In this document: piece by piece, positions 1-55,359 of the stretch
How positions within the stretch are numbered: position 1 is the stretch's first letter
Layout of the letters: every line of letters begins with the position of its first letter
Source of the DNA: an uncultured Lachnospiraceae bacterium
GTDB lineage: Bacteria > Bacillota > Clostridia > Lachnospirales > Lachnospiraceae
DNA length: 55,359 bases
Assembly: GCA_902767335.1 (NCBI GenBank)
Contig: CACXHD010000126.1
Coordinates: 1 to 55,359 of the forward strand
Direction of reading: 5' to 3'
The notes under the pieces: generated by a model
What the model was told of the DNA's origin: nothing
Seen by the model: only the letters and a program-made list of their open reading frames with translations
Databases searched by the model: none
Made by a program: the position numbers and the translations under genes

Positions 1-2
1 CG

Positions 3-218
3 TTTTACAGTTTTGCGAAAGGTTATGTATTTTTTACCGGGGCCAACGGTCTGGAAAACCATGTGCCGAAGGGCATACCGGGAGCCATTCTAAGCGGCGG
101 CCTGATCCTGCCGCTGGATATCGCGGTGGGATTTGTTGTAGCCTGTACCATGTTTGGCTTTTTCAGCCTGTTTCGGAGAGGAAGTATCGGCGGTGTTTGG
201 GAATCTACTGGTAAATAA
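3..218 (+). CDS. Na+/H+ antiporter MnhB-like subunit, C-terminal part (5' end outside window)
   Basis: Frame 3 is open from the window edge to TAA 216-218. It gives a hydrophobic tail (GAILSGGLILPLDIAVGFVVACTMFGFF). Its position directly upstream of an MnhC-like gene fits mrp/mnh operon order. It is absent from the ORF track because there is no in-window start. Confidence 0.4.
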   Translation, partial: FYSFAKGYVFFTGANGLENHVPKGIPGAILSGGLILPLDIAVGFVVACTMFGFFSLFRRGSIGGVWESTGK

Positions 219-573
219 TGAGGAAGCAGTGGCAGTTATACTGTTCGGCATCGGTTTTACGATGCTGCTCTTTCAGCGCAATCTGTTCAAGAAGCTGATC
301 GGTATGAATATCATGGATACCGGAGTTTTTCTTTTCCTTGCCTCCATGGGCTTTATCGAGGGAAGAAAGGCGCCGATCATCGAAGACGGGATTATGGAGA
401 TGGAGCATTATATCAATCCGGTTCCCGCCGGTCTGGTGCTCACCGGTATTGTTGTTTCGGTTTCCGTGACAGCGATCATGCTTTCCCTGACGATTCGTCT
501 GTATAAACGTTATCATACATTGGATCTGGACGAGCTCTATGCGCTCTCCGGTCATTTGGAGGAGGACAGATAA
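193..573 (+). CDS. mnhC: Mrp/Mnh antiporter subunit C (NuoK-like small membrane subunit)
   Basis: Track ORF 154-573. The best start is GTG 193, with GGAGAGGAAG 8 nt upstream. It is a three-TM small protein (LIGMNIMDTGVFLFLASMG). Its TAA stop abuts the GTG of the next gene. Confidence 0.7.
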   Translation: MFGNLLVNNEEAVAVILFGIGFTMLLFQRNLFKKLIGMNIMDTGVFLFLASMGFIEGRKAPIIEDGIMEMEHYINPVPAGLVLTGIVVSVSVTAIMLSLTIRLYKRYHTLDLDELYALSGHLEEDR

Positions 574-2076
574 GTGGACTTCATCCGTAATTTTCCGTTG
601 TTTACCATCGTACTGAGCCTGTTTTCCGGGGTACTGTGTTACATGCTTCCCCCGAAAGCGGCAAGGCGATATACGATGTGTTATGAAAGCCTGCTGATCC
701 TCCTGACCGGCAGCGTGCTCTGGTATACGATCCATACCGGCGTACCCTTCACATATGTGATGGGCGAATTTCCCGCTCCCTGGGGCAATGAGATCCGGGC
801 AGGCGTGCTCGAAGCGCTGATGGCGGTGGTTTTCATGATCATCATGCTCTGCTCGGTTCTGGGCGGGTACCGGTTTGTGGACACCGACATGGATAAGAGC
901 AAGGTGAATCTGTACTATACGCTGCTCAACCTGATGACGGCGGCGCTGATGGCTCTGATCTGGACGAACGACCTGTTTACCGGGTATGTATTTCTGGAAA
1001 TCCTGACGCTGACCAGCTGCGGGGTTCTGATCGTCCGTGAAATCGGGCGGACCACCCTGGCCGCGGTACGCTATATGATCCTGAATCTTCTCGGATCCGG
1101 CCTGTTCCTGCTGGGCGTCGTACTGCTCTATGATCTGACCGGAAATCTGCTGATGGTGCCGATGCACAAAGAGATCGTGTCCCTCGCGGCGGATCCGGCG
1201 GTCCTGCCGGTGCTGACCATCAGCGTCGGGATTCTGACCATCGGTCTTGCCATCAAGAGCGGTCTGTTTCCCTTCCATTTCTGGATGCCGGATACCTACG
1301 GATGGGCGACGCCGACTTCCGCGTCGGTCCTTTCGTCTCTGGTGTCGAAGGCCTATATTTTCCTGCTGATCAAGACGTATTACCGGGTCATCGGACCGGA
1401 GGTGATCGCCGGGCTGCCCATCCGGAATATTCTGCTGGTGCTCGGCGCGGGCGGGATTGTGATCGGTTCCGTGCAGGCCATGCATGCAAACAATATCAAC
1501 CGGATGGTGGCCTTTTCTTCTGCGGCCCAGATCGGTTATATCTATGTCGGGATCGGACTGGGCGGAGAAGCAGGCTATGTGGCGGCCATTTTCCATATCC
1601 TGGCGCACGCGGTGACCAAATCCATGCTGTTCCTGACAACGCCCCGTCTTGCGGAGGTGTCCGGGGACAGTCTGCGATTCCGGAAACTGCAGGGAAGCGC
1701 CCTGCGGAATCGGGACGCCGGATTCTTTTTCCTGATCGGCAGTCTGTCTATGATCGGCATTCCGATTTTTGCCGGTTTTGCTTCGAAGATCCAGTTTGCG
1801 ATGGCAGCCGTGGATTCCGGGAGCTTTCCCAAGCTGACGCTGGTGATGCTGGTGCTGGCGGTCAGCTCGATGCTCAACGCGATTTACTTTATCCGCACCC
1901 TGATCCGTATTTACAGCGATCCCCTGGAAAAGATGAAGAAATCGGATATCCGGCCGCATCACCGGATGGGATATAATATCCCGATGGCTGTTCTGAGCAT
2001 TCTGAACCTGTTTCTCGGGTTGTTCTCCTGGGTTGCGGCAGATCTGATACAGAAAGGGCTGACAATGTTCAGCTGA
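574..2076 (+). CDS. MrpD/NuoN/NuoM-family proton-conducting membrane subunit (paralog 1)
   Basis: 500-aa polytopic protein with family motifs GLFPFHFWMPDTY, SSAAQIGYIY and HAVTKSMLFL. Confidence 0.85.
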   Translation: MDFIRNFPLFTIVLSLFSGVLCYMLPPKAARRYTMCYESLLILLTGSVLWYTIHTGVPFTYVMGEFPAPWGNEIRAGVLEALMAVVFMIIMLCSVLGGYRFVDTDMDKSKVNLYYTLLNLMTAALMALIWTNDLFTGYVFLEILTLTSCGVLIVREIGRTTLAAVRYMILNLLGSGLFLLGVVLLYDLTGNLLMVPMHKEIVSLAADPAVLPVLTISVGILTIGLAIKSGLFPFHFWMPDTYGWATPTSASVLSSLVSKAYIFLLIKTYYRVIGPEVIAGLPIRNILLVLGAGGIVIGSVQAMHANNINRMVAFSSAAQIGYIYVGIGLGGEAGYVAAIFHILAHAVTKSMLFLTTPRLAEVSGDSLRFRKLQGSALRNRDAGFFFLIGSLSMIGIPIFAGFASKIQFAMAAVDSGSFPKLTLVMLVLAVSSMLNAIYFIRTLIRIYSDPLEKMKKSDIRPHHRMGYNIPMAVLSILNLFLGLFSWVAADLIQKGLTMFS

Positions 2077-2092
2077 CGGGGAGGTCGAATTT

Positions 2093-3568
2093 ATGATATC
2101 AATCCTTGCGTTTTTATTTCCGGTTGCTGCCGGCACTGCGGTGAGCGCTGCAGTGAAAGAGGAAACACTGCGCAATCGGCTGTATGCAGCGGTCATGCTG
2201 CTCACGGATGTGCTGGGCGTTCTGGCAATGAAGTCCGGCAAAAGCGTTTCGGCTGTGAACCTCTCCGAACGGGCTTCCCTGACCTTCTGCCCGGACCGGC
2301 TGGGGATCTACGCAATGTCCGCAGTCCTGATTCTGTACACGGCGGTATGCTTTTATGCCTTCGCCTATATGAAAACCGAAGAGCGGGTGAACCTGTTTTT
2401 TGCCTGCTTTTTCATCTCACTGGGAGCGATGATGGCCGTATGCATGTCTTCGAACCTGGTGACGCTGTATTTTGCCTTCGAACTGGCGACGCTCTCCACG
2501 GTACCGATGGTACTCCATGAGATGACGAAGGATGCGGTGACCGCCGGCGTAAAATATCTGTTTTACTCCATCGGCGGAGCGCTGCTCGGCCTTCTTGCCG
2601 TCTTTTTCATTTATGCCTTTTCCACAGGAGACGCTGGTTTTGTCCTGGGCGGCTTCATCGACCGGGGAAAGGTCGCGGCGCATGAGACCGCATTTTTCGC
2701 GGCGGTCCTGGCGGGCATTATCGGTTTCGGCACAAAGGCCGGTATGTATCCGATGCACGGCTGGCTGCCGAGCGCGCATCCCATTGCACCTGCGCCCGCA
2801 TCCTCCCTGCTGTCCGGCATCATTGCGAAAGCCGGTATCGTGGCGGTCATTCGTCTGGTTTACTACTGTGTCGGCGCGGACCTGCTCCGGGGCACCTGGG
2901 TGCAGCGGACATGGATGATCCTTGCGATGCTGACGGTACTGATGGGTTCGACCATGGCCTTCCGTGAGAAGGTGACGAAGAAACGGCTTGCGTATTCCAC
3001 AATCAGCCAGATTTCCTATATCATGCTGGCGCTTTCCTTCCTGACAGACGACGGCCTTCGCGGCGGTCTGATGCAGCTGATGAGCCATATGGCGGCAAAG
3101 GGCTGCCTGTTCCTGGCAGCCGGTGTATTTATCGTTATTCTGGGAAGCCACCGGGTGGAGGAACTGCGGGGCGTCGGCCGGCAGATCCCGGTGACGATGT
3201 GGTGCTTTTTGATTGCATCCCTGTCTCTGATCGGGATTCCGCCGATGGGAGGTTTCGTAAGCAAATGGGTGATTGCCGGCGCTGCGCTGGCCGCCGAAGA
3301 CGGTATCTGGAGTATCCTTCCGCCGGTGGTTCTGCTGATCTCTGCGCTTTTGACGGCGGGGTACCTGCTTCCGGTCGTGATCGACGCGTTCTTCCCTGGG
3401 AAAGATTTTGAAGAGGCCCGGGAGCAGGCGGAAGCAGCGGACGGCGGCGAAGCGGCCCGCACGAAGCGGGAGCCGTATCTGATGACGATTCCGATGATTG
3501 CGCTCTGCCTGACGGCCCTGCTTATGGGTATTTTCGGCGTCAGTATCGTAGGGAGGGTAATACTGTGA
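2093..3568 (+). CDS. MrpD/NuoN/NuoM-family proton-conducting membrane subunit (paralog 2)
   Basis: 491-aa polytopic protein with motifs KAGMYPMHGWLPSAHP, YSTISQISYIM and SHMAAKGCLFL. Confidence 0.85.
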   Translation: MISILAFLFPVAAGTAVSAAVKEETLRNRLYAAVMLLTDVLGVLAMKSGKSVSAVNLSERASLTFCPDRLGIYAMSAVLILYTAVCFYAFAYMKTEERVNLFFACFFISLGAMMAVCMSSNLVTLYFAFELATLSTVPMVLHEMTKDAVTAGVKYLFYSIGGALLGLLAVFFIYAFSTGDAGFVLGGFIDRGKVAAHETAFFAAVLAGIIGFGTKAGMYPMHGWLPSAHPIAPAPASSLLSGIIAKAGIVAVIRLVYYCVGADLLRGTWVQRTWMILAMLTVLMGSTMAFREKVTKKRLAYSTISQISYIMLALSFLTDDGLRGGLMQLMSHMAAKGCLFLAAGVFIVILGSHRVEELRGVGRQIPVTMWCFLIASLSLIGIPPMGGFVSKWVIAGAALAAEDGIWSILPPVVLLISALLTAGYLLPVVIDAFFPGKDFEEAREQAEAADGGEAARTKREPYLMTIPMIALCLTALLMGIFGVSIVGRVIL

Positions 3569-5097
3569 ATCCACTGTTTCTCCTGGCTTTGATTATTACA
3601 CCGCTTCTGGGCGGCTTCTGCATCATCCCGCAGCATTTTGACGATGACCGGAAACGCAGTATATATGCGGAAGCGGTGGTCTGCCTGACATCGGTGCTGA
3701 TCTGGATCGCCATCGCAAAGGTGCAGCGGGGCAGACCGGTGGTCATCTACAGCTTTACAGAGGATTTTTTCATTGAGTTCTGTATGGACGGACCGGCGAT
3801 GCTGTTTGCCGGAATGATCTCCATTCTCTGGCCGCTGGTGATGCCCTATGCGTTTGAATACATGGAGCACGAACGCCGAAAAAACGGTTTTTTCGCCTTT
3901 TATGTGATGACCTACGGCATTACCCTGGGGATTGCATTTGCCGCGAATATGACCACCCTTTACGTTTTCTATGAAATGCTTTCGCTTGTGACGATCCCGC
4001 TGGTCAGCCATTACATGGATCATGAAAGCATGTATGCCGGCAGAAAATATGCCGCCTTTACCATCGGAGGCGCATCGCTTGCCTTTTTCGCGGTGGTGAT
4101 GACAACCCTTTGGGGAAACAGCGGGCGGTTTATTTACGGCGGGAGTGTGAAAGCCGCTCCGGGTTCCGTGATTCTGCAGACGGCGTTTCTTTTCGGCTTT
4201 TTCGGATTTGGCGTCAAGGCAGCGATTTTCCCGCTGCACAGCTGGCTGCCCACGGCCTCGGCCGCTCCGACGCCGGTGACGGCGCTGCTGCACGCGGTTG
4301 CGGTTGTCAATTCCGGTGTGTTTGCCGTTCTCCGGCTGGTATGGTATGTGTTCGGACCGGAACTCCTTACAGGTACAAAAGCGGCGGACATCGCGCTTCT
4401 GACGGCGGAATTCACCCTGGTCTATGCGGCCTTCCTGGCGGTGAAGGAACGGCATTTCAAACGCCGCCTGGCTTACTCCACGGTGAGCAATCTTTCTTAT
4501 ATGCTGACGGGCATCCTGCTCCTGACGCCCTATGGCCTGGAGGCGGGCATGATGCATATGGTTTTCCACAGTGTCATCAAGATGTCGCTGTTTCTGTGCG
4601 CCGGCGCCTTTATGCATATGACCGGCAATGCTTATGTCTATGAGGTGAACGGAGTCGGGCGGCAGATGAAAGTGACCTTCATTTTCTATACCCTGTCCGC
4701 CCTGTCGCTGACGGGTATCCCGTTGCTTTGCGGATTTGTCTCAAAATGGCATCTTGTGCTGGCATGCCTGCGTCGGGCGGATATGATTTCCTATATCGGC
4801 GGAGCGGCACTGATCCTCTCTGCGTTTGCCTGTGCGGTCTATACGCTGAGCGTCAGTATCCGGGCATTCTTCCCGATCACCGGCACAGACTGGTATCAGG
4901 CGGCCCGGCCGGCGAGCGCTTCGACGGAAGGAGCGCCTGCGGCGGCAGCGGCCCGGACTAAAAAAGGGAAGACCGTTACAGATCCGGGGATACGGATGCT
5001 GCTTCCGATTGTGGTTTTCGGCATCATCAATGTGATTTTCGGTGTATTTCCGCATCCGCTGGTGAAACTGCTGGAAGCCATTGCTTCGGGCATGTAG
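3565..5097 (+). CDS. MrpD/NuoN/NuoM-family proton-conducting membrane subunit (paralog 3)
   Basis: 510 aa. The GTG start overlaps the previous stop (GTGA). Motifs are KAAIFPLHSWLPTA, YSTVSNLSYM and FHSVIKMSLFL. It ends with TAG. Confidence 0.85.
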   Translation: MNPLFLLALIITPLLGGFCIIPQHFDDDRKRSIYAEAVVCLTSVLIWIAIAKVQRGRPVVIYSFTEDFFIEFCMDGPAMLFAGMISILWPLVMPYAFEYMEHERRKNGFFAFYVMTYGITLGIAFAANMTTLYVFYEMLSLVTIPLVSHYMDHESMYAGRKYAAFTIGGASLAFFAVVMTTLWGNSGRFIYGGSVKAAPGSVILQTAFLFGFFGFGVKAAIFPLHSWLPTASAAPTPVTALLHAVAVVNSGVFAVLRLVWYVFGPELLTGTKAADIALLTAEFTLVYAAFLAVKERHFKRRLAYSTVSNLSYMLTGILLLTPYGLEAGMMHMVFHSVIKMSLFLCAGAFMHMTGNAYVYEVNGVGRQMKVTFIFYTLSALSLTGIPLLCGFVSKWHLVLACLRRADMISYIGGAALILSAFACAVYTLSVSIRAFFPITGTDWYQAARPASASTEGAPAAAAARTKKGKTVTDPGIRMLLPIVVFGIINVIFGVFPHPLVKLLEAIASGM

Positions 5098-5114
5098 GAA
5101 ACAAGGGGGAAAAA

Positions 5115-7148
5115 ATGCTCTTTCTTTTGATTGTATTCGGACCGTTTGCCGCGGCTCTGATTTCATATCTGATCGGCAGAAAAACAGAGGGGATTCCCTG
5201 GATGGCGTTCCGTATGATTTTTACTGCCGCGGAGTGTCTGCTTGTCCTGGCGCTGTTTCTGACCTGGAGAAGGGATCCGGGGCTGGCCTTCGGGTTCCGG
5301 CAGACGGGCATATTTGCCGGTGAACTGGGATTTACCGCAGACGGGTTCCGAATCGTCTATGCGGCGATCACCGCCTGGATGTGGATGCTGACCACGTTTT
5401 TTTCGGAGGAATATTTTAAAGAGGAACGGGAACACCTGAACCGTTACTGGTTTTTCATCCTGCTTACGCTGGGGGCAACGGAAGGCGTCATGCTCTCCGC
5501 GGACCTGATGACGGCGTTTTTCTTTTTTGAGATTCTGTCCTTTACCTCCTTTACATGGGTGATCCATGAAGAGACAAAGGAGGCGGTGCAGGCGGGGTAT
5601 ACCTATCTGTTTATTGCCGTGATCGGCGGCCTGGTGCTGTTCATGGGGCTGGCACTGGTTTGGTACACCTGCGGAACGCTGCGGTTTGACGAGCTTGCCG
5701 GGGCAGCGCGGAATGTTCAGCAGCCCGGGATCCTCCGGGCAGGCGCGGTCTGCATTCTCTTCGGCTTCGGCGCGAAGGCCGGTATGGTGCCGGTCCATGT
5801 CTGGCTTCCGAAAGCGCATCCCGTGGCGCCGTCGCCGTCTTCGGCCCTGCTGTCCGGTATTCTGACCAAGGTCGGAATCTACGGGATTCTGATGATTTCC
5901 CTGCATGCCATGGCCGAAGATGTCATCTTCGGATGGATCGTCCTTTGCGCCGGTGGAATCACCATGCTTCTCGGAGCGGTGCTGGCGCTGTTTTCTGTCA
6001 ATCTGAAACGGACACTTGCCTGCTCTTCCATGTCGCAGATCGGGTTCATCCTGACGGGAACCGGCATGATGATCCTGCTGGGCCATGCAGGAGAAGAGGA
6101 AGGCGTCCTGCTGGCGTGTTCCGGCCTGATGATGCATATGGTGAATCATTCACTGATCAAGCTGACCCTCTTCATGTGCGCCGGCGAGGTGGTCATGCGG
6201 GCTCATACGCTGCTGCTCGACGAAATCCGGGGCTTTGGAAGATCCCGGACGATCCTGAAGGTATCCTTTGCGCTGGGCGCACTCGGGATCAGCGGCGTGC
6301 CCCTGTTCAACGGATATATCAGCAAAACGATGCTGCATGAGAGCATTGTGGAGGGAATTGGCGCCTGCGCCGGCGTGGGACCGGTTCTGCATGTGGTTGA
6401 GTGGGTCTTCCTTTTCTCGGGCGGTCTGACCTTTGCCTATATGCTGAAACTGTTTCTCTGCATTTTTGTACAGAAAAATAAGGATCCGCGCCGTCAGCAG
6501 AGCTACGACCGGAAAGAGGGTTATCACTATAAAGCCAGTGCATGGCCGATTCCGGTGTCCGCATTGTTCTGCTTTCTCCTCGGGCAGCCGGCTGCGGCAC
6601 TCGGCATTGCCCGTATGATGACCGGAGAGTCCCTGGCATTTCATGCGTTTTCATTTGAAAACCTGAATGGGGGCATGATCTCCCTGACGATCGGCGCCCT
6701 CGTGTATCTGCTTGTGGTCCGCCGGTGGATGGTGTCGGAGGGCTCCTATGTCAACCGCTGGCCCCGGAAGCTGGACCTGGAAACCGCCGTATACAGACCG
6801 CTGGTCACAAAAATCCTTCCCGGAGCGATGGGAGCGGTGCTGCGTCTGTTTGGCGAGAATGTGATTACGGGGGTTCTGGCCAGAGTCGTATTCTTCGTGT
6901 TTACGGTACTCATGCGTGCCGCGGAAATGAGTATGGACGGTCTGATTGTCCTGCTTCGCCGAACGGTGCTGAAAGAAAAGAGAGGAAATACCGGGGACAA
7001 AGAAGGCATGTGGCTCGGCCGGATCATTGCAGCCGAGCTTACCCAGGCCTCCAGACCGCTGGTTTCAAACTTTACATTTGCGCTGATGATGACCTGCATC
7101 GGAATCATTGTGATCCTGTGCGTGCTGGTATATGCATCCGTGCTGTGA
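5115..7148 (+). CDS. MrpA/NuoL-like antiporter subunit with long C-terminal extension
   Basis: 677 aa with motifs KAGMVPVHVWLPKAHP, SSMSQIGFI and NHSLIKLTLFM. It also has a ~200-aa C-terminal extension that ends in a final TM helix, as in NuoL/MrpA. Confidence 0.8.
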   Translation: MLFLLIVFGPFAAALISYLIGRKTEGIPWMAFRMIFTAAECLLVLALFLTWRRDPGLAFGFRQTGIFAGELGFTADGFRIVYAAITAWMWMLTTFFSEEYFKEEREHLNRYWFFILLTLGATEGVMLSADLMTAFFFFEILSFTSFTWVIHEETKEAVQAGYTYLFIAVIGGLVLFMGLALVWYTCGTLRFDELAGAARNVQQPGILRAGAVCILFGFGAKAGMVPVHVWLPKAHPVAPSPSSALLSGILTKVGIYGILMISLHAMAEDVIFGWIVLCAGGITMLLGAVLALFSVNLKRTLACSSMSQIGFILTGTGMMILLGHAGEEEGVLLACSGLMMHMVNHSLIKLTLFMCAGEVVMRAHTLLLDEIRGFGRSRTILKVSFALGALGISGVPLFNGYISKTMLHESIVEGIGACAGVGPVLHVVEWVFLFSGGLTFAYMLKLFLCIFVQKNKDPRRQQSYDRKEGYHYKASAWPIPVSALFCFLLGQPAAALGIARMMTGESLAFHAFSFENLNGGMISLTIGALVYLLVVRRWMVSEGSYVNRWPRKLDLETAVYRPLVTKILPGAMGAVLRLFGENVITGVLARVVFFVFTVLMRAAEMSMDGLIVLLRRTVLKEKRGNTGDKEGMWLGRIIAAELTQASRPLVSNFTFALMMTCIGIIVILCVLVYASVL

Positions 7149-7348
7149 CCGCGGATCCGCATCCCGTTTCCTTCCGGGAAAATTCATGGAATTGTGCCGC
7201 CTTCTTCCTTAAGAAAATGTACATCTTCTTATAGATATGTTTCTGTAGTTTTCCGAAGGGCCTTCTGCTATAGTTAACGCAGATGGTGCATTTTGACAAA
7301 CGTTGCGCAGCGGCGGCTTTGGCCGCTCTTCGGGAGAGGAGGCAGAGA

Positions 7349-9337
7349 ATGTCGGGAAAAAACTGCAGAAAGGGATTGCTGGCAGGCATGATGGTGGTCC
7401 TGCTGGCGGGAAATCTGACGGCGCAGGGAGAAAACCTGTATGAAACCGGGCAGAGCGAAGAAGCGTTTGAGACGGAGGAAACCATCCGGCCCTGTACGGA
7501 TGAATTTCCGGGAGAGTATGTGGAGCAGGAGACGGAGGCAGCTGCGGAGGACCCGGAGACGGAGGCCGGGGAAGACGGATCGGCCTCGGTACGTGTCAGC
7601 GGGATCCGGTATGCAAAAAGCGAAAAAGATCTGTATGATACGCTTCTTAAGGTAGATGTGCCGATTTACCTGGACTATGAGCTTGCCGAGGAGTCTGTCA
7701 TGGATGCGGCGGCACCGGCGTTCGGGGATGCGGGAAACAGCGCCGCAAAGACAGAAGCAATGACGTACGATTCGGCTCCGGAGGCGGAGTATTCGGAGAC
7801 GAATGTTCGTACCGAAGGCGTGGATGAAGCGGATATCATCAAGACGGACGGCCGGTATATCTATATCCTCCGGGGAGGAACCGAGCTGATTACGGTGGAA
7901 GCGAAGGGATCGGAGACCGCGCTTGTGTCGTCCCTGAAGATTGCGCAGGACAGCACCTGGGATTCGCCGGGCGCACAGGAGCTTCTGCTGTCGGAGGGAA
8001 AGGCGTACGTGATCCTTGAAGAATCGGATCTGTCCGGAGACAAGATTGAGAAATACGGATATTACTCGCCGACCAACCGGATGACAAAACTGATTACGGT
8101 GGATATGACGGATCCGTTTGAACCGGTGATCGAAGACGAGTTCAGCCTTTCGGGGAATTACTTGCAGTCCAGAAAAATGGACGGGGTGATCTATCTGTTC
8201 ACACAGTGGAGCCCGTATCTTGGCGGCTCTGCGGAGGACAGCGAGCTGCTTCCGTGGATCGGCGGCCGGAAGGCGGAGGTTTCCTCGGTGATTATTCCGT
8301 CCATCGTGACGCAGACCAGCTATCTGACAGCGGCTTCCGTCCGTACGGATGCGCCGGGGCAGGCGGAGGATTACTGCGCTGTGGTTTCCGGGGCGGATGA
8401 ATTCTATGTCAGCACGGACAGCATTTATGCCGTCAATGTGGACAACTGGTCATCCGTTACGAGTTCGGAGATCACAAAGCTGACCTTCCGGGACGGAGAG
8501 ATCGAAGGAAAAGCGGCCGGAACCGTGCGCGGTACGGTAAACAATTCCTTCTCGCTGGATGAATACAACGGGTATCTGCGCGTCCTCACGACCTACTGGG
8601 GAAGCGCCAGACTCAACCTGCTGAAGGTGCTCGGACAGCTGTTCGGCATCGATTACTATGACGAAGATGAATGGGTGCGGCACAACGCGCTTTTTGTCCT
8701 GGATGAAGACATGAACTACGCCGGCAGCCTGAAGGATTTGGCGAGAAACGAGGAGATCAAGTCCGCGCGGTTTTTCGGGGATACGGTTTATTTTGTGACC
8801 TTCCGCAATACAGATCCGCTGTTTACGGCCGATCTGTCCGATCCGTCTCATCCCAGAGTAATCGGAGAGCTGAAGCTTCCCGGATTTTCCGCTTATCTGC
8901 ATCCCTTCGGAGAGGGAAAACTGCTGGGCCTGGGCTATGACGCGGACGAGCTGACCGGCGTGACGAGCGGACTGAAGCTGTCCCTGTTCGATATTTCCGA
9001 CCCGGCAAATGTGAAGGAAACCGCACGGCGCATTGTGCCCGGCGTGACCTGGTGTCCGGCGGTGGACGAATACAAGGCGATCTTTGCCAACCCCGCGCGG
9101 AACCTGGTCGGCTTCTGGTGTGAAGGCAGGTATATGGTCTTCGCCTGGGACGGCACAGACGGGTTTGAGAGGGTGCTCCTCTATGATTTCTTTGAGGATG
9201 ACTTGCAGGAGAAGAATGATTACAATACCATGCGGGGACTCTATATCGGCGACGTCTTTTATCTGGCGGGAGCCGGCAGTGTGATTGCCTTTGACATGGA
9301 TGCAGATTTTCAGAAAACCGCGGTGGTGGTCTTCTGA
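7349..9337 (+). CDS. secreted beta-propeller domain protein (Beta_propel/PF09826-like)
   Basis: Track ORF 7283-9337. The likely start is ATG 7349, after GGAGAGGAGG. It has a signal-like N-terminus (LLAGMMVVLLAGNL). The motif SETNVRTEGVDEADIIKTDGRYIYIL is typical of this family. Confidence 0.7.
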   Translation: MSGKNCRKGLLAGMMVVLLAGNLTAQGENLYETGQSEEAFETEETIRPCTDEFPGEYVEQETEAAAEDPETEAGEDGSASVRVSGIRYAKSEKDLYDTLLKVDVPIYLDYELAEESVMDAAAPAFGDAGNSAAKTEAMTYDSAPEAEYSETNVRTEGVDEADIIKTDGRYIYILRGGTELITVEAKGSETALVSSLKIAQDSTWDSPGAQELLLSEGKAYVILEESDLSGDKIEKYGYYSPTNRMTKLITVDMTDPFEPVIEDEFSLSGNYLQSRKMDGVIYLFTQWSPYLGGSAEDSELLPWIGGRKAEVSSVIIPSIVTQTSYLTAASVRTDAPGQAEDYCAVVSGADEFYVSTDSIYAVNVDNWSSVTSSEITKLTFRDGEIEGKAAGTVRGTVNNSFSLDEYNGYLRVLTTYWGSARLNLLKVLGQLFGIDYYDEDEWVRHNALFVLDEDMNYAGSLKDLARNEEIKSARFFGDTVYFVTFRNTDPLFTADLSDPSHPRVIGELKLPGFSAYLHPFGEGKLLGLGYDADELTGVTSGLKLSLFDISDPANVKETARRIVPGVTWCPAVDEYKAIFANPARNLVGFWCEGRYMVFAWDGTDGFERVLLYDFFEDDLQEKNDYNTMRGLYIGDVFYLAGAGSVIAFDMDADFQKTAVVVF

Positions 9338-9446
9338 CCCGCATCACACCGTTTCCGCCAGGCCTTTGGCAGACAGAGACGCAGGCGGGGAGAACGGGAG
9401 ACGGAACATAGTCTCTGTGTAAATCAGAAAAAGAGAGGGAGAAAAC

Positions 9447-10457
9447 ATGTCTGAAATCGGAGTGCTGGGAGCCGGCACCTGGGGAATGGCTCTTGCCCGA
9501 ATGCTTTGCAACAGTGGTCATGGCGTGATGGTCTGGTCTGCTCTTGAGCGGGAGATCGACGAATATTCTTCCACGCGCAGACATCCGAACCTGCCCGGGA
9601 TGGTGATCCCGGACGGGGTCCGGTTTACGAAAGAGATCCGGGAGGCCGTGACGGATAAGGATATTGTTTTGTTCGCGGTTCCGTCCGTCTTTGTGCGCAG
9701 CACGGCAGCCAAAGCCGCTGCGTTTATCCCGGAAGGACAGATCATCGTGGACGTGGCCAAGGGCATTGAGCCGGATACGCTGTATACGCTCACGGAGGTC
9801 ATTGCGGACGAGCTGCGCAGAAACGGCAGGGGCGGAAACGTCCGTCTGGTCGCGCTGTCCGGACCGACCCATGCGGAGGAGGTTGCAAGGGACATGCCCA
9901 CGACGATCGTCTCCGCGGGAGAGGACATGCGGGCTGCCCGCTTTGTGCAGGATGTGTTTATGAATACCTGCATGCGGGTTTACACCAATCCGGACGTCAA
10001 GGGCGTAGAGCTCTGCGGAGCGCTTAAGAACATTATCGCGCTTGCCGCCGGGATGGCCCGGGGCCTCGGCTACGGGGACAACACCAAAGCGGCACTGATT
10101 ACCAGAGGGATGGCGGAGATTACCCGCCTCGGACTGGCGATGGGCTGCCAGGAGACGACCTTTTACGGACTGGCCGGCATCGGCGATCTGGTCGTGACCG
10201 CGACCAGCGTGCACAGCCGCAATAACCGGGCCGGCGAACTGATCGGACAGGGGATGAGCCCGGAGGAAGCCGTGAAAAAAGTTGGAATGGTCGTGGAAGG
10301 CATCAACGCCCTTCCGGCAGCCATGGAGATGGCAGATGCCTGCCTTGTCCAGATGCCGATTGTCAGCGGCGTGAACCGCATCATCCGGGAAGGCGCAGAT
10401 CCGAACAAGGTGGTACGGGAACTGATGGAGCGGGAGAAAAAACCGGAGAGGTATTGA
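9447..10457 (+). CDS. gpsA: NAD(P)H-dependent glycerol-3-phosphate dehydrogenase
   Basis: N-terminal GAGTWGMALA dinucleotide fold, GPTHAEEV, GALKNIIALAAG and NRAGELIGQG motifs. Length is 336 aa. Confidence 0.9.
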   Translation: MSEIGVLGAGTWGMALARMLCNSGHGVMVWSALEREIDEYSSTRRHPNLPGMVIPDGVRFTKEIREAVTDKDIVLFAVPSVFVRSTAAKAAAFIPEGQIIVDVAKGIEPDTLYTLTEVIADELRRNGRGGNVRLVALSGPTHAEEVARDMPTTIVSAGEDMRAARFVQDVFMNTCMRVYTNPDVKGVELCGALKNIIALAAGMARGLGYGDNTKAALITRGMAEITRLGLAMGCQETTFYGLAGIGDLVVTATSVHSRNNRAGELIGQGMSPEEAVKKVGMVVEGINALPAAMEMADACLVQMPIVSGVNRIIREGADPNKVVRELMEREKKPERY

Positions 10458-10463
10458 GCGTGT

Positions 10464-10558
10464 GAGACAGGGGACGGTTCTGGGGAGACAGGGGGAGACA
10501 GGGGACGGTTCTGGGGAGACAGGGGACGGTTCTGTGTCTCCGAACCGTCCCCTGTCTC
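10464..10558. repeat. array of 4 hairpin-family units (3 direct, 1 inverted) after gpsA
   Basis: GAGACAGGGGACGGTTCTG occurs at 10464, 10495 and 10515, with an inverted copy at 10541-10558. There is an orphan left arm GGAGACAG at 10484. The segments 10514-10531 and 10542-10559 form a perfect 18-bp stem. Confidence 0.9.
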
Positions 10559-10602
10559 CCCACCCTGTCTCCTCTCTGGCTCAATCTGACACACACTGCC
10601 TC

Positions 10603-10631
10603 TTGATTTTTCATGAAATCATGTCTATAAT
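10603..10631 (+). promoter_or_regulatory. sigma-70-type promoter for the LtaS-family gene
   Basis: TTGATT, 17-nt spacer, TATAAT. It lies 36 nt upstream of the ATG. Confidence 0.6.
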
Positions 10632-10667
10632 TGCGGATTAGAAATAACTAAGGAAGATGAGAAGAGA

Positions 10668-12698
10668 ATGAAGTGCAGTTTTCAATGTAATAAACGTCGT
10701 CTGATCGGAACCGGAATCTTTTTTGCGGTCGCACTGATTATGTTTGCCACGGCCCATTATCCGCTTCCGTTCCTTTTTTTGTGCCCGCTGGCCTATTTTC
10801 TGATCCTGTGTACAGACATTGAGTTCAAAGGGCTCTGGAAGGGGATCCTGTGGATCTGGACCGCCTTTTATCTCGCTGCCGGCCCGGTGTTTTCCACGCT
10901 CTGCATTCAGCACATTATCCTGGAGCCGGAGCTCTATAAAAAGACCAAGGAGCGGATTCTGCATCTGAATATGTGGTGCGTGGCGTGCATCTATCTGGCG
11001 GTCCTGATTCTCGTGGGCGAGATTCGCTGGAGCTGGAGGATTGCACATTTCCTCTGCATGTTTGCGGCGTTTGCGGATTATTTTGTCTATGAATTCCGTG
11101 AGAACGAGATCTCATTTGCCGATATCCGCACGGTCGGAACCGGCCTGAGCGTGTTCGGCAGCTACCGGCTGAAAATGCATGACCGCGGAGCGATCGCCAT
11201 TTTGCTTTCGGTGGTGATTTTTGTGCTGATCCGGAAGTCGAAGATAAAGATGAAGCGGATCTTCCACTGGCTGATCCGGGCGGCGGCAGCGGTGGCCCTG
11301 GTATTTACCGTGATGTACGTACAGGATAAGTCGGCAAAGATGGCGACCCAGACCTGGGAGAAGAAGGGTACCTATAAGAACGGATTTGTCCTGAACTTTA
11401 TCCTTGGCGTCGGAGACGGGATTATCAAAGATCCGGAAGGATATGACCGGGAAATCATCTCTGCGTTGGAGGAGGAGTATGGCAGGGACGACACCTCCGG
11501 GGACGGACAGAAAATGGCCAGATCCGCCGAGGAAGTGGCCCTGTCCGCCAAGCTTTCCAACCTGGACCGCAAGCCCGTGATCATCACGATCATGGACGAG
11601 TCCTTTGCGGACCTGCGCAAGCTGGGAGACCTGACCACCAACAAAGAGGTCATGCCGTTCCTGGATTCGCTGAAGGAAAACACGCTGCGCGGCTTCTCAT
11701 TGTCTTCCGTATTCGGTGCGAAGACGCCGAACTCGGAGTGGGAGTATATGACCGGCAACAGCATGGCATTCCTGCCGGAGGGCTCGGTGGTTTATGAACA
11801 GTTCATCACAAAGACGCCGACATCGCTGGTGTCCACGCTGAAAAATGAGGGATATACAGCGGTTGCCATGCATCCGTATCAGAATACCGGATGGAAGAGA
11901 AATATCGTATATCCGACCCTCGGTTTTGACGAGACCTATTTCCTGGAGGACAATTATTTCGACGAGACCAATATCATCCGCGACTATGTCACGGACCAGG
12001 AGCTCTTCGACAAAATCATCGAGCGGTTTGAACAGCAGCAGGAGACGGCTCCGGAGGATCCGCTGTTCATCATGAGCATTACGATGCAGAACCACGGCGG
12101 ATACCGTCAGACCTACGCCAACTTTACCAATGAGATCATATACCGGTCCAGGTACGGCAATTTTGACGACGCCAACCAGTATCTGTCGCTGTGCCACGAG
12201 ACGGACAAAGCGCTGAAGAATCTGATCGGATACTTTGAAAAGGCAGACGTACCGGTGGAAATCATCTTCTTCGGAGACCATCTGCCCAGTCTGCAGACGT
12301 CCTTCTTCCGCTCGCTGAACGGAAAGGGCATATCCGGACTTACGCTGACACAGCTCGAAGAGCTGTTCTCCGTACCGTTCTTTATCTGGACCAATTACGA
12401 TACGCCGGAGAAAGAGATCAGCCTCACCAGCCTGAATTTTCTTTCGACCATGGCACTCTCACGGGCGGGGATTGATCTTCCGCCGTACAACCAGTTCCTG
12501 GCCGATCTGATGAAGAAGATTCCGGCGATGAACGCCAGAGCCTTCTGGTCCGAGACGGAAGGGAAATTCCTTCACTACGACAAAGCGACCGGCGAGGAGA
12601 AGGAATGGATCGACAAATACAATTATCTGCAGTACAACGAAATGTTTGACAAGAAGGGAAAGAGCACGTGGTTCTTCCCCTACCTGACTACGCAGTGA
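10668..12698 (+). CDS. LTA synthase (LtaS)/sulfatase-family membrane transferase
   Basis: Multi-TM N-terminus followed by an extracellular sulfatase-like domain (IMDESFADL, FGAKTPNSEWEYMTGNS, FFGDHLP). Confidence 0.8.
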   Translation: MKCSFQCNKRRLIGTGIFFAVALIMFATAHYPLPFLFLCPLAYFLILCTDIEFKGLWKGILWIWTAFYLAAGPVFSTLCIQHIILEPELYKKTKERILHLNMWCVACIYLAVLILVGEIRWSWRIAHFLCMFAAFADYFVYEFRENEISFADIRTVGTGLSVFGSYRLKMHDRGAIAILLSVVIFVLIRKSKIKMKRIFHWLIRAAAAVALVFTVMYVQDKSAKMATQTWEKKGTYKNGFVLNFILGVGDGIIKDPEGYDREIISALEEEYGRDDTSGDGQKMARSAEEVALSAKLSNLDRKPVIITIMDESFADLRKLGDLTTNKEVMPFLDSLKENTLRGFSLSSVFGAKTPNSEWEYMTGNSMAFLPEGSVVYEQFITKTPTSLVSTLKNEGYTAVAMHPYQNTGWKRNIVYPTLGFDETYFLEDNYFDETNIIRDYVTDQELFDKIIERFEQQQETAPEDPLFIMSITMQNHGGYRQTYANFTNEIIYRSRYGNFDDANQYLSLCHETDKALKNLIGYFEKADVPVEIIFFGDHLPSLQTSFFRSLNGKGISGLTLTQLEELFSVPFFIWTNYDTPEKEISLTSLNFLSTMALSRAGIDLPPYNQFLADLMKKIPAMNARAFWSETEGKFLHYDKATGEEKEWIDKYNYLQYNEMFDKKGKSTWFFPYLTTQ

Positions 12699-12723
12699 AT
12701 CATTCATCGAATTCATGCTGCCA

Positions 12724-12935
12724 ACAGCCCTCAGGCCCCTTATGTTTCATAAGCAGACAATGCCGACAGGAACGAAGACGGGATCCACGGTTTACGCAGA
12801 CTTAGGGGCCGGGGTAAGAGCGTGGCGTATATGCGCGAATGCCCCGGCCCCTTAGTCGGAGTTAGCCGTTAGCCCGGCGGAGTGGGTCGGGTCAGCTTAT
12901 GAAATATAAGGGGCCTGAGGGCGTACGGCTTCGAT
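12724..12935 (+). repeat. ~205-nt palindromic structured element (MITE-like or ncRNA), copy 1
   Basis: Outer inverted repeat GCCCTCAGGCCCCTTATGTTTCATAAGC / GCTTATGAAATATAAGGGGCCTGAGGGC. Inner stem CTTAGGGGCCGGGG / CCCCGGCCCCTTAG. Central near-palindrome GCGTATATGCGC at 12825-12836. Confidence 0.85.
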
Positions 12936-13081
12936 GATTGCAAACAGCAGCGAATTCACACATGCAGAACAAGAAAGCTCTTTTCCTTTGACTGCATACC
13001 TGTTATACTGTTTATGTTGTCCGGTCGGGAAAAACATTTGACCGCGACAGAAAGAACCATCCCTTCGGGGATGAGATAAAG

Positions 13082-13116
13082 CAGGCAAGACAGAGAATCG
13101 TCCCCTGTCTTGCCTG
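13082..13116 (-). repeat. hairpin-family unit (12-bp stem) in the hom leader
   Basis: CAGGCAAGACAG-agaatcgtccc-CTGTCTTGCCTG. The loop is the reverse complement of the family core with one change. It ends 20 nt before the hom ATG. Confidence 0.85.
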
Positions 13117-13136
13117 TCTTGTACAGGAGGAGAAAT

Positions 13137-14369
13137 ATGATACAGGCAGCAGTATTCGGTTTTGGAAATATCGGCAGCGGCGTCGTCGCCGTGCTGGAGG
13201 AAAACCGGGAGCAGATCGCAAGGGTGATCCCCGGCGGGATCGCCGTGAAATATATTCTTGATATCCGGGATTTCCCCGACAGTCCCTATGCGGACCGGAT
13301 TGTCCACGATGTGGATGTGATTTTGAATGATCCGGAAATCAGCGTCGTCTGCGAGACGATGGGGGGAAAAGAACCGGCATACACGTTTTCACGCAGAGCT
13401 CTGGAAAGAGGGATCAGCGTCTGCTCTTCCAATAAGGAGCTGGTGGAAGCGTTCGGTCCGAAGCTTCTTGCGGCAGCCGCCGAGCACCACTGCAGTTACC
13501 TGTTCGAAGCCAGCGTGGGCGGCGGCATTCCGCTGATCACGCCGATGCTGAACTGCCTGGTGCAGGAGAAGATCACAGAGGTTATGGGTATCCTGAACGG
13601 GACCACAAACTATATGCTGACGAAAATGCAGCACTGCGGAGCCGATTACGGAAAAGTCCTGCAGGAAGCGCAGGAACTGGGTTACGCGGAGCGGGACCCG
13701 AGAGCGGACGTCGAGGGACATGATACCGGACGGAAAATCGCGATCCTTTCGTCTCTGATGTGCGGGAAAACCGTACGTTACGACGAGATTTCCTGTGAGG
13801 GCATTACCAAGATTACCCCGGAGGATTTTGTGTTCGCTGCGCAGCACGGATATACCATCCGTCTGCTGGGCATGAGCCGGCTGCAGGAAGACGCTGTGTC
13901 GGTTCTGACGGCGCCCTTCCTGGTTCCGGAGGGACATCCGCTTTACGGAGTGACCGATGTGTTCAATGGCGTGCTGGTTCACGGAACGATGGTGGACGAT
14001 GTCATGTTCTACGGACGGGGGGCCGGCAAGCTGCCCACCGGATCCGCGGTGGCGGCCGATATGATTCTGGCTTCCCGGAACATCGGGAGCACCGTCCCGA
14101 TCGCGTGGAGCGAGGAACTGATGCCCGTGGTCCCGGCTGGGGAACGGATTTCCGCCTTCTTTATCCGCGGGGACAAAGCGCAGGAGGAGGCCGTTCTGAA
14201 AGCCCTGGACGGTAAGCTGGAAGCGGTCTGGGAAGCGGAAGACTCCCTGGAAGGGGATGAAACCTTTGCCCTGGTCACGAAAGAGTACCGGGAAAAAGAG
14301 ATTTATAACGCATTGGAAGAGATTTCGGGAATCCGCAGCATGATCCGGATGCTGCCGAAGGAAGCCTGA
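13137..14369 (+). CDS. hom: homoserine dehydrogenase
   Basis: Start ATG 13137 follows AGGAGG. Motifs are AVFGFGNIGSGV (NAD-binding), LFEASVGGGIPLI and NGTTNYMLT, with a C-terminal ACT-like region. Confidence 0.9.
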   Translation: MIQAAVFGFGNIGSGVVAVLEENREQIARVIPGGIAVKYILDIRDFPDSPYADRIVHDVDVILNDPEISVVCETMGGKEPAYTFSRRALERGISVCSSNKELVEAFGPKLLAAAAEHHCSYLFEASVGGGIPLITPMLNCLVQEKITEVMGILNGTTNYMLTKMQHCGADYGKVLQEAQELGYAERDPRADVEGHDTGRKIAILSSLMCGKTVRYDEISCEGITKITPEDFVFAAQHGYTIRLLGMSRLQEDAVSVLTAPFLVPEGHPLYGVTDVFNGVLVHGTMVDDVMFYGRGAGKLPTGSAVAADMILASRNIGSTVPIAWSEELMPVVPAGERISAFFIRGDKAQEEAVLKALDGKLEAVWEAEDSLEGDETFALVTKEYREKEIYNALEEISGIRSMIRMLPKEA

Positions 14370-14428
14370 ACAAGTTTGGATCTGATTTTCGGGAGGGATC
14401 TTCATGATTCTGCCGGAAATCAGGTCCT

Positions 14429-15913
14429 TTGTACATGGAGGCGTGCGCCGGGAGAAGAGACTTGATCGGAATCACAGGTATGACAGTGATCATTTTGGGA
14501 CTTATACTGCTTTCCCTGTTTGCGGCGGCATGGGTGCATATGTGCCTGTCTGCACCAAAGGGAAAAAGAGGGCGGCGGCCTGTGCCGGACAAAGAACGCG
14601 CGGAAATCTATGCCCGGAAGCTGTCCCGGATGCTTCAGTATGATACCGTATCAAAGCCGGAATATAATGTGGAAGACCTGAAACGCTTCCGTGCCTTTCA
14701 GGGAGAGCTGGAGCGGCTTTTTCCTCAGGTACATGCCCGGCTGGAATGCTTCCGGCTGGACGGGAACCTGCTCTACTTCTGGAAGGGGAAATCCCATGAT
14801 CGCCCGTTGGTGCTGATGAGTCATCAGGACACGGTTCCTGCGGAGGGAGAATGGAAGTATGGTCCGTTCTCCGGGGCCATTGCGGAGGGAAGCGTGTGGG
14901 GCCGCGGAGCCTGCGATACAAAATGTTCCGTGATGGGCTTTCTGCAGGCAGTGGAAGAACTTCTGGAGGAAGGATATGAACCGGAGCAGGACCTCTATCT
15001 TTCCTCTTCCTGTACGGAAGAAGTGAGCGGCGACGGCTGCCCGAAGATCGTACGTTTTCTGCAGGAAAAGGGGGTTCGGCCCTTCCTGGTCTGCGACGAG
15101 GGAGGCGGGATTATGGAAGACCCGGTTCCGGGCGTCCGGGGCAGCTTTGCCATGGCGGGCATGATGGAAAAAGGCATGGCCAATGTCCATTTTCATGTAT
15201 CCGGAAACGGAGGGCATGCCAGTACGCCGCTGCGCGGCATGCCGGTGGCCCGGACCGCGGATTTTGTGCACTGGATGGAGCATCATGATCCCTTCCGGAA
15301 GAGAATGGAGAAACCGGTCCGGGAGATGCTGCGCCGCCTCGCCCCCTATGGGATCCTGCCGGTGCGCTACGTTTTTTCCAATCTGTGGCTCTTCGGCCCG
15401 CTGGTGGCGGAAGTGATGCCCCGCCTGTCGCCGCATGCGGCAGCGATGCTCCAGAGCACGATTGCATTTACACAGATTGCCGGATCCGACGCGAACAATA
15501 TGTTTCCGAAGGAAGTCATTCTCGGAGCGAATCTCCGGTTTATACCCCATCAGGACATGGAGGAAACACTGGGTCTGGTGGAGAAAATCGCGGCGAAATA
15601 CGGACTGGAGATGGAAGTTGTCAGCGCCGAACCGTCGACGGCCGTCTCGGAGACAGAGGGGGAAGCCTGGGAACTGTTCAGCCGGGTGGCCCGGGAGACA
15701 TTTCCGGAGGCGCCGGTCTGCCCGTATATCCTCACTGGGGGAACGGACGCCCGGTTCTATCAGGATATCTGTCCCCATGTATACCGTTTCGCGCCGGTTG
15801 TGCTCGGACCGGAGCAGAAAGCCGGCATTCATGGGATCGATGAGCACATTTCCACAGACTGTCTGCCGGGATGTGTTGATTTCTATAAAAATCTGATCCG
15901 GGCGAACCGATGA
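14429..15913 (+). CDS. M20/M25/M40 family metallopeptidase with N-terminal membrane anchor
   Basis: Motifs LMSHQDTVP and WGRGACDTK plus a dimerisation-domain layout. There is an N-terminal TM segment (VIILGLILLSLFAAAWV). The start is uncertain (14429, 14435 or 14480). Confidence 0.8.
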   Translation: MYMEACAGRRDLIGITGMTVIILGLILLSLFAAAWVHMCLSAPKGKRGRRPVPDKERAEIYARKLSRMLQYDTVSKPEYNVEDLKRFRAFQGELERLFPQVHARLECFRLDGNLLYFWKGKSHDRPLVLMSHQDTVPAEGEWKYGPFSGAIAEGSVWGRGACDTKCSVMGFLQAVEELLEEGYEPEQDLYLSSSCTEEVSGDGCPKIVRFLQEKGVRPFLVCDEGGGIMEDPVPGVRGSFAMAGMMEKGMANVHFHVSGNGGHASTPLRGMPVARTADFVHWMEHHDPFRKRMEKPVREMLRRLAPYGILPVRYVFSNLWLFGPLVAEVMPRLSPHAAAMLQSTIAFTQIAGSDANNMFPKEVILGANLRFIPHQDMEETLGLVEKIAAKYGLEMEVVSAEPSTAVSETEGEAWELFSRVARETFPEAPVCPYILTGGTDARFYQDICPHVYRFAPVVLGPEQKAGIHGIDEHISTDCLPGCVDFYKNLIRANR

Positions 15914-15938
15914 CCGGTCAGGGAAAAGGAGAACAGGA

Positions 15939-16430
15939 ATGTTTGAATTTCGCAGTATTTTGCCGGGAGAGGGCCCGGAAACCTCGAGAATCGAGAATAT
16001 CTGCTTTCCGCCCAACGAAGCCTGCTCGTACCGGCATATGATGGAGCGGGTGGAAGCCGCTCCGGACTTATTCCTGGTGGCAGTCGACCCTTCAAACGGC
16101 CGGATCGCCGGATTTCTCAACGGGATCGCCACGAACGAAACCTGCTTCCGGGATGAATTCTTTACGGATGCTTCCCTTCACGACCCGTCGGGAGAGAATG
16201 TGATGCTGCTGGGGCTGGATGTACTGCCGGAATACCGGCGGCAGGGTCTTGCCAGGGAGCTGGTTGCCTGCTACTGCAGACGGGAGCGGGAAAACGGTCG
16301 GAAACGGCTGGTCCTGACCTGCCTTGAGGAAAAAGTGGAGATGTACAGAAAGTTCGGTTTCCGTGACCTGGGTCTCTCCGCCTCCGTCTGGGGAGGCGAA
16401 CAATGGCATGAGATGGACCGGATGCTGTGA
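15939..16430 (+). CDS. GNAT family N-acetyltransferase
   Basis: 163 aa with the acetyl-CoA loop YRRQGLARELV and a typical GNAT length and layout. Confidence 0.75.
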   Translation: MFEFRSILPGEGPETSRIENICFPPNEACSYRHMMERVEAAPDLFLVAVDPSNGRIAGFLNGIATNETCFRDEFFTDASLHDPSGENVMLLGLDVLPEYRRQGLARELVACYCRRERENGRKRLVLTCLEEKVEMYRKFGFRDLGLSASVWGGEQWHEMDRML

Positions 16431-16432
16431 AA

Positions 16433-16459
16433 GGAGACAGGGGACGGTTCTGTGTCTCC
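16433..16459 (+). repeat. hairpin-family unit after GNAT gene
   Basis: GGAGACAGGGGACGGTTCTGTGTCTCC, starting 3 nt after the TGA stop. Confidence 0.85.
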
Positions 16460-16570
16460 CTTGAGAATAAGCAGACGATGATGTAAGATAGTCCTGCCGG
16501 GATCTGAAACAGGAACCGGCCCGCACTCTGCCGGAAGGCGGATGATCAAAACAGACAGGGGGTAGAAAAA

Positions 16571-17632
16571 GTGAAAAAATATGGATTGCTGCTGGCTGCG
16601 CTGATGACGCTGACATTTTCCGCAGCGGCACAGGCGGATCTGCAGACCGGAGATACGGGGGAGGATGTGCGCTCTCTTCAGCAGATGCTGTATGATACAG
16701 GGTGGCTGCAGGGGGAGCCGGACGGCGTGTACGGCGAGATGACAGCGATCGCCGTGCGGGATTTTCAGGAGTATGCAGGACTGGAAGGAACCGGCGTCGC
16801 GGATGAATCGATGATGCCCTATCTGGAGAAAGAAGCAGGGAAGGAGACATCCGCGGATGTTGTGATTCCCGCCGAGAATACAGAAACCACAGAAGCGGAA
16901 GAAAACGGGGAAGCCGCAGAGCCCGCGGCAGCCGCAGAAACCACAGAAGTCGCGGCGGCCCCGGAAACCGGAGCGGCAGCCGCAGCCGGAGAAACCGCAG
17001 AGCCCGCGGCGGCTGCAGAAACCGGAGAAACCGCAGAAACCGCGGCGGCTCCGGAAGCCGAAGCGGCTGCGGAAGGAAATGAGACGGCGGCAGAAGAGGA
17101 GACAGAAGCGCCGCAGGCAGCTGCGGCAGCGGCCGATCCTTCGGCGCAGACCACGGAAAAACCCTGGGTATCCGTGACGGCGAATGCTTCCGGAGACGCT
17201 TCCGAAGAGAGTGCGCCGGACCAGTGCATGATCATTCTCGATGAGGGGAACCTGCGCAGAATCTACTGCAGCGAGCACAGGGAACTGCTTCGCGAGGATA
17301 CGCGGCTGGAGGGAGACGCAGACTCGGTGAAAGAACTGAATGCCCTCTGGGAGCAGGCCATCGACAAGCTCTATGAAGAACTGGCCGCCGAAGCGGAGAG
17401 CGAAGAGAAGAAGAAAGACGTTGCGTATGCGCAGGAGGTCTGGAAAGAATACATTGCGCAGCAGAGGACAACGCTGAGTGACATCTGGCCGGAAGACCCC
17501 AAAGGCGTTGAAGAGCAGATTTTGCTGATGCAGAAAGAACAGACAGCGTCTCTGTGCGCGCAGCGGGCGGTGCAGTCTGCTGAGGAGGCCGGCGCGGAAG
17601 CATTGACAGAGCAGGAAACGGAAACGGTATAA
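16571..17632 (+). CDS. secreted peptidoglycan-binding protein with acidic low-complexity linker and Cys-containing C-terminal (DUF1311/LprI-like) domain
   Basis: Signal peptide (LLLAALMTLTFSAAAQA) and a PG_binding_1 motif (GDTGEDVRSLQQMLYDTGWL..PDGVYG). An Ala/Glu/Thr repeat linker follows. The C-terminus carries YCSEHRELL and LNALWEQAIDKLY. Confidence 0.65.
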   Translation: MKKYGLLLAALMTLTFSAAAQADLQTGDTGEDVRSLQQMLYDTGWLQGEPDGVYGEMTAIAVRDFQEYAGLEGTGVADESMMPYLEKEAGKETSADVVIPAENTETTEAEENGEAAEPAAAAETTEVAAAPETGAAAAAGETAEPAAAAETGETAETAAAPEAEAAAEGNETAAEEETEAPQAAAAAADPSAQTTEKPWVSVTANASGDASEESAPDQCMIILDEGNLRRIYCSEHRELLREDTRLEGDADSVKELNALWEQAIDKLYEELAAEAESEEKKKDVAYAQEVWKEYIAQQRTTLSDIWPEDPKGVEEQILLMQKEQTASLCAQRAVQSAEEAGAEALTEQETETV

Positions 17633-17646
17633 CGGGGGGAAAAACG

Positions 17647-18708
17647 ATGAAGAGAATGAAATGGCTGCCCGTGAGCGCAGGAATACTGGCTCTGGCATTT
17701 TCCTGCCAGGCTGCGGCGGAAGAATACAGGGGCTTTGATGATATTGGCGCCGGGGACTGGAACTACGAAGAAACCGGCTACGATGCAGGGTACGAGGATT
17801 ACGGCTACAACGGCGGTTATGAGGATGCCGGCGCATGGACAGGCTATGACGACGGCGCATCTTACGATGACGGCGCCTTCCAGGATGTCATCTCCTATGG
17901 GAACAGTGACTACCGGGGGTTCGACGATGTCGGGTCAGACGGGACAATGAGCGGCTACGGGTACGATGATTACCTGACCGGAGACGGATCCGGCAGCTAC
18001 AGCGGCAGCGACAGCAGTTACAGCGGCACCGACAGCGGCAGTTACAGCAGCGGCAGCTATACGGGCAGCAGCACAACCGACAGCGGCAGCTATACCGGCA
18101 GCAGCACATCCGGCAGCGGCAGCTATACCGGCAGCAGTACTTCCGGCAGCGCCAGTACGTCGGAAACCGGCAGAGGTTCGCAGACGCAGACCGAAGCTGC
18201 GGCTTCGCAGACAAACGCCCAGACCGCCGCCGGCACGGAAAAAACGGCTGCAGACGCAGAGACAAAAGAGACCTCCAAGGCCGGAGAAACGACGACCGTA
18301 AATACCATGACGGCAGCGGCTCCTGCGGCAGATCCGGCGGATGATTCCACCTGCCGGTTTACGACAGACAGTATCGGACAGATCGAAATCCATTACTGCG
18401 AAAAGCATGCTCCCCTGATTGAGCGCGAAGAGCGCCAGGCGGAGGACGGACTGAGCGTTGAGGAATTAAAGAGTCTGATCAACTCCTGGGAAAGTTCCCT
18501 GAATGAACTGTATATCAAGTGGCAGAGCCCGCTTTCCGTACAGGCTGCCGGAAAAGTGCGGAACGCCCGCATTGCCTTCTATACCCAGCTGGATCAGCAG
18601 GATCTCGTTCTGACGCCGCTCGGAGAGGAGACGGCGCTGCGGTTCCGCCTGCAGGCCCTGAAGGAAGAATGCGCCCGTCTCTGCCTGCAGCTGCGAAACC
18701 GGGGATAA
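17647..18708 (+). CDS. secreted low-complexity (Gly/Ser/Tyr/Thr repeat) protein, C-terminal domain paralogous to previous gene
   Basis: Signal peptide (LPVSAGILALAFSCQAAA) and GSYTGSSTSGSGSYTGSSTS repeats. The C-terminus has HYCEKHAPLI and LKSLINSWESSLNELY, matching the neighbour. Confidence 0.55.
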   Translation: MKRMKWLPVSAGILALAFSCQAAAEEYRGFDDIGAGDWNYEETGYDAGYEDYGYNGGYEDAGAWTGYDDGASYDDGAFQDVISYGNSDYRGFDDVGSDGTMSGYGYDDYLTGDGSGSYSGSDSSYSGTDSGSYSSGSYTGSSTTDSGSYTGSSTSGSGSYTGSSTSGSASTSETGRGSQTQTEAAASQTNAQTAAGTEKTAADAETKETSKAGETTTVNTMTAAAPAADPADDSTCRFTTDSIGQIEIHYCEKHAPLIEREERQAEDGLSVEELKSLINSWESSLNELYIKWQSPLSVQAAGKVRNARIAFYTQLDQQDLVLTPLGEETALRFRLQALKEECARLCLQLRNRG

Positions 18709-18724
18709 ATGACAGAGAGATAAA

Positions 18725-19573
18725 ATGGACAAAGAAATTATCGGAAAACAGTTTGATGAGGAGCGGGCACTGTACCATCTGTGCCATGCAAAGGTTACGG
18801 ACTGCGTGTTCGCCGGCGAGGCGGACGGCGAGTCCGTGTTGAAAGAGACAGAGGACATCCATCTTTCGGGGTGCAGCTTTTCTCTGCGCTACCCACTCTG
18901 GCACACAAAGGGATTTACAATGAAGGACAGCTGTATGGACGAACTGACACGGGCTGCCATCTGGTATGCTTCGGACGGCGAGATCCACGGCTGCAGACTG
19001 CATGGGATCAAGGCGGTTCGGGAGTGCCGTCATATCTCCGTCAGCGACAGCGATATCGTATCGCCGGAATTCGGGTGGAAATCCACCGATATTTCGCTGA
19101 AGGATACGTCGGTCGTTTCCGAGTATCTGTTTCTTGATGCGGCACAGATCCGGCTGGAACGGGTAAAGATGAGCGGAAAGTATTCGTTTCAGTATGTCGA
19201 CGGACTCGAGATCACGGATTCTGTGTTGGACACGAAGGATGCATTCTGGCACAGCCGGAATGTGACGGTAAAGAACAGCACCGTGAAGGGTGAGTATCTC
19301 GGTTGGTTCTCGGAAGGCCTGACCCTGACAGGCTGCCATATCATCGGAACGCAGCCGCTGTGCTACTGCAAAAACCTGACGCTGATCGACTGTACGATGG
19401 AAGACTGTGACCTGTCCTTTGAGTATTCGGAGACAGAGGCACAGATCCTCGGCCATATCGATTCCGTAAAGAACCCGAAATCCGGCCATATCACCGCAGA
19501 CAGCATCGGAGAAATCATCCGGGAGGACGCGGTGATGGAGTGCGACTGCAGGATTCTCATCCGCAATGCATAG
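18725..19573 (+). CDS. DUF3737-like protein
   Basis: Recurring motifs remembered from this family: FDEERALY, DGESVLKE, LRYPLWH, HGIKAVRE, IVSPEFGW, GKYSFQY, DTKDAFWH and IIGTQPLCYCK. It ends with TAG. Confidence 0.7.
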   Translation: MDKEIIGKQFDEERALYHLCHAKVTDCVFAGEADGESVLKETEDIHLSGCSFSLRYPLWHTKGFTMKDSCMDELTRAAIWYASDGEIHGCRLHGIKAVRECRHISVSDSDIVSPEFGWKSTDISLKDTSVVSEYLFLDAAQIRLERVKMSGKYSFQYVDGLEITDSVLDTKDAFWHSRNVTVKNSTVKGEYLGWFSEGLTLTGCHIIGTQPLCYCKNLTLIDCTMEDCDLSFEYSETEAQILGHIDSVKNPKSGHITADSIGEIIREDAVMECDCRILIRNA

Positions 19574-19577
19574 CTGC

Positions 19578-19802
19578 ATTCACAGCCGATGAAACCGTAC
19601 GCCCTCATGCCCCTTATATCCCATAAGCTGACCCGACCCACTCCGACAGGCTAACGGTTAACTCCGACTAAGAAGTCGGGGTATTCGCGCATATGCGCCA
19701 CGCTCTTACCCCGCCTTCTAAGTCTGCGTAAACCGTGGATCCCGTCTTCGTTCTTGTCGGAATTGTCTGCTTATGGGATATAAGGGGCATGAGGGCTGTG
19801 AA
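19578..19802 (-). repeat. ~205-nt palindromic structured element, copy 2 (inverted relative to copy 1)
   Basis: Its reverse complement aligns with copy 1 end to end. The differences in the stems are paired (see findings). Central perfect palindrome GCGCATATGCGC at 19687-19698. Confidence 0.85.
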
Positions 19803-19867
19803 TAGGAACGTACAATCTGTACAAGTTTTTTCGCTCCCGTCCCTGAGGAAACATCCCCCCACGGGGC

Positions 19868-19895
19868 TTGTGCCGAAAAATGCAGCTGATATAAT
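19868..19895 (+). promoter_or_regulatory. extended -10 promoter for the cbiM operon
   Basis: TTGTGC, 16-nt spacer, TGATATAAT (a TGn extended -10). It leaves a leader of about 75 nt. Confidence 0.55.
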
Positions 19896-19976
19896 CGATG
19901 TCAGGTGAAACGATCGTAAACACCGAAACTCATCTGACGTGGATTACAACATTTGCAGAAGCGGGGGGAAGAATTT

Positions 19977-21035
19977 ATGCATATGGCAGATGCGCTGCTT
20001 GCACCGGGTGTGGGAGCGGCAATGTATGTTGCGAGCGGGGTCGCGGCGGGAATATCGATTTATCAGCTGAAGAAAGAGGATGACCCGAAACGGCTGCCGG
20101 TGATGGCGGTTTCGGCGGCTCTGGTGTTTGCCGGGCAGATGATCAATTACACGATACCGGGGACCGGCTCCTCCGGGCATATGTGCGGCGGCATGCTCTT
20201 GTCCGCACTGCTGGGACCGTACGCGGGCTTCCTGTCCATGATTGTCATTCTGGCGATCCAGTGCCTGTTCTTTGCGGACGGCGGTCTGCTGGCCCTGGGA
20301 GCCAATATCTGGAACATGGCGTTTTACGGGTGCTTTGTCGGGTATTTTCTGATCTGGAAACCGATTCTGCACAGCGGTCTGTTCGGAAAGAGAGGCGATG
20401 CGGCGGCGACCCGGGCGAAAATCATTACCGCTTCCATTGCGGGTGCGGTGATTACCCTTCAGATGGGCGCCTTTTCCGTTGTGCTGGAGACTTCGCTTTC
20501 CGGGATCACGGAGCTTCCTTTTGGCGCCTTTGCGGCATTGATGCAGCCGATTCACCTGGCCATCGGTCTGGTGGAAGGCCTGATCACCGCGGCGGTGCTG
20601 GTTTTCGTATACCAGTCCCGTCCGGAACTGATCCGGGAGGCGGATGCCGGAACCGGCCAGGCAAAGAGCGGCCTTTCGCTGAAACATACGGTGGTGATCC
20701 TTGCGGTCCTTGCAGCCGTAACCGGCGGCCTGTTCTCTCATTTTGCCAGCTCCAATCCGGACGGACTGGAATGGGCCTTGTTCGGGAATGAGGAAGAGGG
20801 CTTCCATGCAAATATGGGCCTGGATGAAGAGCATTTCGGCGTTGAGAGCAAAGCGTCCCGGACGGCCGCGGCAATTCAGGAAAAAACTTCCTTCCTGCCG
20901 GATTATGCATTCGCGAACAGCGAAAGCGCGATGGGAACCACCGTATCCGGAATTGTCGGTGCGGGGATGGTGGCCGCCGCTGCCCTGCTGATCTGCATGC
21001 TTGGCGGATTTTTCCGGAAAAAACGCAGAGAATAA
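19977..21035 (+). CDS. cbiM: ECF cobalt/nickel transporter substrate-capture subunit CbiM fused to a PDGLE domain
   Basis: The N-terminus MHMADALL follows GGGGGGAAG. Motifs GSSGHMCGGML and FFADGGLLALGAN are present. The C-terminal part contains NPDGLEWA and a final TM helix. Confidence 0.85.
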   Translation: MHMADALLAPGVGAAMYVASGVAAGISIYQLKKEDDPKRLPVMAVSAALVFAGQMINYTIPGTGSSGHMCGGMLLSALLGPYAGFLSMIVILAIQCLFFADGGLLALGANIWNMAFYGCFVGYFLIWKPILHSGLFGKRGDAAATRAKIITASIAGAVITLQMGAFSVVLETSLSGITELPFGAFAALMQPIHLAIGLVEGLITAAVLVFVYQSRPELIREADAGTGQAKSGLSLKHTVVILAVLAAVTGGLFSHFASSNPDGLEWALFGNEEEGFHANMGLDEEHFGVESKASRTAAAIQEKTSFLPDYAFANSESAMGTTVSGIVGAGMVAAAALLICMLGGFFRKKRRE

Positions 21036-21040
21036 AGAAA

Positions 21041-21856
21041 ATGAACGGGATTGATCGATCCATCGGGGAATGGAAAAGTATTGAGATGCTGGAGGACGGG
21101 AACTCACCCGTTCACCGGCTCTCGCCGCTGGCGAAGCTGATCATCACAGCCGCCTATATCCTGACAGTGGTTTCTTTTCATAAGTATGATCTGAGCAGCA
21201 TGATTTTCATGCTGCTTTTTCCGCTGACAGCGTATCAGATCAGCGGGATCCCGATGCGAACCTGTATGTACCGTCTGCGCCTGGTGATGCCTCTGATCCT
21301 TGCTGTCGGCGTTTTCAACCCGCTGTTGGACAGAACGCCTCTGTTTTTCATTGGGCGGACCGCAGTATCCGGCGGCGTGATTTCCATGCTGACGCTGGCC
21401 CTGAAGGGCTTCCTCAGCCTGAGCGCTTCGTTCCTGCTGATCGCGACGACGAGAATCGATGCCCTCTGCGCTGCGCTTCGAAGACTCCATGTGCCGTCCA
21501 TGCTGGTCACGCTCCTGCTGTTGACTTTCCGGTATATTACCGTCATGATGGAGGAGGTTTCCGTAATGTCCCAGGCATATGCGCTGCGCGCGCCCGGGCA
21601 GAGGGGAATTCATTACAAAGCCTGGGGCTCGTTTCTCGGACAGCTGCTGCTGCGGAGCATGGACCGGGCGCAGGAGCTGTACGCATCCATGGAGCTTCGC
21701 GGTTTCGAAGGAACGTTTACGTACGCGCAGGGAGCTCCTTTCACGGCAAAAGACCTGATTTGTACGGTCGTCTGCATCGGCCTTTTCGCGCTGGTGAGAA
21801 ATTTTAATCTGACACTGCTGCTGGGAAGAGCCGCCGTCGAACTTCTGGGGCGTTGA
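21041..21856 (+). CDS. cbiQ: ECF transporter transmembrane (T) component CbiQ
   Basis: 271-aa polytopic protein directly after cbiM. It has a CbiQ-like layout with AYALRAPG and ELRGF motifs. Confidence 0.8.
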   Translation: MNGIDRSIGEWKSIEMLEDGNSPVHRLSPLAKLIITAAYILTVVSFHKYDLSSMIFMLLFPLTAYQISGIPMRTCMYRLRLVMPLILAVGVFNPLLDRTPLFFIGRTAVSGGVISMLTLALKGFLSLSASFLLIATTRIDALCAALRRLHVPSMLVTLLLLTFRYITVMMEEVSVMSQAYALRAPGQRGIHYKAWGSFLGQLLLRSMDRAQELYASMELRGFEGTFTYAQGAPFTAKDLICTVVCIGLFALVRNFNLTLLLGRAAVELLGR

Positions 21857-22036
21857 AGCAGCTGTGATACTATGTAAGCGATTTTTGGATGCTGTCCCCG
21901 GGCGGAAAGACCGGCAGGATGTGCAGGTTATTTCGCTGCAGTTCCTAAGATTTTATGAAACATAAGAAACTGGATTCCGGCCCCCGGAACCTCCGGCGAA
22001 AGACCGGACAGGGATTGCGGGAGAAAGAAGAAGCGC

Positions 22037-22177
22037 ATGAATAAAAGTGAGCGATACAGAGAAATTGTTGAAATTCTGCAGCGGGAGCACAGCGTGGATG
22101 TCAATGATCTGGCCAACCGTTTCCCGTTTTTTTCGGAGTGCGCTGAGGAGACTGGAGGGATACGATGCTGGAACTGA
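22037..22177 (+). pseudogene. possible relic of a DeoR-type HTH regulator N-terminus (46 codons)
   Basis: The short ORF MNKSERYREIVEILQREHSVDVNDLANRF resembles DeoR N-termini. It loses similarity after a T7 run and stops inside the cbiO start region. Confidence 0.25.
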
Positions 22178-22878
22178 AACAGGTCCGATTTGCTTATGAA
22201 AAAGGGAAGGACGTGATCCGGGATGTCAGTTTCCGGATTGGAGACGGAGAGAACGTCGGACTGATCGGCGCCAACGGTGCCGGAAAATCCACGGTTCTGA
22301 AACTGATCCTGGGGCTGCTTGCCGGAGAAGGAGAAATCCTGGCAGATCAGATCCCGGTTGAGAAAAAAACGCTTCCTCAGATCCGGAAGAAGATGGGCTA
22401 TGTCCTCCAGAACTCCGACAACCAGATGTTTATGCCGACGGTCCTCGAGGACATGGTGTTCGGGCCGGTCAACTACGGCCTTACGCGGGCGGCGGCGGAA
22501 GAAAAAGCGGAGCGCGTCCTGGAGCAGCTGAATATTTCCGGCCTGAAAGACCGGTACAATCACCGGATTTCCGGCGGAGAGAAAAAAATGGCGGCGATTG
22601 CCACCATTCTGACGATGGAGCCGGATCTGATCCTGATGGATGAACCGACGGCATCGCTGGATCCTTACAACCGGAGACAGATGATCCGGCTGATGCGGGA
22701 TCTTTCCCAGACATTGCTGATCACTTCGCACGACCTGGATATGATTTACGATACTTGCAGCCGGGTGATCCTGATGCATGAGGGGAAAATCGCCGCCGAC
22801 GGCCCCGCAGACGTCATTCTGCGGGACCGGAAGCTGCTGGAGGCATGCCATCTGGAGCTGCCGCTTCGGATGAAGTGA
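22165..22878 (+). CDS. cbiO: ECF transporter ATP-binding protein CbiO
   Basis: Walker A GANGAGKST, signature ISGGEKK and Walker B LILMDEPT. GGAGGG lies 6 nt before the ATG. Confidence 0.85.
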   Translation: MLELKQVRFAYEKGKDVIRDVSFRIGDGENVGLIGANGAGKSTVLKLILGLLAGEGEILADQIPVEKKTLPQIRKKMGYVLQNSDNQMFMPTVLEDMVFGPVNYGLTRAAAEEKAERVLEQLNISGLKDRYNHRISGGEKKMAAIATILTMEPDLILMDEPTASLDPYNRRQMIRLMRDLSQTLLITSHDLDMIYDTCSRVILMHEGKIAADGPADVILRDRKLLEACHLELPLRMK

Positions 22879-22961
22879 GGCGCAGCTGAAGGCTTTCTTC
22901 GAAAGCCGCGCCGCACGCGGTTTTGAGCGCGTGATGTGCCGCCAGGCGGACGGTTCACTCC

Positions 22962-23345
22962 TTAAATCTTCTTTCCGGTACGCTCCTGATAATCCTCAAG
23001 GGCGGAGCGGATGGCCTCCTCAGCCAGAACACTGCAGTGCATCTTATAATCCGGCAGGCCGTCCAGCGCTTCCGCCACGGCCTTGTTGGTCAGCTTCATG
23101 GCATCGGCGACGGGTTTGCCTTTGATCAGTTCCGTGGCCATGGAGCTGGAGGCGATGGCGCTGCCACAGCCGAAGGTCTCGAATTTCACATCGGAGATCA
23201 CATCATCTTCAATTTTCAGATACATCTTCATAATATCGCCGCATTTCGCGTTGCCGACTTCCCCGATTCCGTTCGCGTCTTCGATCGTGCCGACATTGCG
23301 CGGATTGCGGAAATGATCCATCACCTTTTCACTGTATAAAGCCAT
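22962..23345 (-). CDS. nifU: Fe-S cluster assembly scaffold (NifU/IscU type)
   Basis: 127 aa with three scaffold Cys motifs: GNAKCGD, FGCGSAIASS and HCSVLAEEA. Confidence 0.9.
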   Translation of the reverse strand: MALYSEKVMDHFRNPRNVGTIEDANGIGEVGNAKCGDIMKMYLKIEDDVISDVKFETFGCGSAIASSSMATELIKGKPVADAMKLTNKAVAEALDGLPDYKMHCSVLAEEAIRSALEDYQERTGKKI

Positions 23346-23440
23346 TTTCTTACCTCTCTTTCAAAACGCGCGGTGCATGCACGACGCGATGTTATCACAG
23401 AATAAAATCTTTTTGCCTGATATTGGACGGTGCGATGTTC

Positions 23441-24625
23441 TCACAGAATGAATTCTTTTTTGCCTGCCATCAGGTCTCTCCAGATGGGGGAGAAGCTGCG
23501 CAGATACGTCACGACATCCTTTACGGCTTCGATGATATAGTCCACATCCGCTTCGGTGGTCTCTTCCCCGAGGCTCAGCCGGAGAGATCCGTGGGCCACA
23601 TCATGGACCCGGCCGATGGCCAGCAGGACATGGCTCGGATCGAGGGAGCCGGAGGTACATGCGCTTCCGGAGGAAGCGGCAATGCCTTTGTCGTCCAGGA
23701 GAAGCAGCAGGGATTCCCCTTCGATTCCTTCAAAGCAGAAATTGACATTTCCGGGAAGCCGGCGCCGGGCGTCTCCATTCAGGGCGGAATGGGGGATCCG
23801 GCCCAGTCCTTCGATCAGACGGTCGCGCAGTTTCGTCAGGTGCGCGGCATCCTTTTCAAAGGCTGCGCTTGTTTCCTTCAATGCCGCTGCCATGGAAACG
23901 ATGCCCGGTACATTCTCCGTGCCGGCGCGTTTGCCGCGTTCCTGTGCGCCGCCTTCGATCAGCGTGGACAGCCGGATTCCCTTTTTTGCATAGAGGAAGC
24001 CGACGCCCTTGGGACCATGGAATTTGTGGGCCGACGCGGAGAGCATGTCAATATTGTCCTCGCCGACATGGATCGGCAGATGCGCGACCGCCTGTACCGC
24101 ATCGGTATGGAACAGGACATTCTTCTTTCGACAGACAGCTCCGATCTCGCGGATCGGCTGGATGGTGCCGATCTCATTATTGGCGTACATGACGGTGACC
24201 AGACAGGTGTCTTCCCGGATCGCCGCGTCCACTTCTTCCGGAAGGACAATGCCGTTTTCATGGACATCCAGCAGGGTGATCTCAAATCCTTCTTTTTTCA
24301 GCTTTTCCAGTGTATGCAGAACCGCATGGTGTTCGAAGGCGGTGGAGACGATGTGCATTTTCCCTTTTGCCCGGCCAAGTTCCGCAGCGGTCCGGATCGC
24401 CTGGTTATCCGCCTCGCTGCCTCCGGAGGTAAAGGTGATTTCGCGCGGATTTGCGCCGATCACCGCAGCGATATCCGCCCGGGCCTGTTCAAGGGCTTCT
24501 TTCGCTTCCTGCCCATGTACGTACAGGCTGGACGGATTTCCCCAGACCGTATTCATCACCTCTGTCATTGTCTGAATGGCCAGCGGGCTCATTTTTGTCG
24601 TTGCCGCATTGTCAGCGTAGATCAT
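23441..24625 (-). CDS. nifS: cysteine desulfurase (NifS type, class V aminotransferase)
   Basis: PLP-lysine motif SAHKFHGPKG and catalytic loop SSGSACTSGS. It sits immediately upstream of nifU on the same strand. Confidence 0.9.
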   Translation of the reverse strand: MIYADNAATTKMSPLAIQTMTEVMNTVWGNPSSLYVHGQEAKEALEQARADIAAVIGANPREITFTSGGSEADNQAIRTAAELGRAKGKMHIVSTAFEHHAVLHTLEKLKKEGFEITLLDVHENGIVLPEEVDAAIREDTCLVTVMYANNEIGTIQPIREIGAVCRKKNVLFHTDAVQAVAHLPIHVGEDNIDMLSASAHKFHGPKGVGFLYAKKGIRLSTLIEGGAQERGKRAGTENVPGIVSMAAALKETSAAFEKDAAHLTKLRDRLIEGLGRIPHSALNGDARRRLPGNVNFCFEGIEGESLLLLLDDKGIAASSGSACTSGSLDPSHVLLAIGRVHDVAHGSLRLSLGEETTEADVDYIIEAVKDVVTYLRSFSPIWRDLMAGKKEFIL

Positions 24626-24669
24626 ATATGGTTACTCCTTTCGGGTGGATGATTGGCTTTACCAAAGAG

Positions 24670-24698
24670 AATATAAACCTATTTACCTATCATGTCAA
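24670..24698 (-). promoter_or_regulatory. promoter for nifS-nifU
   Basis: On the minus strand: TTGACA (24698-24693), 17-nt spacer, TATATT (24675-24670). Confidence 0.6.
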
Positions 24699-24704
24699 TA
24701 GGAT
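24676..24704. promoter_or_regulatory. candidate Rrf2 operator 1 (overlaps nifS -35 and spacer)
   Basis: ACCTATTTACCTATCATGTCAATAGG; the inverted repeat is CCTATT-N13-AATAGG. Confidence 0.5.
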
Positions 24705-24756
24705 ATTAAGAGACAGAAATGCTTTCCTTCTTTGCCCAGGAGATTGAGTGTCGGAC

Positions 24757-24785
24757 TTGCTTTACCTATTTGCCTACCGTATAAT
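24757..24785 (+). promoter_or_regulatory. promoter for the Rrf2 regulator gene
   Basis: TTGCTT, 17-nt spacer, TATAAT. Confidence 0.6.
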
Positions 24786-24790
24786 AGGGG
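24763..24790. promoter_or_regulatory. candidate Rrf2 operator 2 (overlaps the regulator's own -10)
   Basis: ACCTATTTGCCTACCGTATAATAGG; the inverted repeat is CCTATT-N12-AATAGG. Its left half is nearly identical to operator 1. Confidence 0.5.
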
Positions 24791-24856
24791 AAAGGAAGAA
24801 TTACGTCTCCGGAGGGCATGTTTCCCGAAGGGGACAGAAAGAAAGGCGGCACGGAT

Positions 24857-25258
24857 ATGATTTCGACAAAAGGACGTTATGCAATCCGGGTCATGATTGA
24901 CCTGGCGGAGCACAATACCGGCAGCTATATTCCACTGAAGGACATTGCGGCCAGACAGGGGATTTCAAAGAAATATCTGGAGATTATCGTAAAAGAGATG
25001 GTCGCCGGCAATCTTCTTGTCGGAGCCAGCGGAAGAGGCGGCGGATATATGCTCTGCCGGAGTCCGCAGGAGTATACGATCGGGGAAGTGATTGAACTGA
25101 TGGAAGGACCGCTGGCTCCGGTGGCCTGCCTGGCGGACGGCGCGGCTCCCTGCCCGCGATCAGCCGAATGCGAAACGCTGCCGCTCTGGGCGGAATATGA
25201 TCAGATGACCCATGATTTTTTCTACAGCAGACATCTGAGCGATTTGATTCGGAAATAA
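24857..25258 (+). CDS. Rrf2 family transcriptional regulator (IscR/CymR-like)
   Basis: Likely start ATG 24857 (MISTKGRYAIRVMIDLA wHTH). The Cys triad ACLADGAAPCPRSAEC suggests an Fe-S ligand set. It is divergent from nifS-nifU. Confidence 0.85.
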   Translation: MISTKGRYAIRVMIDLAEHNTGSYIPLKDIAARQGISKKYLEIIVKEMVAGNLLVGASGRGGGYMLCRSPQEYTIGEVIELMEGPLAPVACLADGAAPCPRSAECETLPLWAEYDQMTHDFFYSRHLSDLIRK

Positions 25259-25287
25259 AGGAGAAGGGGAGACAGGGAGGACATAAC

Positions 25288-25773
25288 ATGAAATGCAGAA
25301 TTACAACGGAAGGCTTCGGGGATATGATTTTTGAGCTGTATCCCCAATATGCACCCATCACGGTGAAGAATTTTGTCGATACGGTAAACAGCGGATTTTA
25401 CAATGGTCTTGCCTGGTGCCGGATCGTGGAGGGATACGTCATCCAAGGCGGTTCGCCGGACAATGACATCATGACGGACAGCGACTGGCATATCAAAGGA
25501 GAATTCGCGGAGAACGGAATTGAAAACCCGGTGCCGCACATTCGCGGCGCGATTTCCATGGCCAGAGACGATGCGCCGGATACCGCGGGAACACAGTTTT
25601 TCGTGGTGCACCAGGACGCCCATAAGCTGGACGGCAGATACGCGGCCTTCGGTCAGATGACGGAAGGGTTTGATGTGCTGGATGCCATCGCATCGCAGCC
25701 GACGTACGGGCCGGAGACCTGGAACAAGCCGGTAAAGATGCCGGTGATCCGGGAGATTGTAGTGGAGGAGTAG
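25288..25773 (+). CDS. peptidyl-prolyl cis-trans isomerase, cyclophilin type
   Basis: Motifs WCRIVEGYVIQGG, GAISMAR and GTQFFVV. The TAG stop overlaps the first base of a hairpin repeat. Confidence 0.9.
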   Translation: MKCRITTEGFGDMIFELYPQYAPITVKNFVDTVNSGFYNGLAWCRIVEGYVIQGGSPDNDIMTDSDWHIKGEFAENGIENPVPHIRGAISMARDDAPDTAGTQFFVVHQDAHKLDGRYAAFGQMTEGFDVLDAIASQPTYGPETWNKPVKMPVIREIVVEE

Positions 25774-25799
25774 GAGACAGGGGACGGTTCTCTGTCTCC
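25773..25799 (+). repeat. hairpin-family unit overlapping the cyclophilin stop codon
   Basis: GGAGACAGGGGACGGTTCTCTGTCTCC. Its first G is the last base of the TAG stop. Confidence 0.9.
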
Positions 25800-25826
25800 T
25801 CCCGGGGCGGCTTGCGGGAGACGGAA

Positions 25827-25851
25827 AAGACAGTGAATCGTCCCCTGTCTT
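25827..25851 (-). repeat. hairpin-family unit (inverted, AAGA/TCTT arms)
   Basis: AAGACAG-tgaatcgtccc-CTGTCTT. It forms an inverted pair with the 25773 copy. Confidence 0.8.
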
Positions 25852-25894
25852 CCCTGTCTCCCGTTCTGCGAAAATGAAAGGGAAGTGACTTCAA

Positions 25895-27235
25895 TTGAAC
25901 ACAGATTTGACAACAGGAAAACCGGACACCGTGCTGTGGCAGTTCTGCCTTCCTCTGTTTGGGAGTATTATTTTCCAGCAGCTCTACAATATTGCGGACA
26001 GCCTGGTTGCAGGGAAATTTGTCGGAGAAAATGCGCTTGCGGCGGTCGGCAACAGCTATGAAATCACACTGATCTTTATTGCCTTTGCCTTTGGGTGCAA
26101 TATCGGCTGTTCCGTGATCGTTTCGACGTATTACGGAGCCCGTCGGTATAAGGACGTCAAAACAGCCGTCTCGACGGCTATGATCGCGAGCGGCGTTCTG
26201 TGCGCTGCTCTGATGCTGCCCGGCCTTGTCCTCTGCGGAAGGCTGCTGCGGCTGATCCGGACGCCGGAGGCTGTATTCGCGGATTCCCGGCTCTACCTGA
26301 GGATCTACATTCTGGGCCTGCCGTTTGTGTTTTTCTACAATATTGCAACAGGGATTTTCTCCGCCCTCGGAGATTCAAGAACGCCGTTTCTCTTCCTCGC
26401 CGCTTCGTCCAGCGCCAATATTCTGATGGATATCTGGTTTGTTGCGGGATTTGGCATGGGCGTGGCCGGCGTTGCCTGGGCAACCTTCCTCTGTCAGGGA
26501 GTGAGCTGTATTCTGGCGGTGTTTTTTGTGCTGCGGCGGCTTTTCAGCATTGAGCAGGGCGGATGGGGACCGCTGTTTTCCTGGAAAATCTGCGGACGGA
26601 TTGCGAAAGTGGCCGTACCGAGCATTCTGCAGCAGAGCTTCATTTCTGTGGGAAACATTCTGATACAGAGTGTCATCAACGGGTTCGGACCTGGCGTCAT
26701 GGCCGGATATTCTGCGGCCATAAAGCTGAATAACCTCGTTATAACCTCTTTTACAACCCTCGGGAACGGCATATCCAATTATACCGCCCAGAACATCGGC
26801 GCGGGAAAGTCGGAGCGCATTGCGGCAGGATTCAAAGCCGGGCTGAAGATGGTCTGGCTCATTTCCCTCCCGCTGGTCGTGCTGTACCTGGCCGCAGGAA
26901 AGTACCTGCTGCTGTTTTTCATGAAAGAGCCCTCCGCAGAGGCGATGCACGCAGGACTTCTGTTCCTGAGAATTGTTTCTCCGTTCTATTTTGTTGTCTC
27001 CGCCAAGCTGGTTGCGGACGGGATCTTACGGGGCGCCAGTATGATGAACCGGTTTATGGCGGCAACCTTCACCGACCTGATCCTTCGCGTGGTCCTTGCC
27101 TTTCTTTTGTCGAAGACCTCCCTTGGAGCGACCGGGATCTGGTGTGCCTGGCCGATCGGATGGACGGTCGCGACAGGGATGTCGCTGCTGTTTTATCGAA
27201 GGGAATCCTGGGGCAAAAGTGCGAATGCCGCATAG
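25895..27235 (+). CDS. MATE family efflux transporter
   Basis: 446 aa with 12 predicted TM helices. The N-terminal motif is PLFGSIIFQQLYNIADSLVAGKFVGENALAAVG. TTG start; ends with TAG. Confidence 0.85.
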   Translation: MNTDLTTGKPDTVLWQFCLPLFGSIIFQQLYNIADSLVAGKFVGENALAAVGNSYEITLIFIAFAFGCNIGCSVIVSTYYGARRYKDVKTAVSTAMIASGVLCAALMLPGLVLCGRLLRLIRTPEAVFADSRLYLRIYILGLPFVFFYNIATGIFSALGDSRTPFLFLAASSSANILMDIWFVAGFGMGVAGVAWATFLCQGVSCILAVFFVLRRLFSIEQGGWGPLFSWKICGRIAKVAVPSILQQSFISVGNILIQSVINGFGPGVMAGYSAAIKLNNLVITSFTTLGNGISNYTAQNIGAGKSERIAAGFKAGLKMVWLISLPLVVLYLAAGKYLLLFFMKEPSAEAMHAGLLFLRIVSPFYFVVSAKLVADGILRGASMMNRFMAATFTDLILRVVLAFLLSKTSLGATGIWCAWPIGWTVATGMSLLFYRRESWGKSANAA

Positions 27236-27274
27236 ATATTTTGAAGCGGGAATGGTATACTTTTTATGACGGAG

Positions 27275-27302
27275 GAAACATGGATAAAATCCATGTTTCT
27301 TT
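27275..27302 (+). terminator. intrinsic terminator-like hairpin after the MATE gene
   Basis: GAAACATGGAT-aaa-ATCCATGTTTC, an 11-bp stem followed by TTT. Confidence 0.55.
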
Positions 27303-27343
27303 GGACTATATGGCACCTGTGAGATGTTCAAAGGGAGGATATT

Positions 27344-28009
27344 ATGGTAAAAGTAAAATATCTGGGGCATGCCTGTTTTCAGTTTGATGACGGAAGTTAT
27401 AAGGTACTGGTGGACCCGTTCCTTTCGGGGAACCCGCTTGCAGCCGCGAGCGCGGAGGAAGTGGAAGCGGATTATATTTTCGTGACGCACGGGCACGGAG
27501 ATCACATCGGCGATGCACTGGCGATCGCGAAGAGGACGAAAGCCGTGATCTGCACGACTGTGGATCTGGCGGATGCCATGATGCAGGATCCGGATCTGGA
27601 GGTTGTGACGGGGAATATCGGCGGGACGATTGCATTCCCCTTCGGAAGCGCGAAATTCTTCCAGGCCATCCATGGGAGCGGCGCTGCCGGAACCGTGTCC
27701 TGCGGGTTTGTCTTCGAGATCGGCGGGAAAAAGATCTATCATGCGGGCGATACGGCGCTGATGATGGATATGCAGCTGCTGGAGGAGGAGAAGCTTGACG
27801 CGGCGCTGCTGCCGATCGGCGATTTCTATACGATGGGACCGAAGGATGCCATCAGGGCAGCGCAGTTTATAAAAGCCGGAACCGTGATTCCGATGCATTA
27901 CAGTACGTTTCCGTATATCACGCAGGATCCGCAGCAGTTTGTCGATGCTCTGAAGGAAAAAGGGCTCGGCGGTATGGTGCTGCAGCCGGGTGAGACGGCG
28001 GAAATCTGA
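27344..28009 (+). CDS. UPF0173-type metal-dependent hydrolase (metallo-beta-lactamase fold)
   Basis: Motifs KYLGHACFQF, VDPFLSGNP, THGHGDHIGDA, YHAGDT and LLPIGD. Confidence 0.85.
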   Translation: MVKVKYLGHACFQFDDGSYKVLVDPFLSGNPLAAASAEEVEADYIFVTHGHGDHIGDALAIAKRTKAVICTTVDLADAMMQDPDLEVVTGNIGGTIAFPFGSAKFFQAIHGSGAAGTVSCGFVFEIGGKKIYHAGDTALMMDMQLLEEEKLDAALLPIGDFYTMGPKDAIRAAQFIKAGTVIPMHYSTFPYITQDPQQFVDALKEKGLGGMVLQPGETAEI

Positions 28010-28318
28010 TTTCGATGAAGCGACAGGCCAGGGAAGCGCTGATTAATTCCTGATTCTGCTCTATCTCCTGCGGATAAGCAAATCTCTAATCTAATCTTTG
28101 AGCGCGCGATGCGCCTAAAGCCGCGAGCGGTGCGGGTTACAAGGAAAGCATTTATCTGCGCCGCACTGCGATCTGCCGGAAACTTTAAGGAAACATGGAT
28201 TAAATCTGTGTTTCCTTAGAAGCGACCTGTCCTCTGTGACGGATATGTGACAGGACAAATGATAGAGTAAGAGAAAACAGATCCATTGAAAACAGCGGCA
28301 GAGAAAAGGAGGGTATCC

Positions 28319-30262
28319 ATGAAAAGAAGATCTTTCTTATCAATCGTGATTTTTGCATTACTCGTCACGGCAATGTTCTCACTGAGCGCAAAGGCCAGTG
28401 ACTTTATCGGCGAGATGTATGCGAACGCAGATTATGTCTATGTTTACGAGGCAAAAGATACCAATTCAGATGTGATCCGATATCTGTCCGGCGGCCAGTC
28501 GATTCTGGTTGACTCAATCACCGAGAATCAGAAATGGGCCCACGTTCTGATGGAGGCATCGGACGGAGAGGGTCAGGAGGACGGCTGGGTCCGGATGAGC
28601 GACCTGGTTTTCACCATGCCGTCCCAGTATTGTTATCATCAGTGGACGGACTGGCAGACGATTAAGGAGGCAACCTGCACGCAGCCGGGCCTGCTTTCCA
28701 CCTACTGTACCATCTGCGGACTCGGCGAGACGTATGAGACGCAGCCCCTCGGACACAGCTTCGGAAACTGGGAGACGGTGAAACCGGCGACCTGTACGTC
28801 GGAAGGAGAACGTATCTCCAGATGCGTCCGCTGCGGATACGATGAACATCAGAAAACCGAAAAACTGGCCCATGAATACGGCGACTGGACGGTCATCCGG
28901 CAGGCGACCTGTACGGCGGAGGGCGAGCGCTCCCACAAATGCAAAGTCTGCGGAGCGGAGGAAAAACAGACAGTGGACCGCCTTCCGCACAATTTCGGAA
29001 AATGGACGGTTCTGAAGGAGGCAACCTGCACCGCGGAGGGGGAACAGTCCCATAAGTGCCAGAACTGCGGCTTTGAAGAAAAAGCCACAATCGAAAAGAT
29101 CCCCCATGACTTCGAATGGAAAGTCATCACCGAGGCGACGGATCATTCCGCCGGTGTGCGCACAAATGTCTGCAAAGTCTGCGGATTTACGGAGGAAGCC
29201 GTGGAATTCGATCCGGAAGGGACGCTCCGCCGCGGCGACCGCAGCGAGGAAGTGCGCGAGGTCCAGCAGCTCCTGGCGGATCAGAATTATCTGAGCGCGG
29301 ACGGCGCGGACGGGATCTTCGGCGGCGGCACGGAAAAAGCTCTCATGGAATTCCAGAATGACCAGGGCCTGGCGCCGGACGGTGTGGCCTGGCCGCAGAC
29401 AATCCGGAGACTGCATCATGACTTCGGAGAGTGGAAGGTGATCAAAAAGGCGACCCGCTCCAGCGCGGGCGAACGCGTCAGAACCTGCAAGGAATGCAGC
29501 TATGAGCAGCATGAGACGATTCCGATGAGCCCGTACTTTGAGAAGGGCAGACGCGGAGAAGACGTGCGCGCTGTCCAGCAGATGATGACCATGCTCGGTT
29601 ACCAGACCGGCTCCTGCGACGGTATCTACGGACCGCTCCTTGATACTGCGTTTGAGGCGTTTGCAGAGGCCAGGAAGACCGAATTTGAGCCGGGAAGCAT
29701 AACCCCTGCGGAGCTGGATTCCATGATCAATGAAGTCATCCGCCAGGTTCCGGAAGACAAATGGATGAAGGACCAGGGACTGGGAACGCCGGTCAATATG
29801 GCGCTGACCGTGAATCCGCTGGTTGGCGAATCCCCGGATAATACGGATGATGTCGTCGAGTGCAGCTGGACGCTGACCAATCTGGGCGATACGGACTGTG
29901 TGTTCACGGCGCTCCTGCTGAATTTCGGGGAGGATCAGGATTTCCGCGAAGACAACCTGGTGGTTGTGCTCGACGGGATCGATCTGAAAGCAAACTGCGA
30001 GAACAGCGCTTCCGGAACCTTCAAGGTCAGCAGGGACTGGGGAAAAGGAGTGATGAACTTCTGCGCCCTGGCGGTGGATACCGAGGCCGGCTATGTATGG
30101 CTCAGCAACGAAGACCAGATCGAAAACGGGGAAGAAGAACCGGAGGAATCGGTTGTCCTCGAAGACATGACCGAAGACCCGGCGGAAAACGTTCTGTATG
30201 AGGACATGACCGAAAATCCGGAGGAGCAGGTGCTGTCCGAAGACACGACCGAGAAAGACTGA
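28319..30262 (+). CDS. secreted wall-binding protein: SH3b-like domain, six Cys/His repeat modules, two PG_binding_1 domains, acidic tail
   Basis: ATG 28319 follows AAAGGAGGG, and there is a signal peptide (FALLVTAMFSLSAKA). The repeated module is W-x-V-x-x-A-T-C-T-x-x-G-E-x-x-x-x-C-x-x-C-G...H. The PG-binding motifs are GDRSEEVREVQQLLADQNYL and GEDVRAVQQMMTMLGY. Confidence 0.6.
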   Translation: MKRRSFLSIVIFALLVTAMFSLSAKASDFIGEMYANADYVYVYEAKDTNSDVIRYLSGGQSILVDSITENQKWAHVLMEASDGEGQEDGWVRMSDLVFTMPSQYCYHQWTDWQTIKEATCTQPGLLSTYCTICGLGETYETQPLGHSFGNWETVKPATCTSEGERISRCVRCGYDEHQKTEKLAHEYGDWTVIRQATCTAEGERSHKCKVCGAEEKQTVDRLPHNFGKWTVLKEATCTAEGEQSHKCQNCGFEEKATIEKIPHDFEWKVITEATDHSAGVRTNVCKVCGFTEEAVEFDPEGTLRRGDRSEEVREVQQLLADQNYLSADGADGIFGGGTEKALMEFQNDQGLAPDGVAWPQTIRRLHHDFGEWKVIKKATRSSAGERVRTCKECSYEQHETIPMSPYFEKGRRGEDVRAVQQMMTMLGYQTGSCDGIYGPLLDTAFEAFAEARKTEFEPGSITPAELDSMINEVIRQVPEDKWMKDQGLGTPVNMALTVNPLVGESPDNTDDVVECSWTLTNLGDTDCVFTALLLNFGEDQDFREDNLVVVLDGIDLKANCENSASGTFKVSRDWGKGVMNFCALAVDTEAGYVWLSNEDQIENGEEEPEESVVLEDMTEDPAENVLYEDMTENPEEQVLSEDTTEKD

Positions 30263-30364
30263 AAAATGAAATAACATTACAGATACGATTCCGGGAGGCG
30301 TGATATCATTCGCGCTTCCCGGAGGAATGCGTATGATGAAGGCGAATGAAGGAGAAATCGTAAG

Positions 30365-31000
30365 ATGAAGAAAGTACAGGAAATACGTTTGGCGAGTGAC
30401 GGAAGTGATATAGACTGCGTGCTCGATGAAGCAGGGAAATTTGCGGAAAGCATGGAACTTTCCGCGCGGGATGCTTTGCGGATCCGTCTTCTGGCGGAGG
30501 AGACCATGTCGATGCTGCGTACACTGACAGGCGAGATGGACCTGACCCTTTCCTTTATCGGAGACGAGAATGAATGCATTCTTTCACTGGCAACAGAGAC
30601 GAGAATGGATGCTCTCAAAAAGGACAATATCCTGTCGGTTTCCACGACCGGTAAAAACTGTGCCGCGAAGGGGATTATGGGAAAAATCCGGGATGTGTTC
30701 GAGACTTCCTTCATGATGCCGACAGGAGCTTCCCTCCAAAGCTGCGGGACACCGGTGATTCTTCTGGGGCTGCCCGCCGATATTCCCGGAGGGCAGACGA
30801 TGGACGCCGTGTACTGGACGTTGGCGGATTACCGTAAAAATGTGGAGAATACACAGGAAACAGAAGAAGGCATGGAGCGTTGGGATGAACTGGAAAAATC
30901 CATTGTCTCAAATATTGCCGAGGATGTACAGGTCGGAGTCCGCGGCAATCATGTGCTGATGAATATTGTGTATAAACCGCTCAAAGGAGAAACGGAATGA
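30365..31000 (+). CDS. hypothetical protein
   Basis: 211-aa ORF with a 4-nt ATGA overlap onto the downstream phosphoesterase gene. I recognise no motif. Confidence 0.5.
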   Translation: MKKVQEIRLASDGSDIDCVLDEAGKFAESMELSARDALRIRLLAEETMSMLRTLTGEMDLTLSFIGDENECILSLATETRMDALKKDNILSVSTTGKNCAAKGIMGKIRDVFETSFMMPTGASLQSCGTPVILLGLPADIPGGQTMDAVYWTLADYRKNVENTQETEEGMERWDELEKSIVSNIAEDVQVGVRGNHVLMNIVYKPLKGETE

Positions 31001-32202
31001 ACCCATGGATATCTGTAGGCTTTTACGTACTTGTAAAGATTTTGACCTTGCTTCTCTGCCTATGGATTATACGGAGGAACGGTGTTCTGGCAGGGCATGA
31101 TGCTCTGCGGCGCGGTGTCCTTGCTGCGGGACTGTGTGTCTATATCTTTTTTACCGTCCTCCCTGTCGGGGGGACACTTCTGAAAAATGGAAGTTTAAAA
31201 ATCTGGTGTCAGGGCGCCGGAAATATCTGGCTTGGATTTCTGCTGTACTTTTATGGAATCCTGATTGCCGGAGCGCTTGTATGGCTGATTTTTGTCCTTC
31301 TATCCCGGCTGTTTCGGCGCCCCCGCAGATTTCTGGACGGTCTGGCACCGCTCCTGAGCCTCAGTGTGTGCGGCAGCCTGGTGCTGCTTGTATATGGGAC
31401 ACAGCATGCCCAAAAGACCATTGTGACCACGTACGATGTGACCATCGACAAGCCGGCGGAGGATCTGGAGGACCTGAAGGTGATCCTGATCGCAGATCTG
31501 CATCTGAGCGTGAATTCGCATCTGCAGATGATCCGGAATATGGTGGATGAGATTAACCGGCAGAATGCGGATCTGGTTGTGGTGGCGGGGGATATTTTCA
31601 CCAGCTCTTACGGGGGACTGAAACATCCGGAGCAGTATGCGGCGGTGCTTTCTGAAATTGAATCCAGGTATGGGACCTATGCCGTATATGGGAATCATGA
31701 CGTGGAGGAGGAACTGTTCGGAGGTTTTCCGATTTCTCCGATTTCAGAGGCGTTCCGCTCCAGACAGATGGAACAGTTTTTTGAGGACTGCCATTTCCGG
31801 ATCCTGTACGACGAGACCGTCCCCATCGCAGACGGCGCGGTTCTTCTGACCGGCCGTGTGGACGGAGAGAAGGCGGGGGACGGTACTGCCGTAAGAAAAA
31901 GCCCTGCAGAGGTTCTGGCAGGGCTGGATACGAAAAAACCGGTGCTTGTTCTTCAGCATGAACCGGTTGAATTTGCACAGTTGTACGAAAACGGAGCGGA
32001 TCTGGCTCTCTGCGGGCATACCCATGCGGGTCAGGTCTTCCCGGGAAATCTGATCGTTCCCTTTTTCAACGAAAACGCGTATGGATACAAGGTTATTTCC
32101 GGGCTGCAGACGATCGTGACATCCGGGATCGGTTATTACGGACCGCCGATGCGTGTCGGGACAAACAGTGAAATCACGGTCGTGAACGTACATTTTTCTT
32201 AA
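30997..32202 (+). CDS. membrane-anchored metallophosphoesterase (calcineurin-like)
   Basis: N-terminal TM helices followed by motifs ADLHLS, GDIF, GNHD and GHTHAGQ. Confidence 0.8.
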   Translation: MNPWISVGFYVLVKILTLLLCLWIIRRNGVLAGHDALRRGVLAAGLCVYIFFTVLPVGGTLLKNGSLKIWCQGAGNIWLGFLLYFYGILIAGALVWLIFVLLSRLFRRPRRFLDGLAPLLSLSVCGSLVLLVYGTQHAQKTIVTTYDVTIDKPAEDLEDLKVILIADLHLSVNSHLQMIRNMVDEINRQNADLVVVAGDIFTSSYGGLKHPEQYAAVLSEIESRYGTYAVYGNHDVEEELFGGFPISPISEAFRSRQMEQFFEDCHFRILYDETVPIADGAVLLTGRVDGEKAGDGTAVRKSPAEVLAGLDTKKPVLVLQHEPVEFAQLYENGADLALCGHTHAGQVFPGNLIVPFFNENAYGYKVISGLQTIVTSGIGYYGPPMRVGTNSEITVVNVHFS

Positions 32203-32335
32203 GGTCCGGCTTCGCCGGAGAAGACGGAAGCCGCGATGCACGCGGCTTTGAACGCATAAGGAGCTCAAAGATTTTATCGGGAAACGCTGAGATGAAGGTA
32301 TCAAAATGCGAAAAGTGGAATTACTCAGCGTTTCC

Positions 32336-33793
32336 TTAAAACCCGAGCAGGATCGAGAGTACCGTAATGAAGGCAAGCAGGAGGACGAGCAGGATCAGCT
32401 CCTGCTTCCAACGATTCTGGAGAAGCCCGACGCATTCGCGGACAAAGGCATTCGGCCAGAACCACCATTTTGTACGGGCTCCGATCCCTTCGGCCGCAAG
32501 GCCGGCGTTGGATGCCCAGACACCGCTGCGGAAGACGTGATAGTTGGTCGTAGAGTAGATCACCTTCGCGTCTTTTTTTCGTTCCTCGATCAGCTTTTTT
32601 GAAAAAGCCATGTTCTGATATGTGTTCCGGGACTGATCCTACTTCAGGATTCTGTCTTCGGGAATTCCCTGCTCGAGGAGATACCGCTTCATGGCATCCG
32701 CCTCCGGCATCACTTCATCCGGACCCTGCCCGCCGGACGGGACGAAGATCAGATCCAGTCCGGTTTTCTCTTTCTGCTCGGCGGCGAAACGGATGGCGCG
32801 GTCCACCCTCCCTTTCAGCAGCGGCGGCAGGGAGCCATCCTTCCGGAAGCCGCACCCGAGGATGATACAGAAATCTTTGCCGGGAGCCGGCTGGTGCTTT
32901 GCGGCGATGATTCCGCAGATGACGGCGCCGATCAGCATACACTCGAAATAGACATAGCCGGTGGCGTAGATTGAATGAAGCGTGTCGATCAGAAGGATCT
33001 CTTTCCAGGAGCTGGAATAGTTTCTGGTATACATGATCCATCCGATGAGATCTCCCACGACAAGAAAGATGCTGACAAGGATTCCAAGCAGATTCTGGAT
33101 TCTTTTTCTTTCGTGGCGCAGAAGCTCGATATTACTGATAAACATAGCGGCTGAAAAAACAAGGATCAGCGGCGTCGTCACCAGCATGAAATGGAAACTC
33201 ATGGCGCGTATGGTACTGTAGACCGCAAACATGGGAAATTCCGAAGGATTATTTATATGGTCGATGGTGTTGATGAGCAGGACGATGCCGATATCGAGGG
33301 CAAACAGGGAAAAACCTGCACTGTAGATCGTCGCGTAGGAATAGAAATCCCGGGCGAGAGATCTGTGAAAACTGTGCAGCATGGATGCGGCCGCGATGAA
33401 AAAGAACGCAGTGCATAACACAAGAAACAGGCTGTCCCCCGTAAACCCGCCGGTGGTCAGGTTATAGACGGTACCCGTCGGACTGGTGTAGTATTCCGAA
33501 AACCAGCTCGGGTCTCCTTCCGGCGTGAGGACGGATGCGCCGACTTCACCTTCCCTTCCGGGGCGGATCCTTACCTCCATGAAATCGCCATGGCGCCCGA
33601 CTTCCTCCATCTCTATGATTCCCGGACGGTCAAATTTGATTTCCGGTTTCTGAGCGGGCTGCTCAAAACTGTCCATCGGAATAAAATCCGTGTATCGGTT
33701 GTGCGACAACCGGTAGACAAAGAACAGGAGAAGAAAGCCTGCTGCCAGGATTCCCATCTGTATTCCCATTCGTCTCATCCGTTTCTGACCCAT
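32336..33793 (-). pseudogene. DUF218/YdcF (ElyC-SanA) family membrane protein interrupted by one in-frame TAG
   Basis: Track ORFs 32639-33793 and 32336-32611 are in the same frame. They are separated only by TAG (32639-32641) plus 9 sense codons. The read-through text ILK*DQSRNTYQN has the stop where family members carry a conserved Glu before S-x-N-T. Confidence 0.75.
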
Positions 33794-33833
33794 TTTCTGC
33801 CTCCTGATATTCTGAATGCCAGCCCCTGCAGAC

Positions 33834-33862
33834 TTGACAGAACAGGCTGATGTCTTTACTAT
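33834..33862 (+). promoter_or_regulatory. promoter upstream of the GG-leader peptide gene
   Basis: TTGACA, 17-nt spacer, TACTAT. This implies a leader of about 170 nt. Confidence 0.45.
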
Positions 33863-34037
33863 ATATCATGTGGGTATAAAAAGTAATCTGTTTTTTATCG
33901 TCAACGACATAATAAAATGACGTAACGCCGGCAGTTCTGCGGCGATGTGTGACGGTTTTGTGACACAGCAGGTGATAAACTACAGATAACAAAAACAAAG
34001 GGGTGCCGTAAAACGGCGGAAAAAGGAGGAAACAAAT

Positions 34038-34340
34038 ATGGCAGACATCAATAAAATCAACCCGGAAGAACTCGACAATGTAACAGGCGGAGCAGCCGGA
34101 GCAGGCGTATGGAAAACCGTGTGCAATCTCGACGGCGGTTATCTGGCAATCCGTACCGCACCGTCAGCGAATTACGAGAATGAAATCAACCATATCGGTC
34201 TTAAGAACGGAGAGAAGGTACAGGTGACCGGAGCAACGGTTCAGGGTACCGGTTTTGGCGGCGGCATAGCGTATTATACCTGGGTATATGCACCGAAGTT
34301 CGGTGTGTCCGGATTTGTAAATGCGGCATATCTGGGATAA
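34038..34340 (+). CDS. small secreted protein: double-glycine (bacteriocin-type) leader fused to an SH3b-like domain
   Basis: The leader MADINKINPEELDNVTGG has I(-12), E(-8), L(-7), V(-4) and GG(-2,-1). The 82-aa core fits an SH3b pattern (GYLAIRTAPS..LKNGEKVQV..YTWVY..SGFVNAAYL). AAAGGAGG RBS. Confidence 0.7.
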   Translation: MADINKINPEELDNVTGGAAGAGVWKTVCNLDGGYLAIRTAPSANYENEINHIGLKNGEKVQVTGATVQGTGFGGGIAYYTWVYAPKFGVSGFVNAAYLG

Positions 34341-34643
34341 ATTCGCCGGGCATCGCGAAAAACTTAAAAAGAGAATACATGCGTTTTTATCAGACAAGAG
34401 CTTCGGAGATCCTCCGGGGCTTCTTGTGTTTATGACGACAGAATTGCGAACATGTATCGTCTGCAGAATCTCGCCGCTGCAGTTCTCTGCGCGGCAGGGG
34501 GATGGTTCCTTTTTGATTTGCGTTGATGGCAGGGAATAGCAGCGGAAGGGAAGAATACCAGGAATATAACAATTGCGCGGAACGGGTACTGCATGGTATA
34601 ATCAAAACTTACATCTGGAAAGAATACAGAAATGAGGTATGTG

Positions 34644-35579
34644 ATGGAATATTGGATTAATATTGTCCTGCTGTTTTTTGCATACGGATTTTTGGGATGG
34701 TGCATGGAAGTCATCCTGAAGTACCGGCAGTATCACCGCTTTATTAACCGCGGCTTTCTGACCGGCCCGATCTGTCCGATTTATGGGTGCGGAGCAGTTC
34801 TGATTACAGTGGTGATCGGGAATCTTTCCGATGTTGAATCGGGACTGGTCATGACCTTCGCTTTATCTTTTGTGATCTGTGCGGTCGTGGAATACTTCAC
34901 CGGCCTGATTCTGGAAAAGATTTTTCATGCGCGCTGGTGGGATTACAGCACCAAACCGATGAATCTGCACGGACGGATCTGGATCGGCAACCTGGTCCTG
35001 TTCGGCATCGGCGGAGTGGCGATCATGCATATCATAAATCCGGTTATTTATAAGGTCCTCGACCGCATTCCCGTTGGCACGAAGGAGATCATCATGACGG
35101 TTCTGCTGGTGGTCATTGCCGCGGACTTTGTGATTTCCTACTTTGTGCTGAAGCTGGTGAAGGTCGGCGTAGACAGCAGTGAAGCGGATAATACCGAAGA
35201 AATCAATAAAGAGGTCCGTCAGCTTCTGACGAACCGGTCGTATTTCTATTCACGTTTTGCCGATGCCTATCCGGAAGTGGTTTACCGGACCGAGCGTGTA
35301 CAGGCCAGGATTGCTGCGGTTAAGGCGGAGACGGAGCGCCTGCGTCAGGAAGCGGAGAAACGGCTCGAAATGGGAGCAGAAAAAGTCGCTGCCGGCCTTG
35401 AACCTGTGTACATGATTCGCGGAGAACTGATCGGAAAACAGGATGAACTGATTGCGATGCTCTATAATGAGCAGACCGCCAGCTCGGAGATGAAAGCGCT
35501 CAAGGCGGACATCGACAGACAGAAAGAACGTCTGGAAAAACATATTCTGGTCAAACGGCCCTACGGAAAACGCAGATGA
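34644..35579 (+). CDS. polytopic membrane protein (putative ABC-transporter type IV / PF06541-like) with C-terminal coiled coil
   Basis: The N-terminus FAYGFLGWCMEVILKY..NRGFLTGPICPIYG is typical of this family. The C-terminal ~110 aa are charged and helical. Confidence 0.65.
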   Translation: MEYWINIVLLFFAYGFLGWCMEVILKYRQYHRFINRGFLTGPICPIYGCGAVLITVVIGNLSDVESGLVMTFALSFVICAVVEYFTGLILEKIFHARWWDYSTKPMNLHGRIWIGNLVLFGIGGVAIMHIINPVIYKVLDRIPVGTKEIIMTVLLVVIAADFVISYFVLKLVKVGVDSSEADNTEEINKEVRQLLTNRSYFYSRFADAYPEVVYRTERVQARIAAVKAETERLRQEAEKRLEMGAEKVAAGLEPVYMIRGELIGKQDELIAMLYNEQTASSEMKALKADIDRQKERLEKHILVKRPYGKRR

Positions 35580-35588
35580 GCCGGTTAC

Positions 35589-35641
35589 AAAGACCGCCGC
35601 AGTTCTAAGAATAAGAACCTGCGGCGGTCTTTTATTATTTT
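35589..35641. terminator. bidirectional intrinsic terminator between convergent genes
   Basis: AAAGACCGCCGCAG..CTGCGGCGGTCTTT, a GC-rich stem followed by TTATTATTTTT on the plus strand and a short T-rich run (TTTGT) on the minus strand. Confidence 0.75.
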
Positions 35642-35652
35642 TCTATGGTTCC

Positions 35653-37101
35653 TTATTGCCCTCTGACGTTCAGAGACAGATTCGAAAAATGAACAGTATT
35701 GTCTTTCGCATAGAGGAAAAGCGGTTTCTCATTTATCCCGTAGAGCCGCACGGTGAAGGCAGCAACATCCTCAATGTAGAATACCCCGACAGAATCCTCC
35801 TGTATGTATTGAAAATGGTACGTTGTTCCCGCTTCCAGCGGGACATTTTTTTCGGCGGGAGCGACGTCCCCGCCGCGGAAATGCAGAACCAGCTTCTGCT
35901 CGGCAGGGTCAATGGTGATGAGCTTGTAATCTTCTTCGCTGTCCTTAAAGTCAAAGGCCAGACCGAAAGCGCCGTTCCCTTCGTAACGGAAATCTCCTTC
36001 CAGCCAAAAACTGTCCGGAGTCGTGCAGAGTTCACGGTATACGTTTTCATCCTGAGCGGAGAGATCCAGAGAAGAATCTGTGGTTTCGAGTTCGTATTCT
36101 TCCTGATACTGGGAGACGATGGCATCTACCGGTTCCAGAACGAGCCCTCCGTCCGGAAGCTGGCGGATCTGCTGCACGAGAAGATTTCCGGCCCACTCAT
36201 TCACTTTCCGGGTATCTCTCTCGGAAGCGGACCGCCTGGCCCAGCCGACCATATACGCACCGCCTTCACTCTCCACGTGCTTTGCAGCGTAGAACAGCGG
36301 CCCGTCGAGACTTTTCGGTTCGGAATAGGGACCGTATGGGTTATCGGAGGCTGCGTACCAGAGAACATCGTCCTGTGCGGAATAGGTGAGATACCAGGTA
36401 TCTCCGATCCGGAAGGTGTCGCTGCATTCCAGGTTATAGACCTTTCCGATCGGATCGGTAAAGATGATGCCGTCATACGTTATTTCAGAAAGATCGCCGC
36501 TCACCGTATATTTCAGTATCCTTGCGATGCCGTCCTGCGAGGCCGTAATCGTGAAGGTAAACGTATCGGTTTCTTCATCGTAATAACCCTGCGGATCACG
36601 GAAATCCCGGTTCTGCTTTAACGATTCATCCGGAGTGATTTCCCATCCGGCAACTTTTTCGAACGAAGTCGGCGTGCTTCCTTTGGCCAGCATCACGGTT
36701 TCCGCATATGGAAATTCATCCGAATCCGTATGACCGGTATAAAACAGATAGTAGGTATCCTTTGCTTTCACAACCGAGCCGGTTCCGACCCAGTCATCCT
36801 GTGCGGGCGGATCTTCCGCTTCCAGGACCGGGTCCTCGTACTCCGTGTAAGACACGAAGTCCGTTGTGGTTGCCAGATAAATGGAGTGATGATAAGAATC
36901 ACCGGCTTCTTTCAGATAATAGATATAATACACCCCGTCTTCATAGTAGGGCATACAGTCACCAACATAGGGCTGAGAGATGCCATCCATCTCTGGAAGG
37001 AAGAAGTTCTGTACAGCGGCCGGATCAGACGCATATGCAGAAAACGTCAAAACCATCGATTCCAGTATCACACATGAAATAAAGCATTTTCTTCTATTCA
37101 T
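35653..37101 (-). CDS. secreted glycoside hydrolase family 32-like (beta-fructosidase/levanase type)
   Basis: ATG 37101 follows AAGGAG, and there is a signal peptide. Clan GH-J motifs are present: an Asp-containing N-terminal block (VGDCMPYYEDGVYYIYY), GTGSVV, LFYTGH, FRDPQ and LECSDTF. A C-terminal beta-sandwich region follows. Confidence 0.75.
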   Translation of the reverse strand: MNRRKCFISCVILESMVLTFSAYASDPAAVQNFFLPEMDGISQPYVGDCMPYYEDGVYYIYYLKEAGDSYHHSIYLATTTDFVSYTEYEDPVLEAEDPPAQDDWVGTGSVVKAKDTYYLFYTGHTDSDEFPYAETVMLAKGSTPTSFEKVAGWEITPDESLKQNRDFRDPQGYYDEETDTFTFTITASQDGIARILKYTVSGDLSEITYDGIIFTDPIGKVYNLECSDTFRIGDTWYLTYSAQDDVLWYAASDNPYGPYSEPKSLDGPLFYAAKHVESEGGAYMVGWARRSASERDTRKVNEWAGNLLVQQIRQLPDGGLVLEPVDAIVSQYQEEYELETTDSSLDLSAQDENVYRELCTTPDSFWLEGDFRYEGNGAFGLAFDFKDSEEDYKLITIDPAEQKLVLHFRGGDVAPAEKNVPLEAGTTYHFQYIQEDSVGVFYIEDVAAFTVRLYGINEKPLFLYAKDNTVHFSNLSLNVRGQ

Positions 37102-37252
37102 CGTTCCCAACTCCTTTTTTTCACAAAAGAAATTTTAGATATTTTAACATTGTTTTCAGATAAATGGCAACTGTCATCTTCCCGGCTTTCTTTAAAGGTT
37201 CATTCAAGGTTGATGGCTTATGATGCCATCGAAAGGGAGATGAGGTGATTTG

Positions 37253-37644
37253 ATGAGCAATAAGGAGATCCGATATCGTCACGAGGTGAAGCATTACCTG
37301 AATCCCTGATCCATCTGGAAAAAAAGAGCAAGCATAACAACCTGGGAACGAAGTACGATGCCCCGCTTTCCGCCGCTGAGGCGCAGAGTATTGTGGAAGG
37401 CGATACCGGACTGATGTGCACGGATTTTCTCAATCCGGATGCGGTTACCATTCCGGCAGGGGAGCGGGTCATTCTCATGGAAGTGAAGTGGGATGCCTAT
37501 CTTCCTTCCGTGATCCGTGATATTGTGCAGACCCGGGGAAGGCAGTCGACCGCTTTTTCAAAATATGCGGATGGTCCTCGCGATGGCCCTTGCCTTTGCG
37601 CTCGGTCTGTTTATTGCAGGAAAATACAGACGGCATTAAGATGA
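37253..37644 (+). pseudogene. decayed VTC (polyphosphate polymerase) domain gene
   Basis: The N-terminal piece MMSNKEIRYRHEVKHYLNP ends at TGA. A shifted frame then gives IHLEKKSKHNNLGTKYDAPLSAAEA and ERVILMEVKWDAYLPSVIRD..STAFSKYA. These match separate parts of the VTC domain, with internal segments missing. Confidence 0.5.
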
Positions 37645-37689
37645 TATGCATGTGGAAGGATACCGGACTTTGCGGCATACGTGTTCCGG

Positions 37690-38802
37690 TCATATGGAAA
37701 CCGCTTTTTTCCGATATTCGGAGGGTGTGAGACGGTAGGCTCTTTTGAATGCTTTCGTAAAATAATCAACCGATGTGTATCCGATCATCTCAGAGATCTC
37801 CGCGATGCCAAAGCGGGTGTTCTTCAGGAGGTCTGCCGCCTTTTTCATTCGTATGTTCATCAGAAGTTCACTGAAAGTCATGTTCATTTTCTCTTTGAAC
37901 ATGCGGCTCAGATAACTTTTGTTGTAGTTAAAGAAACGGGAGAGAAAGTCCAGGCTTACAGAATCATAGTGTTTCTGCGTGTATTCCAGAATCATCAGAA
38001 ACTGACTCTGGACTGTCATAAATTCATCCTGTGTAAAATAGGCGGCAGTACTGCTGTAATTACGAAGGAGGAGAAAAAACATTTCCTGTGTCAGGCAGTT
38101 GCTGACAGCCCCGGAATACCGTGCCGGGCTGTGGGTTTCGAGGATAATGTCCTGGATCAGCTTTGAAAACAGTTCATCTTCCGGAGAGATGTGAAACCGC
38201 AGACTGTGGCGGTTGTTTTTGTTGTAAAGAACATTTTTGAAATATCTTGCAAGAAGATCATCCATCGCCAGTACACTGCCGAAGATCGTATCAAAGGTTG
38301 ACTGCCGCACCATAAACCCGATGACGATGCTGCCTTCATCATTCACTGTCAGATTATGATGCATCTCGGGGGGGATGATGCAGAGTTCGTTTTCTTTCAG
38401 GACATGCCGGTCATTTTCGGCGTCCAGCACGGCGCAGCCGCTGTATATATAATCAATCTCAAGGTGATTATGACGATGCAGCCTGTCATCTACAAATGGA
38501 AGATGGCAGACGGTTTCAACATCTTTCCCCTCCGGGATGATATGTTCTTCGGAGATCACGCTTTTCTGCCGGTTGTTGAGAATAATGTCTGCCGCCACGG
38601 TCGCGGCATCGATCATGTCGATAAACTCCGCTTTTCCCAGAAGGCGGTTGGTCCGGACAGACGAAGAAGAGGCTGGCTGACAGCACAGCCCCCTTCGAAT
38701 AGCTTCTGAAAGCGCCTGATCGAACGCCATTTTCTGATGACAGCGGCGATAGTTTTCCGTCAGGATGTTCCTGAGTGTCCGGATATTCACATAGCGCTCC
38801 AT
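37690..38802 (-). CDS. AraC family transcriptional regulator
   Basis: C-terminal double HTH (LSRMFKEKMNMTFSELL; IAEISEMIGYTSVDYFTKAFKRAYRLTPSEYRKK) with an N-terminal cupin-like sensor. Confidence 0.85.
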   Translation of the reverse strand: MERYVNIRTLRNILTENYRRCHQKMAFDQALSEAIRRGLCCQPASSSSVRTNRLLGKAEFIDMIDAATVAADIILNNRQKSVISEEHIIPEGKDVETVCHLPFVDDRLHRHNHLEIDYIYSGCAVLDAENDRHVLKENELCIIPPEMHHNLTVNDEGSIVIGFMVRQSTFDTIFGSVLAMDDLLARYFKNVLYNKNNRHSLRFHISPEDELFSKLIQDIILETHSPARYSGAVSNCLTQEMFFLLLRNYSSTAAYFTQDEFMTVQSQFLMILEYTQKHYDSVSLDFLSRFFNYNKSYLSRMFKEKMNMTFSELLMNIRMKKAADLLKNTRFGIAEISEMIGYTSVDYFTKAFKRAYRLTPSEYRKKAVSI

Positions 38803-38859
38803 GGGTCACTCCCTTCTGTATTTTCGTCTGATGTTACAGCAGATGAAAAGATGATTGCT

Positions 38860-39741
38860 TTAGCCGTTTTCTGCAAATTGACTTAGCGGCATAAGCCGGG
38901 GATGCTCGTGCAGAGCTTCATTGGGTGCATGCCATACCACATAGGATTTTCCGGTATTCTCCGTAAAAACCATACCATGCCCACCGCCATAGTAAGCAGC
39001 TTCTTCGCCGTGAATCCACGGGCCGGTTATCCCGTTTTCGGAAACAGAGATCCCCATCGCATATCCGCGCTCTGACCAGCTGGACCACAGCATGCACAGC
39101 TTTCCGACACTGTTGTAAAACAGGTAAGGTCCGTCTGAAAAATAGTTATTGCCATCGAGACCGAATTCTTCTCTGGCAAATGGAATGGGTCGTGTCCATG
39201 GAGCGTCTTCGGCGTGAAACAGAGTCTGGGGCTCCGAAACCAGCGCTGTCATATCCTCTGAAAGTCTGGCGGCAACGATCGCCCCTCCGGGCTCCTGCGG
39301 AAAGCTGTGACTGAAGACCAGCCAGGAAGTATTCTCCTCGTCGGTAAAAACCGTTCCGTCCAGGCAGTTCCAGTCTTTCGGCGTGACAGGATCCTGTGTG
39401 AGCAGTGAGAATGTTCCTGCAGGTGTATCACTTTTCAGAATCTGAATCCCCTTTGGCTTTCCTTCCGTACCGAACGTCGCGATCAGATAATACGTATTGC
39501 CTTTCCGAATACATTCCGGCGCCCAGAATTCTTTGTCTGCCCAGAAATTTTCCGGCCGGCGGAAGATCTCTTTCGGCCCGGTCCAGTTTTCAAGATCATC
39601 GCTTTCATAAACGTCAAATCCATTTCCGTGTCCCCAGGCAGTCTCGCTTCTTGTTCCATAAAGATAATACCTGCCGTCATCCGTCAGAATAAAGGGATCC
39701 CGGATTACAATATCTTTTATATTCATATTCTCTGCCCTCAT
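38860..39741 (-). CDS. glycoside hydrolase family 43
   Basis: Motifs RDPFILTDDGRYYLYGT, FWAPEC and DGTVF, consistent with a five-bladed propeller. The ATG overlaps the upstream stop (TGATGA coupling); an alternative start is 39726. Confidence 0.8.
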   Translation of the reverse strand: MRAENMNIKDIVIRDPFILTDDGRYYLYGTRSETAWGHGNGFDVYESDDLENWTGPKEIFRRPENFWADKEFWAPECIRKGNTYYLIATFGTEGKPKGIQILKSDTPAGTFSLLTQDPVTPKDWNCLDGTVFTDEENTSWLVFSHSFPQEPGGAIVAARLSEDMTALVSEPQTLFHAEDAPWTRPIPFAREEFGLDGNNYFSDGPYLFYNSVGKLCMLWSSWSERGYAMGISVSENGITGPWIHGEEAAYYGGGHGMVFTENTGKSYVVWHAPNEALHEHPRLMPLSQFAENG

Positions 39742-41081
39742 CAGTTCTCCTTGTCTGCAGGTTTACCCGGAGCCGGGAAGCGCATCAGTGCGAGAACGGC
39801 TATAAGAGCCATAAGCATCGGCACGCCAAACCGGACAAGCGTGATTCCGTTTACAGTAGCCTGTGGTTCCTGCCCGACCGCATTTGCAATATAGCCGGTC
39901 ATTGCAAGGACGGAACTGAGAATTCCATTTGAAGCCGCAATTCCGAATTTGTTGGAAAAGCCCTTTAATGCAGCGATGGTTCCGTTCATGACAACACCGG
40001 TCTGAGCCAGACTGCGGTCTGTGACTTCTGCCATTATCATAGCACCATATACCATAAACATGGTAGCAAAAAGAGCACCAAGTCCTGAAAGAATAAAGAC
40101 GGCCGGGATGCTGGACTTAAAGAGCAGGCATGCAAGATTGCAGATAAGCGTCAGTGCCTGGGATGCAATGAATGCCTTCTTTAAGGACTTGAAGATCTTC
40201 AGGAACATGGGAACCAGCACAAACGGGCTGAGAAGACCGACCAGGGAGATCGTCATCATGTATTTTCCGATCAGATCCGGCCGCACCATACAGTACATTA
40301 CATAGTATACAGAGGAACTCATCATTACATTAAATCCGATATATCCGGCTACCCAGACGACGACGGCGGGGATCAGGCCGTTGACACGGATCAGAAGGCC
40401 AAGCTGCTTTGCGAGAGGCAGTTTTGTGTCATTTGATTCCGGGACAAAGTCTTCTCTGGTTGTGGCAAACAGACAGAATGAGAAGATCGTCATAAGAATG
40501 CCTGCCAGACCGACAACGATCATATAACCTTTTGCCGTATTTTCACCTCCGAAGAAAGATACCATGGAAAGTGCGAAGGAAGTTGTGATCGCAGTAAAAA
40601 TCCCCATGATCTGTGTGTAGGTGGAAATCAGCTTCTGTCTTTCCGACTCCAGGTTGGTTACCGCGTTGATCAGCGCATTGCAGGGAATTTCAAAGGCGGT
40701 TCTGAGCATACCGTATAAGATATAGAAAACCGCTGCCCATATGATCTTACCGGTTGATGAGATGTTCGGGCTCATGAACAGGCAGACAACGGCGACCGTC
40801 AGACAGCCCGGAACCCATAAAAGATAGGGACGGAATTTGCCGAAACGGGTTTTTGTCTTGTCTGCCAGAACACCCATGATCGGATCATTGACAGCGTCCC
40901 AGATGGATGCGAGTACCATGATGACGCCGGCGGCTGCCGCAGGTATTCCGAAGGTATCAGTGAAGAAGATCATCAGATAAGATCCGACCAGTGACCCCAT
41001 GATCTGATATCCGCTGCCATAGGCCATGCCGTAGGAAAGGATTGTTGCGAGACTGAGCTTTCCGCTTTTTTTGTTGTCCAT
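39741..41081 (-). CDS. glycoside-pentoside-hexuronide (GPH):cation symporter, MFS
   Basis: 446 aa with 12 TM helices and the GPH signature ADKTKTRFGKFRPYLL. Confidence 0.85.
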   Translation of the reverse strand: MDNKKSGKLSLATILSYGMAYGSGYQIMGSLVGSYLMIFFTDTFGIPAAAAGVIMVLASIWDAVNDPIMGVLADKTKTRFGKFRPYLLWVPGCLTVAVVCLFMSPNISSTGKIIWAAVFYILYGMLRTAFEIPCNALINAVTNLESERQKLISTYTQIMGIFTAITTSFALSMVSFFGGENTAKGYMIVVGLAGILMTIFSFCLFATTREDFVPESNDTKLPLAKQLGLLIRVNGLIPAVVVWVAGYIGFNVMMSSSVYYVMYCMVRPDLIGKYMMTISLVGLLSPFVLVPMFLKIFKSLKKAFIASQALTLICNLACLLFKSSIPAVFILSGLGALFATMFMVYGAMIMAEVTDRSLAQTGVVMNGTIAALKGFSNKFGIAASNGILSSVLAMTGYIANAVGQEPQATVNGITLVRFGVPMLMALIAVLALMRFPAPGKPADKEN

Positions 41082-41261
41082 TACTGCCTCCTGCTTTGAA
41101 ATAATTGATTGTTTTTCTTGATTTTAATTGAATTGTCGGGGACAGTCATCATTTGATCTTGACATAAATCCGACTTATTTTGCGGTACCTGTGGCACGTT
41201 TCTTTCTTGCTGTTTTGCCTTCGCCGCCGTGAATCCATTTTCTTGAAAAACACATCTGACT

Positions 41262-41557
41262 CTGTAAAAACAGGACTTACTTATGAGTTTCTGAAATCGC
41301 TGAAAGGAGGAATTGATATAACCATCTCCAGCACACAGGCAGTCTCAAGCGGCTGGAGCAAAGGAGAAGCGGTCAATGATTCCGATGCTTCTCATGTTCC
41401 GGTGCATCGGAAGGTTCATTACCTCTCCTCCAATCCCAAAGTGGCAAAAGTCGGGAAAACGAGCGGAAAAGTAACTGCTGTCTCGGCAGGCACCTGCAAA
41501 ATCTACTGCTTCACGCAAAACGGTCTCCATACAACGGTCTCCGTGAAAGTGCGGTAA
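41262..41557 (+). pseudogene. truncated paralog fragment of the surface-protein gene at 43376-44984 (beta-strand segment plus Big_2 domain, FN3 part deleted)
   Basis: 41262-41345 matches 44268-44345 at about 85 percent identity by eye. 41395-41557 matches 44822-44984 at nearly 90 percent. There is no N-terminal part and no credible start. Confidence 0.5.
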
Positions 41558-41584
41558 ACGGATAGAGCCGGTATCCTGATCAGA

Positions 41585-41623
41585 GTGAGTCATGATGAGT
41601 AGGGGACGTATTTTCTGACTCAC
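41585..41623 (+). repeat. hairpin-family unit, GTGAGT subfamily, left arm split by a 9-nt insertion
   Basis: GTGAGTCA[tgatgagta]GGGGACGTATTTTCTGACTCAC. Confidence 0.7.
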
Positions 41624-41710
41624 CAGCGCAGGCGAGCGAAGAGAGGGCACCCGGGGAGCCGGGAGCGTCGGGAGAAGCGGGAGCGCCCGGGGAATCTGGA
41701 GATAAGGCAA

Positions 41711-41740
41711 GTGAGTCAGGGGACGTATCTTCTGACCCAC
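41711..41740 (+). repeat. hairpin-family unit, GTGAGT subfamily
   Basis: GTGAGTCAGGGGACGTATCTTCTGACCCAC. It begins the second 116-bp tandem unit. Confidence 0.85.
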
Positions 41741-41784
41741 CAGCGCAGACGAGCGAAGAGAGGGCACCCGGGGAGCCGGGAACG

Positions 41785-42198
41785 TTGGGAGAAGCGGGAA
41801 CGCCAGGAGAGTCTGGAGATACGGGAGAAGCGGGACTGCCAGGGAAACCTGAGGAGTCGGAAAAATCGAACGAACCAGGAGAAACACTAGAAAGTGCAGC
41901 CGGATCCGCAGACGGTATCGTATCCGGTCAGGCGTGGGCAGATCTGTCGGCAGCGCAGAAAACGGAAGCAGGTGAAGCAGCGGCGCAGGAAAATGTCGGT
42001 CCACAGCCGGCGGGAGCTTTGGAAAAACCGATGGCTGTAGAAAACGTTGATATAGATACCGGCGATACTGAAACCGGCGATACAGAGATCGGTGATACAG
42101 ATACAAATGACAGCAAAAGCAGATGGATTATGACGATTCTGAGTTTTCTTGTTCTGGGCGTTGGCCTGTTCGTTGCAAAAAAGTATAAACGGCGGTAA
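41785..42198 (+). CDS. Gly/Glu/Pro-rich (collagen-like) ORF ending in a hydrophobic anchor plus KKYKRR; possibly a gene relic
   Basis: The frame is open from 41599, but the only start codon is TTG 41785. The C-terminus is WIMTILSFLVLGVGLFVAKKYKRR. The upstream part is built from a hairpin-containing tandem repeat. Confidence 0.3.
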   Translation: MGEAGTPGESGDTGEAGLPGKPEESEKSNEPGETLESAAGSADGIVSGQAWADLSAAQKTEAGEAAAQENVGPQPAGALEKPMAVENVDIDTGDTETGDTEIGDTDTNDSKSRWIMTILSFLVLGVGLFVAKKYKRR

Positions 42199-42246
42199 GA
42201 TGGAGCCATGAGACACAGAAAGGCAGAGCGAGCCAAGGAAGCCGGG

Positions 42247-42276
42247 GTGAGTCAGGGGACGTATCTTCTGACTCAC
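42247..42276 (+). repeat. hairpin-family unit, GTGAGT subfamily, before SGNH gene
   Basis: GTGAGTCAGGGGACGTATCTTCTGACTCAC, a perfect 9-bp stem. Confidence 0.9.
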
Positions 42277-42305
42277 CCCAACTCACCAGACGGGAAAGGA
42301 TTGAG

Positions 42306-43010
42306 ATGACAATGAGAGAACAGGAAATGCAGGACCTGATCCGGCAGGTTGTCGAAGGGATGTTTGGTCAGGAAAAGGACGGAAAAGTACGCAGATTTCA
42401 GGAACTGAATCCGTATGCGCAAAAGGGACAGATCGTGTTCGCAGGATCCAGTCTGATGGAACATTTCCCGATTTATGAGATGCTGTTGAACCGGAAGCTT
42501 CCGTATATCATTTATAACCGAGGGATTGGCGGATATACAACCGGGGAGCTGCTGGATCATCTGGAGACTTGTGTTCTGGAACTGGAACCGGGTGCAGTGT
42601 TTCTGAATATCGGGACGAACGACATGAACGGAAACGACTATGTGCTGTCGGAATTCCTGGAACGGTACGAGAAGATTGTCATGACAATCCGAAAGAGGCT
42701 GCCGGAAGCAAAGCTGTTTCTGCTTGCCTTTTATCCCGTCAATCAGGATGCGGCGCCGGATCCGAATGCAAGAGAGGCATTCCGGTATCGCACGAATGAG
42801 AGGATTCAGGAGGCAAATCAGGAGATTCGGAAACTGGCGGACAGATATCAGGCTTCGTATTTGGATTTGAATGCCGGTCTGACAGATGAAGACGGGAATC
42901 TGAAGAGAGAGCTTACGATTGACGGCGTTCATATGCATATGGAAGGATATCGGATTGTGATGGAGAATCTTGCCCCCGTACTGAAATCGTTGGCAGAAGC
43001 ACTCAAATAA
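42306..43010 (+). CDS. SGNH/GDSL family esterase-lipase
   Basis: Block I FAGSSL, block II GIGGYT, block III GTNDMN and block V DGVHM. Confidence 0.8.
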   Translation: MTMREQEMQDLIRQVVEGMFGQEKDGKVRRFQELNPYAQKGQIVFAGSSLMEHFPIYEMLLNRKLPYIIYNRGIGGYTTGELLDHLETCVLELEPGAVFLNIGTNDMNGNDYVLSEFLERYEKIVMTIRKRLPEAKLFLLAFYPVNQDAAPDPNAREAFRYRTNERIQEANQEIRKLADRYQASYLDLNAGLTDEDGNLKRELTIDGVHMHMEGYRIVMENLAPVLKSLAEALK

Positions 43011-43147
43011 CCATACGCTTCAACATCTGTTCCCCTGCAGAATTGAAGCCGGGAAATATGTTACTTCAGACAGGAGCATTGACCATTCTTTGGGCAATGC
43101 TCCTTTTGTGTGCGCCATCAACGTGAAAGCACAGCCGGAGATGAGAA

Positions 43148-43240
43148 GAAAAGCAGAAGCGCACAAAAAGCAGAAGCGCACAAAAGCAGAAGCGCACAAA
43201 AGCAGAAGCGCAGAGACGCAGAAACGAAGAAGCGCAGAAG
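43148..43240. repeat. 16-17-bp tandem repeat (AGCAGAAGCGCACAAA) about 4 copies plus a degenerate tail
   Basis: Units start at 43152, 43169, 43185 and 43201, followed by gcgcagagacgcagaaacgaagaagcgcagaag. The repeat is intergenic, between the SGNH gene and the surface-protein pseudogene. Confidence 0.85.
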
Positions 43241-43375
43241 AATGTTTCATGACCGGAAGCAGTCGAAGAGGACAGAACCGCCTCTTTTTTGACAGATTTA
43301 CTGAAAAAACGTTGGAATACTATAGAAAATATGGTTAAATACAGATAGAATAATTCATTCTGGGAGGAGTTGATC

Positions 43376-44984
43376 ATGAAGAAAAGCAAGATTTATGTTT
43401 CTGTATTTCAAAAAATCTTGGCAGTATTGACAATTTTTGCGCTGCTTCTTGTCTGGAACAGGTAGGCTGCATATGCGGCGGATCCGCCCGCAGCCGAGCC
43501 GGCGGAAACGCTGGATCATTATGTTGTGGACGACGTAACGTATTTTAATGTGTTTTCAGAAAACTTTTCCAAACACCCGGAGGAGTATCTGAAGGAACTG
43601 ATGACCACCAAAAGTACGTTCCTGAGCGGGAAAAGCATGGCGGATCTGTGGATGTCGACAGCGGTCGCGCTTTCTCATCACAGTGTGTCAAAAAAGGATA
43701 CGACAATGAATGGCACTGGATAAACGCTACGAATCTGATGAATGAAGTGGCACAGTCCGAAGACGGAGCCACCGTAACGAGAAATCTATATGCAAAAGAC
43801 AGTCCTTCGGAATTCAAGAACTGGCCATATCAGACCAGAAAACACAGCATGCTGTACATGCCCGGCCTGAAAAGAGCAGAGGAGTGGGTCTTCGAAAAAT
43901 TAGCCGAAGACGGCCAAATGAATACTTCAAAAGTTTTTGAGAACAGTGAAGAACAGGGGCCCGTACTGGTGATGGTTGACCTTCTGCATAAAGGCGGCTT
44001 TCTTCCCTATGGTTACGCCGGCGGTTTTAACCGGATCGTGGCAGTCTATCTGTATGACTTCACGGCTGTCCCGATTCTTCCGTCGGATACGGGAAATAAC
44101 TATGTCACAGAGATCATAACGGATACGGAATCGGCTCCGAAGACGGTTGCATCCAATGCAAGAAACATGACGGGGCTGTCTACTTCTGCGTCTCAGACGG
44201 TATCCACATCCCATTCTGTGAATGTCACGAGTAACATCAACGGTTCGAGGAACTATTCTTTCTCTGTATCTGTAAAAACGGGTATTTCTTATGACTTTCT
44301 GAAAACGCTGAAAGGCGGAATTGATATAACCATTTCCAGCTCACAGGCAGCGGCAGCACCGGCGAAAGCAGCAGTAAAGCGGATACATCCCGGAGTGCAG
44401 AAAACGTCCTGTTTTATGTGTATCCGTCCAAAATCACAGGCAGTGCCGTCACATTGAAGTGGAACAGCGTAAAAGGCGCGGATCAGTATGTGATTTACGG
44501 GGCAAAATGCGGATCGAAAATGAAGCAGATCGGTGTGGTTGACAGCCGGACTTTGAGCCAGAAAATTACCGGCATCAAGGGTGACGATCTGAAGAAGGAT
44601 ACCTTCTATAAGTTTTATGTGGCAGCGCTCGCCAATGGCAGTAATCACAAATCCGTATTGCTTGCGGCTACCTCCACGATACACGAGATTCTGAAAGGGT
44701 CCGGGAAATATGCGAATTATACCAGCATACGACTGCATTCTGCAAAAAGCATCAAACTGAAAAAAGGCAAAAAAACCACCATTAAGGCGGAACAGGTAAC
44801 ATCCTCCGGAGCAGGTACTCACGCACCGGTGCATCGGAAGGTTCATTACCTTTCTTCCAATCCCAAAGTGGCAAAAGTCGGGAAAACGAGTGGAAAAGTT
44901 ACCGCCGTCTCAGCAGGCACCTGTAAGATATACTGCTTCACGCAAAACGGTCGCTACAAAACGGTATCCGTGAAAGTGAGGTAA
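43376..44984 (+). pseudogene. secreted surface/toxin-like protein (signal peptide, Ser/Thr-rich beta-strand region, FN3-like and Big_2 domains) with three lesions
   Basis: GGGAGGAG RBS and signal peptide MKKSKIYVSVFQKILAVLTIFALLLV. There is an in-frame TAG at 43463-43465. A frame change occurs at the A6 run 43690-43695, and another near 44345-44355. Track ORFs 43526, 43648 and 44418 join into one protein. Confidence 0.6.
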
Positions 44985-45014
44985 GTGAGTCAGGGGGACG
45001 TTGCTCCTGACTCA
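44985..45014 (+). repeat. hairpin-family unit, GTGAGT subfamily, directly after Big_2 gene stop
   Basis: GTGAGTCAGGGGGACGTTGCTCCTGACTCA. It starts 1 nt after the TAA. Confidence 0.8.
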
Positions 45015-45140
45015 TTTTGTGCAGGTTTTAACCTTTTTATGCGGTATGACTACAGAACCCGGGATGTGACAGTCTCTTTTTGTTCCGGTTTTAGGCATTT
45101 TTATGCGGAATGGCGACAGAAACCGGAATGAACGAGCGCT
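45014..45140 (+). repeat. degenerate ~62-bp tandem duplication
   Basis: ttttgtgcaggttttaacctttttatgcggtatgactacagaacccgggatg aligns with tttgttccggttttaggcatttttatgcggaatggcgacagaaaccggaatg at about three quarters identity by eye. Confidence 0.7.
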
Positions 45141-45141
45141 G

Positions 45142-45225
45142 CAGACTTGGAATGAGTCAGAAGACAGGACCCCTGAATATCCAGACTTGTGGTGAGTGAG
45201 TCAGAAGATACGATCCCTGACGCAC
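45142..45225 (-). repeat. two tandem inverted, degenerate hairpin-family units
   Basis: cagacttggaatGAGTCAGAAGACAGGACCCCTGA and cagacttgtggtgagtGAGTCAGAAGATACGATCCCTGA. Their reverse complements carry CAGGGGTCC.. and CAGGGATCGTATCTTCTGACTCAC. Confidence 0.65.
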
Positions 45226-45260
45226 CCTGATTCATTCGGATTTTAGAAAGGAAAAATCGT

Positions 45261-45443
45261 ATGACGACGGAGACGCGGAACAGAAATACCATGGACCTGG
45301 ACAGCATGACGTCACTGGAAATCGTCCGTGTTATGAACCGGGAGGATGAAGCCGTCCCCCTTGCGATCCGTGATCATCTGGAGGAGATTGCACGGATCGC
45401 GGACTGGGGCAGGATCCTCTCAGGCGCTGCTTCAGCCGGATGA
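45261..45443 (+). pseudogene. murQ: N-terminal relic of N-acetylmuramic acid 6-phosphate etherase
   Basis: MTTETRNRNTMDLDSMTSLEIVRVMNREDEAVPLAI matches the MurQ N-terminus. Similarity ends near the SIS GAGTSGRLG region (here SGAASAG-stop), and the rest of the gene is absent. Confidence 0.6.
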
Positions 45444-45561
45444 CGGACGGGCTGCGGCAGGAGGGAAGGAGTCCCTCTTTGAACAGAAGGTGATGTTGTC
45501 AGCAGAGTACCGCAGCGTACACCGCGGCGACAGGATCTGTCTGGAGGAAGCGGGCGAAGTT

Positions 45562-45810
45562 TTGAACTATACAATCACGGATCCCGCCGGAATCCATGCA
45601 CGGCCGGCAGGAAACCTGAAGAAAATTGCCGACGGTTATGACTGTGAGATAACCGTCTTTGCACACGGGAAAAGAGCCTCGGCCGGCAGTCTGATCGGCC
45701 TGATGAATCTGGGCGTACGAGAGGGAGATACCCTCGTGGTAACAGCAAAAGGCAGGGACGCACAGGAAGCGATCCGGGAGGTGGAGGCGTATCTGCGCCG
45801 CAGCATGTGA
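45562..45810 (+). CDS. ptsH: PTS phosphocarrier protein HPr
   Basis: Active-site motif GIHARPAG and regulatory-Ser region GSLIGLMNLGV, about 83 aa. The start is uncertain: TTG 45562 lies after GGAGGAAG, with alternatives GTG/ATG at 45490-45495. Confidence 0.8.
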   Translation: MNYTITDPAGIHARPAGNLKKIADGYDCEITVFAHGKRASAGSLIGLMNLGVREGDTLVVTAKGRDAQEAIREVEAYLRRSM

Positions 45811-45937
45811 GATAAAGGGAGCCGCAGGGAAGCTGCTGCCTGGGCAGTTTGGGGGCTGCAGGGCAGATGTGCGGCAGATGGCGAAACTTCGAAAGAACAG
45901 GCGCTTGTCATTTAATCCCGGATACAGAGGTACAACT

Positions 45938-47974
45938 ATGATGAATGGATATTATCGAATCGAGATCGGTCTTCAGAATAATAAGAGGATGGAAATTCGC
46001 ACGTCCCTTGGAAAAGAGATCTGCCCGGACGGGCGGATCCGCGTCCTGATCTGCGAGCAGGAGGAGGAAGGCTGCCGGGTCGGCAAAATCCGCCTGGAAG
46101 TCAGACAGGAGGATCCTCTTCAGGCTCCTGAGAATCTGGCCGCGGACTCGCCTGTCAAGGTTTATGCCGCGCTTGCGGAATATCCGGAGAAAATCACAGC
46201 CATGTATATGTACAATCCATGGTGGACGAGACCGGCTTTTGCGGAGGACAGCACAGAGATTCCGGAAAAAACGCAGGCTGCTTTTTTTAAGCTGAAGGAC
46301 CGCTGCGCCTGTCTGCTTCCCATGGCGGGTGAGCAGTTTAAAACCAGCCTCAGCGGCGGGACAAAAGACGAACTGTGTCTGGAGATGAATGCCTGTGCTG
46401 CCGGATTTGGGCAGATCGATGAGATCTTGTATCTGTATGCGGAGGCGCCGACTGTCCGGGAGGCCGTGCATTGTGTCTTCTCGCGCCTGCTTCGGGAAAA
46501 AGGCATCGCGCCGCGCGAAGAGCGCAGGCTGCCGGAGATGTTCCACTATCTTGGGTGGTGCAGTTGGGATGCTTTTTATACAGATGTTTCCGAAGATAAG
46601 ATCCGCGCAAAAGCACAGGAGCTTGCGCAGAAGGATGTACCGGTGCGCTGGATGCTGATCGATGACGGATGGTTCCCCTCGCGGAACAAGATGATCCGTG
46701 GATTTATGCCGGATCCGGAAAAATTCAGCGAAGGCTTCCGGGGAATGATCGAAGATATACGCGCGGGCGGGCGAATCCGCTGGTTTGGCGTATGGCACGC
46801 GCTGGGCGGCTACTGGGCCGGCGTGGATCCGGAAAGTGCGCTGGCCCTGGAGGAAGCCCCGTATCTGCATCGCAGCAGAAACGGAAGGCTTATTCCGGAT
46901 CCGGAACAGGGCAGCGGTTTTTACAGAGACTGGTGTGATGTGCTCAAAAACGAGGGAATCGACTTCATCAAGGTTGACGGTCAGAGCGCGGTACCATTCT
47001 ATTTTGAAAATGAGATCTCTGTCTGCGAAGCTGCGCGCGGCCTGGGACGGGCGCTTGAGAGCGGCGCGTACCGGATGGATGGTGCGATCATCAATTGCAT
47101 GGGCATGGCGATGGAGAGCATCGTGGCCAGGCCATCCTCAGCGGTTTCCAGAAACAGCGATGACTTCCTGCCCATGCAGGAAGAAAGCTTTGTCGAACAT
47201 CTTCTGCAGAATGCATATAATGCGATATATCACAATGAGATCTACTGCTGTGACTGGGATATGTTCTGGTCAAAGCATGTGCACGCTGTCAAACACAGCC
47301 TGCTGCGGGCCATCAGCGGCGGACCGGTGTATGTAAGCGACAAAATCTCGGAAACGGATCCGGAGGTGCTCAGGCCGCTTGCTTACGCAGACGGGCAGCT
47401 GCTGATGATGAACCGGTCTGCAAGGCCGACAGAGGACTGCATTTTCACGGATCCGCGAAGGAACGGCGTTTTGAAGCTGCACAATACGGCTTCCTGGGGA
47501 GAGAGGGACAACGCGGGCGGAATTGCTGCCTATAATCTGACAAACGAACCGCAGACGGTCTCCTTTCAACCGGCGGATGTCCCGGATCTGAAGGACACCG
47601 GGAAATATTGGATTTTCGACTACTTTGGCAAAAAGGTACGGCTGCAGGAAAAAACAGAATCCTATACGGAGGAAATCGGTGCGGGAGAATTTGCCTGGTA
47701 TGTAATCCTGCCGGCTGAGGGCAGAGGAGCCTGTCTGGGACTGCTGGATAAATACGTCGGTTTTACAGCCGTGGAAAGCATCAGCGGAGATGGCGACACG
47801 CAGGTCATCATCCTGCATGAGACCGGAACCGTGGGATGGGCCGGTAATGAGGCGCCGTCCAGGGTTCTGGCAGGCGCAGAGGATATGACCGGCCGGATCA
47901 GCAGGGATGGTGCGATGTGGTCACTGCCGCTTCCTGAAAAGGCGGAGAAGGCAGTGATTACCATTCAATGGTGA
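45938..47974 (+). CDS. GH36-clan raffinose-synthase/Sip1-like glycosidase
   Basis: Motifs LGWCSWDAFY, RWMLIDDGW, FIKVDGQS, NCMGM, RNSDDF and CDWDMFWS..RAISGGPVYVSD. The likely start is ATG 45938. Confidence 0.8.
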   Translation: MMNGYYRIEIGLQNNKRMEIRTSLGKEICPDGRIRVLICEQEEEGCRVGKIRLEVRQEDPLQAPENLAADSPVKVYAALAEYPEKITAMYMYNPWWTRPAFAEDSTEIPEKTQAAFFKLKDRCACLLPMAGEQFKTSLSGGTKDELCLEMNACAAGFGQIDEILYLYAEAPTVREAVHCVFSRLLREKGIAPREERRLPEMFHYLGWCSWDAFYTDVSEDKIRAKAQELAQKDVPVRWMLIDDGWFPSRNKMIRGFMPDPEKFSEGFRGMIEDIRAGGRIRWFGVWHALGGYWAGVDPESALALEEAPYLHRSRNGRLIPDPEQGSGFYRDWCDVLKNEGIDFIKVDGQSAVPFYFENEISVCEAARGLGRALESGAYRMDGAIINCMGMAMESIVARPSSAVSRNSDDFLPMQEESFVEHLLQNAYNAIYHNEIYCCDWDMFWSKHVHAVKHSLLRAISGGPVYVSDKISETDPEVLRPLAYADGQLLMMNRSARPTEDCIFTDPRRNGVLKLHNTASWGERDNAGGIAAYNLTNEPQTVSFQPADVPDLKDTGKYWIFDYFGKKVRLQEKTESYTEEIGAGEFAWYVILPAEGRGACLGLLDKYVGFTAVESISGDGDTQVIILHETGTVGWAGNEAPSRVLAGAEDMTGRISRDGAMWSLPLPEKAEKAVITIQW

Positions 47975-48046
47975 GAGGAGCAGAGAAGATTCTCCCATAG
48001 ACGTATGGATTTACATTGACTTAGTGAATCTGATTGGAGCAGCGGG

Positions 48047-49756
48047 ATGAAGGAATATGTGTTAAAAGCGGCCCAGACGGGTTTCGCGGCAGGAACGGTG
48101 TTTGATCTTGATGCGCCGGGTGTGGATGCCGGGGCGGCAGGGCTTCGAACGGCAGACCGCAGGATGGCTGACGAAAAGGGAGAGAGCGCTTTGGATTATT
48201 CGGCCGCAGGAAGCCCCGAAGAGGAACTGCGCCGGTTTGACAAGGCTGTTCTTGCTTTGAAACAGGAGCTCACAGCGGCTGCCCGGGAGGCGGACGAAAA
48301 AAGTGCGGCGATTTTTGAGGCGGAGCGGATCCTGCTGGAAGATGAGGAATATGCCGGCGCCATCCGGAGACGGATCTGCGAGGAAGGGCAGGAGGCTGCC
48401 CGGGCAGCCCGGCAGACCGGGCAGGATGTGGCGCGGGCATTCGCGGCCAGCGAGAGCAGCTATATCCGGGGAAGATGCGATGATGTAAATGGGATCACGC
48501 AAAGGCTGGTGGGGATTCTCAGAGGCGATGAAAGAAGGACTCTGGCGGTTCCGTCCATCCTCGTGGCGGAGGAACTCAGTCCTGCGCAGCTTTCCGGGTT
48601 TGATCCGGCTTTGCTTCTTGAAATTCTGACCGTCCGGGGCACCCCATCCTCCCATGTCTCTGTGATCGCGGGAAATCTGGGGATTCCATATGTATATGGT
48701 TCATCGGAAGCGGCAAAAGCAGCCCGTGCCTGCAGCAGGCTGATCATTGACGGGGAAAGGCTGATCCTGGACCCGGAAGAGGAAATGTATCAGCAGGCGC
48801 TGCAGCAAATGGAAGAAAGCAGAAAGCAGGAGGAGGACGCGGCAGCGGACATCAGTGAACGGCGCACCAGAGTGTTTGCAAACATTGCAGGTCCGGAGGA
48901 TATCGAAGAATTGCTCGCTTCCGGCGCAGAGGGTGTGGGACTGATGCGCTCGGAATTTCTGTTTCTGGGCCGGGAGACCGCGCCCTCCGAGGAGGAACAG
49001 TTTGAGGCTTATCGAAGGGTCGCGGAAGCAATGGGAGAAAAAGAAACCGTCATTCGGACGATGGACCTTGGCTCGGACAAACGGCCGGCCTGGCTGCCGC
49101 TTCCGGATGAGAAGAACCCGGCTCTGGGCTGGCGCGGGCTGCGGATCTCCCTGAAGGAGCGGGAACTGTTCAAAACCCAGCTTCGGGCGCTGCTGCGCGC
49201 GGCGGCGTACGGAAATGTCAAAGTGATGGTCCCCATGGTGACATCTGTCCGGGAGATCGAAGCGGTGGAAGCATGCATGAGCGAATGCGCCAAAGAACTC
49301 ACCCGGGCGGGAATACCCTTCCGCCTGCCGCCTCTTGGGGCCATGGTGGAGACGCCGGCAGCGGCGCTGCTTGCTGAAGAGCTTTCCGGGAAGGTGGATT
49401 TTTTCAGTGTCGGGACCAATGATCTGACCCAGTACACGCTGGCACTGGACCGGGAAGCCGAGGGGCTGGAGGAGTATGACGATCCATCCCATGAAGCAGT
49501 CCTGCGGCTGATCCGGATGACAGCACGGGCAGCGGCAGAAAATCATATTCCCATTTCGGTCTGCGGGGAACTCGCCGGCAGAGAGGAGGTCGTTAAGAGC
49601 CTGATTCAGGCCGGCGTAAACAAGCTGTCGGTATCCGTGCCGAAGGTGAGGGCCGTCATGCGGCGCGCCGCGGAAGCGGAAAAGGCATTGGAGATGGAAA
49701 AGCCGCCGAAGAAGGAGACGGAAATTGAGCCGGACCGGATACGACGCAAACCGTAA
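48047..49756 (+). CDS. ptsI: phosphoenolpyruvate-protein phosphotransferase (PTS enzyme I)
   Basis: Phospho-His region RGTPSSHVSVIAGNLGIP, PEP-utilising domain motifs GLMRSEFLF and FSVGTNDLTQY, and catalytic SVCGELAG. Confidence 0.85.
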   Translation: MKEYVLKAAQTGFAAGTVFDLDAPGVDAGAAGLRTADRRMADEKGESALDYSAAGSPEEELRRFDKAVLALKQELTAAAREADEKSAAIFEAERILLEDEEYAGAIRRRICEEGQEAARAARQTGQDVARAFAASESSYIRGRCDDVNGITQRLVGILRGDERRTLAVPSILVAEELSPAQLSGFDPALLLEILTVRGTPSSHVSVIAGNLGIPYVYGSSEAAKAARACSRLIIDGERLILDPEEEMYQQALQQMEESRKQEEDAAADISERRTRVFANIAGPEDIEELLASGAEGVGLMRSEFLFLGRETAPSEEEQFEAYRRVAEAMGEKETVIRTMDLGSDKRPAWLPLPDEKNPALGWRGLRISLKERELFKTQLRALLRAAAYGNVKVMVPMVTSVREIEAVEACMSECAKELTRAGIPFRLPPLGAMVETPAAALLAEELSGKVDFFSVGTNDLTQYTLALDREAEGLEEYDDPSHEAVLRLIRMTARAAAENHIPISVCGELAGREEVVKSLIQAGVNKLSVSVPKVRAVMRRAAEAEKALEMEKPPKKETEIEPDRIRRKP

Positions 49757-49957
49757 TGCCACAGCCATGCACCGCATGGGGGCGGAGGCTCATAATCGGG
49801 ATCGTCTTGTAAAGAAAGACCGAAAAAGAAAAAATTCAGACTGACAAGCCGGAATATATACAGGCGAAAGCATATGAAAACGGATTGCAATGGCGGCAGA
49901 CATGCTTTATCCTGAGAAGAGGAAAGCGGGAAACTGCTGTTTGAAGCAGACAAGAGA

Positions 49958-49984
49958 GGAGACAGAGAACCGTCCCCTGTCTCC
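49958..49984 (-). repeat. hairpin-family unit 18 nt upstream of the GH42 start
   Basis: GGAGACAGAGAACCGTCCCCTGTCTCC is the exact reverse complement of the 25773 copy. Confidence 0.9.
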
Positions 49985-50002
49985 CTGGATAAGGAGAATA
50001 AC

Positions 50003-52090
50003 ATGGCAGGAGGAATCCATTTCAGCGGATATCTGCACGGTGGAGATTACAATCCGGAGCAGTGGCTGGACAATCCGGAGATTTTGGAGAAAGACATCGA
50101 ATTGTTTCAAAAGGCCGGGATCAATGAAGTGACCATGGGGGTCTTTTCCTGGGCAGTGCTGGAGCCCAGGGAAGGAGAATATGATCTGGAATGGATGCGC
50201 AGGATCATTGACCGGCTTTATGAAAATGGGATCCGTGTGATCCTGGCTACGCCGACCGGTGCGCGTCCAAAGTGGATGGCGGATCGGTATCCGGAAGTCC
50301 TCCGGGTGAATGACAGGGGGCAGAGGGATTACTTCGGACAGCGCCATAATCACTGCAACTCCTCTCCGGTTTTCCGGGAGAAAGTCCGCCGGATCGACCG
50401 GAAGCTGTCCGAAGCCTTCGGCAGGCATCCGGGAGTCATCGCATGGCATCTCTCCAACGAGCTGGCCGGCTGTGCCCATGATTGCTTCTGCCCTCTGTGC
50501 CAGGAGAAGTTCCGGGAATATCTTCGGGAAAAATATGGTACAATCGAAGCGCTGAACAAGGCCTGGGCGACGACCTTCTGGAGCCATACCTACAATGACT
50601 TTGATCAGATTGAGGCTCCTTCTTCCATCGGTGAGCCCGGTCTGCATGCCCTCAATCTTGACTGGCGCCGATTCGTCACGGAGAGTACCGCTGACTTTAT
50701 CCGGGTGGAGACGGAGGCAATCCGGGAGGGCGGATCGGATCTGCCGACCACCATCAATCTGATGTACGACTTCCGACCCCTGAATTATCACAAACTGGCA
50801 GAGACCGTCGATTTTATCTCCTGGGATAATTATCCATCCTGGCATAAGAAGGAGGAGGCACTCACCGCCCTGGACGCCGGCATGCAGCATGATATCATGC
50901 GCAGCCTGAAAAAAGAGCCCTTCCTGCTGATGGAATCCTGTCCGTCCGCCACCAACTGGCAGCCGGTCAGCAAGCTGAAAAAGCCGGGGATGCTCGCAGC
51001 AGCCTCGCTTCAGGCCGTTGCCCACGGTTCAGACAGCGTTCTGTATTTTCAGCTGCGGCAGAGCCGCGGCGCTTCCGAGAAATTCCACGGAGCGGTCATC
51101 GATCACTATGGCGGGGAAGATACCCGGGTCCTGCAGGAGGTTGCCAGGGTCGGGAACGCGTTGAGAGCGATCCGTGAGACTGCCGGCGCACAGACCGCGG
51201 CACGGGCGGCGGTTCTGTTTGACTGGGAAAACCGCTGGGCCATGGAGGATGCGGCCGGGCCGAGAAACCAGGGACTCTTCTATAAAGAAACCGTAGAAAA
51301 GTCCTGGCAGGCATTCCGGAAGATGGGACTGAACGTGGATGTGATCGATATGACGCAGCCGCTGGACGATTATCAGGTGGTCGCCATGCCCATGCTCTAC
51401 ATGTTCCGGGACGAATACGAGAATAAGGTGCGCGCTTTCGTCGAGCAGGGCGGTACGGTGATCATGACTTACTGGTCCGGAATCGTGGATGACACGGATC
51501 TGTGTTTTCTGGAAGGAACGCCGCATGGCCTGATGGATGTGCTGGGCCTGCGCAGCACAGAGATCGACGGGTTGTATGACTGGGAGAAAAACACCGCACT
51601 TCCGGTCTCCGGAAATCCGCTGGGCATCGGGAAGACGTATACCTGCAATCATCTGTGCGAACTGGTTTCCGTAAAGGGAGCGCAGGTTTTAATGACCTAC
51701 GCAGAGGATTTTTATGCCGGCCTGCCGGCCTTAACCGTCAACCGCTGGGGAAGAGGAAAGGCCTATTACGTCTGCGCAGACTTTGAGCAGGCATTCTACG
51801 ATGATATTTACAGCAGGATCGCCGGGGAAGCCGGCCTTCACGGCCTGCTGGAAACCGTTCCGGAAGGCGTGGAGGTAACCTCCAGGCAGACATCGGAAAA
51901 AGAGTATCTCTTTATTCAGAACTTCCGGAGAACCCCCGTCACGATCAACCTCCCGGAAGGAAAACTTCTGCTCGACGCTGCCATTGCGGCCGGCAGAGAA
52001 TGCCCGGAAGAAAACCTTCGTTCAGAGCGGGGAGAGAGAATCATAGAGCCCCTGGAAACCCTCGTGCTGGCGCGAATCATTCCGCATTGA
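50003..52090 (+). CDS. beta-galactosidase, glycoside hydrolase family 42
   Basis: Motifs GGDYNPEQW, WHLSNE, the Cys cluster CFCPLC and MESCPS. Length is 695 aa. AAGGAG RBS. Confidence 0.9.
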   Translation: MAGGIHFSGYLHGGDYNPEQWLDNPEILEKDIELFQKAGINEVTMGVFSWAVLEPREGEYDLEWMRRIIDRLYENGIRVILATPTGARPKWMADRYPEVLRVNDRGQRDYFGQRHNHCNSSPVFREKVRRIDRKLSEAFGRHPGVIAWHLSNELAGCAHDCFCPLCQEKFREYLREKYGTIEALNKAWATTFWSHTYNDFDQIEAPSSIGEPGLHALNLDWRRFVTESTADFIRVETEAIREGGSDLPTTINLMYDFRPLNYHKLAETVDFISWDNYPSWHKKEEALTALDAGMQHDIMRSLKKEPFLLMESCPSATNWQPVSKLKKPGMLAAASLQAVAHGSDSVLYFQLRQSRGASEKFHGAVIDHYGGEDTRVLQEVARVGNALRAIRETAGAQTAARAAVLFDWENRWAMEDAAGPRNQGLFYKETVEKSWQAFRKMGLNVDVIDMTQPLDDYQVVAMPMLYMFRDEYENKVRAFVEQGGTVIMTYWSGIVDDTDLCFLEGTPHGLMDVLGLRSTEIDGLYDWEKNTALPVSGNPLGIGKTYTCNHLCELVSVKGAQVLMTYAEDFYAGLPALTVNRWGRGKAYYVCADFEQAFYDDIYSRIAGEAGLHGLLETVPEGVEVTSRQTSEKEYLFIQNFRRTPVTINLPEGKLLLDAAIAAGRECPEENLRSERGERIIEPLETLVLARIIPH

Positions 52091-52337
52091 GGAATGATAA
52101 ATGATAGCCGCGTGACAAATCGCGGAACCGCTGAAGAAGTGTTGGCGGCTGAAAATGAGTCTGATGTGATGGAATTCCCTATACTTGAAAATCATGCCAA
52201 TCTGCTGTATGATTGCAATACATCATCTATTGCAATCATGTAAGGGTGTCTGCGAGATTTAAAACCTGTTTGCTATCGTTGTAGCTGACAGGTTTTATGA
52301 TATTGAAAATAAAGGAATAAAGGAAGTAATAACGAAT

Positions 52338-53702
52338 ATGTGGGCTGAAGAAAGCATAATGTATCAGATCTATACACTGGGTTTCTGCGGAGCGCCGTTT
52401 GGCAATCCGCTGGAGCCGTCCGCTGTTTTGAACCAGGAAAACACGGCCGCTGCCGGCAGAGGCGAAGAAGACCTGCACCGCATCCGCAAGGTACTTGACT
52501 GGATTGGGCATCTTAAGAGGCTGGGCGTCACTGCGGTATATTTTAATCCTCTGTTTGAGTCGGATTCCCATGGCTACAATACCCGGGATTACCGGAGAGT
52601 TGACAACCGCCTTGGAACAAACGAGGACTTCCGCGAAGTATGTAACAAGCTGCATGAGGCAGGAATCCGGGTGATTCTGGATGCCGTTTTTAACCATGTC
52701 GGCAGGGGCTTTACGCAGTTTCAGGATGTCCTGCAGCGCAAGTGGGAGAGCCCCTACAAGGACTGGTTCCATATCAGTTTTGACGGAAACTCCAATTATA
52801 ATGACGGCCTCTGGTATGAAGGCTGGGAAGGCCATTATGATCTGGTCAAGCTGAACCTGCGCAATGAAGCGGTGATCAATTACCTGCTGGATACGGTAGG
52901 CTTCTGGACAAAGGAATTTGGTATCGACGGCCTCAGGCTTGACGTTGCCTACCTTCTGGACCGCGATTTTATTCGCCGGCTTCGCGCTTATACGGATCAG
53001 CTGAAACCGGAGTTCTATCTGATCGGAGAGATTCTGGGGGGTGATTATAAGACGATCTGCGGAGAGGGAATGCTTCATTCGGCTACGAACTACGAGTGCT
53101 ATAAAGGGCTCTTTTCGAGTTTCAACAGCATGAACATGTTTGAAATCAATCACTCTCTGATGCGCCAGTTTGGCAAAGATCCCTGGTGCCTGTACCGCGG
53201 CATGCATCTGATGAGTTTTGTGGATAACCATGACGTAACAAGGGTTGCCAGTATCCTGCAGAATCCAAATCATCTGCCGCTGATCTATGCGCTTGCCTTC
53301 GGCATGCCCGGATACCCCTGCATTTACTATGGAAGCGAATGGGGAGCCAAAGGAGAGAAAAAAGACGGAGACCCGGCCCTCCGCCTCAGCTATGACGAGC
53401 CGCAGTGGAATGAACTGACGGACTGGATCGCGGCTCTCGCGAAAGCGAAGAGCGGCTCGGAAGCACTCTGCTTCGGAGATTTTACCAGCATCGTACTCAC
53501 TAACCGGCAATGCATTTTTGAGAGAAAGAGCGAGCATGAGCGTGTCCTCGTGGCAATCAATGCAGATGAGAACGAATACGTGGCACATTTTAACGCCGGG
53601 TGCGGCACCGCGATCGATCTGATCAGCGGGAAGGTGCATGACTTCGGCGGCGGTTCGCATCTTGCTCCGTACAGCGCCGCTTTCTGGAAGATGGAGCGCT
53701 GA
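52338..53702 (+). CDS. alpha-amylase family (GH13) glycosidase
   Basis: Conserved regions DAVFNHVG, GIDGLRLDVA, IGEILG and FVDNHD. Confidence 0.85.
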   Translation: MWAEESIMYQIYTLGFCGAPFGNPLEPSAVLNQENTAAAGRGEEDLHRIRKVLDWIGHLKRLGVTAVYFNPLFESDSHGYNTRDYRRVDNRLGTNEDFREVCNKLHEAGIRVILDAVFNHVGRGFTQFQDVLQRKWESPYKDWFHISFDGNSNYNDGLWYEGWEGHYDLVKLNLRNEAVINYLLDTVGFWTKEFGIDGLRLDVAYLLDRDFIRRLRAYTDQLKPEFYLIGEILGGDYKTICGEGMLHSATNYECYKGLFSSFNSMNMFEINHSLMRQFGKDPWCLYRGMHLMSFVDNHDVTRVASILQNPNHLPLIYALAFGMPGYPCIYYGSEWGAKGEKKDGDPALRLSYDEPQWNELTDWIAALAKAKSGSEALCFGDFTSIVLTNRQCIFERKSEHERVLVAINADENEYVAHFNAGCGTAIDLISGKVHDFGGGSHLAPYSAAFWKMER

Positions 53703-53707
53703 GAAGG

Positions 53708-53753
53708 CAATCAGGGGACGGTTCTCTGCAATCAGGGGACGGTTCCCTGATTG
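53708..53753 (+). repeat. two tandem hairpin-family units, CAAT subfamily, after GH13 gene
   Basis: CAATCAGGGGACGGTTCTCTG followed by CAATCAGGGGACGGTTCCCTGATTG. Confidence 0.9.
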
Positions 53754-53784
53754 GCCTTGCAAATCTGCTGATCAGGTCGGACAG

Positions 53785-54855
53785 TTATTCCACACTGAGA
53801 AACACCTGACGCCGGACAAATTCACGAAACCTGGGAAGTGCAAATCTCAGCGTCCCATAAGAAGGAGAGATAATCAATCCTTTTCTGATCAGTCTTGAGC
53901 GATAGGTAGTAAAACTGTTGGATGGCATACCGATCAGACTTCTTATGTTCTCCACTTTTCCGGAAGAAGCACTGCTCATGGCTGTAAGGACTGCCTGATC
54001 CTTCGGCGATAGTTCACTCCAGATTTTTTCATAGACGTAATCTTCCAGATATGTATCATATAAAGGCAACAGATCCTGCCATTTTTCTTTTTTTACCCAG
54101 CACAGATAGCCTAGTACCTGAAAGGCGAAGGGATATCCCATGGTGGCTCCGGCCATGGATAACGCTTCATCGGTGGTCAGGCCAAAAATATCCTGGTATT
54201 TTTTCATGATCAGGGGGATGCTCAGAGGTTTCATTTCTATTTTGGGAGCTCGATACAGGAAGGTGAGTGTCTTTTCGTTTTGCAGTTCATAAATGTTTTC
54301 ATAAAGGCCTGTCATGAGCAGGAAAACTTGTAGATTCTCCCGCAGAAAAATCTGAAACTGGCTGGCAAACTCACGCATACCAGGAGTGGATGATACCTCG
54401 TCAACCGTAACAAGAACACGCTTTCCGCTTCGAGTCAGTTTTTCCAGCATCCTTCGCAATGCGACAATCAGATCAGTGACAGGAGGTTCACCATCGATTT
54501 CCAGACCGAAGCCGAGAACAGACAGATTGATTTTTGCGTCGCGAAACAGCTGAAGGAGTTCTTTTCGGTTGCTCAGTTCAGCAGTCAGTGTGTGCAGAAG
54601 ATCCCGCTCAGGATTCAAATCGATGACGATCCAGTTTGTATTTGAACGCAGCTGATTTGCAATGTTGGTTAGCGCCACTGTTTTTCCCGATCCTCTCACA
54701 CCTGTAATCATGCATACCTGATAAGCAGGGTTATCAGATTCAAAGCTTTGAAGAATTTCATTATTCTGATAGTCTCGTTCGATAAGGCTCAGAGGTTCTT
54801 TCCCAAAAGAGAGAGAAAAGGGATTCGTCAGATTGCTGCAGTTATCCGTTTTCAC
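53785..54855 (-). CDS. AAA/Arch_ATPase-like ATP-binding protein with C-terminal winged-helix domain
   Basis: Walker A GVRGSGKT and Walker B VLVTVDEV. The C-terminus SPKDQAVLTAMS..FTTYRSRLIRKGLI resembles a wHTH. GTG start. Confidence 0.7.
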   Translation of the reverse strand: MKTDNCSNLTNPFSLSFGKEPLSLIERDYQNNEILQSFESDNPAYQVCMITGVRGSGKTVALTNIANQLRSNTNWIVIDLNPERDLLHTLTAELSNRKELLQLFRDAKINLSVLGFGLEIDGEPPVTDLIVALRRMLEKLTRSGKRVLVTVDEVSSTPGMREFASQFQIFLRENLQVFLLMTGLYENIYELQNEKTLTFLYRAPKIEMKPLSIPLIMKKYQDIFGLTTDEALSMAGATMGYPFAFQVLGYLCWVKKEKWQDLLPLYDTYLEDYVYEKIWSELSPKDQAVLTAMSSASSGKVENIRSLIGMPSNSFTTYRSRLIRKGLIISPSYGTLRFALPRFREFVRRQVFLSVE

Positions 54856-54916
54856 AACCTATATTTCCTTTCACAACTTTTCACAAACATTATACTGCTT
54901 CACAACTTTTCACAAC
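54851..54916 (-). promoter_or_regulatory. five TTGTGAA direct repeats around the ATPase-wHTH gene promoter
   Basis: The plus strand carries TTCACAA(C/A) at 54851, 54870, 54880, 54899 and 54909. Two pairs are spaced 10 bp apart. A minus-strand TATAAT lies at 54894-54889. Confidence 0.5.
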
Positions 54917-54963
54917 TTTATATTTATCATAATCCTGATGAGAAAACAGGTCAAGTTCTTTTC

Positions 54964-55007
54964 TCAATCAGGTCAATCAGTCAATCAGGGGACGGTTCTC
55001 TGATTGA
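54964..55007 (+). repeat. hairpin-family unit, CAAT subfamily, with triplicated left arm
   Basis: TCAATCAG occurs three times (54964, 54973, 54981), then GGGACGGTTCT-CTGATTGA. It lies 83 bp upstream of the Y1 transposase relic. Confidence 0.9.
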
Positions 55008-55089
55008 AAAATTGTTCTGGTTGATTGAGACACAACACATATTGACTTTAAAAATCCCTAATGCTATACTTGCCATGAGGTGATGAACT

Positions 55090-55209
55090 ATGCCAAGGGC
55101 TGCAAGAATTCATTCTGACAGTGGGATATACCATGTGATGCTTCGAGGAATCAATCAGCAGCAGATATTTGAGGATAAGGAAGATAATATCTATAAGGAT
55201 CAATAAAGC
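55090..55209 (+). pseudogene. 39-codon N-terminal relic of an IS200/IS605-RAYT-type Y1 transposase
   Basis: MPRAARIHSDSGIYHVMLRGINQQQIFEDKEDNIYKDQ-stop matches the characteristic N-terminus of COG1943/Y1_Tnp proteins (PRxxR..GIYHVMxRGN..IFxDxED). The catalytic HUH/Tyr part is missing. The ORF is below the track length cutoff. Confidence 0.6.
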
Positions 55210-55234
55210 CCGATAGAACGGGCATTTACGGGAG

Positions 55235-55266
55235 CATGGACTGAAATGTAAGTCCATGTTTTTTTA
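55235..55266 (+). terminator. intrinsic terminator
   Basis: CATGGACT-gaaatgta-AGTCCATG followed by T8. Confidence 0.65.
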
Positions 55267-55359
55267 TATAGAATGATTCAGACGCCAAAAGTATTTGCAG
55301 AGGCGTCATCTGCGAGTAACTATTGACCATGATCCTTGACAACTGAATACAGTTCACGA

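Follow-up and report, generated by a model that had tools for sequence, protein, structure and literature searches.

Conserved-apex hairpin repeats of gut and rumen Clostridia and their probable association with a REP-associated Y1 transposase

A short hairpin with an invariant apex recurred between the genes of a 55,359-nt stretch of Lachnospiraceae DNA (the window), and the same hairpin bracketed a transposase gene in other genomes. The repeat is a real and abundant family of short hairpins of gut and rumen Clostridia. Its copies are very probably REP-like non-autonomous DNA belonging to a RAYT/TIRYT-type Y1 (HUH) transposase that is common in Clostridia.

The hairpin family in the window

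An earlier note on this DNA had listed a recurring hairpin at a series of positions. We re-read every position and found the content as described, including the degenerate state of the two units at 45154 and 45192 (Table 1). All copies in the window lay between ORFs, at a density of about one copy per 3-5 kb, in DNA of about 54% GC. The exact sequence GGGGACGGTTC occurred 10 times in the 55-kb window, against 0.02 expected from dinucleotide-preserving shuffles. A covariance model (R1), built from 38 copies from outside and within the window, recovered 12 distinct significant hairpins in the window.

Table 1. Positions of hairpin copies, partial units and the transposase remnant in the window
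Feature	Position	Strand	Evidence or context
Array after gpsA (stop codon ends at 10457)	10464..10572	+	Direct reading and covariance model
gpsA array, arm-less units	10464-10484, 10494-10514
gpsA array, orphan left arm	10484-10491
gpsA array, complete hairpin	10515-10541
gpsA array, inverted partial unit	10542-10559	-
gpsA array, orphan right arm	10565-10572
Complete hairpin, 12-bp stem CAGGCAAGACAG/CTGTCTTGCCTG, core GGGGACGATTC	13082..13116	-	44.7 bits; fold z -7.7
Complete hairpin GGAGACA / GGGGACGGTTCTG / TGTCTCC	16433..16459	+	2 nt past GNAT stop codon
Complete hairpin overlapping cyclophilin TAG	25772..25800	+	Forward half of inverted doublet
Complete hairpin, AAGACAG arms, core GGGGACGATTC	25827..25851	-	Reversed half of doublet
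Degenerate sub-family 2 copy, GTGAGT arms, core GGGGACGTAT	41585..41623	+	13 bits, E 0.5
Sub-family 2 hairpin GTGAGTCAG / GGGACGTATCTT / CTGACCCAC	41711..41740	+	One stem mismatch
Sub-family 2 hairpin, 12-bp stem GGGGTGAGTCAG/CTGACTCACCCC	42244..42279	+	-14.4 kcal/mol, z -6.9
Sub-family 2 hairpin, core GGGGGACGTTGC	44985..45014	+	Directly 3' of Big_2 ORF stop codon
Two degenerate reversed sub-family 2 units	45152-45176, 45191-45226	-	Direct reading; covariance model non-significant
Complete hairpin GGAGACAG / GGGACGGTTCT / CTGTCTCC	49958..49984	-	50.9 bits, top score in window
Arm-less unit (53707-53727), then complete CAATCAG-arm hairpin (53729-53753)	53707..53753	+
TCAATCAG left arm three times (54964, 54973, 54981), then complete hairpin (54981-55007)	54964..55007	+
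Promoter-like TTGACT, 17 nt, TG-TATACT ahead of remnant	55042..55070	+
Truncated RAYT-type Y1 transposase gene MPRAARIHSDSGIYHVMLRGINQQQIFEDKED, then 6 unrelated codons and stop	55090..55206	+	tblastn
Covariance-model starts	10511, 13082, 16429, 25769, 25822, 41708, 42244, 44982, 49954, 53724, 54977 and inverted unit of array
Tandem units without right arm	10464, 10494, 53707
Degenerate copies below covariance-model significance	41585, 45154, 45192		E 0.5 to 1 or worse

The array after gpsA formed, as a whole, a long imperfect palindrome. The DNA fold of 10511-10563 had an energy of -27.4 kcal/mol (z -9.6), and the number of units varied among assemblies of one species. The hairpin at 13082 was located 20 nt ahead of the hom ATG (13137), with a stutter of its left arm, CAAGACAGG, just outside the element. 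At the 16433 site, a 98%-identical strain carried an additional GGAGACAG, and its contig terminated within the element. The element at 25772 was identical across nine assemblies, three of which broke at it. Its partner at 25827 was 43 nt before the MatE gene, and the outer arms GGGAGAC/GTCTCCC lengthened this hairpin. The hairpin at 49958 was found 18 nt before the GH42 start codon, and the pair at 53707 began 4 nt past the GH13 stop codon.

The members of sub-family 2 lay together in the region from 41585 to 45226. The copy at 41585 had an insertion within its left arm, and the hairpin at 42244 was 26 nt ahead of the SGNH/GDSL gene. The Big_2 ORFs in 41180-42280 and 44418-45015 both ended in ...SVKVR*, with a GTGAGT-arm copy immediately behind each. 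A direct repeat of about 117 nt was common to 41585-41700 and 41711-41790, and the stretch 41785-42198 encoded a C-terminal membrane anchor. The two regions 41180-42280 and 44418-45015 look like a duplicated, fragmented surface-protein gene that carried the sub-family 2 copies along. The grouping of GTGAGT-arm copies appears to stem in part from a duplicated gene end rather than from separate insertions.

The claim that the arms vary yet remain complementary was verified on a larger set. In 94 distinct copies, 88.8% of the arm cells were paired, compared with 71% in shuffled copies and 31-55% when the partner column was slid. Double-sided changes occurred at six of the nine arm pairs. Arm complementarity no better than in shuffled controls had been named beforehand as a possible refutation, and the copies paired better than the shuffles. 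A scan of 185,579 species genomes with the pattern CAGGGGACGNNTCN{1,2}CTG matched at least 120 stretches. Among the matches listed, 31 of the 51 exact CAGGGGACGGTTCTCTG sites had three or more further complementary arm pairs (chance 1.6%). Nearly all of the other 93 loose-pattern matches listed had 0 or 1 arm pair, and they came mostly from high-GC phyla. These non-copies in the same scan provided a built-in control for the arm pairing.

About 15 arm types were seen, including GGAGA, TAAGA, GGGA, GGAA, AACA, CTGA, CAAT, GTAA and GGAGT, each with its complement. A single genome tended to reuse one or a few of them. TAAGA was present at every site in a Blautia MAG, and GGAGA at six sites in the window. 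This reuse implied that the arms were inherited from source copies and not newly made at each site. Copying of the arms from the target at each insertion was also considered, and was ruled out because a small set of arm types recurred within one genome at many sites without any relation to each other.

The conserved part of the element was at its apex. The CAG/CTG core proposed in the earlier note held for most copies, but CAAG/CTTG and CACGG were present beside transposase genes, and the true invariant was GGGGACGGTTC. It was never altered in the copies beside transposase genes, which were found independently of the search pattern. The apex had also been described as an 11- to 12-nt loop. Its conservation in sequence stood, but its size did not: on DNA folding, the G-rich strand could pair further (G4.T14, G5-C13, G6.T12 and A7-T11), which would leave only 3-5 bases unpaired. 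In the second sub-family (GGGGA-CGTA-TCTTC, apex GGGGACGTATC) the pairing register was kept by swapping G-C and G.T pairs. The complementary strand would carry A.C mismatches in the apex, so the two strands are not equivalent. Outside the arms, the information content was below 0.5 bit per position, with no conserved tetranucleotide.

A Y1 transposase gene between inverted copies

ORFs near real copies from 43 sources were compared all against all, and the clusters were then searched against Pfam. One small ORF cluster corresponded to Y1_Tnp (IS200-like), with members at L045:3991-4743 and L046:5754-6500 (E 2e-14 and 6e-16). Besides the transposase, ORF clustering of these 43 sources revealed no recurrent neighbour family. 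In these two unrelated genomes the hairpin bracketed the gene, with a forward copy upstream and a reversed copy downstream. The same bracket was found around five further homologues that were 38-72% identical, and four of the four homologues examined at 63-72% identity (P0146, P0171, P0239 and P0205) were bracketed. In total, bracketed genes were present in seven independent genomes (L045, L046, L137, L143, L149, L153 and L169). This arrangement is the layout of a REP-associated transposase (RAYT).

The spacing of the bracket was regular in six genomes with intact genes (L045, L046 and those of the four homologues named above). The start of the upstream core preceded the ATG by 61-64 nt. TTGACA, a 17-nt spacer and TATAAT came directly after the right arm; the reversed copy was located 10-76 nt past the transposase stop codon. 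The position of the -35 box directly after the upstream hairpin suggests that expression of the transposase may be tied to the state of the hairpin.

The motif varied together with the protein. Around the gene of a relative from Acetoanaerobium noterae, 38% identical, GGGACGGTTC was contained within 25-nt perfect inverted repeats. More distant Y1 relatives from Sporomusa and Legionella had a different motif, GGGGTCAGGCC. This change of motif with more distant proteins indicated that the motif tracks the protein lineage. These distant relatives were about 36% identical and 287-295 aa long, and were encoded on plasmids of Sporomusa termitida (L170) and Legionella adelaidensis (L172). The Sporomusa gene had GGGGTCAGGCC on both sides, inverted, and the Legionella gene had it upstream only. 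One 114-kb contig (L143/L144) carried the transposase gene, an RHS-repeat gene and a 203-aa ORF in tandem with a period of 2753 nt. Hairpins bracketed each transposase copy on this contig, and a further N-terminal gene fragment followed.

The protein belongs to a large family: a search at E<1e-10 gave over 7,400 protein clusters. Almost all were about 250 aa long, and one was named RayT by its source. The HIH (HUH motif) and RYIHQNP (Tyr motif) segments were invariant in 16 members. Scores against NCBIfam NF047646 (REP-associated tyrosine transposase) were 79.1 bits (E 3e-22) and 75.4 bits, just under the curated cut-off of 80. In sequence searches of the PDB, 4ER8 (E. coli TnpA-REP) was the sole transposase match at E<=1. 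The AlphaFold model (pLDDT 85) had a helical C-terminal domain. Its top Foldseek match was 4er8_A (E 1e-7, TM 0.79), with the TnpA proteins of IS608, ISDra2 and IS200 at about 0.6. Four of seven C-terminal fragments gave sub-threshold HTH_23/HTH_28 matches (E 2.5e-4 to 0.2), and a fifth gave a single sub-threshold HTH_28 match (E 0.034); these matches lay in the last 65 residues of the protein. By its sequence matches and its predicted fold, the protein is nearer to TnpA-REP than to the TnpA proteins of IS608 or ISDra2.

The window itself contained a remnant of such a gene. The segment 55090-55185 corresponded to residues 1-32 of the L045 protein at 81% identity (tblastn), and the frame stopped at 55206. 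The remnant began 83 nt past the hairpin at 54981-55007, and this upstream copy was retained. The CAAT-arm hairpin at 54981 is the upstream partner of the transposase remnant. The cause of the truncation was located at or beyond the window end. A search with the remnant N-terminus for an intact gene of the window species returned short fragments only.

The earlier note had likened the repeats to REP/PATE elements mobilised by Y1 transposases. The bracket in seven genomes, the remnant in the window and a protein closer to TnpA-REP all supported the REP-type link. The PATE-like part of the comparison was not retained, because the flanking copies were inverted.

Spread of the repeat and alternative explanations

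Copies occurred in recurring arrangements. Among inverted neighbours within 150 nt, 13 pairs were forward-then-reverse and one was reverse-then-forward. This polarity is that of the hairpin pair around the transposase gene, and the window provides two examples (25772/25827 and 10515/10542). The left arm was repeated just upstream in about a quarter of the elements, the repeat running 0-7 nt into the core or through GGTTC. These stutters varied between strains and were also present beside transposase genes. The earlier note had taken them as a hint of a replicative or nicking process at the hairpin base. The break points of partial units were scattered, and no cleavage site could be read from them. 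The G-rich strand was on the G>C strand at 9 loci and on the other at 4, which was suggestive and not significant. A rule that copies are forward after stop codons and reversed before start codons fitted the window; across loci it was a tendency of about 2:1, and it was dropped.

The core was kept across clostridial families, at the locus of the 38%-identical relative and in Atribacterota; a search of related genomes for the same loop had been proposed in the earlier note. In Atribacterota genomes of 27-35% GC, the same GC-rich 17-mer was placed on AT-rich arms. Bacillus sp. FJAT-27445 (L119) and Neobacillus notoginsengisoli (L006) carried a GTATC-core sub-family with GTGA(G/A)G arms. The core and arm pairing in these Bacillaceae was the same as in sub-family 2 of the window, and the stretches read contained no transposase gene. 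Among viral contigs, six stretches contained the 17-mer, and no close relative of the protein was found on plasmids. Phages and plasmids are thus not evident as carriers. Metagenome contigs of the window species repeatedly ended inside or just after hairpins (L121, L123, L124, L132, L159, L161 and L162), and many transposase-bearing contigs were just 0.9-2 kb long.

Relatives with an 85%, 63% or 52% identical M20 peptidase had no copy in 3-14 kb each. The 85% relative was without both the GNAT gene and the element and gave no clean empty site. A metagenome scan for empty sites via the M20 peptidase returned only 52%-identical relatives without elements. No filled-versus-empty pair was found, and strains of the window species all shared the copies examined. 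Differences among strains in unit number and in stutters were the sole hints of movement.

We propose the following mechanism for a REP-like, transposase-linked repeat. Each unit is a single-strand hairpin with a lower stem of 5-12 bp, of any sequence as long as it is paired, and an invariant apex, GGGGACGGTTC, or GGGGACGTATC in the second sub-family. Extension of the stem via G.T pairs is open only to the G-rich strand, so this is probably the active strand. By analogy with TnpA-REP of E. coli (4ER8) and the TnpA proteins of IS608 and ISDra2, the enzyme would bind the hairpin while the DNA is transiently single-stranded and folded, read its apex, and then cut and rejoin the strand. Cutting and rejoining would give rise to further copies, to inverted doublets and to units that are tandem or partial. 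These would settle between genes, where they are tolerated, frequently just past a stop codon. Binding, cleavage, the active strand, present-day mobility and any effect on neighbouring genes are inferred.

The repeats could instead be the ends or miniature derivatives (PATEs) of a self-copying IS200/IS605 element. The Y1_Tnp assignment of the protein, the two or three occurrences of the gene on one contig (L143/L144) and the few copies on predicted viral contigs are in line with such an origin. However, the flanking hairpins were inverted, unlike the same-orientation left and right ends of these elements. The protein was about 250 aa long, with a putative C-terminal helix-turn-helix region (sub-threshold matches) and no adjoining tnpB, and its predicted fold was closer to TnpA-REP than to IS608 or ISDra2 TnpA. 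Single hairpins far outnumbered genes, the repeats on L143/L144 formed a 2753-nt tandem block with cargo genes and not a dispersed IS, and plasmids yielded no close relative. We therefore consider an IS200/IS605 origin unlikely.

The hairpins might also be mainly RNA elements selected site by site, for example to stabilise 3' ends, terminate transcription or dock an RNA-binding protein, with the transposase link being secondary. Many copies started 0-12 nt past a stop codon, about two-thirds of those in the sense orientation, and in RNA the apex would gain stability, its G.T pairs becoming G.U. REPs elsewhere are known to stabilise mRNA (PMC3733652). Nevertheless, the copies occurred in both orientations relative to genes, some of them reversed and immediately ahead of start codons, and close relatives were without the element. 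The arm-less tandem units and left-arm stutters would be useless as RNA hairpins. The earlier view that the hairpins have no T-tract and are not classical terminators held for nine of the 12 hairpins, which failed a permissive terminator scan. The other three passed, with poor T-tails: two were on a strand without a gene end, and the third had just 4 T. No Rfam family matched at the gathering score, so that a known annotated ncRNA family, named beforehand as a refutation, was not found. At E<1, the only Rfam matches were eukaryotic miRNA-precursor models. These covered 10484-10572 and 25763-25862 of the window and were generic long-hairpin matches, not homology. A primary RNA role is accordingly quite improbable, and a secondary RNA role co-opted after stop codons is possible.

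It is very improbable that the copies are operators bound by a transcription factor as double-stranded DNA, or palindromes that arose by chance: the arms were palindromic and several copies were just before start codons, but the conserved part was asymmetric and the symmetric part free to vary, the reverse of an operator pattern, the neighbouring genes had no common function, and chance was excluded by the core counts and the arm-pairing statistics.

Relation to known systems

The reading of the repeats as REP-like DNA of a Y1 transposase can be set against several described systems. RAYTs were defined by flanking inverted REPs with a GT(A/G)G head (PMC2817692). The REP/BIME/REPIN and RAYT systems of Escherichia, Pseudomonas and Stenotrophomonas (PMC2817692, PMC3116915; 4ER8) likewise comprise short extragenic hairpins that are abundant and patchy among lineages. 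The clostridial repeat resembled them in its singletons, inverted doublets and clusters, in the Y1/HUH gene between two inverted copies, and in a predicted fold closest to 4ER8. In contrast to REPs, it had no GT(A/G)G (GTAG) head outside the stem and is not a classical REP. Its conserved sequence was at the hairpin apex with the lower stem left free, and its core was common to families and phyla rather than species-specific. The protein differed from RAYTs in a C-terminal extension of about 110 aa and in its clostridial hosts. The loop had not been recognised as a described REP family, and this still holds: no Rfam family matched, and no publication in the limited library searched contained the motif. 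Searches of published full text with the core in either orientation gave unrelated matches only, and the same limited library held nothing specific on RAYTs in Clostridia.

A closer counterpart was found in the TIRYTs (Di Nocera 2013, PMC3733652), which have inverted repeats at a fixed distance sharing GGGGWSAS, some of them forming moderate repeat families. TIRYTs correspond to TnpA-REP subclass 2.1, and no REP-like structures were reported near subclass 2.1 genes (Quentin 2018, PMC6006769). The C-terminal helix-turn-helix extension of this group is of the HTH_23, HTH_28 or Bac_DnaA_C-like type, and HTH_23 and HTH_28 are among the Pfam families named for this subclass (PMC6006769). Group 1 RAYTs, some of them clostridial, showed just a weak link to repeated 16-mers (Bertels 2017, PMC5581495). 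The main texts of PMC3733652 and PMC6006769 do not mention Firmicutes, and neither reports clostridial REP/TIR repeats. The clostridial family shared with TIRYTs the RAYT-like genes, a putative C-terminal helix-turn-helix region (here at sub-threshold scores) and inverted repeats at a fixed distance beginning with GGGG; some TIRYT repeats are also moderately abundant families in dimers or clusters. The GGGGTCAGGCC motif of the Sporomusa and Legionella relatives fits GGGGWSAS. However, the clostridial motif GGGGACGG(TTC) departed from GGGGWSAS at position 7, and each clostridial unit was itself a hairpin with co-varying arms. Judged by layout and protein sequence, the clostridial family appears to fit best with TIRYT/subclass 2.1. 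The motif, the co-varying hairpin units, the abundance and the host range set it apart from that group.

IS200/IS605 elements and PATEs have in common with the clostridial family a Y1 HUH enzyme acting on single-stranded DNA hairpins. In an IS200/IS605 element the hairpins at both ends share a strand, TnpA measures about 130-155 aa, and tnpB is often present, whereas here the ends were inverted, tnpB was absent, the protein was longer, and the gene was not the dispersed unit. The origins of rolling-circle plasmids and CRESS-DNA viruses have the same design, with a conserved apex on a stem constrained only to pair and an HUH enzyme. This likeness is an analogy only, and no replication role is indicated for the clostridial hairpin. 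Overall, the element falls into an already described class of small mobile DNA rather than being a new kind of element.

A further proposal, which we regard as possible but doubtful, is that the hairpin is the missing DNA substrate of TnpA-REP subclass 2.1/TIRYT. The enzyme would read, and perhaps nick, the 11-nt apex rather than a stem-side tetranucleotide, and the conserved apex would imply a constraint that goes further than enzyme and site evolving together. The protein has spread through clostridial families and reached Atribacterota, diverging to 38% identity, with no change in the apex; this would indicate such an extra constraint. If this were true, the apex would be read as it is by rolling-circle Rep proteins, and the constraint could stem from a host factor or from a domesticated function. 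A candidate role would be to supply the -35 box and autoregulate the gene via the overlapping hairpin.

REP/RAYT systems have been studied almost solely in Proteobacteria, and neither the 2013 nor the 2018 survey (PMC3733652, PMC6006769) found hairpin repeats next to genes of the helix-turn-helix-bearing subclass. The repeat partner of the clostridial transposase is now explicit. An invariant 11-mer on a free stem is a testable anatomy and offers a substrate for the DNA-recognition biochemistry of this subclass. The hairpins also fragment short-read metagenome assemblies and breed spurious short ORFs. For gut and rumen Clostridia, the family provides a marker for within-genome repeat dynamics.

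Follow-up and report, generated by a model that had tools for sequence, protein, structure and literature searches.

The locus at 34038..34340 (+) of the 55,359-nt stretch of DNA analysed here (hereafter the window), from an uncultured Lachnospiraceae bacterium, raises the question of whether a small protein that begins like a bacteriocin precursor and continues like a bacterial SH3 (SH3b) domain is exported, by which transporter, and for what role. Direct translation confirmed an ORF for a 100-amino acid protein with the sequence quoted in the initial annotation. It can be divided into (i) an 18-residue putative double-glycine (GG) leader, MADINKINPEELDNVTGG (34038..34091, +), with cleavage predicted after G18, and (ii) a mature SH3_3/SH3b-type domain of 82 residues followed by the stop codon (34092..34340, +), which starts AAGAGVWK and has a mass of 8.47 kDa. 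The leader is acidic (computed pI 4.05) and the cargo basic (pI 8.1), a combination of anionic leader and cationic cargo that is shared with known GG-leader peptides.

Such peptides, which include class II bacteriocins, ComC-type pheromones and class II microcins, carry leaders of 15-30 residues that end in Gly-Gly, with hydrophobic residues at -4, -7, -12 and -15 and glutamate at -8. The consensus recognised by the C39 peptidase domain of their exporters, the C39-peptidase ABC transporters (PCATs), is L(-12)-X3-E(-8)-L(-7) ahead of the Gly-Gly (PMC6363468), and the hydrophobic residues at -4, -7 and -12 make the contacts with the peptidase (PMC6363468; PMC6959990). Counting G18 as -1, the window protein has G-2, V-4, L-7, E-8, I-12 and I-15: its Gly-Gly (G17-G18) lies within 15-30 residues of the N-terminus, and the consensus is matched including the hydrophobic residues at -4 and -15. 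The initial annotation had claimed a match at every key position, and this reading held, the motif being conserved in the family described below. Of 1899 candidate starts in the window, a relaxed regular expression for the leader picked out three, this one and two that lie inside large ORFs. AlphaFold2 models the leader segment as disordered (pLDDT about 42).

Curated leader models from Pfam and NCBIfam all remained under their cutoffs on the window protein, which sets it apart from the established bacteriocins. The sub-threshold matches to leader families were limited to Bacteriocin_IIc (13.6 bits, cutoff 27.1), L_biotic_typeA (17.3 bits, cutoff 21.7), ComC, TIGR01847 and TIGR03949; Bacteriocin_IIc was also matched by 14 of 38 family members, with a best E-value of 2.6e-4. 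A probable explanation of such scores is that these models include mature-peptide columns, to which an SH3 cargo could not align. The NHLP and Nif11 models of NCBIfam gave no match at E <= 1 for the window protein and none at E <= 0.1 among the 38 family members.

The protein is one of a family, at least 160 strong, of single-domain proteins some 100 amino acids long from rumen and gut Lachnospiraceae. A word-indexed search returned 69 close relatives of about 100 amino acids, without names or Pfam calls; a profile search extended the set to 280 relatives at E <= 1e-5, and a full profile scan of 1.84 billion representatives to 318 at E <= 1e-3. No cluster member that was looked up carried a name. 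The genome-contig scan found nine loci, all in MAGs of Lachnospiraceae or Clostridiales with source names such as RUG isolates, Porcincola, Lachnoclostridium and UBA4348; one locus bears a ruminal label, and names of the RUG type point to the rumen. The metagenome scan added 15 contigs, most of them short, and no homologue was found in the plasmid and phage collections, where no mobile-element origin was evident. Paralogue pairs, both tandem and dispersed, as well as copies flanked by IS elements, occur among the family genes.

Mean column identity across the family alignment is 44%. The leader is retained in 153 of the 163 single-domain members, also where the cores fall to 35-45% identity, and its persistence despite this divergence argues that it is selected and not fortuitous. 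Among the leader-bearing members, glycine occupies -2 in 153/153 and -1 in 152/153, leucine -7 in 129/153, glutamate -8 in 127/153, and I, L, M or V position -12 in 151/153, with a modal leader length of 18. Substitutions relative to six orthologues fall mostly at third codon positions (for example 9, 12 and 37 at the three codon positions against the orthologue at locus L025), a bias that places the reading frame under purifying selection. By these comparisons the GG leader at the N-terminus is genuine and has been maintained by selection.

What the leader precedes is no short membrane-active peptide, unlike the cargo of known GG-leader peptides, and the initial annotation had assigned it to a bacterial SH3 pattern. 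On the window protein itself, Pfam SH3_3 aligns to residues 36-99 at 16.2 bits, below its threshold of 27, and it matches 16 of the 38 family members individually. The family profile is more informative: hmmsearch linked it to secreted proteins in which SH3_3 is repeated 2-5 times in tandem, at E-values down to 1e-43, a value reached by P0070 with its five copies, and the repeat units of these tandem relatives are called SH3_3 by Pfam at up to 5e-25. The AlphaFold2 core is all-beta, with six strands (pLDDT 83-92). Foldseek recovered PDB SH3 domains with a probability of 0.99, the c-Src SH3 domain (TM 0.66 on the target) being among the top matches, as well as wall-binding SH3b modules from phage endolysins with a probability of 1.0 and an rmsd of 2.8-4.1 over about 80 columns; these endolysin modules are its best structural matches, and the Foldseek E-values are weak (0.006-0.1). 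Searches of PDB sequences, whether by the protein alone or by the profile, returned nothing meaningful. The assignment to an SH3-like fold was thus borne out by the link from family profile to SH3_3 and by the predicted structure. The window protein matched no hydrolase family in Pfam or NCBIfam, the whole mature protein being one SH3 domain.

The multi-copy SH3_3 relatives have a Sec signal peptide or a membrane anchor at the N-terminus. The 182-amino acid protein encoded at locus L038 combines a Sec signal with an ordinary SH3_3 domain and with a copy of the very subtype found behind the GG leader (hereafter GG-SH3b), 75% identical and including the GTGFGGG loop. Since these relatives carry Sec signal peptides, the cargo domain is probably extracellular, and to judge from the predicted signals the same domain type is delivered by either a GG leader or Sec. 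In fold, and probably also in sequence family and extracellular location, the cargo resembles the SH3b modules (SH3_3, SH3_5) of lysostaphin, zoocin A and PlyB-like endolysins. The window protein differs from these enzymes, bacteriolysins (class III, lysostaphin type) included, in having no catalytic domain, and in carrying a GG leader instead of depending on Sec or a holin.

The initial annotation had stressed that the cargo is not a short hydrophobic peptide. The wall-binding fold is indeed unusual, but the oddity of its size was overstated: 82 residues lie within the range of PCATs, given that PCAT1 of Clostridium thermocellum exports a 66-amino acid cargo and has a cavity of 15,000 cubic angstroms (PMC6959990). 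This cargo is that of CtA, a 90-residue protein in which it follows a 24-residue GG leader, and the gene lies beside that of its transporter (PMC6959990). The CtA/PCAT1 pair is a close parallel to the present case, being clostridial, having a small-protein cargo of unassigned role and making leader contacts at -4, -7 and -12. It is unlike the present case in the adjacency of precursor and transporter genes; further, an SH3 identity is not attributed to the CtA cargo in the literature consulted, and the exporter found beside relatives of the window gene is of the NHLP type, with two ABC proteins and a HlyD-like protein that is short.

No PCAT was found in the window by Pfam on its ten largest ORFs, by a scan for ABC motifs (Walker and signature) or by tblastn with two PCATs; the sole match in this search was a generic ABC ATPase near 22160-22820. 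The gene is therefore an orphan in the window, as had been proposed. Precursor genes of GG-leader peptides are often unlinked to their transporter, with which they share a regulon promoter. Roughly 15 distinct neighbourhoods of family genes were examined, and most are without a PCAT (none was found in the flanks of about 12 family neighbourhoods other than the window) and have no neighbour conserved among them.

Linkage to an exporter is nevertheless observed in relatives. At L024/L025, a family gene whose product is 83% identical to the window protein lies in a same-strand cluster with a PCAT pair, in the order response regulator, GG-SH3b, secreted M4 peptidase, lantibiotic-protection-like ABC ATPase and ABC-2 permease, 136-amino acid membrane protein, 161-amino acid HlyD-like protein, TIGR03796 and TIGR03797. 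Both transporters score above cutoff (922 bits against 853 for TIGR03796, 724 against 709 for TIGR03797), and the N-terminus of the 161-amino acid protein of L025 matches the NHLP HlyD model (TIGR03794). At L056/L057, a compact operon encodes p151, a PCAT, its ABC2 partner, p97 and a GG-SH3b protein 74% identical to that of the window; the transporters are likewise TIGR03796 and TIGR03797, on the same strand as the family gene, with the PCAT 76% identical to the L025 PCAT and p151 52% identical to the L025 161-amino acid protein. A third locus, L001 (GG-SH3b 73% identical), retains p97, fragments of p151 and of ABC2, and a response-regulator/histidine-kinase pair, with IS transposases separating all of these from the GG-SH3b gene. 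Both p97 and its L001 homologue (MNKNDEIIELSADHLESINGG...) have canonical GG leaders, which would give the exporter two or more linked cargos that are small proteins. ECGAAC, NHFVVL and NDPARG occur in the PCAT sequences, and we interpret them as the motifs that hold the catalytic Cys, His and Asp of the C39 peptidase.

The equivalog-level matches to TIGR03796 and TIGR03797, together with the TIGR03794-matching N-terminus, liken these exporters to the NHLP/Nif11 systems, from which they differ by the short class II leader (18 residues) of the cargo, by a HlyD-like protein of only 151-161 amino acids and by the absence of modification enzymes. From the gene linkage in relatives we infer that GG-SH3b proteins are exported by a C39-ABC transporter, which in the case of the window would be encoded elsewhere in the genome.

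The gene itself appears to be a compact cassette. A conserved promoter-like element (33948..33981, +) comprises the heptads TGTGACG (33948-54) and TGTGACA (33959-65), with a period of 11 bp, and a 7-nt spacer before an extended -10, TGATAAACT (33973-81); from this element a transcription start near 33988 and a 5' UTR of ~50 nt are predicted. The arrangement TGTGACA-N4-TGTGACA-N7-TGnTAnnnT was found upstream of family genes in at least eight lineages with unrelated contexts, and the 30-nt pattern TGTGACNNNNNTGTGACANNNNNNNTGNTA occurs twice in the window and in none of 100 shuffles. Other lineages have a different upstream pattern, GTGGAT-N~17-CGTATAxx.

The initial annotation had assigned transcription to a more distal sigma-70-like promoter, TTGACA-17-TACTAT (33834..33862, +), and deduced a leader of ~170 nt. 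The sequence is present, agreeing at 10 of 12 positions in a consensus scan, but conservation with L025 does not extend to it, and it has no counterpart upstream of family genes in other lineages. Window and L025 DNA are conserved only from about 95 nt 5' of the ATG onward, where the proximal element lies, and the upstream gene of L025 ends just before this point. The distal promoter may fire too, and the ~170-nt leader length holds only if it is used.

Downstream of the proximal element, a GC hairpin (GCCG-TAAAA-CGGC, 34005-34017) precedes the RBS GGAGG (34025-34029), the two together spanning 34005..34029 (+); the RBS lies 8 nt before the ATG. Similar short hairpins ahead of the RBS occur in L025, L004, L001, L029 and L008 and are absent in L026 and L030. 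A search of 33600-34700 for a known riboswitch or leader RNA was negative, Rfam giving only a chance miRNA match. Beyond the stop codon, an intrinsic-terminator-like hairpin (34398-34422) with a T-rich tail (34398..34432, +) points to a monocistronic unit; the L025 orthologue has an equivalent hairpin 3' of the gene, beyond which the promoter element occurs a second time.

The terminator also bears on the downstream neighbour, which the initial annotation had named as the only candidate partner. Its identity as a PF06541 protein was correct (E = 1e-50), but the proposed partnership fails: the terminator stands between the two genes and their adjacency is not conserved, being confined to window-syntenic contigs with an identical GG-SH3b protein and absent in about 14 other family neighbourhoods. 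A downstream gene at L049, in which PF06541 is fused to an AcrB fragment, was judged to be an assembly chimera.

A fuzzy search for the element over 466 kb found, outside the regions upstream of family genes, only three copies: at L025:1330, at window:28235 and at L038. The first sits between the GG-SH3b terminator and the operon for the M4 protease, the immunity-like ABC and the exporter. The L038 copy lies before the gene of the relative described above, in which the same domain follows a Sec signal. The copy in the window (28235..28268, +, TGTGACG-GATA-TGTGACA-N7-TGATAGAGT) is followed at about 50 nt by the RBS and ATG of a putatively co-regulated gene (28319..30262, +) for a 647-amino acid secreted protein in which a signal peptide, CxxC repeats and a segment weakly resembling SH3_3 accompany two PG_binding_1 domains (E = 3.6e-20, Pfam). 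This protein was considered as a paralogue of GG-SH3b and rejected for want of BLASTP similarity. With the element common to the family genes, the L025 exporter operon and the gene of the 647-amino acid wall protein, these genes look like a regulon.

Two heptads one helical turn apart next to an extended -10, with no -35, are a geometry associated with activators of the OmpR/PhoB/SARP type. PhoB boxes, SARP sites and presumably Bce-type boxes likewise consist of two 7-bp repeats with 11-bp spacing in place of the -35, about 10 nt upstream of the -10 as in the present element; they differ in the repeat sequence, TGTGACA apparently being specific to the GG-SH3b family. We regard the resemblance to Bce-type response-regulator boxes as a presumptive lead. 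By analogy, the two TGTGACA heptads abutting the extended -10 suggest control by a winged-helix response regulator, an assignment based on the geometry of the element and on one gene adjacency: in L025 the gene of an OmpR-family-like response regulator lies directly upstream of GG-SH3b, its product being 30% identical to a Response_reg plus Trans_reg_C protein in L001.

These observations can be joined in a single reading, which we consider probable as a whole. Expression would proceed from the compact promoter-gene-terminator cassette as part of the putative regulon. The 18-residue leader would dock on the C39 peptidase domain of an unlinked NHLP-type PCAT, composed of an ABC1 subunit with an active Cys/His/Asp peptidase, its ABC2 partner and a short HlyD-like protein, and would be cut after G18. 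The 82-residue cargo would then be translocated, fold into an SH3b domain outside the cell and bind peptidoglycan or another wall polymer. Both the secretion signal and the fold are known, and it is their combination and genomic arrangement that are previously undescribed; the family is not a new category of system. No description of GG-leader SH3b proteins was found in the accessible literature, nor any curated model for them.

For the role after export, our preferred guess, held at somewhat less than even confidence, is that the protein binds the walls of related bacteria without lysing them, as a bacteriocin-like or competitive factor. In favour of antagonism we count the GG/PCAT route itself, the immunity-like ABC and the protease under the shared promoter in L025, and the tandem and dispersed paralogues and IS-flanked copies. 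Counted against a classical bacteriocin are a core that is conserved and not diversifying and the lack of a dedicated, adjacent immunity gene at most loci, in which the family is unlike GG-leader bacteriocins. Lactococcin 972 is a small beta-rich, non-pore-forming bacteriocin that binds a cell-wall precursor, is exported by Sec and has a dedicated immunity ABC. Were the SH3b domain antagonistic, this bacteriocin would offer the nearest analogy in function, the folds being unrelated.

Modulation of the producer's own wall comes next as a guess. Under this housekeeping alternative, which we hold possible yet less likely than antagonism, export would proceed as above and only the role would differ: the protein would occupy SH3b binding sites or compete for them, or modulate autolysins or wall-anchored SH3_3 proteins while the wall is remodelled, with the GG/PCAT route a mere alternative to Sec. 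Delivery of the same domain by Sec under the same promoter element, in L038 and P0147, fits this well, and the case of L038 implies that the PCAT route is not essential to the function of the domain. Wall-related neighbours are common (Peptidase_S66, SH3_3 proteins, Choline_bind_3+YkuD, PG_binding_1+HAD and capsule genes), the PG_binding_1 protein of the window is apparently co-regulated, and both the strong purifying selection on the core and the scarcity of immunity genes agree with a self-directed function. A purely domestic role sits less easily with L025, where a lantibiotic-protection-like ABC and a secreted M4 protease, as are typical of antimicrobial loci, come under the shared promoter as well, and with the paralogue pairs and IS-flanked copies, which suggest an accessory, competitive gene.

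A role as a protein pheromone, in which the exported domain is sensed by a two-component system and autoinduces the TGTGACA regulon, much as GG-leader pheromones of competence and of bacteriocin production do, appears improbable. GG-leader cargos do include pheromones, the regulon-like promoter is common to the family gene and the exporter operon, and regulators lie close by in L025 (response regulator adjoining the gene) and in L001 (response regulator and histidine kinase near the system). Known GG pheromones, however, are short and unstructured, whereas the present cargo is a folded domain of 82 residues with multi-copy, Sec-secreted relatives, and most loci have no linked histidine kinase.

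We give still less credence to the proposal that the protein is not exported at all, the N-terminus being a disordered tail that stays uncleaved on an SH3-like protein of the cytoplasm and resembles GG leaders by chance. The window without a PCAT and the sub-threshold curated leader models would be in keeping with it, but 153 of 163 members preserve the leader consensus at its individual positions, PCAT operons accompany the gene in two lineages and remnants of such a system in a third, and relatives of the domain are extracellular. That the leader directs modifying enzymes before export, as in a RiPP or lanthipeptide precursor, is scarcely credible, since the matches that hint at it (Pfam L_biotic_typeA, E = 0.004; NCBIfam lacticin-481 family, E = 0.059) are both confined to residues 4-28, that is to the leader, while the core is a confidently predicted folded domain and no LanM, LanB/C or conserved radical-SAM genes occur in about 15 neighbourhoods.

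The reading as an exported, wall-binding and possibly antagonistic factor can be carried further, in a form that we regard as speculative and rather doubtful: free SH3b domains might be PCAT-exported, non-enzymatic effectors, released under response-regulator control and working together with p97 and, in some genomes, the M4 protease, which would mask an epitope of peptidoglycan or of a wall polymer on competitors or on the producer. If this were true, it would constitute a bacteriocin-like system that acts by binding, and not by pore formation or hydrolysis, and a free SH3b domain on the producer could shield it against lysins or phage.

The PCAT cargos described in the literature consulted are short bacteriocin and pheromone peptides, RiPP precursors, microcins and CtA, a range that the GG-SH3b family would widen. 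With its hundreds of sequences from Lachnospiraceae of the ruminant gut, it would also provide a natural folded-domain substrate for studies of the PCAT mechanism, and the shared TGTGACA element offers a handle on the regulon and on the signal to which it responds. Our findings suggest that rumen Lachnospiraceae deploy free SH3b modules in competition or in the homeostasis of their cell wall.

A second copy of the TGTGACA element, the tandem promoter-like motif that precedes the GG-SH3b gene, was found in the window at 28235-28268 on the plus strand, as a perfect TGTGAC-N5-TGTGACA-N7-TGnTA. It lies about 50 nt upstream of the ATG (28319) of a plus-strand gene (28319-30262) coding for a 647-aa secreted protein in which two PG_binding_1 domains are accompanied by CxxC repeats and by a segment with weak resemblance to SH3_3. 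This gene and the GG-SH3b gene are probably co-regulated. In the related contig L025 the element (1330-1365, plus strand) precedes an operon on the same strand (1474-8976). Its products are an 833-aa M4 (thermolysin-like) peptidase that is secreted, an ABC ATPase resembling lantibiotic-protection transporters and accompanied by an ABC-2 permease, a 136-aa membrane protein, a short HlyD-like protein and a pair of peptidase-containing ABC transporter proteins.

Seven loci carrying GG-SH3b homologues (L011, L036, L060, L063, L017, L041 and L044) have, in place of the TGTGACA element, an alternative upstream pattern of roughly [TC]GTGGAT-N~17-CGTATA(T/A)(A/T), which is a putative second promoter class of the family. 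Closer to the start codon, the window contains a short GC hairpin (34005-34017, plus strand) with a CA-rich tract on its 5' side and the RBS just 3' of it. Equivalents were found before the RBS in L025, L004, L001, L029 and L008, their shape being kept while the sequence varies among lineages; none was found in L026 and L030. This hairpin could act on mRNA stability or on translation.

Two family paralogues occur in some genomes, with a gap of about 110 nt where they are in tandem and of 1.2 kb otherwise (L060 618-1337, L063 10001-10715, L062 1743-2462 and L011 10001-11849). Downstream of the tandem pairs lies a gene combining Choline_bind_3 and YkuD (L,D-transpeptidase) domains; in L060, genes for capsule or wall polysaccharide follow as well.

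HAD-family (PF12710) protein genes adjoin the family gene in three unrelated contexts (L008 4035-4892, L047 3577-4908 and L057 8898-10085), and one of these three neighbours is fused to PG_binding_1; the L056/L057 protein shares 38% identity with that of L047 over 81 aa. A fused ABC ATPase and FtsX permease of about 950 aa is encoded in L012 (4019-6862), 1.5-3 kb downstream of family genes, and a similar protein in L022 (12511-15366), about 2 kb downstream; these may be antimicrobial-peptide resistance or sensing transporters. In L049, a contig otherwise syntenic with the window, the gene for the PF06541 membrane protein runs on into AcrB-like sequence (3017-4843); a chimeric assembly is the most likely cause of this fusion.

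Small proteins of another double-glycine-leader family, p97, of about 95 aa and without Pfam match, are encoded in L056 (9602-9895, plus strand) and L001 (363-650, minus strand); the window has no homologue. Since p97 is encoded between the gene for the partner transporter ABC2 and GG-SH3b, the exporter predicted for GG-SH3b probably carries p97 as another cargo.

Finally, the TGTGACA tandem element in L038 (63-98, plus strand) lies upstream of a plus-strand gene (192-740) encoding a 182-aa protein in which a Sec signal peptide is combined with two domains, one an ordinary SH3_3 and the other a 75%-identical copy of the domain subtype found in the window. Judging from this arrangement, Sec delivery and the predicted double-glycine delivery appear to be interchangeable for the window-type SH3b domain.

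Follow-up and report, generated by a model that had tools for sequence, protein, structure and literature searches.

The right-hand end of the window (the whole 55,359-nt stretch of DNA analysed) holds short hairpin repeats, an ATPase gene on the minus strand, the 5′ end of a Y1 transposase gene and the left end of an insertion sequence. From left to right, the features are:

53708–53728, +: partial hairpin unit CAATCAGGGGACGGTTCTCTG with left arm, core and TCTG but lacking the right arm; the next unit follows in tandem
53729–53753, +: complete solitary REP-like hairpin CAATCAGGGGACGGTTCCCTGATTG with CAATCA arms; 11 of 11 positions paired, −9.1 kcal/mol, z −4.0
53785–54855, −: P-loop ATPase gene (AAA_16/STAND-like), 356 aa; Pfam AAA_16 at 5.6e-9
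54849–54919, −: five copies of a direct repeat of about 10 nt, which reads GTTGTGAAAA on the strand of the ATPase gene; they precede this gene and overlap its GTG start
54964–54981, +: two extra reiterated left arms, TCAATCAGG and TCAATCAG, 5′ of a complete hairpin
54982–55006, +: complete hairpin with CAATCA arms, the 5′ flanking hairpin of the Y1 gene
55014–55029, +: degenerate extra right-arm copy GTTCTGGTTGATTGAG, forming a nested hairpin with the distal left arm at 54964
55042–55070, +: promoter-like site made up of TTGACT and TATACT, spaced by 17 nt, and a TG extension (10 of 12 matches)
55077–55082, +: likely ribosome-binding site GAGGTG
55090–55206, +: Y1 transposase gene relic; homologous codons 1–32 at 55090–55185, the last 6 codons and the stop from unrelated sequence
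55192–55266, +: unrelated junction segment; at 55235–55258 it contains a hairpin (CATGGACT/AGTCCATG) that resembles a terminator and is followed by seven T
55267–55359, +: left end of an IS5/IS1182-like insertion sequence, starting at about 55267 and continuing past the end of the window

An earlier note on this DNA had described two tandem hairpin units at 53708–53753 and one with a triplicated left arm at 54964, all of a subfamily with CAAT arms. This description holds, with the first tandem unit lacking its right arm and the triplication made up of the two extra left arms and the complete hairpin at 54982–55006. All three cores (units at 53708, 53729 and 54982) lie on the plus strand and have CAATCA arms, and the remaining hairpin copies in the window have GAGACA or AAGACA arms. 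Folded as single-stranded DNA, the complete hairpins reach −9.1 and −6.5 kcal/mol (z-scores −4.0 and −4.6), and the z-scores of 25-nt hairpin units span −4.0 to −7.0. The partial unit at 53708–53728 can pair with the unit that follows it to give one long hairpin (−16.7 kcal/mol, z −6.7), and the extra right arm at 55014–55029 may be part of a nested or split hairpin, the 71-nt fold that includes it reaching −13.4 kcal/mol (z −4.7). A left-arm stutter like that at 54964–54981 is also found at 10468–10540 and in related loci. The array at 10468–10560 varies between strains, with an identical flanking protein, and such strain differences in hairpin arrays could come from replication slippage.

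Across the window, CAGGGGACGGTTC occurs 19 times with at most two mismatches, against 1.57 occurrences expected, and none of 100 shuffles reached 19; the 12 occurrences that are exact or carry one mismatch are all intergenic (12/12 in the 55-kb window). No Rfam family matches any part of the window, and a full-text literature search for the core sequence returned chance matches in unrelated papers only. In oligonucleotide form, the hairpin sequence is CAATCAGGGGACGGTTCTATGATTG.

The ATPase gene between the hairpins

The solitary hairpin at 53729–53753 sits between the convergent amylase and ATPase genes. The latter had been called an ATPase-wHTH gene; the ATPase part stands on the AAA_16 match, and the wHTH part is unconfirmed, with a weak match to TubZ_C_3 (E 0.006). 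PADLOC and PDB searches gave the protein no further classification. The direct repeats at 54849–54919 go with the ATPase gene, not with the hairpin system, and homologues of the ATPase have the same upstream repeat layout with other repeat sequences.

As the earlier note had it, two CAATCA hairpins bracket this minus-strand gene. The gene also lies in a patch of 36–48% GC, against about 55% to the left, which holds the IS5/IS1182-like element as well, and in species-representative genomes its nearest homologues reach no more than 72% identity. Together, these observations would suit a mobile cassette delimited by the hairpins and the Y1 fragment, with the ATPase gene as cargo. However, the hairpins on either side are + and +, not + and −, whereas inverted hairpin pairs no more than 200 nt apart run + then − in 33 cases and − then + in 1. 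In addition, ATPase homologues in four other genomes (L085–L088) have no hairpin-family copy nearby and no credible Y1 gene, and the right-hand hairpin is already explained as the Y1 gene's own 5′ flanking hairpin. Such a cassette is very improbable, and hairpin orientation and homologue contexts led us to reject the gene as cargo. The position of the hairpins was thus correctly noted, but their bracketing of the ATPase gene has no functional meaning, and the gene is an unrelated bystander.

The truncated Y1 gene and its intact homologues

Starting 83 nt past the second complete hairpin, with 101 nt between core and ATG, is an ORF of 38 codons plus stop, which the earlier note had counted as 39 codons and read as the N-terminus of a Y1/IS200-like protein cut before its HUH and Tyr motifs. 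As the sole query, the 38-aa product found nothing in Pfam or PDB sequence searches because it is too short; against 5.8 billion proteins it matched short proteins only, with E-values from 9e-10 to 3e-5. Its identification as a Y1 N-terminus comes from sequence comparison with homologues: the ORF aligns to residues 1–32 in all 69 intact proteins considered below, and tblastn of these proteins against the window matched residues 1–32(34) at the ORF, with no other match in the window. In the numbering of the intact family, the relic ends upstream of the HUH histidines H60 and H62 and of the conserved Tyr119, so both the truncation before HUH and Tyr and the inference that the local mobilising enzyme is dead hold. 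The window copy still has its hairpin, a promoter-like site, a likely ribosome-binding site and 32 codons, but nothing of the catalytic part. The ORF is thus what remains, codons 1–32, of the gene for a RAYT-type transposase that presumably mobilises hairpins. As the earlier note had inferred, any present activity on the window hairpins would need another gene copy elsewhere in the genome.

DNA comparison with the fetched loci places the end of Y1 homology at 55188, and the gene remnant is joined to 75 nt of unrelated sequence, the junction segment, which has no match among the fetched loci or in the rest of the window. Similarity of the adjoining insertion sequence to four other copies begins at 55265–55268, and the left flanks of these copies all differ. 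The element matches Pfam DUF772 and NCBIfam IS5/IS1182, and in a locus that extends the window (L002) its DUF772 transposase begins 100 nt beyond the window end. We rejected this element as the cause of the truncation because it starts at about 55267, 75 nt beyond the end of Y1 homology, and the intervening segment matches nothing.

The earlier note had regarded a RAYT-type enzyme as the clue to how the hairpins spread, and in related genomes neither an absence of intact homologues nor unrelated flanking hairpins was found. Instead, intact homologues are abundant (290 matches in species-representative genomes; 7500 protein clusters) and are flanked by the same hairpin core. Specifically, among 69 intact genes in Oscillospirales MAGs, encoding proteins of 248–258 aa, the + core GGGGACGGTTC lies upstream of the ATG in 66, at 61–86 nt and mostly about 62 nt (110 nt searched), and an inverted (−) core follows the stop codon within 60 nt in 50; the background is 0.39 cores per kb. 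Upstream and downstream arms are of the same class in 45 of 48 genes, and the right arm of the upstream hairpin runs into, and is fused with, a TTGACA −35 box. At the window relic the upstream hairpin alone remains. In dozens of related Clostridia from gut and rumen, intact homologues thus stand between inverted copies of one and the same hairpin, an arrangement that implicates the enzyme family in the spread of the repeats.

An independent sample picked by the hairpin alone, 825 kb in all, yielded 449 cores along with 16 near-full genes and 18 relics of the gene, of both 5′ and 3′ kinds (a per-genome count being an extrapolation from these figures), with about 28 hairpin cores to each intact gene. 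The best 80 loci come from 80 assemblies; genes next to the Y1 units differ among them, except that RHS genes are neighbours in 22 of the 80. Among syntenic locus pairs compared for occupied and empty hairpin sites there were no informative indels, and hairpin transposition is therefore not directly seen.

The enzyme and its proposed hairpin recognition and spread

The intact homologues match Pfam Y1_Tnp at 1.6e-15 and score 77.5 bits with NCBIfam REP_Tyr_transpos, just below its cut-off of 80, and H60, H62 and Y119 (in YIHQNP) are invariant. The best structure match of an AlphaFold model (pLDDT 89) is 4ER8, the TnpA_REP of E. coli (E 8e-8, TM 0.77), which is also the best PDB match by sequence, at E 0.3 only; fold matches to the IS200, IS608 and ISDra2 transposases are weaker (E about 1e-4, TM about 0.6). 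The intact protein has a Y1/HUH nuclease domain, probably of the TnpA_REP type, and a C-terminal domain, the latter probably HTH-like, as indicated by sub-threshold Pfam matches and predicted helices. In an unsystematic look, no tnpB partner was noticed beside the intact genes.

The hairpin has a covariation score of 0.295, compared with 0.136 for shuffles (0 of 500 reach the observed value) and at most 0.136 for slid controls. This covariation is located in the lower stem, and the apex is near-invariant. Moreover, the stem and arm class tracks the last helix of the C-terminal HTH-like domain (14/15, 12/13 and 23/24), with CAATCA stems, as in the window, pairing with an SYYxVQK helix. The stem-flanking columns of 144 distinct hairpins contain no conserved tetranucleotide such as GTAG at the hairpin foot, and the classical recognition model may therefore not transfer. 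CGTC is present only inside the hairpin apex, on the opposite strand, rather than at an unpaired end, and membership of the CGTC-tagged REP superfamily (PMC3733652) was rejected for that reason.

Every hairpin copy in the window lies directly after a stop codon or before a start codon, as terminator-like elements would. Some IS families target REPs. Both points would be in keeping with hairpins that belong to the host, as terminators, mRNA stabilisers or protein-binding sites, and that persist or multiply by other means; Y1 units would then insert beside or into them, the hairpin being the target rather than the product. A unit that had inserted into a hairpin, however, would have half of it on either side, whereas the hairpins present are complete, inverted and at set distances (about −62 and +10 to +20), and no T-run stands behind the hairpin stem. 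The −35 box of the gene is, in addition, built into the hairpin arm, and arm class covaries with the C-terminal helix of the protein. We therefore consider an origin as host elements very unlikely.

A second possibility is an ordinary autonomous IS of the IS200/IS605 type that moves whole, with solitary hairpins and doublets as its decayed ends or internal-deletion derivatives. Three loci (L011, L028 and L045) have two genes each on one contig, and in L084 a 5′ gene fragment is directly followed by a full gene copy, one copy being nested in another; the unit as a whole may thus be mobile in the manner of an IS, rather than being a fixed, domesticated RAYT. The variable neighbours, the many gene relics of both kinds, doublets that seem to retain gene-end remnants and the many contigs of about 1 kb that are exactly the size of a unit are likewise what such an element would leave. 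Nonetheless, the flanking hairpins are identical and inverted, unlike the two different same-strand ends of IS200/IS605; the apex is still near-invariant despite the excess of cores over intact genes; and both the fold and the NCBIfam profile appear nearer to TnpA_REP than to IS200/IS608. On balance, we regard an autonomous IS as unlikely.

Collectively, the region is probably best described as a REP/RAYT-type system, comprising two REP-like hairpin copies and the decayed 5′ gene end of an enzyme family tied to the hairpin. In related Oscillospirales, an intact unit begins with a + hairpin, whose right arm merges with the −35 box of the promoter; the gene for the 248–258 aa protein and a − hairpin follow. 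With E. coli TnpA_REP and IS608 TnpA as models, the enzyme would bind the hairpin in single-stranded DNA, the Y1 domain recognising the invariant apex GGGGACGGTTC and the C-terminal helix the variable lower stem. The tyrosine would then cut and rejoin the DNA, and intergenic sites would in this way receive hairpins singly, as tandem stutters or as +/− pairs that enclose short cargo. More tentatively, and with somewhat less than even confidence, we propose that a Y1 nuclease-HTH protein reads a bipartite hairpin, the apex by the nuclease and the stem by the co-evolving helix; that the hairpin doubles as promoter/operator; that + then − pairs move short cargo; and that units gather at the 3′ ends of RHS toxin genes, truncating or swapping toxin tips, in a system that would be undescribed and widespread in gut and rumen Oscillospirales.

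Significance and comparison with known systems

Work on REP/RAYT systems has so far been almost wholly on Proteobacteria. The REP/RAYT papers that we read (including PMC2817692, PMC3333891 and PMC3116915) contain no mention of a Firmicutes REP system, and we found no description of such a system in Clostridia. The family provides a natural specificity code of at least three stem classes, each with its own C-terminal helix, such as SYYIVQK, SKGLVEK and SFNVVRK, so that exchanging helices and stems would directly test how a RAYT chooses its REP. The repeats also have practical consequences. They are dense, at 0.2–0.5 per kb, in Clostridia that are abundant in gut and rumen; they break metagenome assemblies, as seen from contigs that end at repeats and the many that are unit-sized, and they give rise to false ORF tails, ...TGDGSV and ...QGTVPC among them. 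MAGs from these organisms could be assembled and annotated better if the repeats were recognised.

The + then − hairpin pairs around 20–200 nt of non-coding sequence resemble MITEs and other palindrome-associated elements, and some pairs are repeated within a contig and may retain remnants of gene ends. The Clostridial termini, however, are self-folding hairpins tied to a Y1 enzyme, in place of the terminal inverted repeats on which a DDE transposase acts, and no target-site duplication was identified at the hairpin pairs. With IS200/IS605 elements (IS608, ISDra2 and IS200), the Clostridial units share a Y1/HUH transposase with one tyrosine, subterminal hairpins, in the Clostridial units presumably recognised in single-stranded form, and an abundance of relics and deletion derivatives. 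They differ in that IS200/IS605 elements have different same-strand subterminal hairpins and no inverted ends, whereas the Clostridial ends are identical inverted hairpins that far outnumber the genes; structural similarity is also below that to TnpA_REP.

The likeness to the proteobacterial REP/RAYT systems (REPtrons and REPINs, E. coli TnpA_REP with REP/BIME, and the Pseudomonas fluorescens RAYTs; PMC2817692, PMC3333891, PMC3116915) is closer in fold, 4ER8 being the best match, and extends to the organization of the unit. As in a RAYT, the intact homologues have a Y1/HUH domain with a single tyrosine (the window ORF has neither motif), the gene lies between two inverted short imperfect palindromes, and the flanking palindrome is itself a dispersed, high-copy extragenic repeat. 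The 25-nt unit falls within the 20–40 nt of the imperfect, extragenic, repeated palindromes called REPs; it is scattered densely between genes, singly, in tandem clusters or as inverted doublets, and each of its several subfamilies goes with a gene lineage of its own. This is nevertheless a REP/RAYT-type system with several non-classical features. Its hosts are Bacillota (Oscillospirales), its protein is about 100 aa longer and has the C-terminal HTH-like domain, and its hairpin foot bears no GTAG (or CGTC) tag, in contrast to the E. coli REP, where the tag is needed for binding and cleavage. Furthermore, the apex is conserved and the lower stem variable, the apex being common to bacterial families and not species-specific; the hairpin holds the gene's −35 box; and the Clostridial genes are sometimes duplicated or nested, so that the domestication of classical RAYTs, as a vertically inherited single copy at a fixed locus, may not extend to them.

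The right end of the window

The right end of the window reads as the earlier note had described it, with hairpins at 53708-53753 and from 54964 on, an ATPase gene between them, and a short ORF beyond:

53708-53753, + strand: tandem hairpin site, a 21-nt unit without right arm (CAATCAGGGGACGGTTCTCTG), then a complete 25-nt hairpin (CAATCAGGGGACGGTTCCCTGATTG)
53785-54855, - strand: P-loop ATPase gene, 356 aa (Pfam AAA_16, 5.6e-9)
54964-55006, + strand: stuttered hairpin site, two extra left arms (TCAATCAGG, TCAATCAG), then a complete hairpin (CAATCAGGGGACGGTTCTCTGATTG)
55090 onward, + strand: relic ORF of 38 codons (MPRAARIHSDSGIYHVMLRGINQQQIFEDKEDNIYKDQ)
~55267 to past the window end: left end of an IS5/IS1182-like element with a DUF772 transposase N-terminus, followed to window-equivalent 55779 in L002 (reverse complement), a locus that extends the window

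The relic ORF alone is too short a query and found no match in Pfam or PDB sequence searches; padded to 40 residues, it matched 14 proteins (E 9e-10 to 3e-5, 5.8 billion-protein database), all short N-terminal fragments, about half of which have a translated hairpin as their C-terminal end (QRTVPCV, QGTVPCV, NQGTVL, TGDGSV, QSGDGSVID, QDRGRF). A 59-aa N-terminal query retrieved 290 relatives from species-representative genomes, and the best 80 of these 290 loci, hosted by Acutalibacteraceae, Oscillospiraceae, Candidatus Fimenecus, and Ruminococcaceae MAGs, contain 69 intact genes with products of 248-258 aa. All 69 proteins align in the window solely at 55090-55185(-55191), their residues 1-32(34), and this alignment revealed no further Y1 sequence in the 55-kb window. 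The short ORF is thus a genuine 5' relic that stops short of both catalytic motifs, as proposed when it was read as the N-terminus of a Y1 transposase cut before HUH and Tyr. The window copy cannot give an active enzyme, and we infer that activity in this genome would come in trans. Upstream, the relic retains a promoter-like site of good quality, with TTGACT and TATACT 17 nt apart, as well as GAGGTG as ribosome-binding site, and its hairpin-to-ATG distance is 101 nt versus ~62 in intact genes; part of the extra sequence is a degenerate right arm (55014-55029), which in the predicted fold is paired with the distal left arm in a putative nested hairpin.

The observation in the earlier note is therefore confirmed and its interpretation supported, with three corrections, concerning the cause of the truncation, the bracketing of the ATPase gene, and activity in trans, which for this genome is a prediction. 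Y1 homology stops at 55185-55191, and the ensuing 75-nt segment, which matches nothing else, contains a terminator-like hairpin with a run of seven T after it. The IS5/IS1182-like element, whose left end was set by comparing it with four further copies, their left flanks being unrelated, and whose DUF772 transposase begins 100 nt past the window end, was rejected as the cutter of the gene because these 75 unrelated nt separate it from the Y1 homology; the gene is truncated where it joins unrelated DNA. Related copies of the element number 21, in Lachnospiraceae and other Clostridia MAGs. GC falls from ~55% to 36-48% rightward of ~53760 (ATPase gene, Y1 relic, and IS; 53760-55359), a drop that points to acquired or mobile DNA at this end of the window.

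That hairpins bracket the ATPase gene holds for position but not for significance: the bracketing is incidental. All three cores at the two sites lie on the + strand, an orientation on which we rejected the gene as part of the hairpin/Y1 system, and in four other MAGs neither a family hairpin nearby nor a credible Y1 gene accompanies its homologues (72% and 41-43% identity). Ahead of the gene, a ~10-nt direct repeat (GTTGTGAAAA, gene strand) occurs five times (54849-54919), with the GTG start within the last copy; at the equivalent place, the homologue loci L085-L088 carry GTTATGAAAA five times or AATTATGGTGA seven times, the layout being conserved but the repeat sequence not. In appearance this is an operator or iteron array, one that the ATPase itself would read. 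Two independent metagenome assemblies (L001, L003) both end at window 54923, within this repeat region and ~40 nt ahead of the hairpin stutter.

Intact Y1 genes and their flanking hairpins

The intact proteins match Pfam Y1_Tnp (1.6e-15), score 77.5 bits against NCBIfam REP_Tyr_transpos (cut-off 80), and have invariant H60 and H62 (GNHIHLL) and Y119 (YIHQNP). Their top PDB sequence match, at E 0.3, is the Escherichia coli REP-associated tyrosine transposase TnpA_REP (4ER8), which is also the closest structure to the AlphaFold model (pLDDT 89.3; E 8e-8, TM 0.77), followed by the IS200, ISDra2, and IS608 transposases at ~1e-4. At E < 1e-10 the family comprises 7500 clusters, annotated at source as "transposase" or, by COG, "REP element-mobilizing transposase RayT." In the protein database, a large number of the contigs that encode Y1 proteins are just ~0.9-2 kb long.

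The proposed check for intact homologues flanked by inverted hairpins was run on related genomes and supported the idea. A + core lies 61-86 nt (mostly 62-65) ahead of the ATG in 66/69 intact genes, where ~1.5 upstream matches are expected by chance from a background of 0.39 cores per kb on both strands, and a - core lies at most 60 nt past the stop in 50/69. The two hairpins are mutually inverted, the arrangement by which RAYT genes are defined (PMC2817692). Because the right arm of the upstream hairpin continues directly into TTGACA, with a TATAAT-like box ~17 nt further on, the hairpin overlaps the -35 element of the Y1 gene.

The nearest gene on the upstream side of the Y1 unit, in the same orientation, often encodes a giant RHS-repeat protein (~2100-2300 aa; 22/80 Y1 loci, among them L009, L026, L034, L049, L054, L055, L066, L068, L083, and L084), and in some RHS ORFs translated hairpin forms the C-terminus (L054, ...NTGDGSVC; L026, ...NTGDGSLC). 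The 3' ends of RHS toxin genes are thus sites where Y1/hairpin units gather and into which they cut.

Stem covariation, copy number, and array variation

Within the window, the core CAGGGGACGGTTC occurs 19 times with at most two mismatches, against 1.57 expected (0/100 shuffles equal that), and the 12 exact or one-mismatch cores are all intergenic. Folded as single-stranded DNA, the hairpins have z-scores of -4.0 to -7.0. CAATCA arms are confined to the three copies of the relic/ATPase region, the other window copies having GAGACA or AAGACA arms. Different-apex relatives (GGTGAGTCAGGGGACGTATCTTCTGACTCACC) at 41717-41729 and 42253-42265 may form a third subfamily with its own enzyme.

In a gapless alignment of a random 144 of 335 distinct hairpins, the apex GGGGACGGTTC is >90% conserved and the four outer stem pairs covary (one pair, for example, is GC in 37 sequences, AU in 35, and CG in 31); covariation scores 0.295, compared with 0.136 for shuffles (0/500 equal it) and <=0.136 for slid controls. 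These 144 hairpins show no conservation outside the stem, and thus no GTAG-like tag. Stem class covaries with the last helix of the Y1 protein, and upstream and downstream arms are of the same class in 45/48 genes.

C-terminal helix of the Y1 protein, stem arms, and matching upstream hairpins
SYYxVQK: AATCA, 14/15
SKGxVEK: A/GGACA, 12/13
SF/IxxVRK: xCACA, 23/24
GVPKxTxAR: GGGACA, 2/2

Several HTH families are matched, consistently but below threshold, by the last 28 residues of the protein (GLSIRQISRLTGVS...), where the AlphaFold model predicts short helices; we infer that the lower stem is read by this putative HTH-like domain. The CAATCA hairpins of the window would then belong with the SYYxVQK lineage, and its commoner GAGACA copies would be served by another.

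Hairpins far outnumber genes. A second sample, picked by the CAATCA hairpin pattern alone, spans at least 119 loci and 825 kb, and among the matches listed there are 449 cores alongside 16 near-full genes and 18 relics of the gene, among them 5' fragments of 23-48 codons like that of the window; only 59 of the cores have a Y1 sequence nearby. Inverted pairs at most 200 nt apart run + then - in 33 cases and - then + in one, the same polarity as around the Y1 gene. Some hold 40-nt or ~117-nt non-coding spacers, recurrent within one contig; such + then - spacer pairs are derivatives of MITE or REPIN type, and remnants of Y1 gene ends may survive in some. Pairs with conserved spacers occur in L084 (12714-12850 and 13521-13657), L076 (6849 and 7588), L064, L066, L069, and L006 (3103, 3993, 5496, and 6442).

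Hairpin repeats evidently fragment assemblies, and they also vary. One array lies just 3' of a GpsA-like gene:

10468-10560: three partial units (21, 10, and 21 nt), one full hairpin, one inverted copy

Its unit number and content differ among contigs from other samples (L110, L111) encoding an identical GpsA-like protein (9447-10457), one lacking 31 nt (two units) and another having an additional inverted copy; such arrays therefore change at strain level, possibly by replication slippage. Reiterated partial units are always 5' of the + form, which at loci with a Y1 gene is the side away from that gene.

Comparison with REP/RAYT systems

The RAYT reading of hairpin spread is supported by the inverted flanking layout, the excess of hairpins over genes, the Y1_Tnp match, and the 4ER8-like fold model. 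By analogy with TnpA_REP and IS608 (PMC3333891, PMC3479197), the enzyme would recognise the hairpin when the DNA is single-stranded, cleave it and transfer the strand through its tyrosine, and mobilise hairpins and hairpin pairs in trans; as the hairpin extends over the -35 box, it might also regulate its own gene. The REP/RAYT literature surveyed does not mention Firmicutes/Clostridia as REP-system hosts, apart from one paper's remark that "Group 1" RAYT relatives are present in Clostridia (PMC5581495). Open-access full text yielded nothing relevant on the hairpin motif or on RAYT with Clostridial taxa; given that scope, an earlier description is possible.

The hairpin/Y1 system works like a REP/RAYT system and has most of its defining features. 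It differs, however, in host phylum, in the extra HTH-like domain of its Y1 proteins, in the lack of a GTAG tag, in having a conserved apex and a variable stem, in sharing that apex across several bacterial families, in the promoter built into the hairpin, and in signs of occasional whole-unit movement: L084 has a 5' Y1 fragment directly ahead of a full unit, and L011, L028, and L045 each have two genes per contig.
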